From positions 1,736,001-1,800,000 of the forward strand of contig OZ218956.1 of NCBI GenBank assembly GCA_965112735.1: a stretch of 64,000 bases of DNA, in the 5' to 3' direction. This DNA comes from Phaeosaccion multiseriatum. Its lineage: Eukaryota; Protista; Ochrophyta, other classes. Below, in pieces: positions 1 through 64,000 of this stretch. Every line of letters begins with the position of its first letter. Within the stretch, counting starts at the first letter, position 1. Position numbers and translations under genes: made by a program. The notes beneath the pieces are model-generated. The model was not told the origin of the DNA. It did no database searches and saw only the letters and a program-made list of their open reading frames with translations.

Positions 1-338
1 TGCCTTGCCCTTCTTCGCTGGCAGCCCTTCCTTCCGTCCGTCCGTCCGTCCGTCCGTCCTTCCTTCCCGCCCGCCTACTGGACAGTTCACTCCCACCTCC
101 ACCCGCTGCCACCCTCCCTCCACGTTTCGAGGGGAGGAGAAAGAGCACGGTGTCGAACAGAGGCGACAACTCGCGGTCCTTGTGGTGAAGATGGATCCAA
201 TGCGCGGCGTCCATTTCCATCCCCCTTCCCCTATTCCGAGCCGGATGCTTGCCGTCGGTAGCGCTGTTGCCACTTCTGCAGGTGATGAAACCTTTCCTTC
301 CATGCCTCCCCTCTCGTCTCTCGTCCCCCCCCCCCATC

Positions 339-1548
339 TTATTGCTGCCTCTTTTTTAAGCCTTCGGGAACGATGTTCACAACCCTCGTCACTTCCTTCA
401 CCAGCATATCAACAGCGGCCTGACGGAATACGATAGCAGGGCGGGGTGATGGGGTGACGGGAAGGGAATGAGGCATTGCAACGTGTGTCAATTGATGAGA
501 AGACCCTCTCTTTCTCCGGCACACACAACCCCCCCTTCCCACACACACACCCCGTCTCATCTTCTCTCCTTCTCGTTTGCCTCTTTCTCGTAATAAAGTT
601 ACTGTTATACGACATCACATGCGGCTGAGCAAGACCCATCATGATACAGCTATAATAGAAGTGTGATCCCCCTCCTTCCTTCCACAGCCTCAACCCACCC
701 ACCTTCTTGTTTGCCGCGAAATCGGCCGCCATTTTAGACACTGCCGCGTCGGTCTCTCGCTTGAGAGTGGCCTTCTCGTCGCCGGACGACCCCAGAGTCT
801 AGGAGGCGAGGAGAGGCGAGAGGCGAGATGGAAGTGAGCGCAGAGTGGCACGAGGGGGGGGGGGGGGGCAGTCGAGCGGAGCGGAGGGGAGGTAAATGCC
901 GTGGAATGGAATGGATTCTCCTTCTCTTTTTTTTTCCCCACAAGACTGCCTTCCAAAGATAAGCATCTTTCTCTCTCTCTACCCCCCACTCTCCCTCACC
1001 GATTGCATCGTGGCCTGATAAGATGCCTCCTTCTCTGCCCTATACGAATTAATGAGGCCTTCCGCCTCCTTCTTGGCCTCCTTGAGACGCTCGCTTCGGG
1101 CTGGACGGAAGATGAACGGGGAGGGGAGGGTGTAAGAGTCATTGGGGGAAGGGTCAAAAGATAGGAGAGTAGCGGGAGAAGTAGTTGAAGGAGAGGAGGA
1201 GATGCAAATGCATAAGAAGCGCACAGAAGCTCCGGTTCCCTCCTCTGGTGCATGCCTTCAGAAAGTCCAGCCGTCGCCCGAACCACGTTCATCTATTCCC
1301 TCCGACATATTGCCATGCGGAAAGGTACCCGCACCAGAGCCTGGACCTATGCCACTGCCTGTCAGCCGAGTATAGCATATTCGTGACTACTCTCTGGCTC
1401 TTCCCCCCCCGCCTGCACGCACCAACCCTCTCTGTGAGGGAACTCCAGGATACGCACCACTTCTGGCTTCACTGACGAGCTGCGACGCCTGCGCCTCCGC
1501 AGACATCAGGTCATCGTACTCCTTGCGCCCTCCTCCCATGCTTGCCAT
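339..1548 (-). CDS. V-type H+-ATPase subunit G (4 exons, 122 aa)
   Basis: Exons 1548-1458, 1100-1000, 798-703 and 419-339, all GT-AG and phase-compatible. Product MASMGGGRKEYDDLMSAEAQASQLVSEARSARSERLKEAKKEAEGLINSYRAEKEASYQ...FAANKKAAVDMLVKEVTRV matches the subunit G pattern (L.AE..A...V..AR..R..RLK.AK.EA..EI..YR). Confidence 0.93.
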
Positions 1549-2244
1549 CTTGTTCTTTTCTCTTTTCACTCAATTCTGCGCCCTCTCTACAGTATTGAGG
1601 TGGGTCGACATAGCATATCGATATCGATAATCGATATCGTCGGTCGCGTTCCGCGAATGAATCTCGGATGCAAAACATTATAAAGGGAAGAGCAGCCCAG
1701 ACCATGTACTGTGGAGGAGCAGCCCAGACCATGCAGATACCATAGAAGGGGAGGAGGAGAGCAGAGGAAGAGGAGGGAAGAGGATGTCGAGAAGGAGAGG
1801 AGACTGCGCAGCGTAGTATTTTCTTTCCATTACTAGCGTTAGGGCGGCTCATGCACATGAGCAGGAGGAGTGCTGCCGCTTGTTCCAGGCATGCGACACG
1901 GAGAGCACGCTTTGGGGGCTGAAGTGTCGGAGTGCTGAGCGGGTACAATCGTCAAGGTCAGAAAGCAGCTAGGACGAAGGGAGAGAGGAGGAAGAAGGAG
2001 GGAGAAAAGAGCAGCAAGAGGATAAAGAGGGGGGAAGACGTTTGCATCCAGGTCCTTGTCCCCTCTTTGTCCAGCCATCCGGATGGCTTACGAACTTCGT
2101 TCTCTCTATCTCTCTCTCCTTCCCGTTCTCTCTCTCTCTCTCTCTCTCTCTGGAAGATGGAAGACTGGAATGGAAGAATTGGCATTTCTCTTACCCCCCC
2201 CCCCTGTCCCGCCCTCCTCCGAAGATAGAGGTGCAAGCTAAGCA

Positions 2245-3059
2245 ATGAGCGGCAGCAGTAATGGCGGCCATGGTGGCAGCGGCGGTCGCAGTAGCAGCAG
2301 CCGCCCCAAGAAGCGCTTCATCTGGCCGGAGGACTTGCACAGGGACTTCATCGCCGCAGTGCTGGATGTAGGCCTCCAGGTGGCCAACGCCAACTCTCTC
2401 GTCGACGTGATGTCAGAGGACCCGGTCTCCGAGAAAGCCTTCCGGTGAGTGAGTGAGTGAGTGTGTGCGTGCGTGCTTGCGTGCATGCGTGCGTGAGTGA
2501 GTGAGTGAGTGAGTGAGTGCGTGAGTGAGTGAGGTCCAGCTCCTCTAGTGTGTGCGCGGGCCTGCTCTACCCTATGCTCTGATTTATTTCGCTGGTTTTT
2601 GTGGGCCATGTCCGAACCCAAATCCTTTGCATCTAACACGTCTTCTCCCCTCTCACTCTCCATTGCTCCCTCTCAATCCCATACCTCTCTCTCTCTCCCT
2701 CTCGCCCTCTCGCCCTCTCGCTCTCCGTCAGCGGAGTGGAGCACGAGACTCTCGAGTCGGGCCTGCAGAAGCTTCGCAGCTTTCGATACCTCATGCGCAA
2801 GGCCCTCGGAGGTGACAGCTTGGAAACCCCCGAAGAGCTCGCCCTCAAAGCGCCGCATGCCTCTAATCACGTGAGTGAGGAGGAGGGAGGGGACAGACAA
2901 GACAGCCCTTGGGGGGGGGGGGGGGGGGTTCGTCGGTTTAGAGACCCCAAGTCAGTCATACTACAAGGGCACTACATCGACATTGCACCACAGAGACGGG
3001 GGGGGGATTAAGCAGTGCCTTGGCAGCCTCCACAGAGCGTCTCTTCAGAAGAGGGCGTC

Positions 3060-3102
<43 letters not shown>

Positions 3103-4871
3103 TGTGTGTGTATGTGTGTGTGTGTGTGTTTGGTCTCATTTGGAATAGGAACTCGATGGTTCCTGGTGCCCCTCTCCCTCTCTCTCGCGTGCCCTATTCT
3201 CTCTCTCTACCGAGAACAGAAAGCTGCCTTGGCAAGACTCGTGCCCAACCTGCCGTCCTCAGACACCCATTTTGGAGAAGGGGGCGGAGGTGGGGGAAAC
3301 AGCGGAGAGGGAGTGGCGAATGGTCATGCACTGGCCGCAGAGGCAGGGGGGGGGTCATCGTCGGTCGGGCAAGGGAGGAAAGGGGTCAAGAGGAGTAGGA
3401 GCGCCATGATGGGAGAGGGAGGAGGAGGATCAGGAGGAGGAGGAGGAGGAGGAGGAGGAGGCGGCGGAGGCGGAGGCCCACCGCAACAACAACAACAACA
3501 GCACCAGCACCAGCACCAGCACCAGCAACAGCAACAAGAAGAAAAAAACGGGTTAGGTATCCCCGACGAGGTGCGGCGTGTGATGGAGGACGTGGAGAGC
3601 CCGCACCTGAAGCGCAACATAGAACTCGTGTCGCAGTGCGTGCAGGTGCAGAGCAGTATGCAGCTGGCTCTGCGCACCTCCCTGGACAGGCAGCGCAACT
3701 TGCAGGCTGAGATGCTCAAGCGGGTCATCGCGCTGGGTCTGCCCTACGCAGACACGTGGACGGTGAGGAAGGGCGGCGGCGGCTTTCTCTGTGTCTCTGC
3801 CTGTCGGTCTGTCTGTCTCTATCTCTCGATCTCTCTTATCTCTCCCAGATCCGCTGTCTGTCTCTGTCTCTGTCTCTGTCTCCGTCTTTCTGTGTACGGC
3901 TCCCTGTATCTCTCTCCCTCTGTTTCCCGCCCCATCTCTCCTCTTTCTCTCTTCCTACTTCCATTCCTGCTATTATCAAACCCTGCTTGCTTTGACCCCG
4001 ACCGCCCGATTGCTACTTCGCCCTCCAATCTAACCCACACAAATCAATTGAAATGCAATGAAAAAACCCTCAGGCCCACTTGCTGGCGGGAGAAGTCTCA
4101 CCTGTAACCGAAATCCTGACTGACACGTCACGACGGCGGACAATGGCTGGGACTCCGCCCTCTGCAGGGGCGGCAGGAGCGGTGGGTGGCGTACTCGGTC
4201 TCGCAGGCCTGACCGGAGGAGGTGGGGTAGGACCCGCGGGGGCTGAGGGAGGAGGAGGAGGAGGAGGAACAGGGGCGTTTTCAGGCGCGGCGTTGGCGGC
4301 AGCAAGAGTGGGGGGCGAAGGTGGGTGGGGAGCGGGTTGGCCGCCGCGATCGCAGCAAGCACCACAGAATCAGGCGCAGGGAGTAGGAATGAATGGGGAT
4401 GGAGGAGGTGGCGCCCCCCCCCTGTTCTCTCCCGAGCAGGGCATGAACCTGGAAGAACAGTGCGAAGCGGAGGCAGCTGCTGCCGCCGCGAGCAGTCTAT
4501 CGTCCGTACGCCACGGCGGGGGGAAAGGAGGAGGGGGAGGAGGGGGAGGACGGGTGTCAGGCGCCGGGGGGGGGGCGGTTGTGACGGGCTTGGGCGCATC
4601 GACTTCACGTTCTTCTTCCAGCAGCGGCCGCAGTAGCGGGGGGGGAGCTCTCAACCAGCCTCTTTCGTCGCTTGCGGCCGACGGCGTGCAGTCGAGGGGA
4701 GGGGCTTTGTTGCTGGGGTCAGGGGGGTCGGGCGATGGGAAGGAGGAGAGCCTGGGTGTGGCTGCTGCTGACGGACTGGCCATGCTGGCTGGAGCAGGCT
4801 TGCAGCAGCATGCGGAGCTAAGGAGTAGTTTGTTGCTCGCGCAGGCGGCTGGTGGGAGAGGAGGAGGAGGT

Positions 4872-4908
<37 letters not shown>

Positions 4909-5125
4909 GAGGATCCCTTGGCCAGTCTACACCCGCTCCTCTCCCCGGCGCGGATGGTGTGTACCTCGAGCAGCACGGTGCACCCTACCCCCCGGGAGCC
5001 GAAGCGCAGCAGCAACAGCAGCGGGGCTCCCGGTCCCGCGCCTGTGTCTCGTCCTCTAAGGGGGGCTCTCCGGCCTTCTCCAACAGCGGCATCGGTAGCG
5101 GCGATGGCGGGGGAGGCAGACAGCC

Positions 5126-5160
<35 letters not shown>

Positions 5161-5441
5161 GGGCGACACCACAGCAGTTGGTGGAACCACAGCTGCGCCC
5201 GCACGCCATGGCGCCACCGCCGCCGCCGGGTCGTCCCCCAAGCCCTGGGACTGCTCCTGGTGTCTCATCAACTGTATCACCAACTGCTGCTGCTGCTGCT
5301 GCTGCTGGTGGTGGTGCTGCTGGTGGCGCGAGGGGCGGGGCGAGGGGGGCGGCGGACGGACGGGATGGTGGGGCTATGGATTGGCTGTGGGACGAGGACA
5401 CTTTAGATGAGCAACTCTTCAACTTCCTCGTGGAGGGCTGA
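2245..5441 (+). CDS. GARP/SHAQKYF-class Myb transcription factor with MYB-CC-like coiled coil (PHR1/PSR1-like), 4 exons
   Basis: Exons 2245-2444, 2732-2870, 3220-3762 and 4074-5441 join in frame. The Myb domain reads KKRFIWPEDLHRDFIAAVLDVG...ETLESGLQKLR. The coiled coil VSQCVQVQSSMQLALRTSLDRQRNLQAEM resembles ALRLQMEVQKQLHEQLEIQRNLQ. It has Gly/Gln low-complexity linkers and an acidic-aromatic C-terminus MDWLWDEDTLDEQLFNFLVEG. Confidence 0.82.
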
Positions 5442-5814
5442 AAGAGGGGGGGGGGAGATAGACAGCTGAGCAACTCTTCGATGTTGTCCATGTACTCCTG
5501 CTGCCTTCACTGCCTTGTTTGTGAAATATCTTGGTATCCCCTTGTACAGCAGCACAGGTTGTGAGGGGAGAGCCTACTTATATCCGATCCGTTGGGCTGA
5601 ACCGAAGGAAAGGGACCTTCCGTCTCTTCGGGCGGAGTGTGAATGCAGTCTTAATCTTGTACAGTAGTGCGGCCCAAGTTGGGAGGCTGAATGTAATAAT
5701 ATGTCAACAACAGCAAGCATACGAATGAGTTGTCTTAGCGGTGCTCGAATCGATCACACCCTCCTCACGAGCAGCGGCGGCTCCCAGAGTCACCACCCTC
5801 CCTCCCCCCCCCCT

Positions 5815-8800
5815 TCACAGAGCCAGTGCGCGCACCAGCCCATTCGCTAGGATGGCAGCACACGCACTCCGCTCCAGATCCTCCAGCGCCACAGGCCCAC
5901 GCCCGTGCCCCAATAAACCCTCCAGCCACTGCGACACTTCTCCCCTCCTCCCTCGCAAAAACGAGTCCTGAAACGCCGACAACAGCGCACTATCCACATG
6001 TTGCAACGCCACGAGTATCGCCAACAGCACCGCGCGACGAACCTGTGAGTCCTCCGTCCCGTGCAGTGCCCAGACAAAGGCCAGCAGGTCCACCGCCAGA
6101 GCTCGGCTGCTCGGATGGACACCACTGCACTGCACCCAGCTGGCGAGAGCGTTGATCAGCCGCGCCACAAGGAGGGGGGAATCGGCGTGCACCCAGGGCC
6201 CGTCGCCAACGCTGCCACCGCAACCACTACTACCACTGCTGCTGTTGTTCATCAGTCCTCCTCCTCCTCCTCCTCCTCCTCCTCCTCCTCCTCCTCCTCC
6301 TCCTCCTCCAGCGGCGGCAGAGGTGTAGCCGTGCAGGAAAGGGTAAAAGAAGAGCATCGACACCGGCCCGAAGGCATTTTTTACCGTCTTGGGCCCGAGG
6401 CCTCTGCGGTAGCCCCATCGCCGAACCCTCCCTCCCCCTCTCTCCTCGCCTCCTCTCTTTCCTCCCTCGACGAGCTTCCCGCCCGTAACAGCACCAGCCC
6501 CCGCACCGTCACCGTCACCAGTCGTATTACTATTACTCTTGTTTTGCACCCTGGTCAGCGTCCTCCGCCTCCCCTGCGTGAAGCCTCCAGCGGGGAGCTT
6601 TCCAGGAAGCGCACCAGGGACAGCGCCAGGAGGCAGCAGACTCGCCCCTGCCAGATTCAGGCGTCTTCTCTCCTCCTGACCCTTTCTCTCCTCCTCCATG
6701 CCCTCGTCGATCTTGTTGTGGTCCTGGTCCTCCTCGTCGTCGTCCCCATACCCGGCGAGCTCCCGGGCGGCCCCCACCAACACATCCAAAAGCTCCAGTT
6801 TCGCACCCACCGAAGTGCCCGAGCCAAAGAACTGCGCACAGAGGAAGGGCGCCCCGGCCTCTGGAGCCACACACACACTCAGAACCATGCACCTAATGCG
6901 CGAGAGGTCGAAGGCTGGAAGGTCGTAGCTGTTCTCAAGCGCGATAAGGCGGTGTAGGAGCTGCGGGCACACATCCCGTGCGTCGTGCTGCTGCTGCCGG
7001 AGAAGGCCGGGCAGGGCTCGGAGCGCGGCCTGGTGTCTGCGGGAGGGAGGGAGGGAGGGAGGGGGGAGAAAAGAGAGAAGAGCGAAGAGGGGTGGAATTC
7101 AAATTTCGGTGGAATATGTGTGAGCGTGAGCGAAGTGGGGAGGGTACGGGGAAATGACGCAATCTACTAAACTACTTCATACCCACTACGCTGCCTACCT
7201 CTGAGGGGAGTCGCCCTCATCCTTCGACCGCAGCAGCTCCAGAGCATCTCTAAGGTAGAGCGGCGGCTTCACCCCAGCGAGGTCCAGCTCATCATCACTG
7301 CTAAGGTCGAAAGGCTCCAGCTCCTCCCTCCTTTCTTGGTCCTCGTCGCTGCTGCTGCCGCTGCCCCAAGCATTTGCCCTTGGTCTTGCACCACTGCTGC
7401 TGCTTCTCCTCCGTCTCCTGCCATTTCTTCTTCTCTCGCCTCTACGGCCCGACGCCGCCCTACTCGCTCCTTGCAGCGTTCCGTCCTCCCCCTCCTCCTC
7501 GCTCGAAGTGCCCGACGTTACCGAAGAGGAGCCGCTGCTATCGCTGCCCTCCCACGATGTGCGCTCCTTCTTCTTCTCCTTCTCTTCATCATCATCAAAC
7601 CTGTCTTCCTCCTCCTCGTCGCTATCACTGCTCTCAACTTTGAGCACCGCATCCGGGTCCATTCCAAGAAGCGCTGCCAAGCCTGACGGAGGCTCCTTTT
7701 CCTCTTGCTCCTGCTGCCGCTCCCGCCGGGCTCGCTCCTGGTTTTGCGCACGAGCTTCCCTCCGCTCCCGCTTCTCAAGCCTCCGTCTTCTCCTCTCCAC
7801 CTTCCTCTCCTGCCTGTCTCCTCCTCCTCCTCCTCCTCCTCCTCCTCCGTCACCACCTTCACCACCATTGCCATCGACTGCCATCGGCAACTTGTCCTCC
7901 TCCTCGTCCTCCTCGCTGCGAAGTCCATCCAGCTCTTCAAAGCGCAACGCTGCCTCTTGACCCACGACTCTTCCCAGGGCCTCCCCCACCTTCATGCCCT
8001 GCACCCGTACATCCTTCGTCGACATCTCCAAATGCGCCCCGACCCCCTTCACGAGAACCATCATGAGATCCGACCCGATTGCCATCCTAGGCGGGCGACA
8101 GTCCTCCCCACCCCCTCTCCCTTCTCCTGCCTTACCGTCGCCACCCTCACCACCCTCTATGTCTCTGTCTCCTTCTCCATGTGATGTCTGTCCCCTCAAT
8201 CGGAGCGCTTCTTTCAAGAAGGCAGTCCATGTGCCTTGTTGCGCAACACTCGTGCTGTGCAGACAAGACGGCTCTGCCCACAGATTCGCCACACGCAAAG
8301 CGGTATCCTCCAGCAGGTGCAGTGGCTGCGACAACGACTCTCCATCCTCTGATGAAGAACCAACACGCTCGGATGGGCCAAACTCAGACTCTTCTCCCTG
8401 ACATTGCTGCTGCTGGTCACACCACTGCAGAGCATCGGCAATGAGGAGACAGCAGTACGGGGGAAGGCTTCGGTGGATGAGCACACTGCCGGTCAGGGCC
8501 ACGCTCAGCGGTGTAGCTGCTGCCCCCTCTCCCTCTCTCGCCAGACCTGCTGCAGCCGAGGGTTGCGAACGGGCAGGCACCAGGCCATGAGAGACTTGGG
8601 CACCCCTACCAACCCCATCTTGGTGCTTCAACTGGTGCTGCCGTTGGTGCTCGGTCAGAAGCCGCTTCCCAAGGAGTAACCTGCTGATGGTCGAGTCCTC
8701 CTCCCTCACTCGTTTGCACAGAGACGAAGGCGGACACGCAGGAAGAGTTGCCGACGACATCCGCGTAGACAATACGCCTTCTCCTCCCCCTCCCCCTCCT

Positions 8801-10470
8801 CCTCCTTCTCGGAGGTACAGAATCTTCATCAAAGTCAGACTAGCCTTTTCCATATGCGCTCCAGCGATGGCGGAAAACAGATACCCATGCGCTGCCGCCC
8901 TTGCTGCTGCTCCTGCCACTGATACCGCTGTCGCTGCCGCTGTCGCATCCACCCCCTCGACGACTTCATCCTTCCCCTCTCTATCATCCCCCTTGACCTC
9001 TTCTAACCCCCCCAGTGGGTCTTCCTTGGCAGCCTCGCCTCGCTCCGTCAGGCGGTGGCGCTTCCCCTCCTCCTCCTCCTCCTCCTCCTCCTCCTCCTCC
9101 TCCTCCTTCTCGTCCTCGTCCTCCTCGCACACAGCGCTTCTTCCCCAGTCCGCCCACCCCAGTCCGGAGTCCTGCACATCCCTTGCGATGAGAGCCGTCC
9201 ACGACGTGAACAGCTCGGCAGCGAACCCATGCATAAGCAGCTGACTCGTAACCGTCGTCCACAGCGTCAGTTGGGTGGTGCCAAGCCCCACTAAACCGCT
9301 CTTCTTCCCCTCCCTACCGCCGGTCCTGCCCTTTCCCCTGTGGCCATCGCCACTGCTGCTACTCATCATCATCTTCTGCTTAGAAGACAGATCGGAGAGT
9401 GCCACAGAGAGAAGGGTGTCGCTTAGCGTATATGCCCACCTCTCTGGTTGGAGGCTGTACGAGGCTGGGGAGGAGGCCCACAGCCTGGACCCCATGGCGT
9501 TGGCGAGGCGCTGAGGGAGACGGAGCAGCTCCTCCCCCAGCTGACGAGCGAGACTCGGACTACTGTACGCGGAAGAGCGAAGGGGGGGGGGATATATGCA
9601 TTGGGACGCTTGCTGCTCGCCGTCTCCTCCTCCTCCTCCTCCTCCCCTGCCTCCGCCTCCCCCGTCGTCTCCTTCCGCTGCTGAATCGGTGCCTGCTTCG
9701 CACAGCCAGAGCTGCTCCATAGCTGCGTGGAGTAATGACGGCACCGCCGCCGATCCAGCGCTGGTGTTGCTCTCTCTTCTCAGTGCCCCATCACCGCCAC
9801 CATCCGGCGAGTACCGAAGCAACAAATCGCACACTCTCTCAGCCGTAAAGGCATCTACTCTGCCCCCGGTCGGTTGCGGCTGTAGTAGCGGCGACGACGA
9901 CAATGACGATGACCCACGCTGGAAGGGGCTGTTGCTACTACAATCGCCACTACTACTACTACTACAACTACTCCGTAGTCCGGTACACAGTGAGAGCAGC
10001 GCCACAGGGGCAGGGACCGTCCTCACGTCAAACAAGGCATCAAAGCACTCCTCTCTCTCGGCAGGCGTGAGAAGGGAAAGCCAGGCAGGGCTCGCCTCTC
10101 GAAGTAGGAAGGCGCTGTAGCCCTGGTGCGTGCCCCTCGACGCCATGGCACGTCGCAGCGGCAAGGGTGTCTCGGCCCTGCAGAGCCAAGCTGCGCGACG
10201 GAGCGCTGAAGCCGCTCTTTTGATGCTGCTACTACTACTACTACTGCTTCTACTGCTACTGCTGCTGCTGGTAGTGGTGGTGGTGATGGTGGTAGGGGTT
10301 GTGGTGCTGGGAGATTTGGCGCGGAGCGTGCTAGGAAAGCCCATCTGGCCCTGCTTCTGCTGGCCCTGCTGCAGCGCCATGAGCTCATCGTACACGCCGG
10401 ACAGCACCTCGCCCACCTCAGCCGCCGCTGAATCTTCTTCATCGCTGCTTGCACTCGCATGCGAGGCCAT
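5815..10470 (-). CDS. TEL2: Telomere length regulation protein TEL2/TELO2 (TTT complex), 2 exons
   Basis: Exons 10470-7199 and 7036-5815 (phase-2 GT-AG intron). Motifs: RVQGMKVGEAL; acidic SDSDEE and PFDLSSDDE (CK2/PIH1-type sites); PPLYLRDALELL; AALRALPGLLR; GRVRRWG...NAFGPVSMLFFYPFL; HGTEDSQVRRAVL. The start codon (MASHASASS) is inferred. Confidence 0.88.
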
Positions 10471-10571
10471 AGGCTCTCTAGGGGGGGGGAGATAAAGGAG
10501 GGGCCTCCCATCCGGCGCCCAATGATCAATAATTGACATAATTTTTCGGACTCTTCCCTCCCCTCTCTCTT

Positions 10572-10610
<39 letters not shown>

Positions 10611-10682
10611 GAACACTGCCACACTCGATTCCGCGGTGTAGGGTAGCGCTAGCCACTCCTCTGTTGCGGGGTCTGGGCAACA

Positions 10683-13600
10683 ATGGCAGGGGGGAGGGCG
10701 GGAGGACCGAAACCCAAACTCAAGGCAGGAAAAGGCGGCAATGCTGGAGGCAAAGGGGAAAAGGAGGAAGAAGGAGGGGATGGTGGTGCAACAGGTGGCG
10801 GGAAGTCCGGGGGCGGGGCAGGAGGTGGCGGTAAGGGAGGGGGGGGGGGTGGGAAGGGCGGTGGCAAGGCAGGCGGCAAGGGAGGGGGCAAGGGAGGGGG
10901 TGGCGCCGGAGAGGCACCGATTTTGACAAAAGCGGAGAAGAAAGCGGCCAAAGCTGCCCAGGAGGCAGCTAGGAAGAAACAGCAGGATAGCATGATGGCC
11001 TTGTACAATGCCGGTGACAGTGAGGGCGACGATGAGCCCATGCGTAGTGATGACGAGGTGAGCAGCCTGAGTCTAGGATTGCTTTTTGGCCAGGGTACCC
11101 CCGCTTCTGTTCCCCCTTCCCCTTTTTCATCTCCTTCACAGTTCGCCCTTGCTGCTCTCTTCGACTATCATTTTCTCTGCTGTGTGTGTCACAGGTCGAG
11201 AGAGAGATCCACTACGACAGGTTTGGGAATATCATCTCGAAGGAAGTGAAAGAGCGGGAAGCAAGGCAAGAAGCTCGAAAGAGGGCCCTGCTGGCCAAGG
11301 TGAGTGAATAAATAAAGGGGACAAGGGAGGGAGGGAGGGAGAGAGGGAGGAGGGAGGGGAGAGAGGCAGGCCTTCGTCCTGTCCTGTCCGCGCACCAAGG
11401 GGATCCAGAACATTGGGAGGGAGATGGGGGTGAGCAAGAGGACCATATCCATCTCAGCCCTTTAGTCAGGCTTCGTCAAGCCCGTGGTGAGAGGCCTCTT
11501 CCTCCCTTCCTTTTCTCATGTAGGCCCCGACCTGTCTCACCAGCGACCTCTTGGCAGGCCGACGAGGAACGAGAATAGTATTGAGCCATGCTCTTCCCCC
11601 CCCCCCACTTAACTCTGCTCCACCCGGCGTGGTCCTCCCACTTTAACGGCAGGCCCAAGCAGCAGAGGGACAACAACAGCGGCAGTTGGCGGCGATAGAG
11701 CAGCAGGAGCAGCAGGAGAAGGAGAGGGAGGAGGGTGGAAGTGGGAGGAAGAAGAAGGGCCGCAGTCTAGGCGAAGGGCTCGAGGAACGTTCTCCTCCCG
11801 TTCTTGTGCCTCCTGCCCCACCGGAGAAGCAAGCCACAGACTTTGCCGCCGCCGCAGATCGAGAGGTAGGGGATTGGATAGTTAGGTAGTGGGCTGTCTT
11901 GCTCTGCCTGCTTTGGGAAGGAAGGAAGGAAGGAAGGAAGGAAGGAAGGAGGTACGACAGATGGATAGCACACGGCCTGCGCCTCTCTCTCTCTCTCTCT
12001 CCTTTATTGTTTTGTTGTGTTTTCGCGTCGTCGGCCTCCTTTGTCTTTCTCTCATTCTTCACTCCATCCGGTCGGTGGGTTGGTGGGTGGGTGGGTGACC
12101 GGTCGGTGTGGGGGTTGATGGGGGCTGCCCTAACCACAATGGCCAACTCCCGGTCCGTTCGACTTCTCTTCTTCCTACACCATTGGATCAATGACCTGAT
12201 GATATGAGCCCCCCCCCCCCCTCGTCCCCTCTTCCCCTCTTCCCCTCTTCCCCTCTTCCTCATCCCACCTGTCTGTCTGCCTCCGTCGGCTCATTTCCTT
12301 GCGGGGCGATGGCAGATGATGGCTGCGAGTGAGAAGGCTGCGGCGGGGGGCAAGCTCAGCAACAAGGAGAAGAAGCTCGTAGCGCGGTGGTCGGTGAGAG
12401 CAGAGCGGCCACTTCGCCTCTGTGCGTTCTACACGCCGCTCCATTCCTTTCCATCTATCGATAACGATATAAATTGCACGCACACACAAACACAAAAAAA
12501 GAACCTGCACACCTACGCAGTGTCATGACATCGCCAGTACATCGCCAGTTAACCGCTTGCCCCCCCCCCCCTCCCCCCCCCTCTCTCCCTCTCTCTCTGG
12601 GCTCCGTGTCTCTCCCTCTCTCTCTTTGTCTCCCTCTCCTATCTCTCCTTCCCCTTCCCCTCACCCTTCAACCAACAGAGCCGCAAAGAAGAGTACGAGA
12701 GAGAAGCCGCTCTGCAGCACTCCGGCCTCTCCGCATTTGCCCTCACCCTCGCGGGTGACGGCTCGGCCTCCACAGCTGACAACGACGGAGTGCGCGATGT
12801 GGTAATACGGAACTTTAGCATCGCAGCCCCCAAGAGGGAGCTCTTCCGAGACGCCACACTCAAGATTGCACACGGCAGGTGAGAGGGGGGTGGGGGGGGG
12901 GGAAGTGAAGGGAAGGGACAGGAAGGGAGGAGAAGGGAAGGGAGCGTGGGAGGGTTGAGTTGAGGGCCAGTCTATATATAGAGAGTACGCATTATTTGAG
13001 CAGCAGCTAAGTACCTTATTATTACTGAGACTGGAACTGCATTGTACGTTCTCCTCTTACGCTCAGACGGTACGGGCTCTTGGGGCCCAACGGCCGCGGC
13101 AAGTCCACGCTGCTGCGCTACTTGCAGCAGAGAATGATGCCCGTACCTCCAGGGGTGGACGTGCTGCTGGTGGAGCAGGAGATACAGGTCTGTCTGTCAG
13201 TCATTCATTCAGTCAGTCAGTCAATCTGTTAGTCTGTCATCCGTCGTTAGTCTGGCTGGTTTGTCAAAGAGAGTCAGTCAGTCTCACGCGTACGCCTTCC
13301 TCTTCTTCTCTAGGCGAGTGACTTATCTGTGGTGGAGCTCGTGTTGGCGGCGGACACCAAGAGAAACGCTCTGCTAGCGGAGGAGGAGCAGCTGCTGGCG
13401 CAGATGGAAGAACAGAAGGAAGTGGCCGAGGACGACGACGACGACGAGGAGGAGGAGGAGGGGGATGATGATGATGATGATGAGGAGGAGGAGGAGGAGG
13501 AGAATGAGAAGGAGGAGGGCAAGGGGGGGCAGCAGCAGAAGGAGAAGGGCGGCAGAGACAGGGTGGAGGGGGACGGGGAGGAGCAAGTGTGGAGCAGGAA

Positions 13601-13716
13601 AACGTGGAGGGCCAAGGCTCAGCGACTCGGCGAGGTGAGCGACTGTGGGGGACAGAGCGGCAGAGCGGGCGACGGAGGGGCAGGTGGGGGTCCTTGCTTC
13701 TCGCTTGCCAGACGTT

Positions 13717-13760
<44 letters not shown>

Positions 13761-14040
13761 TGGCTGACTGGTTGGGGTTGGCTGAGGCTGGAAGAGTAGA
13801 GGTTTGGTCGCTGGGGTCGTCGGCTCTGCTTCGCTTGAGCTGCTTCCTCTGCTGCTGCTGTGGTTGATGTTGTTGTTGCTGTTGTTGTTTTTGTTGTTGT
13901 TGTTGTGTATGTTGTTGTTGTTCCACTTGCTCTGTCTCCCTCGTTCTCTCATGAATCTTGTACTCATCCCTTTCCTCATGATCAGATCGGAAGCGAGCTT
14001 GACGCCATTGGAGCCGACAAGGCCGAGGCCAAGGTGAGCA

Positions 14041-14074
<34 letters not shown>

Positions 14075-16677
14075 CATGTGTGTGTGTGCATGTGTATGTG
14101 TGTGTGCGTGTGTGTGTGCATGTGTGTGCATGTGTGTGCATGTGTGTGTGTGTGTGTTCGATTCTCCACGTCCCCCCTGCCAGGTCCTGACACAGAATCA
14201 AGATACACACGTCACGTTGCAAGCCCCCAAGTGTCTTTTTCAACCTCTCTCATCCAGCTCCTCTCTCCCTCTCTTGCCCTTCCCCCCTCCCTTCCAACCG
14301 TCCCTCCCTCTTTTCCTCCCTCCCTTCCTCCCTCTCTCCTTCCCTCCCTCCCTCCATCCATCCACCCATCCATCCATCCATGCCCCCCTCCCACCCTCCT
14401 CCCTCCGTCCCTCCCTCCCTCACTCACTCACTCCCTCCCTGCCGGCTGGCTTGTTTTCCCTTCCTTGACAGGTGCGGCGCATCTTGACGGGTCTGCAGTT
14501 CACAGAGGAGATGCAGGACGGTGCGTACGCAATACTCCCAAAGGCTGTCCTGACCCCTTTCACCACTTAAGGATGCCTGTCCTTCCTGACCCCCTCTACT
14601 AGTCAAGTGTCCCTTCCACTCCAACTACTCACTCACTCACTCACTCACTCACTCACTCACTCCCCCTCCCCCCCCCTCCCCCCCAAGGCCCCACCACCAT
14701 TCTCTCTGGCGGATGGCGAATGCGCGTGTCGCTGGCCACGGCTCTCTTCGTCGAGCCTGCTCTGCTGCTGCTCGATGAGCCCACCAACCACCTGGTACGT
14801 ATGTTTGCACGTACGTTGTATGTATGTATGCTGTCTGTGTGTATGTCTGTCTGTCTGTATGTATGTATGTATGTATATATACATGTGTATGTAATTATGT
14901 TTGTATGATGACTCAGTGCCATGCTGCTTGCTCCGAAGTACAAACACTTGCTTGCAACTGCTGCTGCTGTATCACCAACTGCTACTACTGCTGCCACTGC
15001 AAGTCCTGCAATCCCCCATCTCGGTGCTGAAACAGTACCACTCCATCCTCAATGCATCACCCCTCCTCCCTCCCTCCCTCCCTCCATCTATCCCTCCTCC
15101 CTCCCTCACTCACTCCCTCCATCCATCCCCCCCTCCCTCACTCACTCACTCACTCACTCCCTCCCTTTCTCCCTCCCTTCCGTTCTCCCTCCCTCCCTCC
15201 CTCCCTCCCTCTCCCCTCCCTCCCTCCCTCCCTCTCCCTCCCCCCCTGCCCCGTACATACGCCCAACCCTCTGATGTTGTGCGGTGATGACAACAGGACC
15301 TCTACGCAGTGCTGTGGCTGGATGACTACCTCTCCAACCACTGGACACACTCCCTGCTTGTGGTCAGCCACGACCAGGACTTCCTCGACTCGGTGTGTAC
15401 AGACATCATTCACCTTGACGCTCTCCAGTTGAGGTATTATGGGCACGGGGTTGACAAGTTCCGGAAAATGGCCCTCCAGGTAAGGGGTGGGTGGGTGGGA
15501 GGGAGGTAGGTAGGGAGAGAGGGGAGGGAGAGAGGGGAGGGAAGGCGGTAGAGGGAGGGAGGGAGGGAGGGAGGGGGGGGGGACAGAGAAGGGTGAGAGG
15601 ACCCTGAACAAACATCTTATGCTTGTGTTTTTCCGCGGTTGGGCTTTGTTGCTGGGGTGAGTAGGTGCAGGATAAGACTGAGAAGGACTATAAGCTCCAG
15701 GAGAAGGAGATCTTGCTCCACAAGAGGAAGGGGGAGAAGAGCAGCAAGGCGGAGGAGGCGGCCATGAAGAAGCTTGGCATAGAGGTGAGTCAGCGAAGGA
15801 GAGCAAGGGGGGGGGAGGAGGGCAGAGACTTGCAGAGACTTGCCCCAGCTTAGAGCTGTGAGCCTTTTCTTTGTACTCACGGGAGCGTCATTCGACCCCA
15901 CTCCGCTGCACTCCACCTCACCCCCCTCCTCCTCCTTCTCCTCCTCCTCCTCCTCCTCCTCCTCCTCCTCCTCCTCCTCTCCCTCCCCCCCCTTCTCCTC
16001 CTCCTCCTCCTCCTCCTGCTCCTCCTCCTCCTCCTCCCCCTCCTCCCCCTCCTCCTCATCCTCCTCCTCCTCCTCCTCCTCCTCCCCCTCTTCCTTCTCC
16101 TCCTCCTCCTCCTCCTCCTCCTCCTCATCCCCCTCCTTCTCCTCCTCCTCCTCCTCCTCCTCCTCCTCCTCACCCCGCCCCACCCCCATGTAGACCCTGA
16201 TCGAGAGGCCGAAGGAGTACCGTGTGAAGTTCTCCTTCGCATCCCCGGACGACACAGTGCCCTCCATCTCGGTGCTGGGGGTGTCCTTTGGGTACAGAAA
16301 GGACAAGCCTCCGATATTCAGCAACTTGTACTTCAAGGTGAGGGAGGGAAGGAGGGGAGGGAGGGAGGGAGGGAGGGAGGGGGGGAGGGAAGGGGAGGGG
16401 AAGGAGAGAGAAGGGGGGTGACGGGAGGGAGGGAGGGGGTGAGGAGCGCAGGAAGGGAGGAGGGAGGAAGGAAGGAGGAAAGGAAGCAACGAAGAAAGGA
16501 AAGAATGGGAGAGACGAAGGAAGGGCAGAAGGGAAGGGAGGGAAAGAAGGAATGAAGCGTATAGGAGCTCGCTTTACGTCTCTTAATCCAGCGGCACCGC
16601 TCCTCACTCTTGTTCTTTCCGCCACGTTGTTTCCCTGCCCTCGCTCCCTCCTGCGTGCCGGCCGGCCGGCCGGCCTC

Positions 16678-16720
<43 letters not shown>

Positions 16721-17772
16721 GTCGTTCGTTCGTTCTTTCTTTCTTTCTTCGTTCCTGTCTGCCTGTTTGCTGCCTGTTTGCCTGCCTGTCTGTCTGCCTA
16801 CCTACTTGCCTACTTGCCTGCCCATATGCCTGCTTCGCCACCTCAGGTGGACACTGATACGCGAGTTGCCATCGTGGGGCCCAACGGGGCAGGTGAGAGG
16901 ATCACTGTTTGGACGCACCGAACTCAATGAGAGAGGGGGGGGGGAGGGGGGGGGGCGTCGAACCAATTACGGCTGTGGATAGTGAGGAGGGGCGTCAAAA
17001 GAAGAGGAGAGTCGATGTGGACGTGGGGAGGAAGGGAGGGAAGGAGGGAGGGGGGCAGAGAAGGAACCAGGAAGAACAGACACTTCCTCCACTGAGCTTC
17101 ACCTTTGGTCTCCGTATTACTTGATGCTCAGCTTTCCTCCTCTTTGCCTCCCCCTCTCTCTCTCCCTCTCTCCGTCCCTCCGTCCCTCCCTCTCTCTCTC
17201 TCTCTCTCTCAGGCAAGTCTACCTTGCTGAAGATCATCAGCAAGCAGATCGATGACTTGGAGCTTACCTCGGGGGAAGTGACGCACCACCGACACCTCCG
17301 CATAGGGCGCTATGATCAGCACTTCGAGGAGTTGCTGCCTCTTAGGGAGAGCCCCATGGCCTTTCTGAGCTCGACCTACAATGTGCCGGAGCAGCAGAGT
17401 AGGAAGGTGAGCTCTCTCTCTCTCACTCACTCATGGCATGCTCTTGTCTTTCACTTACACATTACACCCACACATACACATATACGCATACGCACATACC
17501 CACACACACACACCCATACACATGCACACACCCACCCACCTACACACACACATACATATATACATACACACGGGTACACACGCACATCAACAGGTGCTGG
17601 GCCAGTTCGGCCTGGACGGTGCCCGACATCTCATTCCCATCCGAGAGCTGTCGGGGGGGCAGAAGGCGAGGGTGGTGTTCGCCTCACTCTCGCTTCAGCG
17701 GCCCTCCGTGCTGCTGCTCGACGAGCCCACCAACCATCTCGACATGGAGAGCGTGGAGGCCCTCATCGCAGG

Positions 17773-17803
<31 letters not shown>

Positions 17804-19269
17804 CGTACTTCCGTACTTCACTTTGAAGCTTTTGCGTGGGCTTTAGAAATGTGGTGTGCTATATATACTTAAATTGTATATGTGCTGTATTGTTTGCTAT
17901 ATACTTAAATTGTGATGCGCTGTATTGTTTGCTATATACTTCAATTGTGATGTGCTGCATTGTTTGCTTTACTTCAATTGTGATGCGCTGTATTGTTTGA
18001 AGCGGGTCGGAGGGATGACGTGCGATCGATCGATCGATCATCACTTGATCGTTGAGGCTCTGTGGCTCTTAGTGGTGACTGACTACCTGCCTGCCTGCCT
18101 GCCTTGCCTGCCTGCCTGCCTGCCTGCCTGCCTTGCCTTGCTTGCCATGCTTGCTCGTTCATTTTTGGTTGTCCATGTACTTCTACATGTTTATGGCTAT
18201 TTCTCGGTTCATCCATGTACTTCTACATGTTTACGGCTGTATCTCGGTTCATGGCATGGCTCGTTTCATGCCGTGGTTCATTTGTTCACTTGGTTCATTG
18301 TTTTTTGCCTCGTCTTACAAGTGTACTGACCGCTCACTGCATTTTCCCTCCCTCCCTCAAGGGGTCAAGGCCTTTAAAGGCGGAGTGGTGCTTGTCTCAC
18401 ACGACGCAAACCTCATCGCTGCTACCGAGTGCGAGCTGTGGGTGGTGCCGGGAGACGGCTCGCTACAGGTTCACACTGCCGGCTTTGACAACTACCGCAC
18501 CAAGCTCCTTCGCGAGTTGGCGATACAGGAGCAAAAGGCCATGAATAAGGCAATGGAGAAGGCGGAGATGCTTCGAAGGAGGAGAGTGGAGCGCAGCAGC
18601 AAGCAGGTGGGCAAGGGCGGCAAGCACATGAGCAAGCATATGGGCAAGCTCTCGCTGGGCAGCAACGCCTCGCGGAGAAAAGCCGCCCAAGAGAAGGCCA
18701 ATCCCACCCCTCCAGGTGTGTGTGTGTGTGTGTGTGTCTGTGTGTGTGTGTATCTGTGTGTGTATCTGTGTGTGTGCGTGTATGTGTATGTGTGTCTCTG
18801 CGTGTCTGCGTGTGTGCGTGTGTGTCGCTAAATGTGTGTGTATGTCCCCACCCCATGTGCCTTCAGCGCCTCAACTCTGCCTGCGCCCGCCTGGCCCGGC
18901 CTCTGCTCTCCCCTCCCTCCCCTCCTCTCCCCTCCCCTCCTCTCCTCTCCTCTGCTCTCCCCTCCCCTCCCCTCCCCTCCCCTCCCCTCCCCTCCCCTCC
19001 CCTTCTCTCCTCTCCCCCCCTCTCCCCTCCCCTCCCCTTCCTCCCCTCCCTCCCCTCCCCTCCCCTCCCCCCCCTCCTCTCCTCTCCTCTCCTCTCCTCT
19101 CCTCTCCCCTCCTCCCCCCTGCCCTCCCCTCCCCTCCCTCCCCGCCTCCCCCTTGCATTGTCTACGGTACGATCGTGTAGGCCCGTCCCCGGCCGAGATG
19201 GCTGAGCTCGAGGAGCGCAAGGCAAGCGTTAACACCCTCTTCAACAAGAAGGCGGTGGGCAAGTCCTAA
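10683..19269 (+). CDS. ABC-F family soluble ATPase (ABCF1/GCN20-like translation factor), 18 exons
   Basis: Two nucleotide-binding domains and no transmembrane segments. Walker A: GPNGRGKST (~13085) and GPNGAGKST (split across 16878-17223). Signatures [12 protein letters not shown] and [12 protein letters not shown]; [11 protein letters not shown] twice; H-loops VVSHDQDFL and LVSHDANLI. Charged Gly/Lys-rich N-terminus. Last exon 19181-19269. Confidence 0.95.
17860..17998. repeat. AT-rich ~36 bp minisatellite (about 4 diverged copies) in an ABC-F intron
   Basis: Repeating TATATACTT(A/C)AATTGTGATG(C/T)GCTGTATTGTTTGC. A separate ~39 bp duplication (CATGTACTTCTACATGTTTA...CTCGGTTCAT) lies at ~18174-18252. 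Confidence 0.8.
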
Positions 19270-19586
19270 CACCCTCTTCCTCTTCAACAAGAAGGCGGTG
19301 GGCAAGTCCTAACACCCTCTTCAACAAGAAGGCGGTGGGCAAGTCCTAACACCCTCTTCCTCTTCAACAAGAAGGCGGTGGGCAAGTCCTAACACCCTCT
19401 TCAACAAGAAGGCGGTGGGCAAGTCCTAACACCCTCTTCAACAAGAAGGCGGTGGGCAAGTCCTAACACCCTCTTCCTCTTCAACAAGAAGGCGGTGGGC
19501 AAGTCCTAACACCCTCTTCCTCTTCAACAAGAAGGCGGTGGGCAAGTCCTGAGGCCCTGAGGCCCTGAGGCCCTGAGGCCCTGAGG
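19230..19586 (+). repeat. Tandem array of 8 x 37/43 bp units spanning the ABC-F stop codon, followed by (TGAGGCCC)x4
   Basis: Unit TAACACCCTCTTC[CTCTTC]AACAAGAAGGCGGTGGGCAAGTCC starting at 19230, 19267, 19310, 19347, 19390, 19427, 19464 and 19507 (lengths 37, 43, 37, 43, 37, 37, 43, 43). Confidence 0.95.
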
Positions 19587-19903
19587 CTGGGTGGGGTGGG
19601 GTGGGGTGGTGTTGGGTGGCTTGAGCTGGGATGGGATGGACAGGGGGCGGAGGCAACAAGCAGGGGGAAGCAAGAGCAACGCACTGCTGAAGAAGGACAC
19701 GAACAATAACAATCTCTCTCTCTGCCTCTCTCTCTCTCTCTCTCTCCCTCTCTCTCACTTTCTCTCTCTCTCTCTCTCTCTCTCCAACAAGTTTCTGACA
19801 CCTCGAATAAAGCAGGTGCAAAGTGGTTTGGACCTTTATTTACATCTTGCGAAAAAAATTTACGATAATACTCGTCTCTCGTCCTTCCGTCTCCCTTACT
19901 GAC

Positions 19904-20266
19904 TTACTCAAACACAATGACCACGGTGGTGCAATCGTCAAACGGGTCCACAGAGTTACTCTTTTCACAAACGGCTTTGGCTAAACCCTCGACTCGGCCG
20001 GCGCCTTTCTTGTGGTGGCGGTGGTGGTGGTGGTGACCATCGCTCTTACGCTTGGCCCCTCCTCCTCCTCCTCCTCCTCCTCCTCCTCCTCCCCCCTTAA
20101 GCTTCTTGATGAGCATACTCTTGACAAGACTAAACTTGAGAACTCCCCATAGACCGTCACTGTGCGAAAACATGTGCACGAGAGCAGAGGCGAGAAGGAT
20201 GGCGAGAAGCGGTGGACGTCAAAGGGCGGGCGAAGGGGGGGCGTGAGTGTGTGAGTGAGCGCGCGC

Positions 20267-20297
<31 letters not shown>

Positions 20298-23033
20298 TGG
20301 ACGACTGAGTGAAGGAGAGTGCGTGCCTACAAACGTGTTTTCATGCTTGCATGCGTGCGTGAGCGAATGTGTGATTGAGTGTGGGAGTGGGTGATTGAGT
20401 GAGTGAGTGAGTGAGTGAGTGAGTGAGTGAGGGAGTGAGGGAGTGAGTGAGTGAGTGAGTGAGTGAGTGAGTGAGTGAGGGAGTGAGTGAGTGAGTGAGT
20501 GAGTGAGGGAGTGAGTGAGTGAGTGAGTGAGTGAGTGAGTGAGTGAGGGAGTGAGTGAGTGAGTGAGTGAGTGAGTGAGTGAGGGAGTGAGTGAGTGAGT
20601 GAGTGAGTGAGTGAGTGAGTGAGTGAGTGAGTGAGGGAGTGAGTGAGTGAGTGCGTGACTGAGTGGCTGAGTGAATGAGTGAGTGAGTTAAGCAAGTGGA
20701 GCACAAGAGGACCCCCAAGAACCGAAGAAGGACGGAGAGCAGCAGCAGCACCCTATGTGTGCACCCCCTCCCCTCACGCCTCATCACCCCACCACCCCAC
20801 AACCCTGTCACCCACCTGGCCAGTACCAAGAAGGGCGGCAACGCTTCCTCGCAGTCCCCGTCCCTCCCTCCCTTACTCACACCACTCCCGCCGAGCCCCC
20901 TCCCCCCGTCCACCCCCGCCAGTGGCACTCTCGGCATGTCAATGGTGCTAATCTCCGCTGAAGAAAGAAGCGTCCCCGGTGGCACAGCGTTGCGAACATC
21001 CATGTCCCCAATAGTCCTACTCGGTAGCAAGTTACCGGCGAACCGTCCGGCCTTGGTTACCTTGCATCCCGCGGCGGTATACCTCGCTACCTCCGCCTTG
21101 TTGCTCTTGTCGTGCGGCTCGGTAATGACTGTGCCGATTACTTGTCTCTTGCTGTTGTTGTGCTGCCCCTGCCCCAGTGGTCCGTGGTACATGGCTTGGC
21201 AATCCCCAATGTTGGCGAGCACGAGGGCTCCTTCGCAGTAGAGACCTGCAATGACACACGTGCCGCTCGTGTCTCCCGTCTTTTGGTACCTTTTCTCCCA
21301 CTCACTGTTGCCCATGCGGAGGGCCAACTCTAGGGCTATCTTGAGCTGCATCTGAATAGTGTGGAGCTGCCCAGGATGGGCGGGGCCGGTACTGAGATGG
21401 TGTCGGTCTCCGTTGAGCACCGAGGTTTGGCGGAGGAAGCGAAGCATGTTGGCCTTGAGGAACTGCGCACATGCTGTGGTAGTGTGTGTGGGTTGGTTAT
21501 TGGGGTGTGTTGTTATTGTTTCGTAAGCACAAGAGAGAGAGAGAGAGAGAGAGAGGGAGATGAAGGGAGAGGAAGGGGGAGAGGAAGGGAGAGAGGGAGC
21601 GAGAGAGAGGGGGAGAGCGAGAGAGAAAGAATGGGTGTTTGTAAGCGTTGTCACGCACACAAGTGACCTGTTGCCTCTCTCCTGCTTCAACTGCCACCAC
21701 TGCTCTTACTACCCCTGGACCGCCACCACTGCTGTCGTACTGGTGTATCACCAGCGCTTACCCAGCTTAGCGTACCCTTACGTACGTACCCCATATTCTT
21801 ACCTGGGCCGCCGTGTCCGTCAAAGACTGCAAATCCGTATACTGACACATCTGGTGCCGCCTTGATCCCGCTCGCTCCCACGGCGTAAGCGGGCACGGCA
21901 AACTTGTCCCACCACATGCGGTCCTCATTCTCATCAGACTTGTCTGGGTCGCCCTTGATGGACGCTCCATTGATGGAGGGCACTCTCGAGCGCTCTGTTT
22001 CGTGCTGCAAGGCGGCTTCTTCTTCCACGATCGCCCCTGGCAGTCCAAACAGGGGCCTTTTCACCACGCCTTCGCTTGGGCTTGCTGCCAGACTTAGGCT
22101 TTCTTCCACGCTGCCGCTGCCGATCTTGCTGCTCTTGTGGTTGCCACCGTCTCCGTGATGGGTCCCTAAACTGCTCCACCTATTCAGCACTCCCCTGCTC
22201 CCGGAGGAAGAGGATTGGGGCTGAGTGGCTGCTGCGAGATCGTCGCCCGTCACGGTTACTACCGGAGACGAGCGTCGTCGCACCACATTCATGAGTGAGC
22301 CAATGAGGGATGGCCGTGCTGGGTTCCTGTTTCCTTCTCCCCTCTGTTGCTCCTTTCCCGTGCCTCCCTCGCCCCCCCTTCCCCCTCCTCCTGCTCCTCC
22401 TCCTTCTCCTGCTCCTCCTCCTCCTCCTTTTGCCCCCCCTCCTTCTCCTCCTCCTCCTCCTCCTCCTCCTCCTCCTCCTCCAGCCTTTCCCCCCTCCTTG
22501 TCTTCTTTTCTCGAAACTCTGACGGGGATTGCGGGCAGATGTTCCTCTCTTACGCTAACAGCTGGACTCAGGCCCCTGCTGCCGCCTCTGGTCCCAATTC
22601 CTCCGCTCCCTCCGTACGGCAGCCCACCAGATGTCACAGGTCTGCTTCCACCACTCCTGCTGACGCCTCTGGTGCCGATTCCACCGCTCCCATCGTACCC
22701 AACCCCACTGGACACGGGCCTCCCACTACCCACCGCGGTGTGCGAGGCTCTTGGAAGCTCCTCCCCTGCGCCAGCAGCAGGAGTCCTGCTGCCGCCTCTA
22801 CTCCCGATTCCTCCGCGCGCATCGTTCGCTAGCCCACCAGACGTCACAGGCCTGCTTCCGCCACCCACCGTGGCGTACGAGGCTCTTGAAGAAGGCCGCT
22901 TCCTGCGTTTATGGCTACTACAACTACTGCTAGTGCGACCTCTCAGCTGCGCCAAATGGTCTTCCCCCTGCCTCTGCTCCTGCCCTTGGAGTCCGGGCGG
23001 GGCCGAGAGAGGAATGGGGGCCATGAGAGCCAT
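19904..23033 (-). CDS. Protein phosphatase 2C (PPM family) with long repetitive N-terminal extension, 3 exons
   Basis: Exons 23033-21803, 21473-20816 and 20159-19904. The PP2C motifs appear in order: NEDR, FAVFDGHGGPACAQFL, SGTC, ANIGDCQA, GRFAGNLLPSRTIGD, FLVLASDGLW, DDCTTVVI. The start codon (MALMAPIPL) is inferred. Confidence 0.92.
20396..20688. repeat. (GAGT)n microsatellite in PP2C intron
   Basis: About 290 bp of near-perfect GAGT/GAGG tetramer repeat. Confidence 0.95.
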
Positions 23034-24451
23034 CGAGAGGACGGAGCAAAGCCTCGTCTCACTCAAGGGTTCATAAGTGAGAAGAGGAGGGAAGGAGCTC
23101 AGGAGGTCGTTGAGCAAGGAAACTCAAGCCTTGCTCCTGCTCGCCACCACAGCATGGGCACTGCACAAATTGAGAGAGATACAAAGTAGGTAGGTGTTGC
23201 TCTTCGTCATTTTTTCTGAATTTGGAGCGAAACTGTCATTTGTTTTCCCGGCTACCTGATTTCCTACCTACAAGGCCATCTGGCATGGCAGCTCCAGCTC
23301 AGGTAAAGCCTCGGCTCTTGCGACGATCTGTCGTCCTCCAGCAATAGCAGCGGTTGCTTAGAGAGGCATACCTTGAACCCCAAGGTCACAGTGTGCTAAT
23401 CAGGCCGGCTGGCGCCATGTAATCAGTAATCAGGCCGGCTGGCGCCGGTCATAATCAGTAATCAAGCCGGCTGCGCCGGCAGTAATCAGTAACCAGATAA
23501 ACCTTGTCCATCCAGCCCCGACCATGGGTGATCACCCGCACTGGCCGTGCAAAAGCCCTCTGCTGCAGAAGGAGGCGCAGGTCACCCACCCACATGCCGG
23601 AGCGGCCTGCCTCCCCAAAGCTTCTGCCTGAGGATGCATTATTCAGCACTGACAAACAGGAGCGTGGAGTGGCAGAGGAAGGAGCTGCTGATCACCCTTA
23701 AGCCCTCCGCCGTACACCGACGCCACAGCCTGACCGCTGTCCCTCGGCGCTCATCCGCCGCTCCTGCCTTGTGGCGGGTGGTGAAGGAGGTGAGGACCGC
23801 TGCTGCCCGACCTCCCTCTATCCACCTCTGCAATACGGTCTGTCTGTCTCTCCCTCGGTCTGTCTGTATGTCAGACTCTGCGGCCATTGCCTTCCTCCAT
23901 GGCTTCGCATCTCAAACGAGCGGACGTCGACCTGCCCGGAGCTGAGCAGACCAACCACGGCCAAGCCAACCCCCCTTCTCTCCTCTCCTCTCGTCTCCCT
24001 CCTCGCCTCGCCTTGCTCTCTCTCTCTCTCTCTCTGTCTCTCTCAGCACCACGGGCGCATATGATGGTGTTGGCAAGCCAGGGCTGCAGGAGAGGAGCTC
24101 TCACCCCTCCTCATCCCTCGCAGCCGTCCCTCCCGACCAAGGGCTTCGTCCGAGTCCGACGCATCTCTCGTAGAGTAGCAAGTAGACCCACTCCTCTTCG
24201 CCGGCCCTATCACACCACTCGGAAGGGGAGGAGATCCCCCTTCCTCCTCTTCTCCACGTACCAGCGGTTCGATACTGAGTTTAGCTGTGGGGGGACGAGG
24301 GACGACAGGGTAAGCGGTGGGGGCGAAGCGTTTGCAATAGACACAGAAAGGGGGGGGGAGGGGGCCAAGAGGGTAAGATGTGGGGCCCGAGAGAAGGCGA
24401 GCGAGACGAGTAGAGGGACGGGGTGAGCAGAGCAAGACTGTGGCGAAGGGC

Positions 24452-25458
24452 CTATCCCAGGGCAGAGAGGCCTCGGTATTTGAGCATGGAGCCAACGCTC
24501 GTCTGAAACAAAACTGAGCTGGAGTGCTCCTGCTGGTGCTGGTTGCTCACCTCTAGCAGGAAGCGTTCCGGGAAGGTTCTGATGAAGCGCTTGAGGGTCA
24601 TGTTGGCAAGGGGCGGGGGGAGCTTGATTCTGTCCTCCAGTGAGATCAGGGAGGCTCGGCCCATGTGCTGCTGAAGCTGCTGCTGTCCCTTGTCCAACCC
24701 TCCCTCCCCAGCAGACAGCTCAGTCTGCGAGATAATAAACGAGAGTGGAACGGGCTTTGATGAGCAGCAGAAGCGGAAGCAGAACGAACGAATAGGAGGA
24801 AGCGTTCACGCCAACGTAGTGACAAGGGGGATGAAATGAGTCTTTCTTCACCCATCCACCCACCTCGATTTGCTCCAAAATCTTGTTCTCGTAGAATTCC
24901 ATTGGGTGCCACTTCCAAGACTGCTCCACCAAGGAAAGGGCGCGGGGGGGCGGGGGGCGTGTCAAACAGGAGGGGGGAGGAACAGTCCCCCAAGCAAGCA
25001 AAGGGGCCTTGGTCTTGCGGAAGACCCCCCTCCTCAACTCAGCTCACTCACCCCAGCCGGCACCGGCCTGACCTCACACACGGTGTTGTGATAGAATCCC
25101 ACCCTGTTAAGGTCCCAGTTCATGCGACTCGAGTCGAGGGCCTTGGGGGCGCCCTCCATCCGAATCTCTTGCCTGAGGGAGGGAGGGAGAGAGTGAGCGC
25201 ACAAGCATTAATGGCGAGCCTTGCTGCTCTTCAACAAGCCACAGAGATACGGAGAACATCGTCACACGCATCGGCTCGTCCCGCTTCACACACACACACG
25301 CACCGCACGAGCGCAATGCCTTTAATCTGCTTGATCATGTCTTGGATGTCAAACACCGTCTCGGTGCCCTGCACGCTCAGTACGAGGTCGTCACCCATGA
25401 CCCAGTCTCCCTCGACGGCACGCACAATCAGCTTGCGCGTCTCCGCAGCGGCCGCCAT
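24452..25458 (-). CDS. Hypothetical protein with N-terminal ubiquitin-like domain and small C-terminal helical domain, 4 exons
   Basis: Exons 25458-25304, 25172-25052, 24920-24864 and 24724-24452 join in frame. LSVQGTETVFDIQDMIKQIKGIALVRQEIRMEG...WDLNRVGFYHNTVCEV aligns by eye to ubiquitin ([33 protein letters not shown]...LSDYNIQKESTLHL). The C-terminal LKRFIRTFPERFLL resembles a winged-helix motif. The 3' end is uncertain. Confidence 0.7.
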
Positions 25459-27969
25459 AGGGCGACCTCAGAGCAAGCGGTGTTGGGGAGGACAGGGAAT
25501 TGAAATGAGAAATGGAAAGGAGGAGCAGTTGATTGATTTCAGTTTCCGTTTCAGTTTCTTGGCCCTCCGCTACAACCTACGCACAACTACTCCACTTTAC
25601 ACACACAGCGTGGTGAAGAGGGGGTGCCGCAGCAGGAGCGGCAGGAGCGATGCAGTCGATAGTGTAGAGCCTCCTTCGCAGCAGGGAGACTTGCTGAGGA
25701 GGGGGCGGAGCTTGGAAGGGTATGAAACGCATCTTCAACGAGCGGGGCCGAGAGGTGAGAATAGAATGTGATGGGAAAAGGGGAGAGGGGGGGGAAGGGG
25801 AGAAGAGACTGCGACGGGAAGGGGAGAGGTTGGGGCTTCCTCCGCTTGTGTGCCCTCGCTCTCTATATCTGCTGCTGCTGCGTTCTCGGCGGAAATGCTT
25901 GCTTGCCCTTTCTCCGCTGACGTGCTGATGTCCGTCTCATCTCCGCTCTCTTTCTCCGCCCCCCAGGCCGTGTCCGCTTCACATGTTCATAAAAAGGCGA
26001 ATAGAGAAATCGGTAATGTACCAGGAGACGATGTCTGCGTAGGGAAGGAGGGGCGGACGGATGAAGGGGCCTTTCTGGGCTTGATCGACTTCCACGGGCA
26101 GGGGCGAGAGAGGAAGCAGCAGCGGAAGGAGCTAACGCGTGTGGGCCTGGGGAGCGGGAGTGTTTTGTTGGGTGGGCGTCCCTTCTCACGAGCGTCGTCA
26201 CCACATCGCCTACACACAGCCACTACCCTCCGCCGCCAACACTCGCCTTCACACTACTGCCCACGTATAAGCAATCCGAGATGACTCTGTATATACACCA
26301 CAACCACACCACCCGCTAGTCGAGAGTGCTCTTCCGCCGCAGCGAGCCCTTAGTAAGTAAGGTGGGAGCATGTTTGGGCGTCCTTTGGGTTGTCTTTTGC
26401 CCGTCGTCTTTCTGCCTTGGTGTTTGCCCCGCCCGCCCCGTGTTCTGTTCCGCTCAGTCCGAACGAGCCGCCCGAGAGAGGAGCCCGTCACATACAGCCA
26501 GCCACCCCAGCCTACAAGAGGCGGGAGTCCTGCATCCCCGGCCGCCTCTCCTGCCGTTTCGCCTTTTCGCAACGTGTTCCCTCTCTCCCTTCTCCACGAC
26601 CACATCAGCAGCACGCGCCGCCGTCAGCCTCGCCTTCCCTTCTATCTTGCTGCTAGTTTCGTCTTCCTTCTTCTTCGCATGGACAGGGGAGAGGTTTGGT
26701 TTTGTCTTTCGCCCGGTCCCTTTCCCTGCCGTCTTGTTTGTGCGTTGTGCCACCCCCCCCCCCTCCTCCTCTTCTGGTCTCCCCGTCCTCCTCCAGTTGC
26801 CGCCTGCTTCGCTTCCGCCCGACTTGTCCACGGCACTGCGAACAACACCGCACCGCACCTCACCGCACCTTGGGGCTTCCCCAAGCATCACTCGGCACTT
26901 TGGATACCTGGCTCCTCTGCACTTTGTCCGCTCGCCCGCCCGCACGCACGCACGCACGACGCCCCCCCTCGCTTGGTCTCTTTGTTCCTGTCTGCCCAGC
27001 ACGCCTGTCCATCTGTGTCGATCCATCCGTGTCGCAGTTCAGTTGCCCACCACCACGACCAATCAGCCAGTCAACGCATCACGGCACTTGTTGCATCTGC
27101 GAAGGACTTACCATGCTCCGGAGCAAAGGCAAGAAACTTGTTACCTGTTGTCGTACATTCTTCGGTTTTTTTGGGGGCTTTCGGGAGGAGCAGGCGCCTT
27201 GTTTGTGTGTCTGTTGTGGTGTTGCTTGTTTTTGTTTGGTCTCCCCATCAGCGAGCACAGTGTCCATTCGGAAGAGAAGAGAAGCAAATCAATCGAACGA
27301 AGCAGCGCGGAGCGTAAGTGCGCGTGGGGTACGTAGGTGTCTTTTTTCATTCAAACCTGTTGCGGTTGCGGCGAGGTTAGATTAGAATTCATCGAGGGTA
27401 TTCGTTCTGACGTGAGGGAGGAAGGGAGGAAGGGAGGCATTTCAGCGGATCATCTGCGGGGGCCGACGCAAGGTCTGGCATTTTTCTTCTTCTGTTGGAC
27501 GTCTGTTTTGACTCGTATTTTCAGTAGGTACAAGGTATTTCAGCGGCGGACAGGGTCCTTCTGCGGGACGAAGTGCAGCAGCAACAGAGTAAGTCAGAGA
27601 GAGGAGGGGAAGGAAGTGAAGCGGCAACAGTGGGGGTCAGAGGAGGGGCTGTCGTCGTCGACCGTGAGCGTGGGATATCTGTGTTTTGGGTGGGGTCCAC
27701 TTCGAGTCTTTGGTAAAAGCTATGTTTGCAGCTGGAGTGGGCTTGGAGGCATGAGGTCATTCGTCGGAGTGGAGTCGAGTGGAGTGGAATGGAGTCTTCC
27801 GGAGGTGCAGGTCGGGTGGATTGGATTTGTGCTTCTCTGCCAAAGGGGTGCTCCAAAGTTTAAGTGCATGTTTTTGGTGGGGGGTTGGCCCGAAGGAGAG
27901 GGCGGTGTTGCTTGCTTCTCGCTTGCTCGTTCCTTGCTTGGATGCCGCATGCGTGAACGACTTTCTCAG

Positions 27970-28159
27970 AACAATGCATCATATCAAGTCTTTTGATCCA
28001 AGAGCGGAGCTGAAGGGAGTGCGGTACCAAGAGGCAAGGTCAAGGGTTGAAATGAGGAGGAGGAGGAGGCTGGGAGGCGATAGGGGGCTGGGCTGGGGTA
28101 GGGCACCGACGGGGTGGGAGAGGACAAGGGCATTCCGTTGCTTGCTTGCTTGCTTGCTC

Positions 28160-28190
<31 letters not shown>

Positions 28191-29490
28191 CGCTCGCGTA
28201 GTTCTCTCAGAGCGAATGACCTTCTCAAGTTAACATCAAGGGCACACGCCAGCGATGGGGGATGGAGAAGTGCGGTACGAGGAAGCAAGGTCAGGGAGGA
28301 GGCTGGGGGGTAGAGGAGGGGTGGGAGGAGAGAAGGCCACTGGCTTTGCTCGCTTGCTTGCTTGCATGCTCGCGTATTCTCTCAGAGCGAAATGATCATC
28401 TCAAGTGACATCAAGGGCACACGCCAGCGATGGGGGATGGAGAAGTGCGGTACGAGGAAGCAAGGTCAAGGAGGAGGCTGGGGGGTAGAGGAGGGGTATG
28501 ACCAAGGTCGGGATGGGAGGAGAGAAGCGCAGTCGCTTTGCTTGCTTGCTTGCTTGCTTGCTTGCTGGCTCGTTTGCTCGCGTATTCGCTCAGAGCAAAC
28601 CATCTCAAGTTTCAAGGGTATGCAGCAGCGATGGAGGGCTGGAAGTGCGGTACGAAGAGTCAACTGGGGTGGGGGGCAGGGTCGGGCTGGGAGCAAGGCC
28701 GGTGTGGGAAAGGAGAAGGGCAGTCTGTGCCTAGTGCTTGCTTGCTTGCTTGCTTCCTGCAATGGATCTTCGCGTTGTTTTCTGCAGAGCGACACCCGAA
28801 GAGGCACAGCCCAGCCACGACAGAGGCAGCCCAGCCACGACAGAGGCAGCCCAGCCACGACAGCAGCCGCGACAGCATCAACTTATTTCCAGGACGGACC
28901 GACACCCGAAGAGGCAGCCCAGCCACGACAGCAGCCGCGACAGCATCAACTTATTTCCAGGACGGACCGACACCCGAAGAGGCACAGCCCAGCCACGACA
29001 GCAGCCGCGACAGCATCAACTTATTTCCAGGACGGACCACGGAGCTTTATTTCCAGGACGGACCACGGAGCTTATGGAAGAGACCAAAAAAGACCAGGTG
29101 CAAGGCTTTTCTTCTGTTTTTGGGGCGGTTTGTTTTTACAGCTGTAGCAATTGGTGATACAACAGCAGCAGCGGTAGCCGCAGCAGCATTTGCGTTATCG
29201 TAAGAGAGGATTTTGGTCGGAGTCGGAGTCTGAATCTTTCTTGCCTGAGGCGGTTGGGGATTGTTTGCGCAGCGAGGAGGGGAGCAACGTGGACTGTGCG
29301 GGGCGAGGAGAGGGGCGGCTATGTTTGGGGGGCGAGGACGGGGGGGCAGCGGTGGAGCTACTCAAGTACGCGGCGTCAGTAGTAGCGTCTTCCATTGGCT
29401 TGTTGCTTTTGCTTGCTCGCTCTTTGCTTGCTTGCTTGCTTGCTTGCTTTCCGTGTGCGTGCCGTTGCATTGTGTACACGGGCAGAGTAA
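27970..29490 (+). other. Putative spliced orphan transcript (lncRNA or young ORF) made of tandemly duplicated exon-intron modules
   Basis: Related exon-like blocks at 27970-28023, 28211-28274, 28386-28449 and 28594-28649, then 28788 onward. Each is preceded by a (CTTG)n-type tract and a CAG acceptor, and the first four end in AGTGCG|GTAC. Confidence 0.55.
28791..29073 (+). repeat. Nested tandem repeat (3 copies of a ~68-70 bp core with internal 20 bp and terminal partial duplications)
   Basis: GACACCCGAAGAGGC(AC)AGCCCAGCCACGACAG...CAGCCGCGACAGCATCAACTTATTTCCAGGACGGACC recurs at 28791, ~28901 and ~28969. Confidence 0.9.
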
Positions 29491-29685
29491 AGCATCAAGA
29501 CGCAGTGGACACCTGTGGACGTCGATCCAAGGACCTTCGAACTATTATTCAAGGAGCTAGGAACTGGTGTTTTTCAACACCACCCATAAGAAAGAGATTT
29601 GCAAATCCAAGTACTCTCTTCAAAAAGAGATCAAGTCAGTCAGTTAGTGAGTCAGTTCAGTCGATTAAGTCAGTTCGTCCGTCCG

Positions 29686-30792
29686 TCAGTCCCGCGTGGG
29701 TCCAAGGCGCTGAATGGCCACTTCGCTCTTCTCAAGGCCCATGGGGTAATTGGCGTTGTTCAAGCCAAGCACCTGATGGAAGGATGGAAGGATGGAAGCA
29801 CATGGGATGGATGGATTGGGCGGTCGTGCAACAGCAACAGTAATTCGTTTCCATTAAAGTTCGCCCAGGCAGGTAGACCCCCTTGCCCTGACCCTGATCC
29901 ATCCCTGACCCTGATCTCAACCCTACGCCCCCTGAGACTCTGGGCCTGGGCACTGACCCTGATCCTACAACCGTGACCATCACTATGACCCTGACCCTAT
30001 AACCGTGACCATCACTATGACCCTGACCCTATAACCGTGACCATCACATCTCATGACCCTGACCCTGAAGTGAAACTCGCACTGAGACCTGAGGCCTGAG
30101 CCTGACCCTGACCCTGAGACACGCACTGACCTTTGGGCCATGCACAAAGACTCTTTCAAAGGCTTGCCGGGTAAAGCCTCGCCGCACCGGACAGCCGTAA
30201 GACCTCTCTCCGTCCTGGGAGGAATGGCAGGGGATGGCAGTGGATGGCAGGGGATGGCGGCGGATGACAGGCACAAAGGTCCCGGGGGGGGGGGGGGGTG
30301 AGGGGTGGGGTGCGGTAGGGTGGAGATCAAAAGCGTTACGTCCTTCCTCCCCCCACCCCCACACACACCCTACGATCTGACTGATATGTGTCTCCCCCTT
30401 TCCCTTCTCTCTGCCCCCTCTCCCAGTCCGCCCCTCCCCCCCACCCGACCCCCCTCCTACCCACCCACCCTACCCGCCCGCCCACTTCACCCCTCCACAC
30501 CCACCCACCTACTACCCCATCCATCCATCCACCCACCAGCGCACCCACCCCTCCCCACCCACCCTCCCGTACCACCACCCCCTCCCTCGACCGTTACCAT
30601 GGCGAAGAAGTCCACAAGCTTGTGCAGCTTCCCGAGGCTGAGCGGCATAGGGCCCTGCAGAAAGCAGCCTTCCAGCACGAGGCCACAGAGGGAGGAGAGG
30701 TCGCCCAACTCGGGAGGGATGGTGCCGTGGAAATCATTGTAGCCCAGATTCAGCACATGCAGCTGAGACAGCTTGCCCAGGCTTGGGGGCAG

Positions 30793-30888
<96 letters not shown>

Positions 30889-31938
30889 GTGTGTGTGTGT
30901 GTGTGATAGGGGGGGGGGAAGAGAGAGGGAGGGAGAAAGGGAGGGAAGGGAGAGGGGGCGGGGGTGGGGGGGGGAGGAAGAGAGGGGGAGGAAGAGAGGG
31001 AGAGGGAGAGAGACATAGTTTAAGCACAAAAGACGTGGCAACAGATCCCGTCACCACAGAGACACAGAGCCAACACCACCTCCCTCGCTCCCCTCCCCTC
31101 CCTCCCTCCGTCCACCCCTCTCTCCCTCCCTCCCTTCATCCTTCCCTACTTTCCTCCCTCCGTCCCTCTCTCCTTCCCTCCCCCCTCCCTCTCTCTCCCT
31201 CCCCCCCCACCCCTCCCTCTCTCTCTCCCTCCCCCCCACCCCTCCCTCTCCCTCTCCCTCCCTCCCTCCCTCCCTCCCTCCCTCCACCCCTCTCTCCCTC
31301 CCTCCCTTCGTCCTTCCCTACTTTCCTCCCTCCGTCCCTCTCTCCTTCCCTCCCCCCTCCCTCTCTCTCTCCCTCCCCCCCACCCCTCCCTCCCTCTCCC
31401 TCTCCCTCCCTCCCTCCCTCCCTCCCTCCCTCCCTCCCTCCCTCCCCCCTCTCCTACCTTGCCGCTCATGCAGTTGTGGTGAGCCTGCAACACCTCCAGA
31501 CACTTGGCCTGGCCAATGTCCTCGGGTAGCGGCCCGGAGAGCCCATTGTGATTCACTCGAAAGCAACGCAGCGCCTTACAGCCAGCGACCCAAGGGGGGA
31601 ATGGCCCGGACAAGCGATTCTCAGAGAGATCGAAGATGCGAAGGGCCGTAAGGCGACAGAAGAAGTAGGGGATCTCACCCTCCAAGTTGTTGCCCCGTAG
31701 CCCCAACTCACGCAGGTTGGTCAAGTTCCCGAGGTCTCTTGGAACGGAGCCTGTGTGGGTTGTGGTTGTGGTTCGTGATTGGACTCGGACAGCCGGATGG
31801 ATTGTAGGCATTGCTTTGATTGTGATGTGATGATGGCAGTACACGGCCACGCTCTGGGAGGGAAGATCACAATCTAATTGCGCCCTCCCCCCCCCCTCTT
31901 CTCCTCTCTCAATTCCCCCCATCTCCATCTCTCTCGGC

Positions 31939-31990
<52 letters not shown>

Positions 31991-32244
31991 GTCTGTGTGT
32001 GTGTGTATATATGTGTGTGTGTGTTTGTGTATGCACGTTGTCCCGCCTCAGGAGCGCCTTCACTCCCTTGCCGGGGCAAACCTCCCCCATGAACTGCCAC
32101 TGAAACTGCTCGCATACACACACACACACACACACACACCACTTCCTGGGCCGGCTCAACCGCGGCGCAGGACCAGCACTCCCTCTCCCCGACCACCAAG
32201 AGGGGGAGTAACCGGCCTCTCGCGGCCCCGGAGACGCAGAGACA

Positions 32245-32289
<45 letters not shown>

Positions 32290-34034
32290 TCAGTTTCTTA
32301 GGTGGCTCCTATTAAGATAATAACTAAACACACACCACTTGCACACACTCACCATGCAGCCCGTTCTGGGTGAGATTGAGCTTGACCAGCGAAGTACACG
32401 AGCCCAGCTCAGGCGGAATCATCCCCTCGAGTCTGTTGTGGGACAGCTCCAGCACTGCAGCCAGGCAAGAGAGCGGCACAAGCAGGAGGAGCGGTTTCCT
32501 CAGAACACTTGTTACAAGCTGCTCCGCCGAGCTAAGTGTGTACATGAACGGAGCCGAAATCAACTGAAAGTGTTGGGAGACTATAATATACTATTTCGCT
32601 CTGTGTGTTGGGCCCATATGGACCCCCAACTACGCCAATGCCCGGCTTGCTCGCTTGGTTGCTTGCTCGCTCGCTCACCCTTGAGATTACTGAGGGCTCC
32701 AAGGGAGGGTGGTAGACTGCCGCTGAGCTGCGAGGCAGAGATGTTGAGTACCTCCAACTGGGGCAGCAGAGAGAGGCAAGACGGGAGAGGGCCGTGCAGG
32801 TTCGGGTTGTGGGCCAGACTCAGCACCACTAGGTTGGGGAACGCCTGAAGAGGGAGAGAGGGAGGGGAGGGAGGGAGGGAGGGAGGGAGGGAGGGAGGGA
32901 GGGAGGGAGGGAGGGAGGGAGGGAGGGAGGGAGGGAGGGAGGGAGGGAGGGAGGGAGGGAGGGAGGGAGGGAGGGAGGGAGGGAGGGAGGGAGGGAGGGA
33001 GGGAGGGAGGGAGGGAGGGAGGGAGGGAGGGAGGGAGGGAGGGAGGGAGGGAGGGAGGGAGGGAGGGAGGGAGGGAGGGAGGGAGGGAGGGAGGGGAGTG
33101 GTTTGGTTCACATCTCGACAGGAGCAGGAGAGAAGGGGAAAGAAACGGATAATAGGGCGTACGCACAACACAAAGACAAATGAGCGACTTGATTCTCTGA
33201 CACACAACTATCCCCCAAGCAGAGGTTAAAGCGGCCCCAAAGAAACACACTACTAACGCGCACCGCACCGAGAGCCAGTCTTGGCCAATGACTCCCTCCA
33301 AGTTGTTTCGATCCAGCCGCAGCTCCGCCACCGCTCCCTTGAGGGCGTTGGCATCCACACCGTGCCAGTAGAAGGGGTTGGTGGCGAAGGCCGCGATGCT
33401 CCTCTTGTTAAGGGTGCTGTCCCTGCCAGTCCAGCCCCGCCTGTGCGTCCAGCGGGCTCCGCCCATGTCGGCATAGAGTTGCTCCAGGGCCTCGAGCTCT
33501 CGGGGGGGGGGCAGCGGTGGCCGTCTGAATTCCAATCCGGTCGCCGCCTTGTGTGAATGAATGAATGAGTGAGTGAGTGAGTGAGTGAGTGAGTGAGTGA
33601 GTGAGTGAGTGAGTGAGTGAGTGAGTGAGTGAGTGAGTGAGTGAGTGAGTGAGTGAGTGAGTGAGTGAGTGAGTGAGTGAGTGAGTGAGTGAGTGAGTGA
33701 GTGAGTGAGTGAGTGAGTGAGTGAGTGAGTGAGTGAGTGAGTGAGTGAGTGAGTGAGGGGGGGTCAGGGGGTGCTATTCCATGCATTTCGAATACTTCTT
33801 GGTCGTTGTTGAGCTTGGGCTCTTTCTCCCCCTTTCTTATCGTCTGTCTCTTTCCTCCAAATTGGGGGCACCACCTGAAGTACCTGGTAGAGCGTTTCTA
33901 AAGCCCCCAGCTCCGTCTGTAAGGCTCGCCATCGCTCGTGGGTCTCGCGGGTGTCCTCGCGACCTTCTCTCTTAGCTTCACGTTCCGCCTTGGCAGACAG
34001 AGTGTGTGTGTATGGAGGGGAGAGAAAGAGAGAA

Positions 34035-34102
<68 letters not shown>

Positions 34103-34249
34103 GGGGGAGACGAGAGAAAATAAGAGGGGCGGAGGGGGGGGGGAGGGGGGGAGAGGAGAGGAGAGAGTGGAAGGACATGATAATGGCATTGGGAGAGAGA
34201 GAGAGAGAGAGAGAGAGAGTGTGTGTGTGAGAGAGAGAGAGAGAGAGAA

Positions 34250-34286
<37 letters not shown>

Positions 34287-34461
34287 GAGGGAGAGAGGGA
34301 GAGAGGGAGAGAGAAGAGAGAGAGAGTGAGGAGAGAAGAGGGGGGGGGCGGAAAAGTGGCGTCCCCTCTTATCGCACCTGAATCACGAGCAGGGTTCCTT
34401 CGATCTCCTCACAGATGGCCACGCTGTCAGCGGAATGGTTCTTGATTAAGTTGGCAGACAT
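29686..34461 (-). CDS. Leucine-rich repeat protein (plant-type LRRs with N-cap), 9 exons, no transmembrane or kinase domain seen
   Basis: Exons approx. 34461-34378, 33988-33884, 33547-33270, 32844-32679, 32454-32352, 31750-31458, 30792-30598, 30213-30130 and 29772-29686. N-cap ELEALEQLYADMGGARWTHRRGW...WHGV. Repeats of LxxLxLxxNxLxGxIPxxLG, e.g. LRELGLRGNNLEGEIP and LHVLNLGYNDFHGTIPPELG. Confidence 0.88.
29885..30117. repeat. Degenerate (CCCTGA)n telomere-like repeat with a 32 bp duplication, in the last LRR intron
   Basis: Many ACCCTG/ACCCTA units. AACCGTGACCATCACTATGACCCTGACCCTAT at 29969-30000 and 30001-30032 plus a partial third copy. Confidence 0.75.
32869..33093. repeat. Perfect (GGGA)n microsatellite in LRR intron
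   Basis: About 225 bp of uninterrupted GGGA directly next to an acceptor (reads (TCCC)n on the sense strand). Confidence 0.95.
33566..33757. repeat. Perfect (GAGT)n microsatellite in LRR intron
   Basis: About 190 bp of uninterrupted GAGT. Confidence 0.95.
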
Positions 34462-35486
34462 TTGGCAGAAGGCAAGGCCGAAGGAGAAGCGCGGCCCAAC
34501 TGTTTGGGTGGAGGCATACGGTTTCGTTGTCTTCTTCGGATTAGTTTGCGTGTCAAATTCATGCTCCTCATGCCGTCAGAATGAGCTGAGTGGGTGATTT
34601 GGTTTGTTGTTGGCTTGAAAGTAGAGAGTCCTGGTGCAACACCCATATCAGCAACCACAGCATTACAGCAACAATATCATCAGCAGAGGACTAGAGGAAG
34701 AGCGCATTGTAGAGAGTAGGGCCATATCTCGGAGTATCACTTACCGGCGAGAAAAAGAAATCTACAAGAGACAAGAGTGGACCGTATCAGCGGAGAGCCG
34801 GAGAAGAACAGCGAGTCCCTCAGGTACGAAGGGGATATGGGTAGATCAGAGAGAGGGTCTCTGTCTATCGTGCCTCGCAGGCTCTTCTTGGACGGTGCAG
34901 CGAACATCCGGGAGAAATAAGGGGCAAGGAACAGAGGAGGTTTGGGGTCAATGCAGCGAAGGGGCTGACTGCAAAGGTTAAAGAGGGGCGTGGTACTTTG
35001 GGTGGGGTGGGTGCGGGGGTTAGAAGCACACGAGTGACTGCTGTGCTGCTGCTTCTGCTCGTCGTTTTAGGTGTAGAGAAGGAAGGCGGGAAGACTGGGG
35101 CCTTGTGGGGGGGGTAGGTGGCGAGGGGGGGGGGCAAAGGGGTGATTTTTTCCGCCCTGTGTCTCGATTCAGTGGCGGTACCTCTATTCCTGTGTGGCTA
35201 GGCTCACCTCTCTCATGCCTTTATTCCATCTTGTCGGCCACGTATGCCCCCCACACTCACTTCCACCCCCCCCCCCTCCCCTCTTCTGCTACCGCTGTAC
35301 CTCCGTTCTCTACGTGTGTCAACGTACTCTTTCTTCCTCAGTGTTGCTGTAGTAGCGCTCTCTTGCCAGTGTGCGGCGTCTTACATCTGCAAGCGGCTAA
35401 GGCCACCCCGCGACAGCGGGCCGTACCATCTGCAGGGGTACTGTAGTGTTAGTTTCAAAGGGACTGGGCACGAGAGCAGTAGGAGC

Positions 35487-38400
35487 ATGAAGAGGGCAAC
35501 CACCCTAGTGGTGGCAGTCACTGGAGCGGCATCAATAGGGTATCTCGGTACACCGTGCAGTGCTTTCCTCCAACCCGCCGGACTGGGTTTGGGCGGGGTA
35601 GAGCTAACCACCGCAGGGGCGCGCTGGGGAGGGGATGAGACCAGCAACAGGAGCAGTGGCAGCAACAGGACGGGGCGAAGACATGGTACTTTCAACAAGA
35701 GACGCAGCAGCAGCAGCATCATGAGCACGGCAGCAAAGGCCAGCTCCCCTGCCGGGTGAGTGAGTGGAGGTGGAGGTAGCGTGAGGGGCGGGGAGTACTG
35801 TACCGTCCATGTACTTGCGTGAGTAACGTGCGTGTAGGGTAAGGGTGTGTGTGGTTTGTGTGTGGAGGGAGGAGGGAAGGGGAGAAGGAGGGAGGAAAGG
35901 GCCCGTCGGTTGGATGTCGTAATGTGTCCTGGAGAAGGAAGGGGGGCGAGGTATGAAGATGACGCCTTTCATGGGGGTGGACTTTACGAGGGGCTCTCGG
36001 TTTGTCTGTGCCTCCCTTCTCCAGGGACGCACACAGCTTGCGTAGTGCGAGCAAGCAGGGCATCCTGCTTTTGCCTTGGTCCCCCTTGCTCCCACTTGCT
36101 CCTCATCCCCGATTCCCATGTTCCCACTACTACTACTACTACTCCTACTACTACCTCCTCCTCTTCTCCTCTACCTTCCCCTGGCATGGTGTCTGAAACA
36201 TCTCAACACACACAGAGGAGTGAGCCTGTCTGCCAACCCCCCCCTGGACGTCAAGCCCGGATACACCATCTTCGAGACCATCCCCCGCGAGACGGCAACG
36301 GTGGGCAAGATTGAGGGCGTGCAGGTGCTGGACGCCTCCTCGCCGCTGCCCTTCAATGTCGACCCCTTTGAGTTGGTAAGTAGAGGAGAGAGTCGAGTTA
36401 GCCTTCATCCCTTCCATACCTTTCCGCCCCCCTCCTCTCCTTCGCTTCTCTTGTACCGTTTCTCTCTTCCTTCCCCGTCATCCCCTGCTTCCCTCAATCC
36501 CTCAAGTCTCACCCCCCCCACCCCTCCCCTCCCCCGCTCCTCTCTCTTTCTATCTTCTCTCTTCTTCCCCATCACATCAGGTGAAGAACGACATCATCCC
36601 GTTCAAGGAGACAATCAAGGAGCTTGTGGACACCGATCACCCCGTGCTCAACGCAGCGGCCAAGCACTTCTTCGAGAAGAGGCACGGCAAGCGTTTCAGA
36701 CCCACCATCGTGTCCCTCATGTGTGAGTAGTCCTTCCGTGGTACCTCTTTCTTCCGTGGTACCTCCTTGTCCATATCCCCCCTCCTCTCTCTCTACGTCT
36801 CTCTCTCCGTCTCTTTCTCAACCTCTCTCCCCGTCTCTCTCCGTTTATATTTGTCCTGGCTTGCGCACCCAAACTCCCTCCTCCTGCCGCCCTTCTTTCT
36901 TCTGCTGTCGTGTTCTCGCCATCCTTTTCTCCCTCTTCATCACACACTCACACGCACACACGCACACTCGCACATGTACCCAATACACCTCCCTCTACAA
37001 AAACCAAATTCACTCCATACATACAATACACCCGCAGCCCGCGCCGTGTCAGACCTGCCGGTGGAGGAACTCCGCACGACACCCGGCTACCAGCGTCAGA
37101 TGCAGCTCGGCACCATCACGGAGATGATCCATGTGGCATCTCTCATCCACGATGACGTGCTCGACGAGGCCGAGACGCGAAGAGGTGGCCTGGCCGTGCA
37201 CAAGCTCTACAGCAACAAGGTACGTACGTCGGTATGGGTGGGTGGGTGGGTGCTTGGGTGGGTGGGTCGCTGGGTGGCTGTGGGTAGGAGGGTGGGAGGG
37301 GGGGTGGGAGGGTGGGAGGGAGGGTGGGAGGGTGGGCGGGAGGGAGGGAGCGTGGGTGGAGGGCGGGAGGGTGGGAGGGCGGGAGGGTGGGAGGGCGGGA
37401 GGGCGGGTGGGTGGGAGTTGTATGCGGAATCGAATCGGCCGAATCTGGGATGAATGAATGAATGGACTTGAAATTACCCCTTACCCTACCCCTCGACCCT
37501 CCACTTCCATGTGTACAACTGCCTCATCTCTCATGTCTCTCAATCTCGGTCTGTACTCTTGTTGGGTGGTGATAACAAAGATGCACCCACCCAGCACAAC
37601 GTATATAACACAAAATGATAACCCTCCCCTCCCCTCTCTAACAGGTTGCTGTGCTAGCGGGAGACTACCTACTGGCCCGTGCCTCTGTGCTGCTGGCCAG
37701 GCTAGGCAATGTGGAGGTGGTGGAGATTATGGCAACAGCGTTGGACAGTCTCGTGCAGGGGGAGATCATGCAGCTCAAGAGCAAGACAGAGGAGCTCCTC
37801 GATATGGTGAGTGAGGGAGGGAGAGAGTGGAAGATGGGTGGGTGTATGGGGAGGAAGGGAGAGGGAGGGAGGGAGAGAGGAAGGGAGGGAGAGGGAGGGA
37901 GAGGGAGGAAGGGAGGGAGAGGGAGGAAGGGAGGGAGAGGGAGGACGGGAGGGAGAGGGAGGAAGGGAGGGAGAGAGGGAGGGAGGCAGGGAGGCAGGGA
38001 GGGCAAGGAGGCAGGGCAAGGAGGCAGGGCAAGGAGGCAAGCTTCACTTCAACTCCACTCCCACACTAACCTACCCCACCCTACTTCCACCACCCTCTCC
38101 ACCCATGCGTCATGACCCATAGGATTACTACATCCGCAAGAGCTACTACAAGACGGCCTCTCTCATCTGCAACGCGTGCAAGAGCGCTGCCCTACTGGCC
38201 GGACACGAGTTCGACTCGGACGTCGCCAAGGCTGCGGAGGAGTACGGATACCACATGGGGCTGGCTTTCCAGATTGTCGATGACATTTTGGACATCACCG
38301 GGGCGGCCTCATGTGAGTGGAGAGGAGAGTGAGGTGGAGAGGAGAGGAGACGGACGGAGAGTCTGTGGTCTCTCTGTGGACCCTTTCTTCTTCTCTGTGC

Positions 38401-38948
38401 CGGTCTCCCTTTTTTGTGTCCCCGCCCTCCTCCTCGTGCTCATCCTCCTTCTCCTGCAACTGCTGCTGGTGCTGTCCATCTGCAGTACTGGGCAAGCCCG
38501 CGATGGCGGATATGTCACTGGGGCTGGCCACCGCGCCGCTGCTGTACGCCGCTGAGGACCAGAAGGACCTGCGGCCCCTCATCAAGAGGCGCTTCAGCAA
38601 AGAGTGAGTCAACCCGTCAGTTAGTCAGTCAAATAGTCAGCTGGTCCTCGTCCTCCTCCTCCCTCTCCTCCTCCACCTCCTTCTCCCCCTGCTCCTGTTC
38701 CTGACCCGCGGTGCTCCTCCTCTGCTCGCCTCTCCTCCCCCTCCCCCATTTTACTCTCTTTCAACAACAGTGGAGATGTGCAGAAGGCCTACTCCCTCGT
38801 GCTCAAGACCGACGGTGTGGAGCGAAGTAGAGAGCTGGCAAGGTGGCACGCACAGGCTGCCGTGGACGCAGTGAGCAGGCTGCCCGAGTCAGAGGCTAGA
38901 GACGCACTCATTTCAGTGTGCCACATTGTACTCACCAGGAACAAGTAA
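35487..38948 (+). CDS. Plastid-targeted trans-polyprenyl (solanesyl-type) diphosphate synthase, 8 exons
   Basis: Exons approx. 35487-35755, 36216-36375, 36581-36722, 37038-37219, 37645-37806, 38123-38312, 38486-38603 and 38771-38948. Motifs [28 protein letters not shown] (FARM), [28 protein letters not shown] (SARM), [16 protein letters not shown]. Presequence [26 protein letters not shown]|FLQP has Phe at +1 (ASAFAP-type). Small residues before FARM point to a long-chain product. Confidence 0.93.
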
Positions 38949-40106
38949 AAGTAAAAGTATGGAGGAGGCAGAGCAGAGCAATGAGTAGGGCCTTGGGGCT
39001 GTCTGGTGGGTGTACTTGGGTTATCTGGTAGGTGTACTTGGGTACATGATGCTGGGTATCTGAGTAGCTCTGTGACTAGTAGGGAGGGTGTATCGCTCTC
39101 TTGCCCAAGGCCTTGCTCTCGACACCTTTTTCTTGGGGAGGTTTTTTAAATAAGGGCGATGGATCGTGTGTACGAGTAAGGAAAGTTGCGACCTTGAGTT
39201 GGAAGGGGAGGGGAGGGGGGCAGGGGAGGGGATGGGAGAGAAGAGAGAAGACCTAGCGGCTGGAAGCTTTAGAAGCCGGACTCGACGGCACGGTTTTCAA
39301 AGCGTTGGGGGGGGGGGGGGGCGGAGAGGAGACCCAAAAGGAGGGAGGAGAGAAGGCTATGGGCTATAGAGACAGGGGGGGGGGGCGGGGGCTTTGGGGG
39401 TGTGATCTGCTTGCGAATCTTATCTATCTGTACATGACTGGGACACTCATAGTCTCTTGCCATTTTTCCGCGGGTTTTTTTGAGGGGTGGAAGATGTGGC
39501 GTGTAGGGGAGGGCGAACAAAGAAAGGGGGGGGGCGGGTGGGAGGGGCGGGTGGGGAGCGAGAGGACGGAGGGACAGGAGTGAGAAAGTGTGGAAAGGAG
39601 AAAAGAGATGGGGGAGCAATAAATGAGCCCACAGAGCACCACCAAAAGTTTCCGTCGCATCTTAGTGCCAGAGAGCAGTTTGCAGTTTGCGCCGAGGGGG
39701 GACTCTCGCAAAGGGTGGGGTAGAGTAGGGTAGGGTAGGCACTTTGCTAGTACCGTAGACAATAGCATAGCTGAAGAGAGGTAAAAAGGCATCATTATAA
39801 TTGACTTAACATTTTTCATGTAAGTGTACGTTGGTCTGGGGGGGGGGCGGCTTTTCTTGACGACTCCGAGAGAGTTCGCTCGCTTCTTCCTGGTCAAGGC
39901 AAGAAGAAGGGACAAGCCCAGAGGGAAGGTGTGTGTGAAAGGAGTGCACTTTCGCGCACCCACAACACAACGCAACGCAACGTAACGTAACGTAACGACG
40001 CAATTACGCTTTGCTTTCTCTTCATCTCTGGTGCGCTCTCGAAACTTCAGCATGAGAGTCGAAGCCTGTGATGTCATTGGTCACTACTCCCTTGATGCAA
40101 AGCCTG

Positions 40107-43100
40107 TTAGTCACTCTGATCGAATTTGAAGCTGTTACTGCCTTGGTCGATTTGGCCTCCGCGGTAAGCCCCTCGCTTCTTCTTGGTCTTCTCGTGCCGG
40201 AAGTTCTTGCCTTGCACCTGAATGCAATGGACCCCAGGGAATGTAATGGACGCCAGTGAATGTAATGCACCCCAGTGGACGATCCATGGGACGACAGGCA
40301 GCAGGAGAGACAGCAAGCACCAACAGCAGCCTGTCCCGTGAGAAGCGAAAACGAAACACCATCCCCAAAGGAGCCCCATATGCCGCCCTCCAGAGAAATC
40401 ACCCACCCCGCCTCACACTCACTCAACCCCGCCTGGGTGCCTGTCCGTCTAGCTGCCTCCCTCTCTGCCTGGCTGCCTGTCTGTCTGCCTGTGTGCCTGC
40501 CTGCCTACCTATCTGCCTGCTTCTCTGCCTGGCTGCCTGCCTGTCTACGTGTCTGCCTGCTTGCCTGCCTCTCTGTCTGGCTGCCTGCCTGCCTCTCTGC
40601 CTGCCTGCCTGTCCACCTGTCCGCCTGCCTCTCTGCCTGCCTACCTGCCTGTCAACCTGTCTGCCTGCCTGTCTGCCCGCGTACGTATCTGCTGGCGTAT
40701 GTATCTGCCTGCCTGTCTGCCTGTCAACCTGTCTGCCTGCCTGTTTGCCCGTCTTGTCTACTTATCTGCATTTTTTACTTCCCTGCCTGTCTGCCTGCTT
40801 GCCTGCCTCTCTGCCTGGCTGCCTGGCTGTCTGCCTGCCCCTTCCTCGCGCCTGGCACACTCCCGTCTAGTCCATCGATTATCCTCTGATCATGACTCAC
40901 ACCGTGGGATCGATCTACCGCCCCGCCCCCCTGCTTCAATTCACAACACTCTGTCTTTGCCCATGGCAGGATACCTCTCTCTCTCTCTCTCTCTCTCTTC
41001 TCTCCCTCTTATCGCTCCCTCTCCCTCTCTGTCTCGATAACCAGTCCAGCACAACACAGACTGCACGGAATTACCTAACTACCGAACTACCCAGCAACCC
41101 TTTCCTACCTTGGACAGAATCTCGTTGGCTTTGGCTCCGTAGCCCTGTGCTCCGAATGTGTAGTCATAGTCGTTGTTATCGAAGCCCTCTTTCAGCTTTC
41201 CCTCCCACTCCTGCAACACACACACATGCATGAGGTGGTGTATGCATACACGAACGCACGTCAGAGGCAATTTCAGATGGGGGGAAATATCAAAGTACGA
41301 CACCTACTTGTAGGCAACGAAAGGGAGGGAAGAAGGGAAGGAGGGATGAAGGGGGGAAGGGTAGAAGGAAGGAAGGAAGGAAGGAAGGAACGAGCGAGAA
41401 GGGAGGGAGGGAGGGAGGGAGGACAGAGGGAGGCGTCCAGCCCACTTGCCTCGTCTTTGACTCGCTTGAATGCTTCTCCTCGGGGCCTCTTCGCCGCTGA
41501 GCCCTTTCCGCTGTGCCCGCTGGCACCTGGCCCGTCCTTTGCGGCGCTCTGCTCGTAGGATGCAAGAAGGACGTGCGTGCGTGCGTGCGTGAGCGAGTGA
41601 GTGAGTGAGTGAGGAGGGCGGTGATTTGCGACGAGCCCTCTGTAGACTAGATACGCAGGCTGAATTGGAGGGGTGAGGCAGTACTCATCAATCAAATCGA
41701 TCGGTTGCGTCAAAGAAGAGAGCAGAGAAGGGGGGCCTACTGCAGCTTCACGCAAGAGGCCCACCCGCCCACCTACACCAGACCAGAGTCCGCGTACTCT
41801 GTACCCACCCACCCACCCATCCAACCAACCAACCACACGCACGCCCCCTCCCCCAACATCAACTCACACCCACCCACCCACCCACCAACCCACCTTTGGC
41901 TTCACTATCTTATCCATGCTCTTGGGTACCCACGCGGCTGCCGCTTCCGACGCGCTCTTCCTTCGCGCATCCTCTACCTTCTCCTTGACATGCATACGCC
42001 GCGCCTCGATCTCCTCGTCTTCGCTGCTTTCATCACTGTCGCTGTCCTCGTCACTGTCGCTGCTATCGCTATCATCATCGCTGTCGCTGTCGCTATCGCT
42101 ATCATCGTCGCTGTCGCTGTCATCATCGCGTTCGCCATCGGCATCAGAGCCAGCTGAAGCAGCCTTCATGTGGGGTGCCACCGGGGACGTGTCCTTTCCC
42201 TCTTCCTCGCTGCTACTGCTGTCGTCGTCGTCATGTTGACTCTCACTGTCTTTGCTGCCACTCTCCTCAGTCCTCTTGCGCTTCTTGGACGCCACCCTTG
42301 CGCTGTGTGACACTTGCGTCGCTTGTTTCTCCTTATCTTCCTCTTCACTGCTTCTTCCCTCGTCACTGTCGCTGCCTGAGCTCCCCGTCGCTCCATTGGG
42401 CGCCGATACACCATTGGCCTGTTCAGCCGCTCCCGCTCCTGCCAATCCCTCCTCCTCCCCCTCCTTGACGTCGTCGTCATTGTCCTCGTCGCTGTCGTCC
42501 TCGCTGCTACCACTGTCGCTGCTACTGCTACTGCTGCTATCATCGGTGGGGGGTCTGGCTGCTGCAGCAGGGGTGCCGTACAGCTTCTTGGCGATGCTGT
42601 CGAGACCGCTGCGATGCTCACTATCCTCACTGCTGTCGCCACTGCTACTGTCGTCGTCGTCATCATCGGAACCGTCCTTGCCCTCCTTCTCCTGCGCCGC
42701 TATTGCCTCAGAGTCGTCCTCCGAGGAGTCAGAGTCGTCTGATCCATCCCCCGAACTAGATTCTCCTCTGTTACCACCTCCTGCGTCTTTCCAGGCTTGG
42801 TAGATGGGCAGCAGGTCAGCCGAAAGGAACTCTAGCTCCTTCTTCTTCTGTAAAGCCTTCTCTTTGTATCCCGTCTCCTTCGCCAGAGCCTTGGCCGTCT
42901 GGGACAGACCACATGTCTAGACATAGTAAGAGCAGTGACGGCAGGAGAAGGCAAACACCGAAGGCGTGGCGCGTGGTTAGGAGGGGAGGAGGAATACTGT
43001 GGGCTGACTGAGGGAGGTAATGTAGGCAGCCAGCTGCTTTTCTAAGGAAGCTAATGGTATAGATACTTCCACGTAATGGATGGAGCTGCGTATCAAGAGC

Positions 43101-43220
43101 AGCTCGTCCCCCAAGATGGCACCTCCCTTGGTCTCTTTCTCTCCTTTTCTCTCGCCTGGCCTGTTCACTCACCCGCAGGAAGTCCCATACCAGAGGATAG
43201 AGCGCGCTTGCTTGGGTCAT
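40107..43220 (-). CDS. Srp40/Nopp140 (NOLC1)-like nucleolar phosphoprotein, 5 exons
   Basis: Exons approx. 43220-43173, 42915-41894, 41548-41450, 41210-41109 and 40217-40107. N-terminal Lis[27 protein letters not shown]; acidic Ser/Asp blocks; SRP40_C domain FKRVKDE...DNNDY...[44 protein letters not shown]. Confidence 0.92.
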
Positions 43221-43559
43221 ATTTCGGGAAAGCAAGCCATAAAAGGGATCGAGGGGAAATGGACGGGCGTGTTTCCACGACGGGGTTTCCAGGTACATCC
43301 CCAAACCGCGAAATCATTGGGTTTTTGGTTTTTAGTTTATATAGAGGTCATCCAGCTCTTTACAGCAGACAGACAGATACAGAAGGTAGTCAAGATCACT
43401 CTGTAACTTCTGCGAGAGCTTCGGCTGGTGAAGACTCCGATTGTAGACATACGCTAGTTCTGCTCCGGGCATAGCTCCTTCCCGCGTCTTCACGGAGAGG
43501 TCGGCAAATGCCATGCAGACGGGCGCACAGCAGCGCAAGATGGCTCAGGAACCTTCGAC

Positions 43560-45501
43560 GTCACACCTTAGGAGAACGGAGAGGAAACGGAGGGAGAACC
43601 CGGGTTCAAGGATGGCAATGTGGCCGATAGTGGGGTCAGCGGAACAGCGGCAACCAGGACAGGGGGGAGACAGAACAAGAGAAGAAGGAGGGTGTCGGCG
43701 CGTGCAGCTGACCCCAAAGTAGACGGTACTATGACAGCGAGTGCGCCGGCGAAGATGGCGGGGAAAGAAGGAGCCGCACCACCAGTCTCAGCTCAACTCG
43801 GCGGGGGGGCGGCCTCGGCAGCAGGAGGCCCACGGTTCTTTGACTCTGGTGCTGATACGGGAATGCAGCGCGCAGACAAGGAGAACTGGGGCGACACACT
43901 GCAGCCTCTGTCTGGCCATCACCTTAGGCAGGACAGTGCAAGTGGCAGTGCGACTGGTATCGCACCATCTGCGGCGCCTGCTAGCGTCGCGAATTTGGCG
44001 GGAAATAGTAGAGGCGCAGGAGGGAAGGGAAGAGGAGGATGAGGTGGTGTGAAGACGAGCACAGAACGGGGGGTAGGAAGAGGTAAACCGAAAGGGGGCT
44101 TAGGGACCAATGGCCCAGTCTTCGCCGGAGGGTTACAAGGCCCAGGATCGAGCAGAGGAAGAGGCCGAGGAGGACGAGGCAGAGGAGGTGGAGTGGCAGC
44201 AGCTGGGCGAGGGCGAGGAGCGACGCAGAGGCAAGGGCTGGCCGATGGTTGGGCAGAGGAGAAGGGCCCGGCGCATGGATGGAAATGACTCGTGAAGTCT
44301 GGCTGTGCTGGCACGAAATTCAATCTGCAGCTCCAGGGGGAAAGTGTTGGGGAAGACTTCATCGAAGAGAGGTATCGGTTGGTCTTTGCCAGTGTTGTGG
44401 ATAAATTCATCAAGTACATGCGGGCAAAGGATTTATCATCCATATATATCCGCTTCTTTGTCAGCGATGCGGTGCGTCTCCTGAGGGAGTGGGCGAACGA
44501 AAGTATTCACTTAAACGACTCGGAGGCAGCAGGGGGGAGGACGGGCGAGGGGCCGAAGGATAGGGCGGACATGACGACAAAAGGAGATGGAGCAGTGGAT
44601 AGGGATGTTCCTGATTACGTCTACGAGCAGCAAGTCACTCAAGACAGACGTGGACATCATGGAGGGCCAGGAGACACAGCCATACCGGCTCGACGACGTC
44701 CGGGGGGGGGGACAGTGGCACTGGAGGAAGCCCCCACCATCACGCGGTTGCCCACCGCCGCTTAGGAGGGGGCAGCGGAGGCGCACTGGTGGTCGCGGAG
44801 GAGGAGACTGCGCAGGAGGGGGGGACGGCGGAGGAGGAGACTGCGCATTGTGCAGTGGTTGTGGTGGAGAAGGAAGAAGGGGGGCGGACGGGAAAAGCAA
44901 GGCTCAGGGGACGAGGAGGAGAGACTCTGCGGGAGGAGAGGAGAGGCGCGGGAGAAGAGGAGACGGTGCAGAGGCGGCAGCGGCATCACGCGACAGAGCG
45001 CGTCCGCCGAGGGGCAGCAGTGGAGTCGGGTCCAGCGGCATGAGGGCCGCAGCGGAAGGAGCAGTGGTGGCAAAGCAGCCAGCAGAGGGGGTTGCTGGTC
45101 GGCATGTAGGGAAGAAGGCGAGTTCGAGACAGCCACGGCGGCGGCAGAAGGAGGCCGCGACGCTCTCGCACGAGTACGTCAGGGAGGATTCGAATGACGA
45201 GCTCGCGACGACCGCACAGCAGAGCCGGAAGCCGACAGCCGCGGACAGTGCCACAGGGCCAGCACGAAGGGGGGACAAGAGTGGAGGTGGAGGGCGCAGT
45301 CGATCGACACGTACAACGGGAGGGCGACACGCGTGTGCGGCCGCAGGTGGCGGGCAAGCGTGCCGTATGCCCATGATGGAAGAGAGAAACCACAAGTGCA
45401 AGACGTGTTGTGCACCTGTGCACGCCATTTGTTGTTCTGAGATCATGGGGGTGGAGGGGAGCGGTCTTGTATGTTACCAACACTTCTCACCGCTCCCGTG
45501 A
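43560..45501 (+). pseudogene. Decayed, internally deleted piggyBac-like transposase with C-terminal Cys/His finger
   Basis: ORFs 43620-44042, 44049-44288 and 44292-44765 share one frame and are separated by single TGA codons. A frameshift near 44580 joins IYIRFFVSDAVRLLREWANES...DMTTK to EMEQWIGMFLITS, resembling the piggyBac F.LFF......I...TN...T..E...FIG...M region. C-terminal HKCKTCCAPVHAICC...CYQH. No obvious introns and no catalytic DDD core recognised. Confidence 0.55.
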
Positions 45502-45561
45502 GCCACACTAGGGCCTCTGGGAGGGCACCAATACTCATATACAGCCCCTAGAAACCCACCC

Positions 45562-45589
45562 GCTAATACCCACTTGAGTGGGTATTAGC
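45562..45589. other. Perfect 13 bp inverted repeat (hairpin) downstream of the transposase remnant
   Basis: GCTAATACCCACT-TG-AGTGGGTATTAGC. Confidence 0.9.
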
Positions 45590-45911
45590 CACAAAATCGC
45601 CTACTTTTGACCGAGCATTTTCCTTCATCCCAAATGGCCTCTTCTCGTCCCCCGTTACCCGCACAACTTTCTATACCGACTGAGGACATCTTGATCTTTC
45701 ATTTTGTACGAGAGATGCATCTCCGACGGGATCACCTGTTTTTGGGCCTCCAAAGTTGTAGAGTGATGGAGTGGGTCTTAACTTTGCGGTTTAAGGATAT
45801 TTAGTATCTCATGTTGATGGAGCAAGACGCAAGAAAAGAGCACAAATACAAGGCTTGGTGAAAGAACGTGGGTGGACGCGGACGAGCGGACGTGGCTGTT
45901 ACGTGCATACG

Positions 45912-45947
<36 letters not shown>

Positions 45948-46923
45948 GGCAGGCAGGCAGACGTGAGCTCGTCAGTGCCTCAGCCAGTGAGTGAGTGAAC
46001 AGGTGAGTGAGGAAGTGAGTGCGTGCTTGCGTCAGTGAGTGAGTGAGTGAGTGGATGAGTACGTGTGTGGGCGTGGACGTGTGGACATGCGTGCGTGCGT
46101 GCGTCTGTGTGCGCGGGCGGGCGGGCGGGCAGTGCGTCTGTCAGTGAGTGAGGGAGAAGTAAGTGAAAAGTGAGTAAGTGTGCCAGTGAGGTACGTTTGC
46201 ATGAAGGCATGAGCGCGTGAATGTGTGTGCGTACAGTGAGAGGCCTACAGATTATTGGACTAGCACATAGTAAAGTACTTCGAAGTATTATTTAGAGGAC
46301 TTCGTATTTATAGGATTACATATAAATTCCAACACACTACAATACTACACGCTACTCTGCTCTAATACTATAGCCGTCTAAGTCCCGTAAGTATAGTCTC
46401 TCTATGCTGACAGCATATGCTGACAGCATACTGTATACAACACTGCCTGAGTCGCCCTCGCGTTCGAAACAAGCCCACCTTGTCCGATACTCAATACGTC
46501 GCTCGTCACGTCACTAAACCCCCGAGTTGTGCCTCTTCCCTCCCCCCCGTAACCGTCTCCTTCCTCCCCCCTTCCGTTGGCACTTGAGTAACTATTAGAG
46601 TAAGGTGATGCGCTTGCTCTTTAGTACCAGTGACCGTGTGCTTCCGTCCCTCCCCGTGAGTATCCTGTGTGTCTTAAGAAGAGAGCTCCGTCAACCAATC
46701 ACCTCCCCGTCACTCTTCAGCTCCATCCCTCTTGTAGCACCGCCGTCTCCCCCTCCCCCACTGCTCCTCGTCGGACATGGGCTGGGATGGTCGGGGGTGG
46801 GGTTGGACACCTACCGCCCAAAAGCTGCGAACCAAAAGTCGAAGAGCGGAAAGAAGAAACAAATACTGTTCAAGCTCCTCGCAGCCTCGTGATGAGAGGT
46901 AGCGTGTCGTCGACCGTCGTTGC

Positions 46924-48711
46924 TCACACTCCTTCCGCCGTCCAGCGCTGCTGTTGCTTGGCCTCTCCTCCATATGTCTGTGTAGACTGCTGCGGCATGT
47001 CCTCGAATCGATGCGGCGACGCCTGCTGCTGGTCGCGTTCGTACTCCGAAGAAGCGGGGCCGTCGCCAGCACCCTGCGGGTGCGTCTGCCTGCGTGCTGC
47101 GGCGTTGGTGTGCGAGGTGGGGCTGCCATCAGTAGGTGAGCCAGTTGTTGCCACTTTGTATGATGAAGACGGCTGCTTGCTTGGAGAGGACTGCGACGAC
47201 GACTGGTTCGAGCCCGTCGACGTGTCGACTTCGGTGCCGTAGACGGGAGCACGAAGAGTTGACTTGCTGTATGGTGCACCCGCACCTGCACCACCCGCGC
47301 CCGCACCACCTGCGCCGCTGTTGGTGTTGCCGTTGCTGCCCCTGCCTGCGAGTTCCATCCCCCCCATCATTGACGTGACCGCGTCAATCGACGCAGAGGC
47401 GGTGGCGCCATGCCCTTTCCCCTGCCCCTGTCCCTGCCCCTGCCCCTGCCCCTGCCCCTGCTGCTGCTGCTGCTGCTGCTGCTGCCCCTGCCCCTGCTGC
47501 GACGAGTAGGCCGCCACGCCTTCGGTCTCCCATTCCCCGCCGGCCCCTGCTGCTGTTGCTCCTGCGCCCCCCGCGGATGCCGCGCTGCCCGCCCCGTCCA
47601 CCTGTGCTACACTGTACCCTCCTGCCCTTGAAGGCGAAGACGTGGAGCTCCACTGCTGCGGCTGCTGCTGCGGCTGCTGCTGCTGCCCACTCATGTCATA
47701 TGCAGCCGAGGCGCCCACGCCGCCCACGCCGCCCGCGCCCACAGGGCCACTCGCCCCCCACTGGCCCCCCTTCACAACCATTCCTGTGCCCTGCCTGGAC
47801 GGGTGGTCGAACTTGCACTTGCTCCCAAAGGCACACTTGCCAGTCCTAATGTAAAAGTTGCACGCGGGCTCGCCCTGACGCTGGGGGAGCGGGCCGTTGA
47901 CATTGGCCGGTCCCTCATAACCTCCTCCGTATTGGGCGGAACCCCGACTAGAGGACTCCAGTGCCAGCTGCCCTGCCGTGGCGTGACGGAAGCGGCAGGA
48001 GCTTCCGTAGTTGCACTCAGACGTCCTCAAGAAGTGGCGGCATGGCACCCGCATCATCATCTCCTCCTGCCAAGTCTGTGCTAGCGTGCCAGACAGCTCT
48101 GGCGAGTGGTTAAAGTGACACGAAGGCCTGCACGAGAAGAGGGTTGGGGTCATCGCATGGTGGCACGAGGAAAGCGGCAAGAGAGCAGCAAGGTGAGTCA
48201 TTACCCTACTTCAGTCTATGAGTCATATCACCAAGTTCACGTGTGTCAGGACTGTTGGTTGCTCTTACCCGTATTTACATGTCCCCGTCTTGAGGAAGAA
48301 CAGGCAGTCCTTGGCTCCCGGCCGGATGGGAAGGTGGTGGTGTTGCGGCTGACCCAGCTGCTGCGGGGCCTGTTGAAGATGGTGCTGTTGCTGCTGAGCC
48401 AAGTGGGCCTGTGGGTGCTGCTGCGGCAGGTGATGTACCTGCTGATGCTGCTGCTGGTGGTGATGCTGGAGCTGCTGCTGCCTGGAGCCCAGCTCATGCT
48501 GCTGAGGATGCACCATAGCCTGCTGAGTCATGTGCTGGTGGTACAAGGCCTCCGGCTCGCGTCTGTCGTCCTCAAGATACTGCTGTGGCGAGAGGAAGCT
48601 CTCCTGCGGCTGCCACTGCTGCTGCTGCTGCTGCTGCTGCTCAAAACTCCCCTGTTGGTGCGCTTCCCCGCCTGTGTATTCCATCGTGAGCTGCTGGTGC
48701 TGTTGTACCAT
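46924..48711 (-). CDS. CCCH zinc-finger RNA-binding protein (three C-x8-C-x5-C-x3-H fingers), 2 exons
   Basis: Exons 48711-48269 and 48127-46924. Fingers: PIRPGAKDCLFFLKTGTCKYGPSCHFNH (split by the intron), CRHFLRTSECNYGSSCRFRH and PQRQGEPACNFYIRTGKCAFGSKCKFDHP. Q/H- and G-rich disordered regions. Confidence 0.9.
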
Positions 48712-49372
48712 ATCCTCGAAACTGAAGGCTTGTACCTCCCTTTCTTATCTACAACCAACGCTCTTTCTAATGATTCACCTACGGTCTGTGTTGGCGAGAA
48801 TGCGTAATTTTGTCCGACGGCTCACACCCATAGGATTTTGCAGTTGAGCTGGCGGTCCGCGGAATGAACCGTTCGTAGCAACGGTATCAAACGGTAAACG
48901 TCCCCAAGCTGGAACCTGGCCCGCGGCGAGGCTTGGCAGCCTTTTTGCCAACGGCCTCAGAACCTTGTCAGGGGCCGAACAGTCCAGGTTCTGGGTTAAT
49001 GGTATGCGCCGATCATAGATCATAGTCACTGAGCCCCCCCCCCGAAGAACACGGAGGGGGGATGGTTTGTGCCACCTCAGAAATGCATGCCCTCCTAGAC
49101 CCCTACCTCACTCTGAGTTCCTACCAACCTACGATACTGTAGTAAATCCCGTTAAAAAAAAAAACCTTCCTTGGCTGAGAGTCGAAGCCTACTTAAAACA
49201 GCGGGCTGGGCTGGTCTGGGCTGGACTTGGACTGGCAACAGCACAAGGCGGCTTGGTCTTTGGGTGGAACAACATTTGTATTCTTCATTTGCCTATGATT
49301 ATGCTCGTAGTACTGTACACACTCCGCGCCGACCTTGCCTCCCGAAGGAGGACTCCTCCTCCTCCTCCTCCC

Positions 49373-51102
49373 TCAACACAACAGAACCTTGAGCAGCTTG
49401 TGGCGGTTGAGCTTGTTGGCGCTCTCGCCGGTGCGCAGGTGCTGCCTGGACACCCACATCTGGTGCCTTCTGCGCGCCTTGCGCTCGCTCCTCACCACGG
49501 CGGCAGACGCAGTCATTCCGCTGTAAAAGGTGGACACCTCCTGCGTGTTGCTGCGGTTCCCACTCAGCCCCCCGCCCCGCCGAGCTGCCTTGGCGTTGGC
49601 TGCCGTGGCGCCGCCCTTTCCGTAGAGCTTGAGCAGGCGGGTGTGCTGCTCGCTCTGGAGGGCGAGCACCCCCGCGCGGTCCTCCTCGGCTCTGACGTTC
49701 TGCTTGTAGTACCGCTGCAGCTCCCTGTGCCCGAGCTTCTTCCCGTCCAGGAGCACGAGCTCGCCCAGGTGCGATACGTACATGGTCCGCTTCATCTTAA
49801 TGTACTTTTGGGCCTCCTTCTCGTCCGCCTCCTCCCCCTCCTCCCCCTCCAAGACAGCGTCATCTCCCCCCTTCGCTTCCTCCATATCAATGTCCCCCTC
49901 CTCCTTCACACCGCTCACCTTCATCTCCTCCTCCTCCTCCTCCTCCTCCACGAGATCCTCTGCCCCAGCCTCCAGGTAAGACGCAGAAAAGTCGTAAAAG
50001 GGGTCATACTCGTGTGCGTCCTGGCCCTCCTCGTAGAGAAGCTTGCAATGGCCGCTGTCAATCATATGCTGCTGTACTGCCCGGTAGCTGTGGAACCCCT
50101 TCCCCTTGCCGTTGCAGTACAGACACATGAGCCCCAGCTTGACCTTCTCTCCCAGGTAGGTCACCAGCCCCTCCAAGTCCACCAAGTACTCGGCGTCGGG
50201 GATGAAGAATCCGTGCTCCTTGAGCATGTGTTCACAGTTCGCGTCCACGTCCTTAAACACCTTGGAACAGAAGAGGCAGGCTGTTGGCCCCAGCTTCGGC
50301 GGATTCATCACCACCGCCTCCTGCCCCTCCTCCTTGCCCTCGCCCTCCAAGCCTTGCGTACTAATAGTGACAGCAGTTTCGGTAGAAGGGGTGCCCATCG
50401 CTGCCACTCCCGCTCCCTCCTCCTCTACCTTCGAAGGAGGTGCAGGGGGCTGAATGTTTGCCTCCGGCGTGGCCGCAACCTCCTCCTCCTCCTGCACTCC
50501 ATCCTCAGCTTCAGAGTCGCTGCTGTCCGAACTATCAGCCTCAGATCCGTCGCTACCCTCGTCATCCAAAAGAGGCGCAGCTCTTTGCTTGACCACCTGC
50601 CCGTTCTTCTTGGCCATTTTTGCCACCATCTGCCTATGCTTCTTGGACGCATTGTGCTGGTCGTGCCTGCGCCAGCCAAGAGCAAGGCGGTGGGGGGGGA
50701 GCGGCGTGAATGGATAGGGCCAATGGGTTTACAAGCAGAAAAAGGGAAAGGAGGGCGACGGAGAGCGACTACGGTTGGCAAGAAAAGGAGACGAAAGGCA
50801 GGCAGGCACCACCGCCCTAGGCACCCTCGCCCCCTGTCAAGCGCCCGCCAGACTCACAATCCTTTGCTGCTGAAGCTCTTCCTGCAGAGCTTGCACGTTC
50901 CGTGATACTCGGGCTTCTTCACCGACATGCCCATCACCGCAGCCAGCCTCGCCTGGAAGGTTTGCTCGGGGACTGGCGCCAGCCCCGCCACCTTTCGCTT
51001 GAGGTTGTAGCGGTGCCAGTCCAGCTTGTAGTGCTCTCGCTGCTCCTCATGAGAGTTGAAAGCGCTTGCGCAAGCCGTGCACGTGAACACGCCCGCCAAC
51101 AT
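49373..51102 (-). CDS. REI1: Cytoplasmic pre-60S maturation factor REI1/ZNF622, 2 exons
   Basis: Exons approx. 51102-50858 and 50666-49373. Motifs [10 protein letters not shown]...[24 protein letters not shown]; CKLCRKSF...H...SKKH; CLFC...[30 protein letters not shown]; CLYCN...[13 protein letters not shown]; [12 protein letters not shown]. Confidence 0.95.
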
Positions 51103-51538
51103 GCTGCTTTGGTGCCGGTGCTGCTCCTCTCCTCCCTCCTCCGCACACAGAGCGGAGAGTCCTGGCGAGGTTCTGGGGCTGTGAGCACCGCCGGGGCTCC
51201 TACGACCCTTTCGCCTACTGCTACTACCGCTCCTGGTCTTTCGCCTCTCCTTCTCTATAGAGGACGTGTCTCGTGGCCTCCTTGCTGTCGCTCCCTCCCT
51301 CTCCATTCGCCCGCGGGGGGAGGCTTAATGACTTATGGGAATCTACATTACGTATGGGTAGGACGTGAATTTTAGATTTCCTCTCTTTCTCCCTTTCCCC
51401 AGACCTATTCCCTCTCTCTCTCTCCCTCTACCCGTTTCTCTTCTCTCTCTCTGTGCTGTCACTCTGCCATACTCTCTTCTCCCTCTCTCTCTGTGTGTGT
51501 TTCTCTCCCTCTGCCCTTGCAGAGACCTCCTTCCTGCG

Positions 51539-53836
51539 ATGCCAGGCTCCCGCCTCGAGAGGGGTGGGGGTTGGGCAGCGGCCGCAGCCGCCGCAGCAGC
51601 TGCGCTCCTGCTGATGGCATCCCCAGTCGATGGATTGATCCCAAATCTGGCTCGGCCGGGAGGGGCGGGAAGGGGCTTGGCGCCCTGTTGGAGCAGCAGC
51701 AGTGGCAGCACAAATGGAGGCATTAATGATGCACCGACAGGAGCGACAGACGGGCATCTTTCCACACCAGGATCGGAAGCGTCGGTAGGAGGAGGAGTGG
51801 GGTTGGAAGGAGGGGCGATTAGTGGTCGCAGATCAGTGTCGCGGCGGATGGGAGAGAGAATTGGAAAGCAGTGGCAAGAGCAGTACGACAAGGCGAAAAC
51901 CACAATAGACAATCTGCTGGGCGATGTGGGCGTGGAGGTGCCGCAAATGCAGGTGGCCTTGGAGAGGATGCGGAGACCGAGGACGAATCGTCGTCTGGAG
52001 AAGCTGCAGGCGCAGTTTCGGGAGAGCATACTGAAGCAAGTGCCTGGGGGAAGCACGTCACGGAACATGACGGCCCTGGAGGAAGAGGCAGCCTTGGCCG
52101 CTTTTACGGAGGGGACAGAGGGGTACGAGTCCTATCTATCCACCATCATCCCTTCCACAGACATGTCCAGCCCCGATCGGCACATTCTGGTGGTGACCAC
52201 AGCGGCGCTTCCCTGGATGACCGGCACCAGTGTCAACCCCTTACTGCGGGCCGCGTACCTATGTCGCGGACGCGAGGCAGGCAAGGTGACGATTATGCTA
52301 CCGTGGCTGGAGGACAAGAAGGACCAAGCGCAGGTCTTTACCCATGATACTTTCTTCGACTCGGCAGAGGAGCAGCAAGAGGTGGTGACCAAATGGCTCA
52401 TCGCCGCCAACTTGGAGGAGGAGGTGGCCAAGCTCAAGTTTGTGTGGTACGATGCGCGCTACTTGGGCTTCACGGGGTCAATCTTTCCCATGGGGGACAT
52501 TACCCGCCTGGTGCCGGACGAGGAGGCGGACGTGTGCATCATGGAAGAGCCCGAGCATTTGAACTGGTATCGCGCCACGGGGGTGAATTGGGCCCACAAG
52601 TTTGAGCATGTGGTGGGTATTATCCACACCAACTATGCGTTTTACACCTCCAAGGAAGAGGCTACGGCGGCCTGGAGCGGGCAGCTCAAGGAGAATTGGG
52701 TGCTGGGCTTTAACAAGCTCATGGCCCGGGCGTACTGCGACAAGGTGGTCAAGCTTAGTGCCACACTGCAGGTGTTCGCCAAGGAGAAGGAGAGTGTCTG
52801 CAATGTGCATGGCGTGCGGGAAGGATTCTTGGAGGTGGGCGACGCGGTGAAGCGCCACAAGGAGGGGAGCCACCACCGAGGAGAGCGACTAAAGCAGGAC
52901 GCAGGGGCGTACATGCTGGGGAAAATGCTGTGGGAAAAGGGCTACGATCGCCTCTTTGACTTTATGGCCGACGCCGTTGAGGAGTTCGGCCAAGAGGCGG
53001 CTTTCCCCATTGATATTTACGGACACGGGCCCGAGTCGGAGCTCATCCAGGCGGGCGCGAAAGAGAAGGGCGTGCCGGCCACCTTCCACCCCGCCATTGA
53101 CCACGCAGCGCTGGGCAAGTACAGGGTCTTCGTCAACCCCAGCGTGAGCGAGGTGCTCTGTACCACTGTGGCGGAGGCGCTGGCCATGGGCAAGTGGGTG
53201 GTCATTGCGAGGCACCCCTCCAACGAGTTCTTCTACCAGTTCTCCAATTGCCTGCCTTTTGACACGCTGACAGAGTTTCGAGACGCAATCAGCAAGGCCC
53301 TGTCCGAGGACCCGAAACCCTTGCCGGAGGACCAGCGGCGCAGCCTCACGTGGGAGGCGGCCACAGAGAGACTTGTGGAGGCGTCTAAGGTGACGGTGCG
53401 GGAGGAGAAGCAGCGGCGGGCAGACTTGGACAACATGGCCTGGACCTTCCACTACCATCTAGGGGCGGGGGAGAGGGGGGATATTGTGCGCAAGTTCTTG
53501 CTGGGGGGCGTGGTGGCAGACCAAAACGCATTTACAGCGGCCAAGTACGACGAGTTTGACCCCGAGGTGTTGGAGAGGAGGAGGAAGAGGAAGGTCTTCT
53601 TGGCCTCTGTGCGTTCTGTGCCGAGAAAGGCGCTGAAGCGGCTGGGGACTGCCAAGCCTGTGACCCCTTGGGTGGGCCTAGGGGGAGTGGCGTCGTGGGA
53701 GGCACAGCAGTCGCAGACAGAGATGGCAGAGACAGAAGAGACGGAAGAGGCAGATGGTACCACTGACGACGCGGCGGAGGAGGGGAACTCGGAAGAGGCA
53801 GAGCATGGGGGGGATCCACTACCGCGAGAAGAGTAG
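51539..53836 (+). CDS. DGD: Digalactosyldiacylglycerol synthase (GT4), probably plastid-targeted, intronless CDS
   Basis: Motifs VVTTAALPWMTGTSVNPLLRAAYL, EEPEHLNWY, VVGIIHTNY, CNVHGVR, GKMLWEKG, FVNPSVSEVLCTTVAEALAMGK, HPSNEFF, LTWEAATERL. Hydrophobic N-terminal stretch ending LLLMASPVDG|LIP followed by a transit-like region. The upstream part of the tracked ORF (51365-51521) is a pyrimidine tract ending in CAG, likely a 5'UTR intron. Confidence 0.95.
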   Translation: MPGSRLERGGGWAAAAAAAAAALLLMASPVDGLIPNLARPGGAGRGLAPCWSSSSGSTNGGINDAPTGATDGHLSTPGSEASVGGGVGLEGGAISGRRSVSRRMGERIGKQWQEQYDKAKTTIDNLLGDVGVEVPQMQVALERMRRPRTNRRLEKLQAQFRESILKQVPGGSTSRNMTALEEEAALAAFTEGTEGYESYLSTIIPSTDMSSPDRHILVVTTAALPWMTGTSVNPLLRAAYLCRGREAGKVTIMLPWLEDKKDQAQVFTHDTFFDSAEEQQEVVTKWLIAANLEEEVAKLKFVWYDARYLGFTGSIFPMGDITRLVPDEEADVCIMEEPEHLNWYRATGVNWAHKFEHVVGIIHTNYAFYTSKEEATAAWSGQLKENWVLGFNKLMARAYCDKVVKLSATLQVFAKEKESVCNVHGVREGFLEVGDAVKRHKEGSHHRGERLKQDAGAYMLGKMLWEKGYDRLFDFMADAVEEFGQEAAFPIDIYGHGPESELIQAGAKEKGVPATFHPAIDHAALGKYRVFVNPSVSEVLCTTVAEALAMGKWVVIARHPSNEFFYQFSNCLPFDTLTEFRDAISKALSEDPKPLPEDQRRSLTWEAATERLVEASKVTVREEKQRRADLDNMAWTFHYHLGAGERGDIVRKFLLGGVVADQNAFTAAKYDEFDPEVLERRRKRKVFLASVRSVPRKALKRLGTAKPVTPWVGLGGVASWEAQQSQTEMAETEETEEADGTTDDAAEEGNSEEAEHGGDPLPREE

Positions 53837-54711
53837 CATGGCATTGCACCAAAGCTTGGGATTTGGGGTTTTCTTTCTACACGGCGCACACCCACACCAC
53901 TTGTTCGGCCTCTTCCATCCCCACCCACACGTGTGCCATGCACATGTGCGTAACCATAAGTGTGGCTCTGATTTGTGGGTTTTGCTTTTATTTTTTATTT
54001 TGTTCCAAAAGGGGGAGGAGGTTACGACGGTGGGAGCTGCCTGCAGAGGGGAGAGAGAGGGAGAGGGGGAGGGGGGCCAGCAGGGTTTGCGGGCCGAGGA
54101 GGAGGATGGGGGTCGGGGAGTTTTTCCCTTCCCCCTTTCTCACTAGACTGTACAAACAACAACTTCACTTTGCAATAGATCGTTAATTTACAATACTATT
54201 CTTTAGCTTTGTCAACCAATGGAAGAACAAAACAAAAACAAAAACAAAGACTTTTCTTTTCCCGAGCGAGTTTTTTTTATTGATCGAAAACGTATTTTCA
54301 AGTAGCGGAGGATAGACAGATGGAAAGGAGAAAACGGAACGTGGGAGGCAAGGGTCTACGTACGAGGCTCACCCCGCCGGGGTACAAGGAGTCAGCCATA
54401 AGCAACCAGTGCGGAAAGAGGAGGGCGGAAGAGATTGAAGAGAATCGAAAGAGAAAGGAGTGGAAGAAAAACCCGGGAAGAAAAATGCAAACTCAAAAAA
54501 ACTCCGGTAGCTGTGGATTGTATGACCAACACGCCTTTGACGTCATTTCCTCCTTTTTTTTTTCCTTTCCTCCTCTTCCACCTTTTCTTCTTTAAGAAGG
54601 TCTTTCCCTTCCCACGATCCCAGCCCCACCGAAGCAGCAGCCGCCGCAGACGCAGCAGCAACAGAAGCCTCAGGTGCAGTGACAGAAGGAGGACCCAGAA
54701 GCATTGGAAGG

Positions 54712-57700
54712 ATGCCGCCCGCAATCACCCACGATGTGGTGGAGCTGGTCAACATTCAGAGCAGCAAGCCGGAAGTTGTGGACGCTTCGGTCGACCACAT
54801 CAAAGGGTCGGACTACTACAAGCCGGGATACTGCCCACCTGATGAGCCTATCAGCGAGGTCGATGAACGAGACAAGGTATGCGCGCCTTTCCTCATGATC
54901 TGCGAAAGATCTTTCATGAGACACGTCAGAATGACTTTCTTTCATCGCCCCCCCCCCTCCAATGACAGGGCACTCCTGATGATTGGATTCCCCGCCATCC
55001 GGAGCTGGTTCGCCTGACCGGCCGCCACCCTTTCAACGTGGAGGTAAGCTTTCCCAGGCATGTATTTCCAGACGCTGCGGTGAATTAGCTATTACGTGCT
55101 CATTTTTATTCCTACTTCACAGCCGCCCATCTACAGGGAGTTTGACCATGGATTCATATCCCCTACGAGCCTGCATTACGTGCGCAATCACGGAGCCGCC
55201 CCTACAGGAATGGATTGGGACACACACGTCATTAACATTGGAGGGCTTGTGGACCGACCGATGAAGATGACAATGGCTCAGCTTACGGGAGGAGACTTTG
55301 AGATTGTCACGCTGCCCGTCACCCTGGTCTGTGCGGGCAACCGCCGCAAGGAGGAGAATGTGGTCAAGCAGGTGAGCCAAGAGATATTGTGGTGGTGCCG
55401 TGTCTTTAGTGTGGTGTTGCGATGCACGTGTGGTGAACTAACTGATTTCGCGCGAATTTACACGTTCGTGTAGGGTCTTGGGTTTTCGTGGGGACCCGCT
55501 GCCGTGTCCACAGCACTGTGGACGGGAGTCTGGCTCAAGGACATCCTCAAGCATGTGGGCATCAAGAGCATCGAGGACGGCGCGAATCACGTGTGCCTCG
55601 TTGGAACAGAGATGCTGCCCGGGGGCTTGTATGGTACCAGCATTCGCAGAGATGTGGCTCTTAGCGAGGACGACGACGTGCTCATTGCCTTCATGCAGGT
55701 ATGATAGAGTTTAATGCAGTTCAATGTCTCGAAGGAGGAGCAGGGGGTTGGGGAGAAAGCAGCACCGGGGAAACGGTTTGAGCCTCGACAAGAGTTGTCT
55801 CGCCTCGACCAGGGCGTCGCATCAGGCTCCAGGGAGAGAGGATGGGAGGCCGATCATCTCATCACCTGCCCCGCCACGGCACGCTCTCACCTCCGCACTT
55901 GCCCCACGTTACTGCGATTACGCACGTCCGCAAGCCTCTGACCTGCCCATACACCCCGCCCTCCGTTTCACCACGCCCTCTTTTTCTCCTCTCTTCTCAT
56001 CTCTCTCATGCAGAATGGCAAGCGACTGGCAATTGACCACGGGTACCCGGTCCGAGTCATCATCCCCGGCTACATCGGCGGAAGGATGATCAAATGGCTC
56101 CAGGTGAGGCGGAGGGGGGCTGGCAATGGAGGAAAGGGAGAGACGGGGTTGTGCTGTCCCGAGGTTCGGAAGCTCTCTCTCGCGCTGGTGCCGTGTACAA
56201 GCTGACCTCCCGCGGCCCCTCCCGTCACCCCTTTCCCTCTCCCTGGCCCCTCTTCCTCCTGTCCCTCTATAGGAGATCACGGTTACGCCCGAGGAGAGCG
56301 AGAACTACTACCACTACTTCGACAACCGCGTGCTGCCCCCTCAGGTGGACGCTGAGAAGGCATTGGCCGAGCGATGGTGGCACAAGCCCCAATACATCAT
56401 CAATGAGCTCAATATCAACAGCGCCACGGTGTACCCCAGGCATGATGAGGTGGGTGTGGGTGTGTCCCCCCATTTGCTTTTGCAGCTCTTGCTTTCATTT
56501 ATTATTGTTGTTGTTGTTGTTGTTGTTGGTCGTGTGTGCTCCAATTGCTGAGTGCTGAAAGAACAATGCCTTCTCCATCTGCTCTCTTTTCCTTCTCTCC
56601 CGTCCGTCCGTCCGTCCGTCCGTCTGTGCATCCGTCTCCTTCCGCCACCCAACCAACCAACCAACCCAACCAACAGATTCTGAAGGTGTCCGCCGCCGAG
56701 ACGTACACCATCAAGGGCTACTGCTACGGAGGGGGGGGCATTGCCATCACGAGGATGGAGGTCTCTTTCGACGATGGAGACACGTGGGAACTTTGCGACC
56801 TCATGGTACGAGAGGAGAGGAGAGGGAGGGGAAGAGGGAGCGGGAGGGCATCCATCCGTTTCATTTCCAGTTTATTTTGATCTCGCCCGAGCGCCGCATG
56901 CAGAGGATATGTACGAAGCAGGGGGTAGGGGAGGGGTTTTCGGCACTGCAAGTGGATGGGAGGAATGGACCGAGTCTGTCAGTCTGTCAGTCAGTCGGTC
57001 GATCGGTCGGACGGTCGGTCGGTCGGTCAGACGGACACATGCTCGCTCCCCACCAATACCTGATGCACTCCCTCTCCATCCCTCCCTCCCTCCCTGAACC
57101 GGCCGGCCTCTCTGCCGGCCTCTGTCTGTCTGTACGTCTGTCCGTCTGTCCGTCTGTACCTGTCGCCTGGCTGTCTGGCTGTCTGTCTGGCTGTCTGTCT
57201 GTCTGTCTGTCTATCTTTGACTTCTCTCCCTCGTTGCAGATTCCGGAGAAGCCCCGCCCCACGGGCAAGCACTGGTGCTGGGTGTTCTGGCAGTACGAGG
57301 TGGATGTCGTGCGTCTGCTGAACTGCGCGGAGATCCTGTGCCGAGGCTGGCAGGGGCAGAACACGCAGCCCAACAAGCTGACCTGGAATCTGTTGGGAAT
57401 GATGAACAACAGGTAACACACACAGATGCACATGGACGCACATCCACACACGCACACACATACACACATACATACACAAACGCGCGCGAACGTATACACG
57501 CACACGCACACATACATTCACACACGCGCAACATGCACACAAAATAACATGAGCACATGCTCACGTACCACCCCCCCCCCCCCACACACACAACAGTTGC
57601 TTCCGCGTCAAGATCCACCCCCACCGCGATGAGGAATCTGGGGAGGCAGCCCTGCGCTTCGAGCACCCCACCCAGCCCGGAGCGCAGCCCGGAGGATGGA

Positions 57701-57741
57701 TGTTGAACATGAAGCCCAAGGATACGCCCATTGCGCTTTAA
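54712..57741 (+). CDS. Nitrate reductase-type molybdoenzyme with Moco and dimerisation domains only (475 aa, 9 exons)
   Basis: Exons 54712-54876, 54969-55043, 55123-55371, 55474-55698, 56014-56103, 56273-56449, 56677-56805, 57240-57412 and 57597-57741, all GT-AG and in frame. Motifs [117 protein letters not shown], then TAA 12 codons later. Confidence 0.92.
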
Positions 57742-57902
57742 TTGCTCGTTTCAGAGTCTTGGGGGAGTCGAGTTCGTGGAACCGTAGAACTCCAGCCGGC
57801 CCGTCCCCTACTTGGCTTCCTTCGAGGCTGTGGGTAGGTGGGTCGGCCTACCCCGCACAAGAGTTATGGGGATGAGAGGGTGGGTGGAGAGGGGGGTAGG
57901 GA

Positions 57903-57944
<42 letters not shown>

Positions 57945-58650
57945 AGGCATGACGGAGGGGAGGGTGGAAGGGAAGGTGCATGAGCATGCTGAAGAGATTG
58001 ATTCTTGCCCTGGTCCCTTTCGGCTTTGGTACACATGGACCGATATTCGAAGGGAGGGCCAGACAGTCAATGTCAGCAGCGCACACCATCAAATTGGCCT
58101 GTGCACGTCAAAAGTTCAGTGGTAAGGAAGGTTAAGAGGAAGCGTAGCAAGAGAGGGGTAGGAACAACAAAACACCAGCGTCAAAAACACAAGAGGATCG
58201 TGAGGGGAGAAGGGTGCAGTAGTTTAAGTGTATCATCACAGCAGGAGCGGAGGTGTCCACAGCGAGTCAAAACACAGGGACGAGGTTGAACACGACGGGA
58301 GGGATGCGCTCGCTCCCAAAGGAAGGAGGCGCCGTTTATTTTTTGTTTTTTTGAATGAAAACGAGTTACTCAGAAAAGCAGAAAAGGGGAGAAAAGGATC
58401 TTAGCAACACAGCAAGAGTTGGGGGGTGGCAGCATCTTGCAGCCAACAATTGTCGGGCCCCTGAGGAACCCCATTATCACGAACAGAGTCACACACCCTA
58501 CAACCCACCGTCCTGAAACTTGGGATCGATCCAATCCGAGTACTTCATGACGAACCAAGGCTCCCCCCTCCCCCGCCATCCTCCTCTTCATCCGCTCGTC
58601 GCATGAAATGGACAAAAGAGCTACTTCAATGTTACTCGACTTCTTAGGAG

Positions 58651-60090
58651 CTAAATGTTACTCGATTTCTTGGGTTTGACGCATACGGTGGCTCCATATA
58701 CAGCCAACGGCTTGTCCGGCTCAAGTTGTGTCCATGAGGTGTGGACGTCTTGATACCCCACGGTGGCCAAAGTGCCTTCCAAAGAATCTGCCAAGAGGGA
58801 GGGACGGAGGGAGGGGGTGAGCATGCGGTACAAGTTGGGGAATAAGTCAAGGAGAAGGGGCACCGCAAGAGAGGACACAAGACGAAAGAAGAGTCAAGAG
58901 ATTGGAAGGAAGACGAGAGAAGACAATAGGTCTTCTGCCAGGCCCCGAAAACAGCTCTCCACTCCCCATACAAGGCAAATCAATCTATAAATCAATCAAA
59001 CAATGTGCGGCTGTGTGTACGCAGTGTGTGTGCGATTCCATCCCTTCACCCTATCGCCTGTCTTGCTCTACCCTTGCTCTGTCTGCCCATTGCTGCCTTC
59101 CTTGCCTTGGTCCAGGTTCTTGAACTTGTTTCGAACGAGGGGGAGCTGAGGCCCGAATAGGGTGTCAAACACCCGGAGGTTATGCCCAGCGACCATTTGG
59201 CCCCCGGGCTTGAGAACACGTAGGCACTCCCCGAAGGAGTAGGGCAGCGAAGACCAGAAGTAGAAGCAGTGGAGTGAATGAATGACATCCACTGAGTCGT
59301 CGGGAAGGGGGATGGGGTCATTCATCGAGCTGCAAATGATGTCTGTATGAACTCCGCTCTTTTCCTGCGCAGAGGGGGGGGGGGGGGGTAATTTAAATTC
59401 CTCGACTCGACTCGATGGAAGCTCCATTCAAAACTCGAAACCCCCTTTCTTTTCCCCTCTCTGTGCACCTCGATCCTTCTCGTACCTTCCCTTCGGAATC
59501 GAGCCATGACTTCATCTCTCGGCAGCAGTCCTCTGAGTAGTCTAGCCCCACGAGCTTGGCCCCTCTTTCCCCCTTCCCTTCTCCTCCCCCCGCGTCGGTG
59601 GTGAGCTTCTGCAGTCGCTCGAGGCACGCCTTGTAGCCCACGCCGCCACCGAAGCCTAATTCAAGCACTGAACAAGGATGGGGGGGGTTGGAGAGCGTCA
59701 AGCGGGTTGAGGGAGTGTTTGATCACTAATCTTGACGGTGACATACCTACCTTGGCTACTGGCTGTCAGCGGAAGCTTGGAGACTATGTCTTGGGCACTT
59801 TTCGTGTTTCCCCCTGTCATAAAGTTGAACATCTTCTGCTGGTAGTGGTCCCCAGTCGGCACCGGGTCACTGAGGTGAGTTGCTACCCATGACGCAAGCA
59901 CTGCATCTCCCTGGATCGTCTCCATACCCTCCTTCCCTAAGCCAGAATCGAAAAAGTCAAACATGATGTCCAGCTTTGTCTTAAGCTCCCCTGTGGGAGA
60001 AGTGTACGGGGCTTTGTGCGAGGAGGACGCCATGGCCGACCAGGAAGTCGCTTGACAAAAAGCCCTACTCCAGCTGCTAAATAGTCGCAT
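58651..60090 (-). CDS. Class I SAM-dependent methyltransferase (Methyltransf_11-like), possible mitochondrial presequence, 4 exons
   Basis: Exons approx. 60090-59750, 59668-59485, 59364-59106 and 58787-58651. Motif I VLELGFGGG, LVGLDYS, PLPDDSVDVIHS..CFYFW, ECLRVLKPGG. The N-terminus MRLFSSWSRAFCQATSWSA is Arg/Ser-rich with no acidic residues. Confidence 0.88.
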
Positions 60091-60339
60091 CAACAGGTGG
60101 TCAAAGTGTTAGGCAGGTAAGTGTGAGAGCTGCGGGTTATAATCGGATCACTTCGTGATCAAGGTGGAAAGGGCACAGGCAAAGGACAGAAGGAAAGGGA
60201 TGGAACGGTCGAGGATCGGGTTGATTTTTTTAGCACCTTTGGTGCCATCTTCGAAGCCTCGAATCCAGCCTCCTCACAAATGGCGTGAAACTGTAGACCC
60301 CCCTGATTATCCCCCCCTTGAAGGAGGTACAGAGGCAGC

Positions 60340-62004
60340 ATGCCTGACTCGTGCGTGCCGCTCTCCTTCTTACTGGGAAGCCACTACGGCGGGTACTTGC
60401 AAGCGATCGACAATGACAAGTCCATGACCAAGCTCAAGCGGCCCTCGCCGCAAAAGTTGTTCGTGGGTGTGGATGCCACTCGGCGGCAAGAGCTCGCCAC
60501 GCAGTTGCTGGCGCGGAGAGGGGAGGATCCAGAGTACGATGCACTGGTGGACATGGCGCTTCTATCGGGACAACAGTCTCAGACCAAGGGCCACAAGGCT
60601 CGGAGAAGGAGGAGAAGGACTGTGGGTCAACGCATCAAGGAATCGTGGGAGAAGGAGGCCGACGCAGAGGAGCGGTACCGTCCAGCTCCGCCATTTCTGG
60701 AGCTTCAAAGTAAGCGCAAGCAAGTGTACACAAAGAAGGGCGAGCATCTGATTGGTATCACCAGCGAGGAGCAGCTGAGGAAGCAATCCGCAATGCGTCT
60801 GTCGAGACGGCAGGTGGAAGCGCAAGAGAGGTGGTTCCGCCTAACCGAGCAAGACCGTAACGACTGGAGGCGTAAGCGAACTCTCTCCGTGAAACTGCAA
60901 GAGACCGCACACAAACGTAATATGCTGGATGCCCGCTTTGACTTCGACCGAGACCTGAAGGAAAAGACCCTCTATGGCGAAGTCGAGGGAGAAAGGACGG
61001 ATGGGGAATGGCCTGAATGTGGTGGGCTCGGCAGTAATGTCCCTTCCCCTTCTACGTGTTCCCAGGAGCTGGCGGATACTGTAGCGAGTGCCCTATCCCT
61101 CCCATTGCCGCGACAAGCCAGGCCCAGTAGGCTGGGCCGTGCCACCGCTTCGGCATCAACATCCAAGCTCGGAGTGCAACGGGCCCAGCAGAACGAGCAG
61201 GAGCTCGAGGAGATGAGAGAGAGGAACCAGATGAAGCGTCTCGAGAAAGAGCTGAGAAGACTCGTGCTGCACGCCTGCACTGGCAGTAGCGGCGGCAAGG
61301 GCACCACTGGTGCTAGCGAGGGCCATACTGAGGGTGGTGGGGGTGGTGGGGATGCTGGAGGAGGACAACAAGCAGCAGCACCAGAAACCAGAGCAGCAGG
61401 AGCAGCGGCAGGAGCAGGACGAGGAGCAAGTACGCCTGGGGTGGGCCCCAGCATGGGTCTGCGCAGCATCGGACAGGTCGTTCGGTCCCTGGACATGGAG
61501 GCCATCAAGCAACAGCTCCCTCCAGACATCCTGCGCCAGCTCATCATCCACCAGCGAGCCGTCGCCAAATGCCATGGTAGTAGCAGCAGTGCAGCTCGTA
61601 ACAGCGGTGGCGGTGATGCAGCTGCTGCCACCACCCCTGCCAATGCTATTGCGATTGCTGCTGTCGGGAAGAAGAACGATTCTCTAGGGGCTTCGTCTTC
61701 GTCGGGTTTGGAACAGGTGGCACTACTGCCTGAGAATGGTGAGGTCAACGCTGCTGAGGGTAGTAATGCTCTCATCGACCCGTCTATCTTCGATCTCGCC
61801 TGGAGGCAGACCCTTGCCGCACCCCCGACCCTTGATCTTAGGGTGGATAAGGAGCCGCCCAGAGTCATGACCGGCCTAAGAGGCGGGCAGCAGCATCAAT
61901 GCAGCAGGTCTATGAGTCGCCAAGGAGGGGTGTTCTCGGGCGGTGGAAGGGAGGCAAGTGAAGGGGGAGGAAGAGGGGGAAGTGGAGAGGGAGGAGGAGG
62001 TGGG

Positions 62005-62040
<36 letters not shown>

Positions 62041-62618
62041 GCTACTTCAGCAGTGGCCGGGAGGGGTGGGGGGGACAGAGCAGGCGCTCCCTGGGGCCCC
62101 TCGGAGCCAGCGAGGAGTAGCGATAGCGACCCTCCTGGCGCTGCGGTGCGCCACCTCGGCTCTCCTCAAAGCCGGAGAGGAGGTCCCAGCCGAGCAGCAT
62201 TAGCAGGAGGAGGAGGAGGAGGAGGAGGAGGAGGAGGAGGAGGAGGAGGAGTGACAGCAGCGACGGACCCTTCGTCTCCCGTTAAGGTCAAAGCGTCGAG
62301 GGGTAGAGCAGCAACAGCAGCAGGAGGAGCAGGACTGGGCGGCGGTGGTGGTGGTGCTCCGAAGCTCAAGGTCAAGACCACAGTAGCCTTCGGAGTAACC
62401 TCGCCGGCAAAGGCCGCTCAAGGGCCGCCTGCCCTCGCAGTGGATGGAGGGACTGCGTTCGTTAGGGATGGGCGCACTGTGCTACTGCCGGTGCTTCAGG
62501 GAATCGCTTGGGGGTCGCGCAGCGAGCCTCTGTTGGCAACAACACCACCAACAGTACCAACAACAACAGCAACAACAGCAACCACAACGACAGCGGGGAG
62601 TCGGGATTGCGAGCAGCC

Positions 62619-62649
<31 letters not shown>

Positions 62650-63600
62650 GCCCATGAGCCCGACGGCGACAACGGAGTGCTGCTCACGTCCAGCAGCATG
62701 GCGAGTACCGAATCGCAGGATTGCCCACCGACGTCAAGCCTCCTCACTACGCTCCACGACGAAGGGGGTCACAGCGTGTGCAGTTACGCCTCGACCGACG
62801 CGAGCTTGCGCCTCGCTGGGGCAACAGCAGCGGCGGTAGGAGGCCAGCTAGAGGGCCCCGCACTCTCTCCTCCCCCGTGCTATTCACCAGCAGCAGGAGC
62901 AGTAGCAGGAGCGGTGCCAGCAGCAGCAACTGTCGATCACTTTGCGAGCCCCGTGGATCTGCTGACTCACCCCCCCGGCGGGCCGTGCTTTGACCTTTCG
63001 GGAGGAGGCTCCCTTGCTGCCGCGGCATCGTCCGTGGCCTCAAGTGAATTCGGAGCGAACGGTAGTGATTTCGGAGATGATGCGGTTGATGATGCTGAGG
63101 GGGTGCCGCGACGCGGGCAGCAGGGGCAGGAGCACGAGCGGCCGCAACAGGAGGAGCAGGAGGAGGAGGAGAAGGGGGAGCAGAAGGGGCAGGAGGGAGA
63201 GAAGGGGGAAGAGGGGCAGCGGGAGGGGGAGGAGGAACTTCTTCTCCGCGTGCAATCTGCTGCTACTGTGGACACCGACGGTTGGGAGGAGCGGGAAGGG
63301 CAAGTGTGGAGGGAGGAAGGGCAGCATCAACAACAACAACAACACCAACAACAGCAGCAGCAGTTGGTGATACAGCCAGAGAGTGGTGAGACAATGCTAC
63401 AGGTCACCGTGCTGATGGACGAGGCCGACGAGAGCGAGTACAGGGAGGGGGAAGGGTCCCCGCTGCCGTCGGAGCAGCAGCTCCAGCAAGGGGAGGAGGA
63501 GGAGGAGGAGGAGGAGGAGGAGGAGGAGGAGGAGGAGGAGAAGGAGGAGAAGGAGGAGGAGGAGGAGGAGGAGGAGGAGGAGGAGGAGGAGGAGGAGTAG
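60340..63600 (+). CDS. Hypothetical 1086 aa protein: charged helical N-terminal region, long low-complexity remainder, poly-Glu tail
   Basis: A 3.26 kb uninterrupted ORF with natural-looking composition over the first ~300 aa, head-to-head with the methyltransferase. No family recognised, and the true 3' end is uncertain. Confidence 0.65.
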
Positions 63601-63735
63601 GAGTAGGAGGAGTAGGAGGAGGAGGGGGAGGAGGAGAGGAGGAGGAGGAGGAGGAGGAGGGGGAGGAGGAGGAGGAGGAGGAGGAGGAGGAGGAGGAGGA
63701 GGAGGAGGAGGAGGAGGAGGAGGAGGAGGAGGAGG
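63492..63735. repeat. (GAG)n trinucleotide tract straddling the stop codon of the last ORF
   Basis: About 240 bp of GAG repeat with TAG variants at 63598, 63604 and 63613. Confidence 0.9.
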
Positions 63736-64000
63736 GGATGGGGGAGAAGAAGGACGAAGATGAAGAAGTAAGTGAAGAAGAAGGCGGGGAGGAGGGGCAG
63801 GATGAAGGGAGGAAGGCTCTTGCATGGCACGCAGTTTCGTTCAATATCAAAACTTTTTCTGTTGCTGCTCAAAAGCAACCAAGGTTCATGAACTGGCGAG
63901 GTTCAAGTGTCAGTGTGTAAATGTCAGTGGGAAAGCACCTAAAAAAGCGTCTCTTCCCTATGCTCCGTCGGCTATGAGGCGAAAGCGATGAGACTAGACA

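Follow-up and report, generated by a model that had tools for sequence, protein, structure and literature searches.

The question raised by this locus is whether the catalytic half of a eukaryotic nitrate reductase (NR) can stand as a gene of its own and, if so, from where its product obtains electrons. Eukaryotic NR serves in textbooks as the example of an invariant Mo-heme-FAD fusion, and all work on its isolated Mo fragment has used laboratory constructs. In the window, that is the entire 64-kb stretch of Phaeosaccion multiseriatum DNA analyzed here, positions 54712-57741 on the plus strand hold a genuine and intact gene encoding only an N-terminal extension, a Mo-molybdopterin domain and a dimerisation domain. 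We consider it about as probable as a coin toss (roughly 50%) that the encoded protein is a dimeric nitrate-reducing subunit which would receive electrons in trans and would have arisen by loss of the C-terminal domains.

Splicing of nine exons gives a 1428-nt open reading frame (475 codons plus TAA at 57739-57741), and all introns are of the GT..AG type, which bears out the nine lesion-free, in-frame exons and the 475 amino acids of an earlier sequence-only reading. Exon 1 (54712-54876) provides the start codon and the N-terminal extension (amino acids 1-55), which aligns with the N-termini of full-length relatives; its GT..AG joint is seen in RNA contigs (54874/54967). Exon 2 (54969-55043; amino acids 56-80), flanked by RNA joints on both sides, encodes the conserved segment GTPDDW...RLTGRHPFN and is 96% identical to Discosporangium in tblastn. 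The Mo-molybdopterin domain starts in exon 3 (55123-55371; amino acids 81-163; PF00174, E = 1e-10), which holds the equivalents of Arg89 and Arg144 and the Mo-ligating Cys in CAGNRRKE and aligns to residues 59-141 of 2BIH (E = 2.5e-18); it continues in exon 4 (55474-55698; amino acids 164-238; PF00174, E = 2e-13) and ends, as defined by Pfam, in exon 5 (56014-56103; amino acids 239-268, DHGYPVR...GGRMIKW; PF00174, E = 2e-11), both with RNA joints. Exon 6 (56273-56449; amino acids 269-327) contains the Asn272 equivalent in YFDNRVLP and aligns to 2BIH residues 247-301 (E = 4e-10). The dimerisation domain is encoded by exon 7 (56677-56805; amino acids 328-370; PF03404, E = 2e-13) and, across a GT..AG RNA joint at 56804/57239, by exon 8 (57240-57412; amino acids 371-428; PF03404, E = 1e-13; 2BIH residues 374-420), which includes the Met427 equivalent in WNLLGMMNN. 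Exon 9 (57597-57741; amino acids 428-475) runs from FEHPTQPG to GGWM and aligns to the end of 2BII; at its end full-length relatives run on into hinge 1 and cytochrome b5, and the window protein stops 12 residues beyond GGWM, with the C-terminus TPIAL. Scored exon by exon, Pfam recognized PF00174 in exons 3-5, PF03404 in exons 7-8 and no other domain, in agreement with the proposed restriction to Mo and dimer domains.

Expression as spliced RNA was seen in metatranscriptome contigs of a close relative, a different organism from the P. multiseriatum strain. These contigs show the GT..AG joints of introns 1-5 and 7, and intron 6 is implied by one contig that covers 56271-56449 and goes on into exon 7; RNA support thus comprises introns 1-7, and intron 8, which borders a masked CA repeat, is taken from the gene model. 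Upstream, the contigs align from 54622, giving a 5' untranslated region of at least 54622..54711, and differences between relative and window are concentrated 5' of the ATG. Downstream, one contig is colinear with the window over 57599-57763 and thereby runs past the position of the stop codon into a homologous 3' untranslated region, a colinearity of position only, of which the relative's own letters at 57739-57741 form no part. The 46 letters that follow in this contig match the window in diverged form once a 2-base deletion is allowed for, and the 3' untranslated region therefore extends over at least 57742..57809.

An open reading frame ending just where hinge 1 is expected might also be an artefact, with the true gene continuing into heme and FAD exons that are located at a distance or were dropped when the assembly was wrongly joined between 57.7 and 58.6 kb. 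Short-read contigs do break at a (GA)n run near 57891-57950, and the junction has no independent bridge. However, a single DNA contig (57599-57890) contains the stop codon and about 150 nt beyond it, in the relative the RNA reads through this region with nothing spliced out, and there is no usable donor site before the TAA, as had been suspected from the letters. The missing parts are not found elsewhere in the window either: a search for HPGG or FAD/NADH motifs in six frames of all 64 kb was negative, tblastn gave a best E value of 0.5 when the C-terminal halves of eight closely related full-length enzymes served as queries, and similarity to b5 or FAD domains was absent within 54 kb upstream and 6 kb downstream of the gene. 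The absence of downstream b5 and FAD exons claimed by the earlier reading was thus upheld, and so was its convergent methyltransferase gene (PF08241, minus strand, 59071-59427). We regard the artefact as very improbable. Decayed b5 or FAD remnants after the stop, considered separately, were not detected by tblastn; one alignment did extend six codons beyond the stop, which is not significant. None of the genes in the neighbourhood is nitrate-related.

Two-domain architecture is also what is expected of a plant-type sulfite oxidase, and plant sulfite oxidase (1OGP) is likewise a eukaryotic Mo and dimerisation protein that has neither heme nor flavin. Its pocket, however, is of the sulfite type, its sequence is much less closely related, and the window protein lacks an SKL-like C-terminus. 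Moreover, the plant enzyme, being an oxidase, hands its electrons on to O2, while a reductase has to be supplied with them by a donor. For each testable exon the best match among solved structures is the Mo fragment of Pichia angusta NR (2BIH/2BII); for exon 3 the E value is 2e-18 to this fragment versus 1e-5 to plant sulfite oxidase, and exon 6 has an NR match only. In the alignment to the Pichia fragment the equivalents of Cys139, Arg89, Arg144, Asn272 and Met427 are all present, with the Cys of CAGNRRKE aligned to Cys139, and the Tyr and Arg of a sulfite-type pocket are replaced by Asn and Met at the Asn272 and Met427 positions, respectively. By sequence comparison the protein is thus of the NR type and not a sulfite oxidase, in line with the signatures and the retained Mo ligand pointed out earlier. 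Regarding the features that define EUKNR, it possesses the Oxidored_molyb domain with the Mo-ligating Cys, the Mo-co dimerisation domain, a nitrate-type pocket and a placement among NRs; the open reading frame ends before a cytochrome b5 heme domain, and FAD_binding_6 and NAD_binding_1 are absent from it and from all 64 kb.

The sequence-only reading had further taken deviations near the pocket as a sign of altered function, and this did not hold: the two strings concerned, of 10 and 11 residues, recur in the same or nearly the same form in full-length enzymes of Chrysoparadoxa, brown algae and P0151. At each of the ten positions checked for Moco binding, substrate binding and catalysis, the protein has the same residue as full-length enzymes of the brown-alga/xanthophyte (PX) group. 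This bears on the idea that the protein, with an unchanged site, now serves mainly another task, such as production of NO from nitrite or the handling of another oxyanion, with a different physiological donor. NRs are able to reduce nitrite to NO (PMC6128913), and the clearly changed pockets of older Mo-only clades indicate that a new function can follow the loss of domains. Nevertheless, the pocket residues here are entirely those of assimilatory enzymes and the protein shows no accelerated evolution (see below), and we consider such a changed role quite unlikely.

The descent of the gene is well resolved. Over amino acids 15-465 the protein is 65-70% identical to full-length NRs of brown algae and their kin, and the same range across the Mo and dimer region holds for the canonical NAD(P)H-dependent enzymes compared (Chrysoparadoxa australica P0269, Discosporangium, Scytosiphon, Saccharina, Ascophyllum, Heterosigma, and Pichia 2BIH/2BII). 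It resembles these enzymes in its N-terminal extension and in identical Moco-binding, nitrate-binding and catalytic residues, and differs from them in lacking hinge 1, cytochrome b5, hinge 2 and the FAD and NADH domains. Phylogenetic analysis grouped it with full-length PX enzymes; its sister is the full-length Chrysoparadoxa NR (support 99/96), and this pair is nested within a 100/100 clade of full-length PX enzymes. The gene is that of an ochrophyte of the PX group, and identity and tree position together identify it, on phylogenetic grounds, as a lineage-specific truncation of the canonical enzyme and not a sulfite oxidase. The whole 475-amino-acid protein was compared locally with fetched proteins, and databases were searched by exon; the window's own protein was not among the best matches in the protein collections searched. 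In the tree, the protein's branch is about as long as the divergence of the neighbouring gene would lead one to expect, with no sign of acceleration; the best match to that neighbour in the protein collections is only 64% identical. We also considered truncation at an old exon border, as Discosporangium has a border 14 residues after GGWM, near the stop of the window gene. This coincidence carries no weight, because the sister Chrysoparadoxa exon continues into b5 at this point and the position of intron 1 is the only one common to the three genes.

A lineage-specific truncation such as this one might be a young functionless remnant: a rearrangement could have removed the 3' half and left a stump that is transcribed but idle. 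Against this, the window gene and its counterpart in the relative differ by 27 synonymous and only 2 non-synonymous substitutions, both conservative (Ile to Val), which corresponds to a dN/dS of about 0.02 and is incompatible with neutrality (P = 1.6e-15). The gene is thus under strong purifying selection, as expected for the maintained stand-alone gene that had been proposed. Since the relative shares the truncated 3' end at a synonymous divergence of about 0.14, this constraint acted after the loss of the 3' half. In addition, splice sites and catalytic residues are all intact, and an idle remnant is in our view highly unlikely.

Judged by database sequences, the Mo-only form is not unique to this lineage, and counterparts occur in several algal groups. 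NR-type proteins consisting of PF00174 and PF03404 only, with a canonical NR pocket and an end soon after GGW[MF], are found in Prymnesium polylepis (A0A7S4HD63, P0166, 456 amino acids), in an abundant marine picoeukaryote (P0220, 576 amino acids) and in the Amorphochlora group; the haptophyte form is represented by an mRNA with its own stop and 3' untranslated region, and the picoeukaryote gene is intronless. In contrast to the close kinship with PX enzymes, these proteins are only 46-56% identical to the window protein and are located elsewhere in the NR tree, and their origins therefore look separate from that of the window gene. Diatom Mo-only paralogues (Nitzschia inconspicua P0213, Cylindrotheca P0224 and others) are likewise NR-derived, stand-alone, two-domain proteins, but they constitute a conserved clade of considerable age whose pocket has been remodelled, with the Met427 equivalent changed to Gln, CAGNRRKE to CCGNRRKE and DNR to DNK; none of these changes is present in the window protein. 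A common origin of the window gene and the diatom clade was rejected by an AU test (p-AU 1.5e-56), in which the group to be tested was chosen once the tree was already known.

Among described eukaryotic enzymes, our literature search for Mo-only NRs retrieved only two cases, and no assay of a natural Mo-only NR. NR3 of Chattonella subsalsa is a natural, expressed algal NR lacking the heme domain; like the window protein it has lost a redox domain deemed essential, and for both proteins one has to ask how electrons are supplied and whether mixed multimers form (PMC6128913). Unlike the window protein, NR3 keeps the FAD/NADH domains and a hinge 1 with a 14-3-3 motif (PMC6128913); its direct fusion of the Mo and dimer domains to FAD/NADH is not what we see here. 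The second case is a foraminiferal, sulfite-oxidase-like putative NR without FAD/NAD(P)H domains, a role judged unsupported by the authors who discussed it; it is similarly a member of the sulfite oxidase/NR family that lacks a flavin module and was considered an NR needing outside electrons, but by its description it is set apart by a different lineage and a denitrification context (PMC8153729).

How, then, would the half enzyme work? As it has no flavin domain, direct use of NAD(P)H is not expected. According to our preferred reading, a five-domain NR of this lineage would have lost hinge 1, cytochrome b5, hinge 2 and the FAD/NADH domains, probably independently of the Mo-only derivatives in other groups. 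The remaining protein, which covers the same stretch as the crystallised Mo fragment from Pichia, up to and including GGWM, is predicted to bind Moco and to dimerise, and its Mo centre may still reduce nitrate to nitrite, and possibly nitrite to NO. The two electrons required would be supplied in trans by a separate carrier, most plausibly a cytochrome b5/b5-reductase-type module by analogy to the mARC/NOFNiR systems, or alternatively ferredoxin, flavodoxin or another carrier of low potential. NR fragments show partial activities with alternative donors (cited in PMC6128913). In a more far-reaching version, the alga would have no full-length NR at all and would assimilate nitrate by a naturally split two-component enzyme, consisting of the Mo subunit and a separately encoded b5-flavin reductase or a photosynthetic carrier like ferredoxin; the Mo-only genes that recur among other marine algae would represent systems of this kind, too. 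We regard this version as unlikely.

Alternatively, the half protein might heterodimerise with a full-length NR of the same cell and borrow its heme and FAD across the dimer, or tune or limit the holoenzyme. Its dimerisation domain is intact and conserved, and intragenic complementation between apoenzyme mutants of plant NR shows that electrons can cross the dimer. A possible full-length partner is suggested by a second, closely similar NR-like transcript in the same metatranscriptome as the relative's half gene, which matches exon 8 and a 12-residue string, departs exactly after GGWM (57702) and then differs for at least 255 nt. This transcript could represent a full-length paralogue, but it may also come from another species in the sample. 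In the DNA runs of the P. multiseriatum genome itself, read depth at 57658-57702 was that of a single copy and there was no second contig; a close full-length paralogue thus seems to be absent, and a more diverged one is possible. Taken together, a role as partner subunit appears rather unlikely, though it deserves some weight. Alternative splicing from within exon 9 had also been considered for the second transcript; it does not match 57599-57657, and the 30 letters after the point of departure are absent from the window, which identifies it as the product of another gene or organism and not as an isoform. When exon 8 was used to look for transcripts of the relative in JGI metagenomes, the best match was 56% identical. 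Without hinge 1, a half protein acting as partner would escape any regulation exerted through this segment.

The gene described here is a natural version of the Mo fragment known as a laboratory construct, and it is under strong selection. Together with its independent counterparts in diatoms, haptophytes and an abundant marine picoeukaryote, it suggests that the catalytic half by itself has proved useful to algae more than once. Should the protein reduce nitrate with electrons drawn from another carrier, this would affect estimates of phytoplankton nitrate use and NO production that are derived from genes, since these consider full-length genes only, and the half enzyme would offer a simple natural system for studying how a Mo centre is fed. 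If, on the other hand, the protein only modulates a full-length partner, it would be a regulator of a novel type, acting on a key enzyme of nitrogen metabolism.

The nitrate reductase (NR) gene on the + strand was reassembled from the raw sequence and consists of nine exons (54712-54876, 54969-55043, 55123-55371, 55474-55698, 56014-56103, 56273-56449, 56677-56805, 57240-57412 and 57597-57741), which join to a 1428-nt reading frame of 475 codons ending with a TAA stop at 57739-57741; this rebuild returned the coordinates and the 475-aa length of the sequence-only reading. All eight introns are of the GT..AG type, and seven are in phase 0. The NR genes of Discosporangium and Chrysoparadoxa (loci L002 and L003) contain 10 to 11 introns across the same region and share only intron 1 of the eight located between 54877 and 57596; across the group, intron turnover in this gene is heavy. 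Short tandem repeats (GTCC/GTCT-type, CA-rich and (GA)n) crowd introns 6 to 8 and the 3' flank, with repeat-rich stretches at 56590-56640, 56960-57230, 57415-57595 and 57900-57945; these are the break points of short-read contigs, and one bin shows a very high depth.

The protein ends 12 residues past the conserved GGWM, where in the alignment its closest relatives run on into hinge 1, the HPGG cytochrome b5 and the FAD/NADH domains. As the sequence-only reading had suggested, the redox half is missing downstream: a six-frame motif scan found no credible HPGG or flavin motif in the window, and when the C-terminal halves of eight closely related full-length NRs served as tblastn queries, only noise (E above 0.5) was returned for b5, FAD or NADH coding in the window. 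Non-coding, single-copy DNA and a (GA)n run separate the gene from the convergent methyltransferase noticed earlier, which matches PF08241 on the minus strand (59071-59427). Further downstream, an uninterrupted ORF of 1086 codons (60340-63600, +) is rich in runs of Gly, Ala, Gln and Glu and has a poly-Glu tract at its end, with mirror low-complexity ORFs on the opposite strand.

Two metatranscriptome runs (X1 and X2) contain contigs of a close relative that are approximately 90-97% identical to the gene. In these RNA contigs, introns 1, 2, 3, 4, 5 and 7 are each marked by an exact GT..AG joint, and one contig passes from exon 6 to exon 7 without a gap in its record coordinates, so that splicing of intron 6 is implied; the joint evidence thus covers introns 1-5 and 7 and, by implication, 6, while intron 8 borders a masked CA repeat. 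Another contig corresponds to 57599-57763 and spans the stop position, and the 46 letters that follow are a divergent version of the 3' flank, shifted by a 2-base deletion. The relative's mRNA therefore follows the genome colinearly beyond the stop and is not spliced onward to other exons, in line with the early stop proposed from the sequence. DNA contigs of the source organism run unbroken and at single-copy depth from 57599 to 57890 the only break being at the (GA)n run. A second NR-like transcript in the same runs, located on 55121-57702, matches exon 8 as well as the GGWM stretch, after which its continuation differs for at least 255 nt. It shares the listed differences of the first relative in exon 3, and from mid exon 4 on its identity is approximately 82-90%. 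This transcript may represent a full-length paralogue or originate from another species; it could also be a paralogue whose 5' part was converted, a chimeric contig or a congener. No close copy like it was found in the DNA runs of this genome.

In exons 1-6, at least 29 coding differences separate the gene from that of the relative; of those listed, 27 are synonymous and two are Ile-to-Val changes, a split with a probability of 1.6e-15 in the absence of constraint. Site counting yielded a dS of 0.144, a dN of 0.0029 and a dN/dS of 0.02, which is not near 1 and agrees with the earlier suggestion of a maintained gene. Because the truncated 3' end is common to the source alga and its relative, constraint has acted on the truncated gene.

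Relatives for local comparison were collected by querying exon 3 against 1.84 billion representative proteins and by word-index searches that started from the nearest full-length NRs; database queries were thus single exons and nearest relatives, and the whole 475-aa protein was compared locally. It is 70% identical to the full-length NR of Chrysoparadoxa australica (850 aa), 69.8% to the full-length product (833 aa) of a transcript in a public run, 65-69% to brown-algal full-length NRs (817-836 aa) and 61% to that of Heterosigma. A careful maximum-likelihood analysis of the Mo and dimer region (51 rows) made the protein sister to the Chrysoparadoxa NR (support 99/96), and both nest among full-length enzymes of the PX group (brown-alga/xanthophyte ochrophytes) in a clade with 100/100 support, which places the protein with NR rather than with sulfite oxidase; FastTree with 145 rows gave the same placement. 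The neighbouring single-exon gene for a digalactosyldiacylglycerol synthase of family GT4 (51365-53836, +), with a long low-complexity N-terminal extension, has its best matches in Phaeothamnion (64%), Tribonema (60%) and Chrysoparadoxa (58%), and the source is therefore a PX-group alga without close sequenced kin. The branch length of the half-enzyme is in keeping with this distance and requires no acceleration.

With Pfam scored per exon, exons 3-5 carry the molybdopterin-binding domain (PF00174) and exons 7-8 the dimerisation domain (PF03404); no further Pfam domains were detected in the exons. The NR Mo fragment of Pichia angusta (2BIH/2BII) was the top solved-structure match for every exon tested; exon 3 matched it with E = 2e-18 versus 1e-5 for plant sulfite oxidase, and exon 6 matched only nitrate reductase. 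With the published Pichia numbering taken as chain index + 10 from the exon alignments, equivalents of Arg89, Cys139 (the Mo ligand), Arg144, Asn272 and Met427 are all present, in accordance with the NR-type pocket and retained Mo-ligating Cys read from the motifs. The same reading had also taken deviations near the pocket to fit altered function; the strings flagged for this ([21 protein letters not shown]) are nearly unchanged in full-length relatives. Ten positions for Moco, substrate and catalysis, together with the motifs [16 protein letters not shown] and [10 protein letters not shown], are identical or near-identical between the protein and these relatives, and the pocket is therefore not a changed one.

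The protein covers, through GGWM, the region of the crystallised recombinant Pichia Mo fragment. Partial activities of such fragments with artificial donors are established by work cited in PMC6128913. Judged from its sequence, the protein is thus most likely a Moco-containing dimer that would reduce nitrate at an unchanged Mo centre with external electrons. Candidate donors would be a separate cytochrome b5 or b5-reductase-type module, by analogy with the mARC and NOFNiR systems, a low-potential carrier, or, in a mixed dimer, the heme of a full-length partner. No account of a nitrate reductase that is naturally Mo-only turned up in the literature searched: Chattonella NR3 lacks the heme domain and keeps the flavin part (PMC6128913), a foraminiferal sulfite-oxidase-like candidate lacks the flavin part (PMC8153729), and a broad pathway survey describes other chimeras, the Mo-only form not being among them (PMC6400420).

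The Mo-only form is not unique to this gene; 33 fetched relatives span the full Mo and dimer region without b5 or FAD similarity. Partial architectures, which may include incomplete genes, are common among the fetched proteins, such as Mo plus FAD/NADH without b5 (P0162, P0164, P0175 and P0184 in the haptophyte group, P0210 and P0230 in diatoms) and Mo plus b5 without flavin domains, of approximately 550 aa, in several arbuscular mycorrhizal fungi (Glomeromycotina P0170, P0173, P0191 and others). Some Mo-only relatives are certainly real, namely a haptophyte mRNA, a picoeukaryote gene and a Nitzschia gene. The 1.9 kb mRNA of Prymnesium polylepis, found in three samples, encodes a 456-aa protein and has its own stop and an approximately 460-nt 3'UTR without flavin-domain coding; the protein shares 88% identity with a haptophyte enzyme in which the FAD domain does follow. 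The genome of Nitzschia inconspicua contains a 491-aa stand-alone gene, and an abundant marine picoeukaryote has an intronless stand-alone gene for a protein of 576 aa (P0220), listed in 217 collection blocks. These three are scattered over separate parts of the tree, and grouping of the window gene with the diatom Mo-only clade was rejected (p-AU 1.5e-56).

Two kinds of Mo-only proteins can be distinguished. The nitrate pocket is untouched in the window gene, the haptophyte mRNA, the picoeukaryote gene and the Amorphochlora group, and it is remodelled in older clades, i.e. the diatoms (P0213, P0246, P0258, P0241, P0249, P0224) and a second group (P0197, P0204, P0206). Both of these clades show the same changes, with the Met427 equivalent replaced by Gln, CAGNRRKE by CCGNRRKE and DNR by DNK. 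Their union as one group was rejected (p-AU 9e-5), and the shared changes look like remodelling that converged once the redox domains had been lost. The picoeukaryote gene (loci L004 and L005) is tightly packed, flanked by an NPHP4-like ciliary gene and small ORFs, and is present in very many marine metagenomes. This wide occurrence makes the gene a good second system for the role of stand-alone NR Mo subunits.
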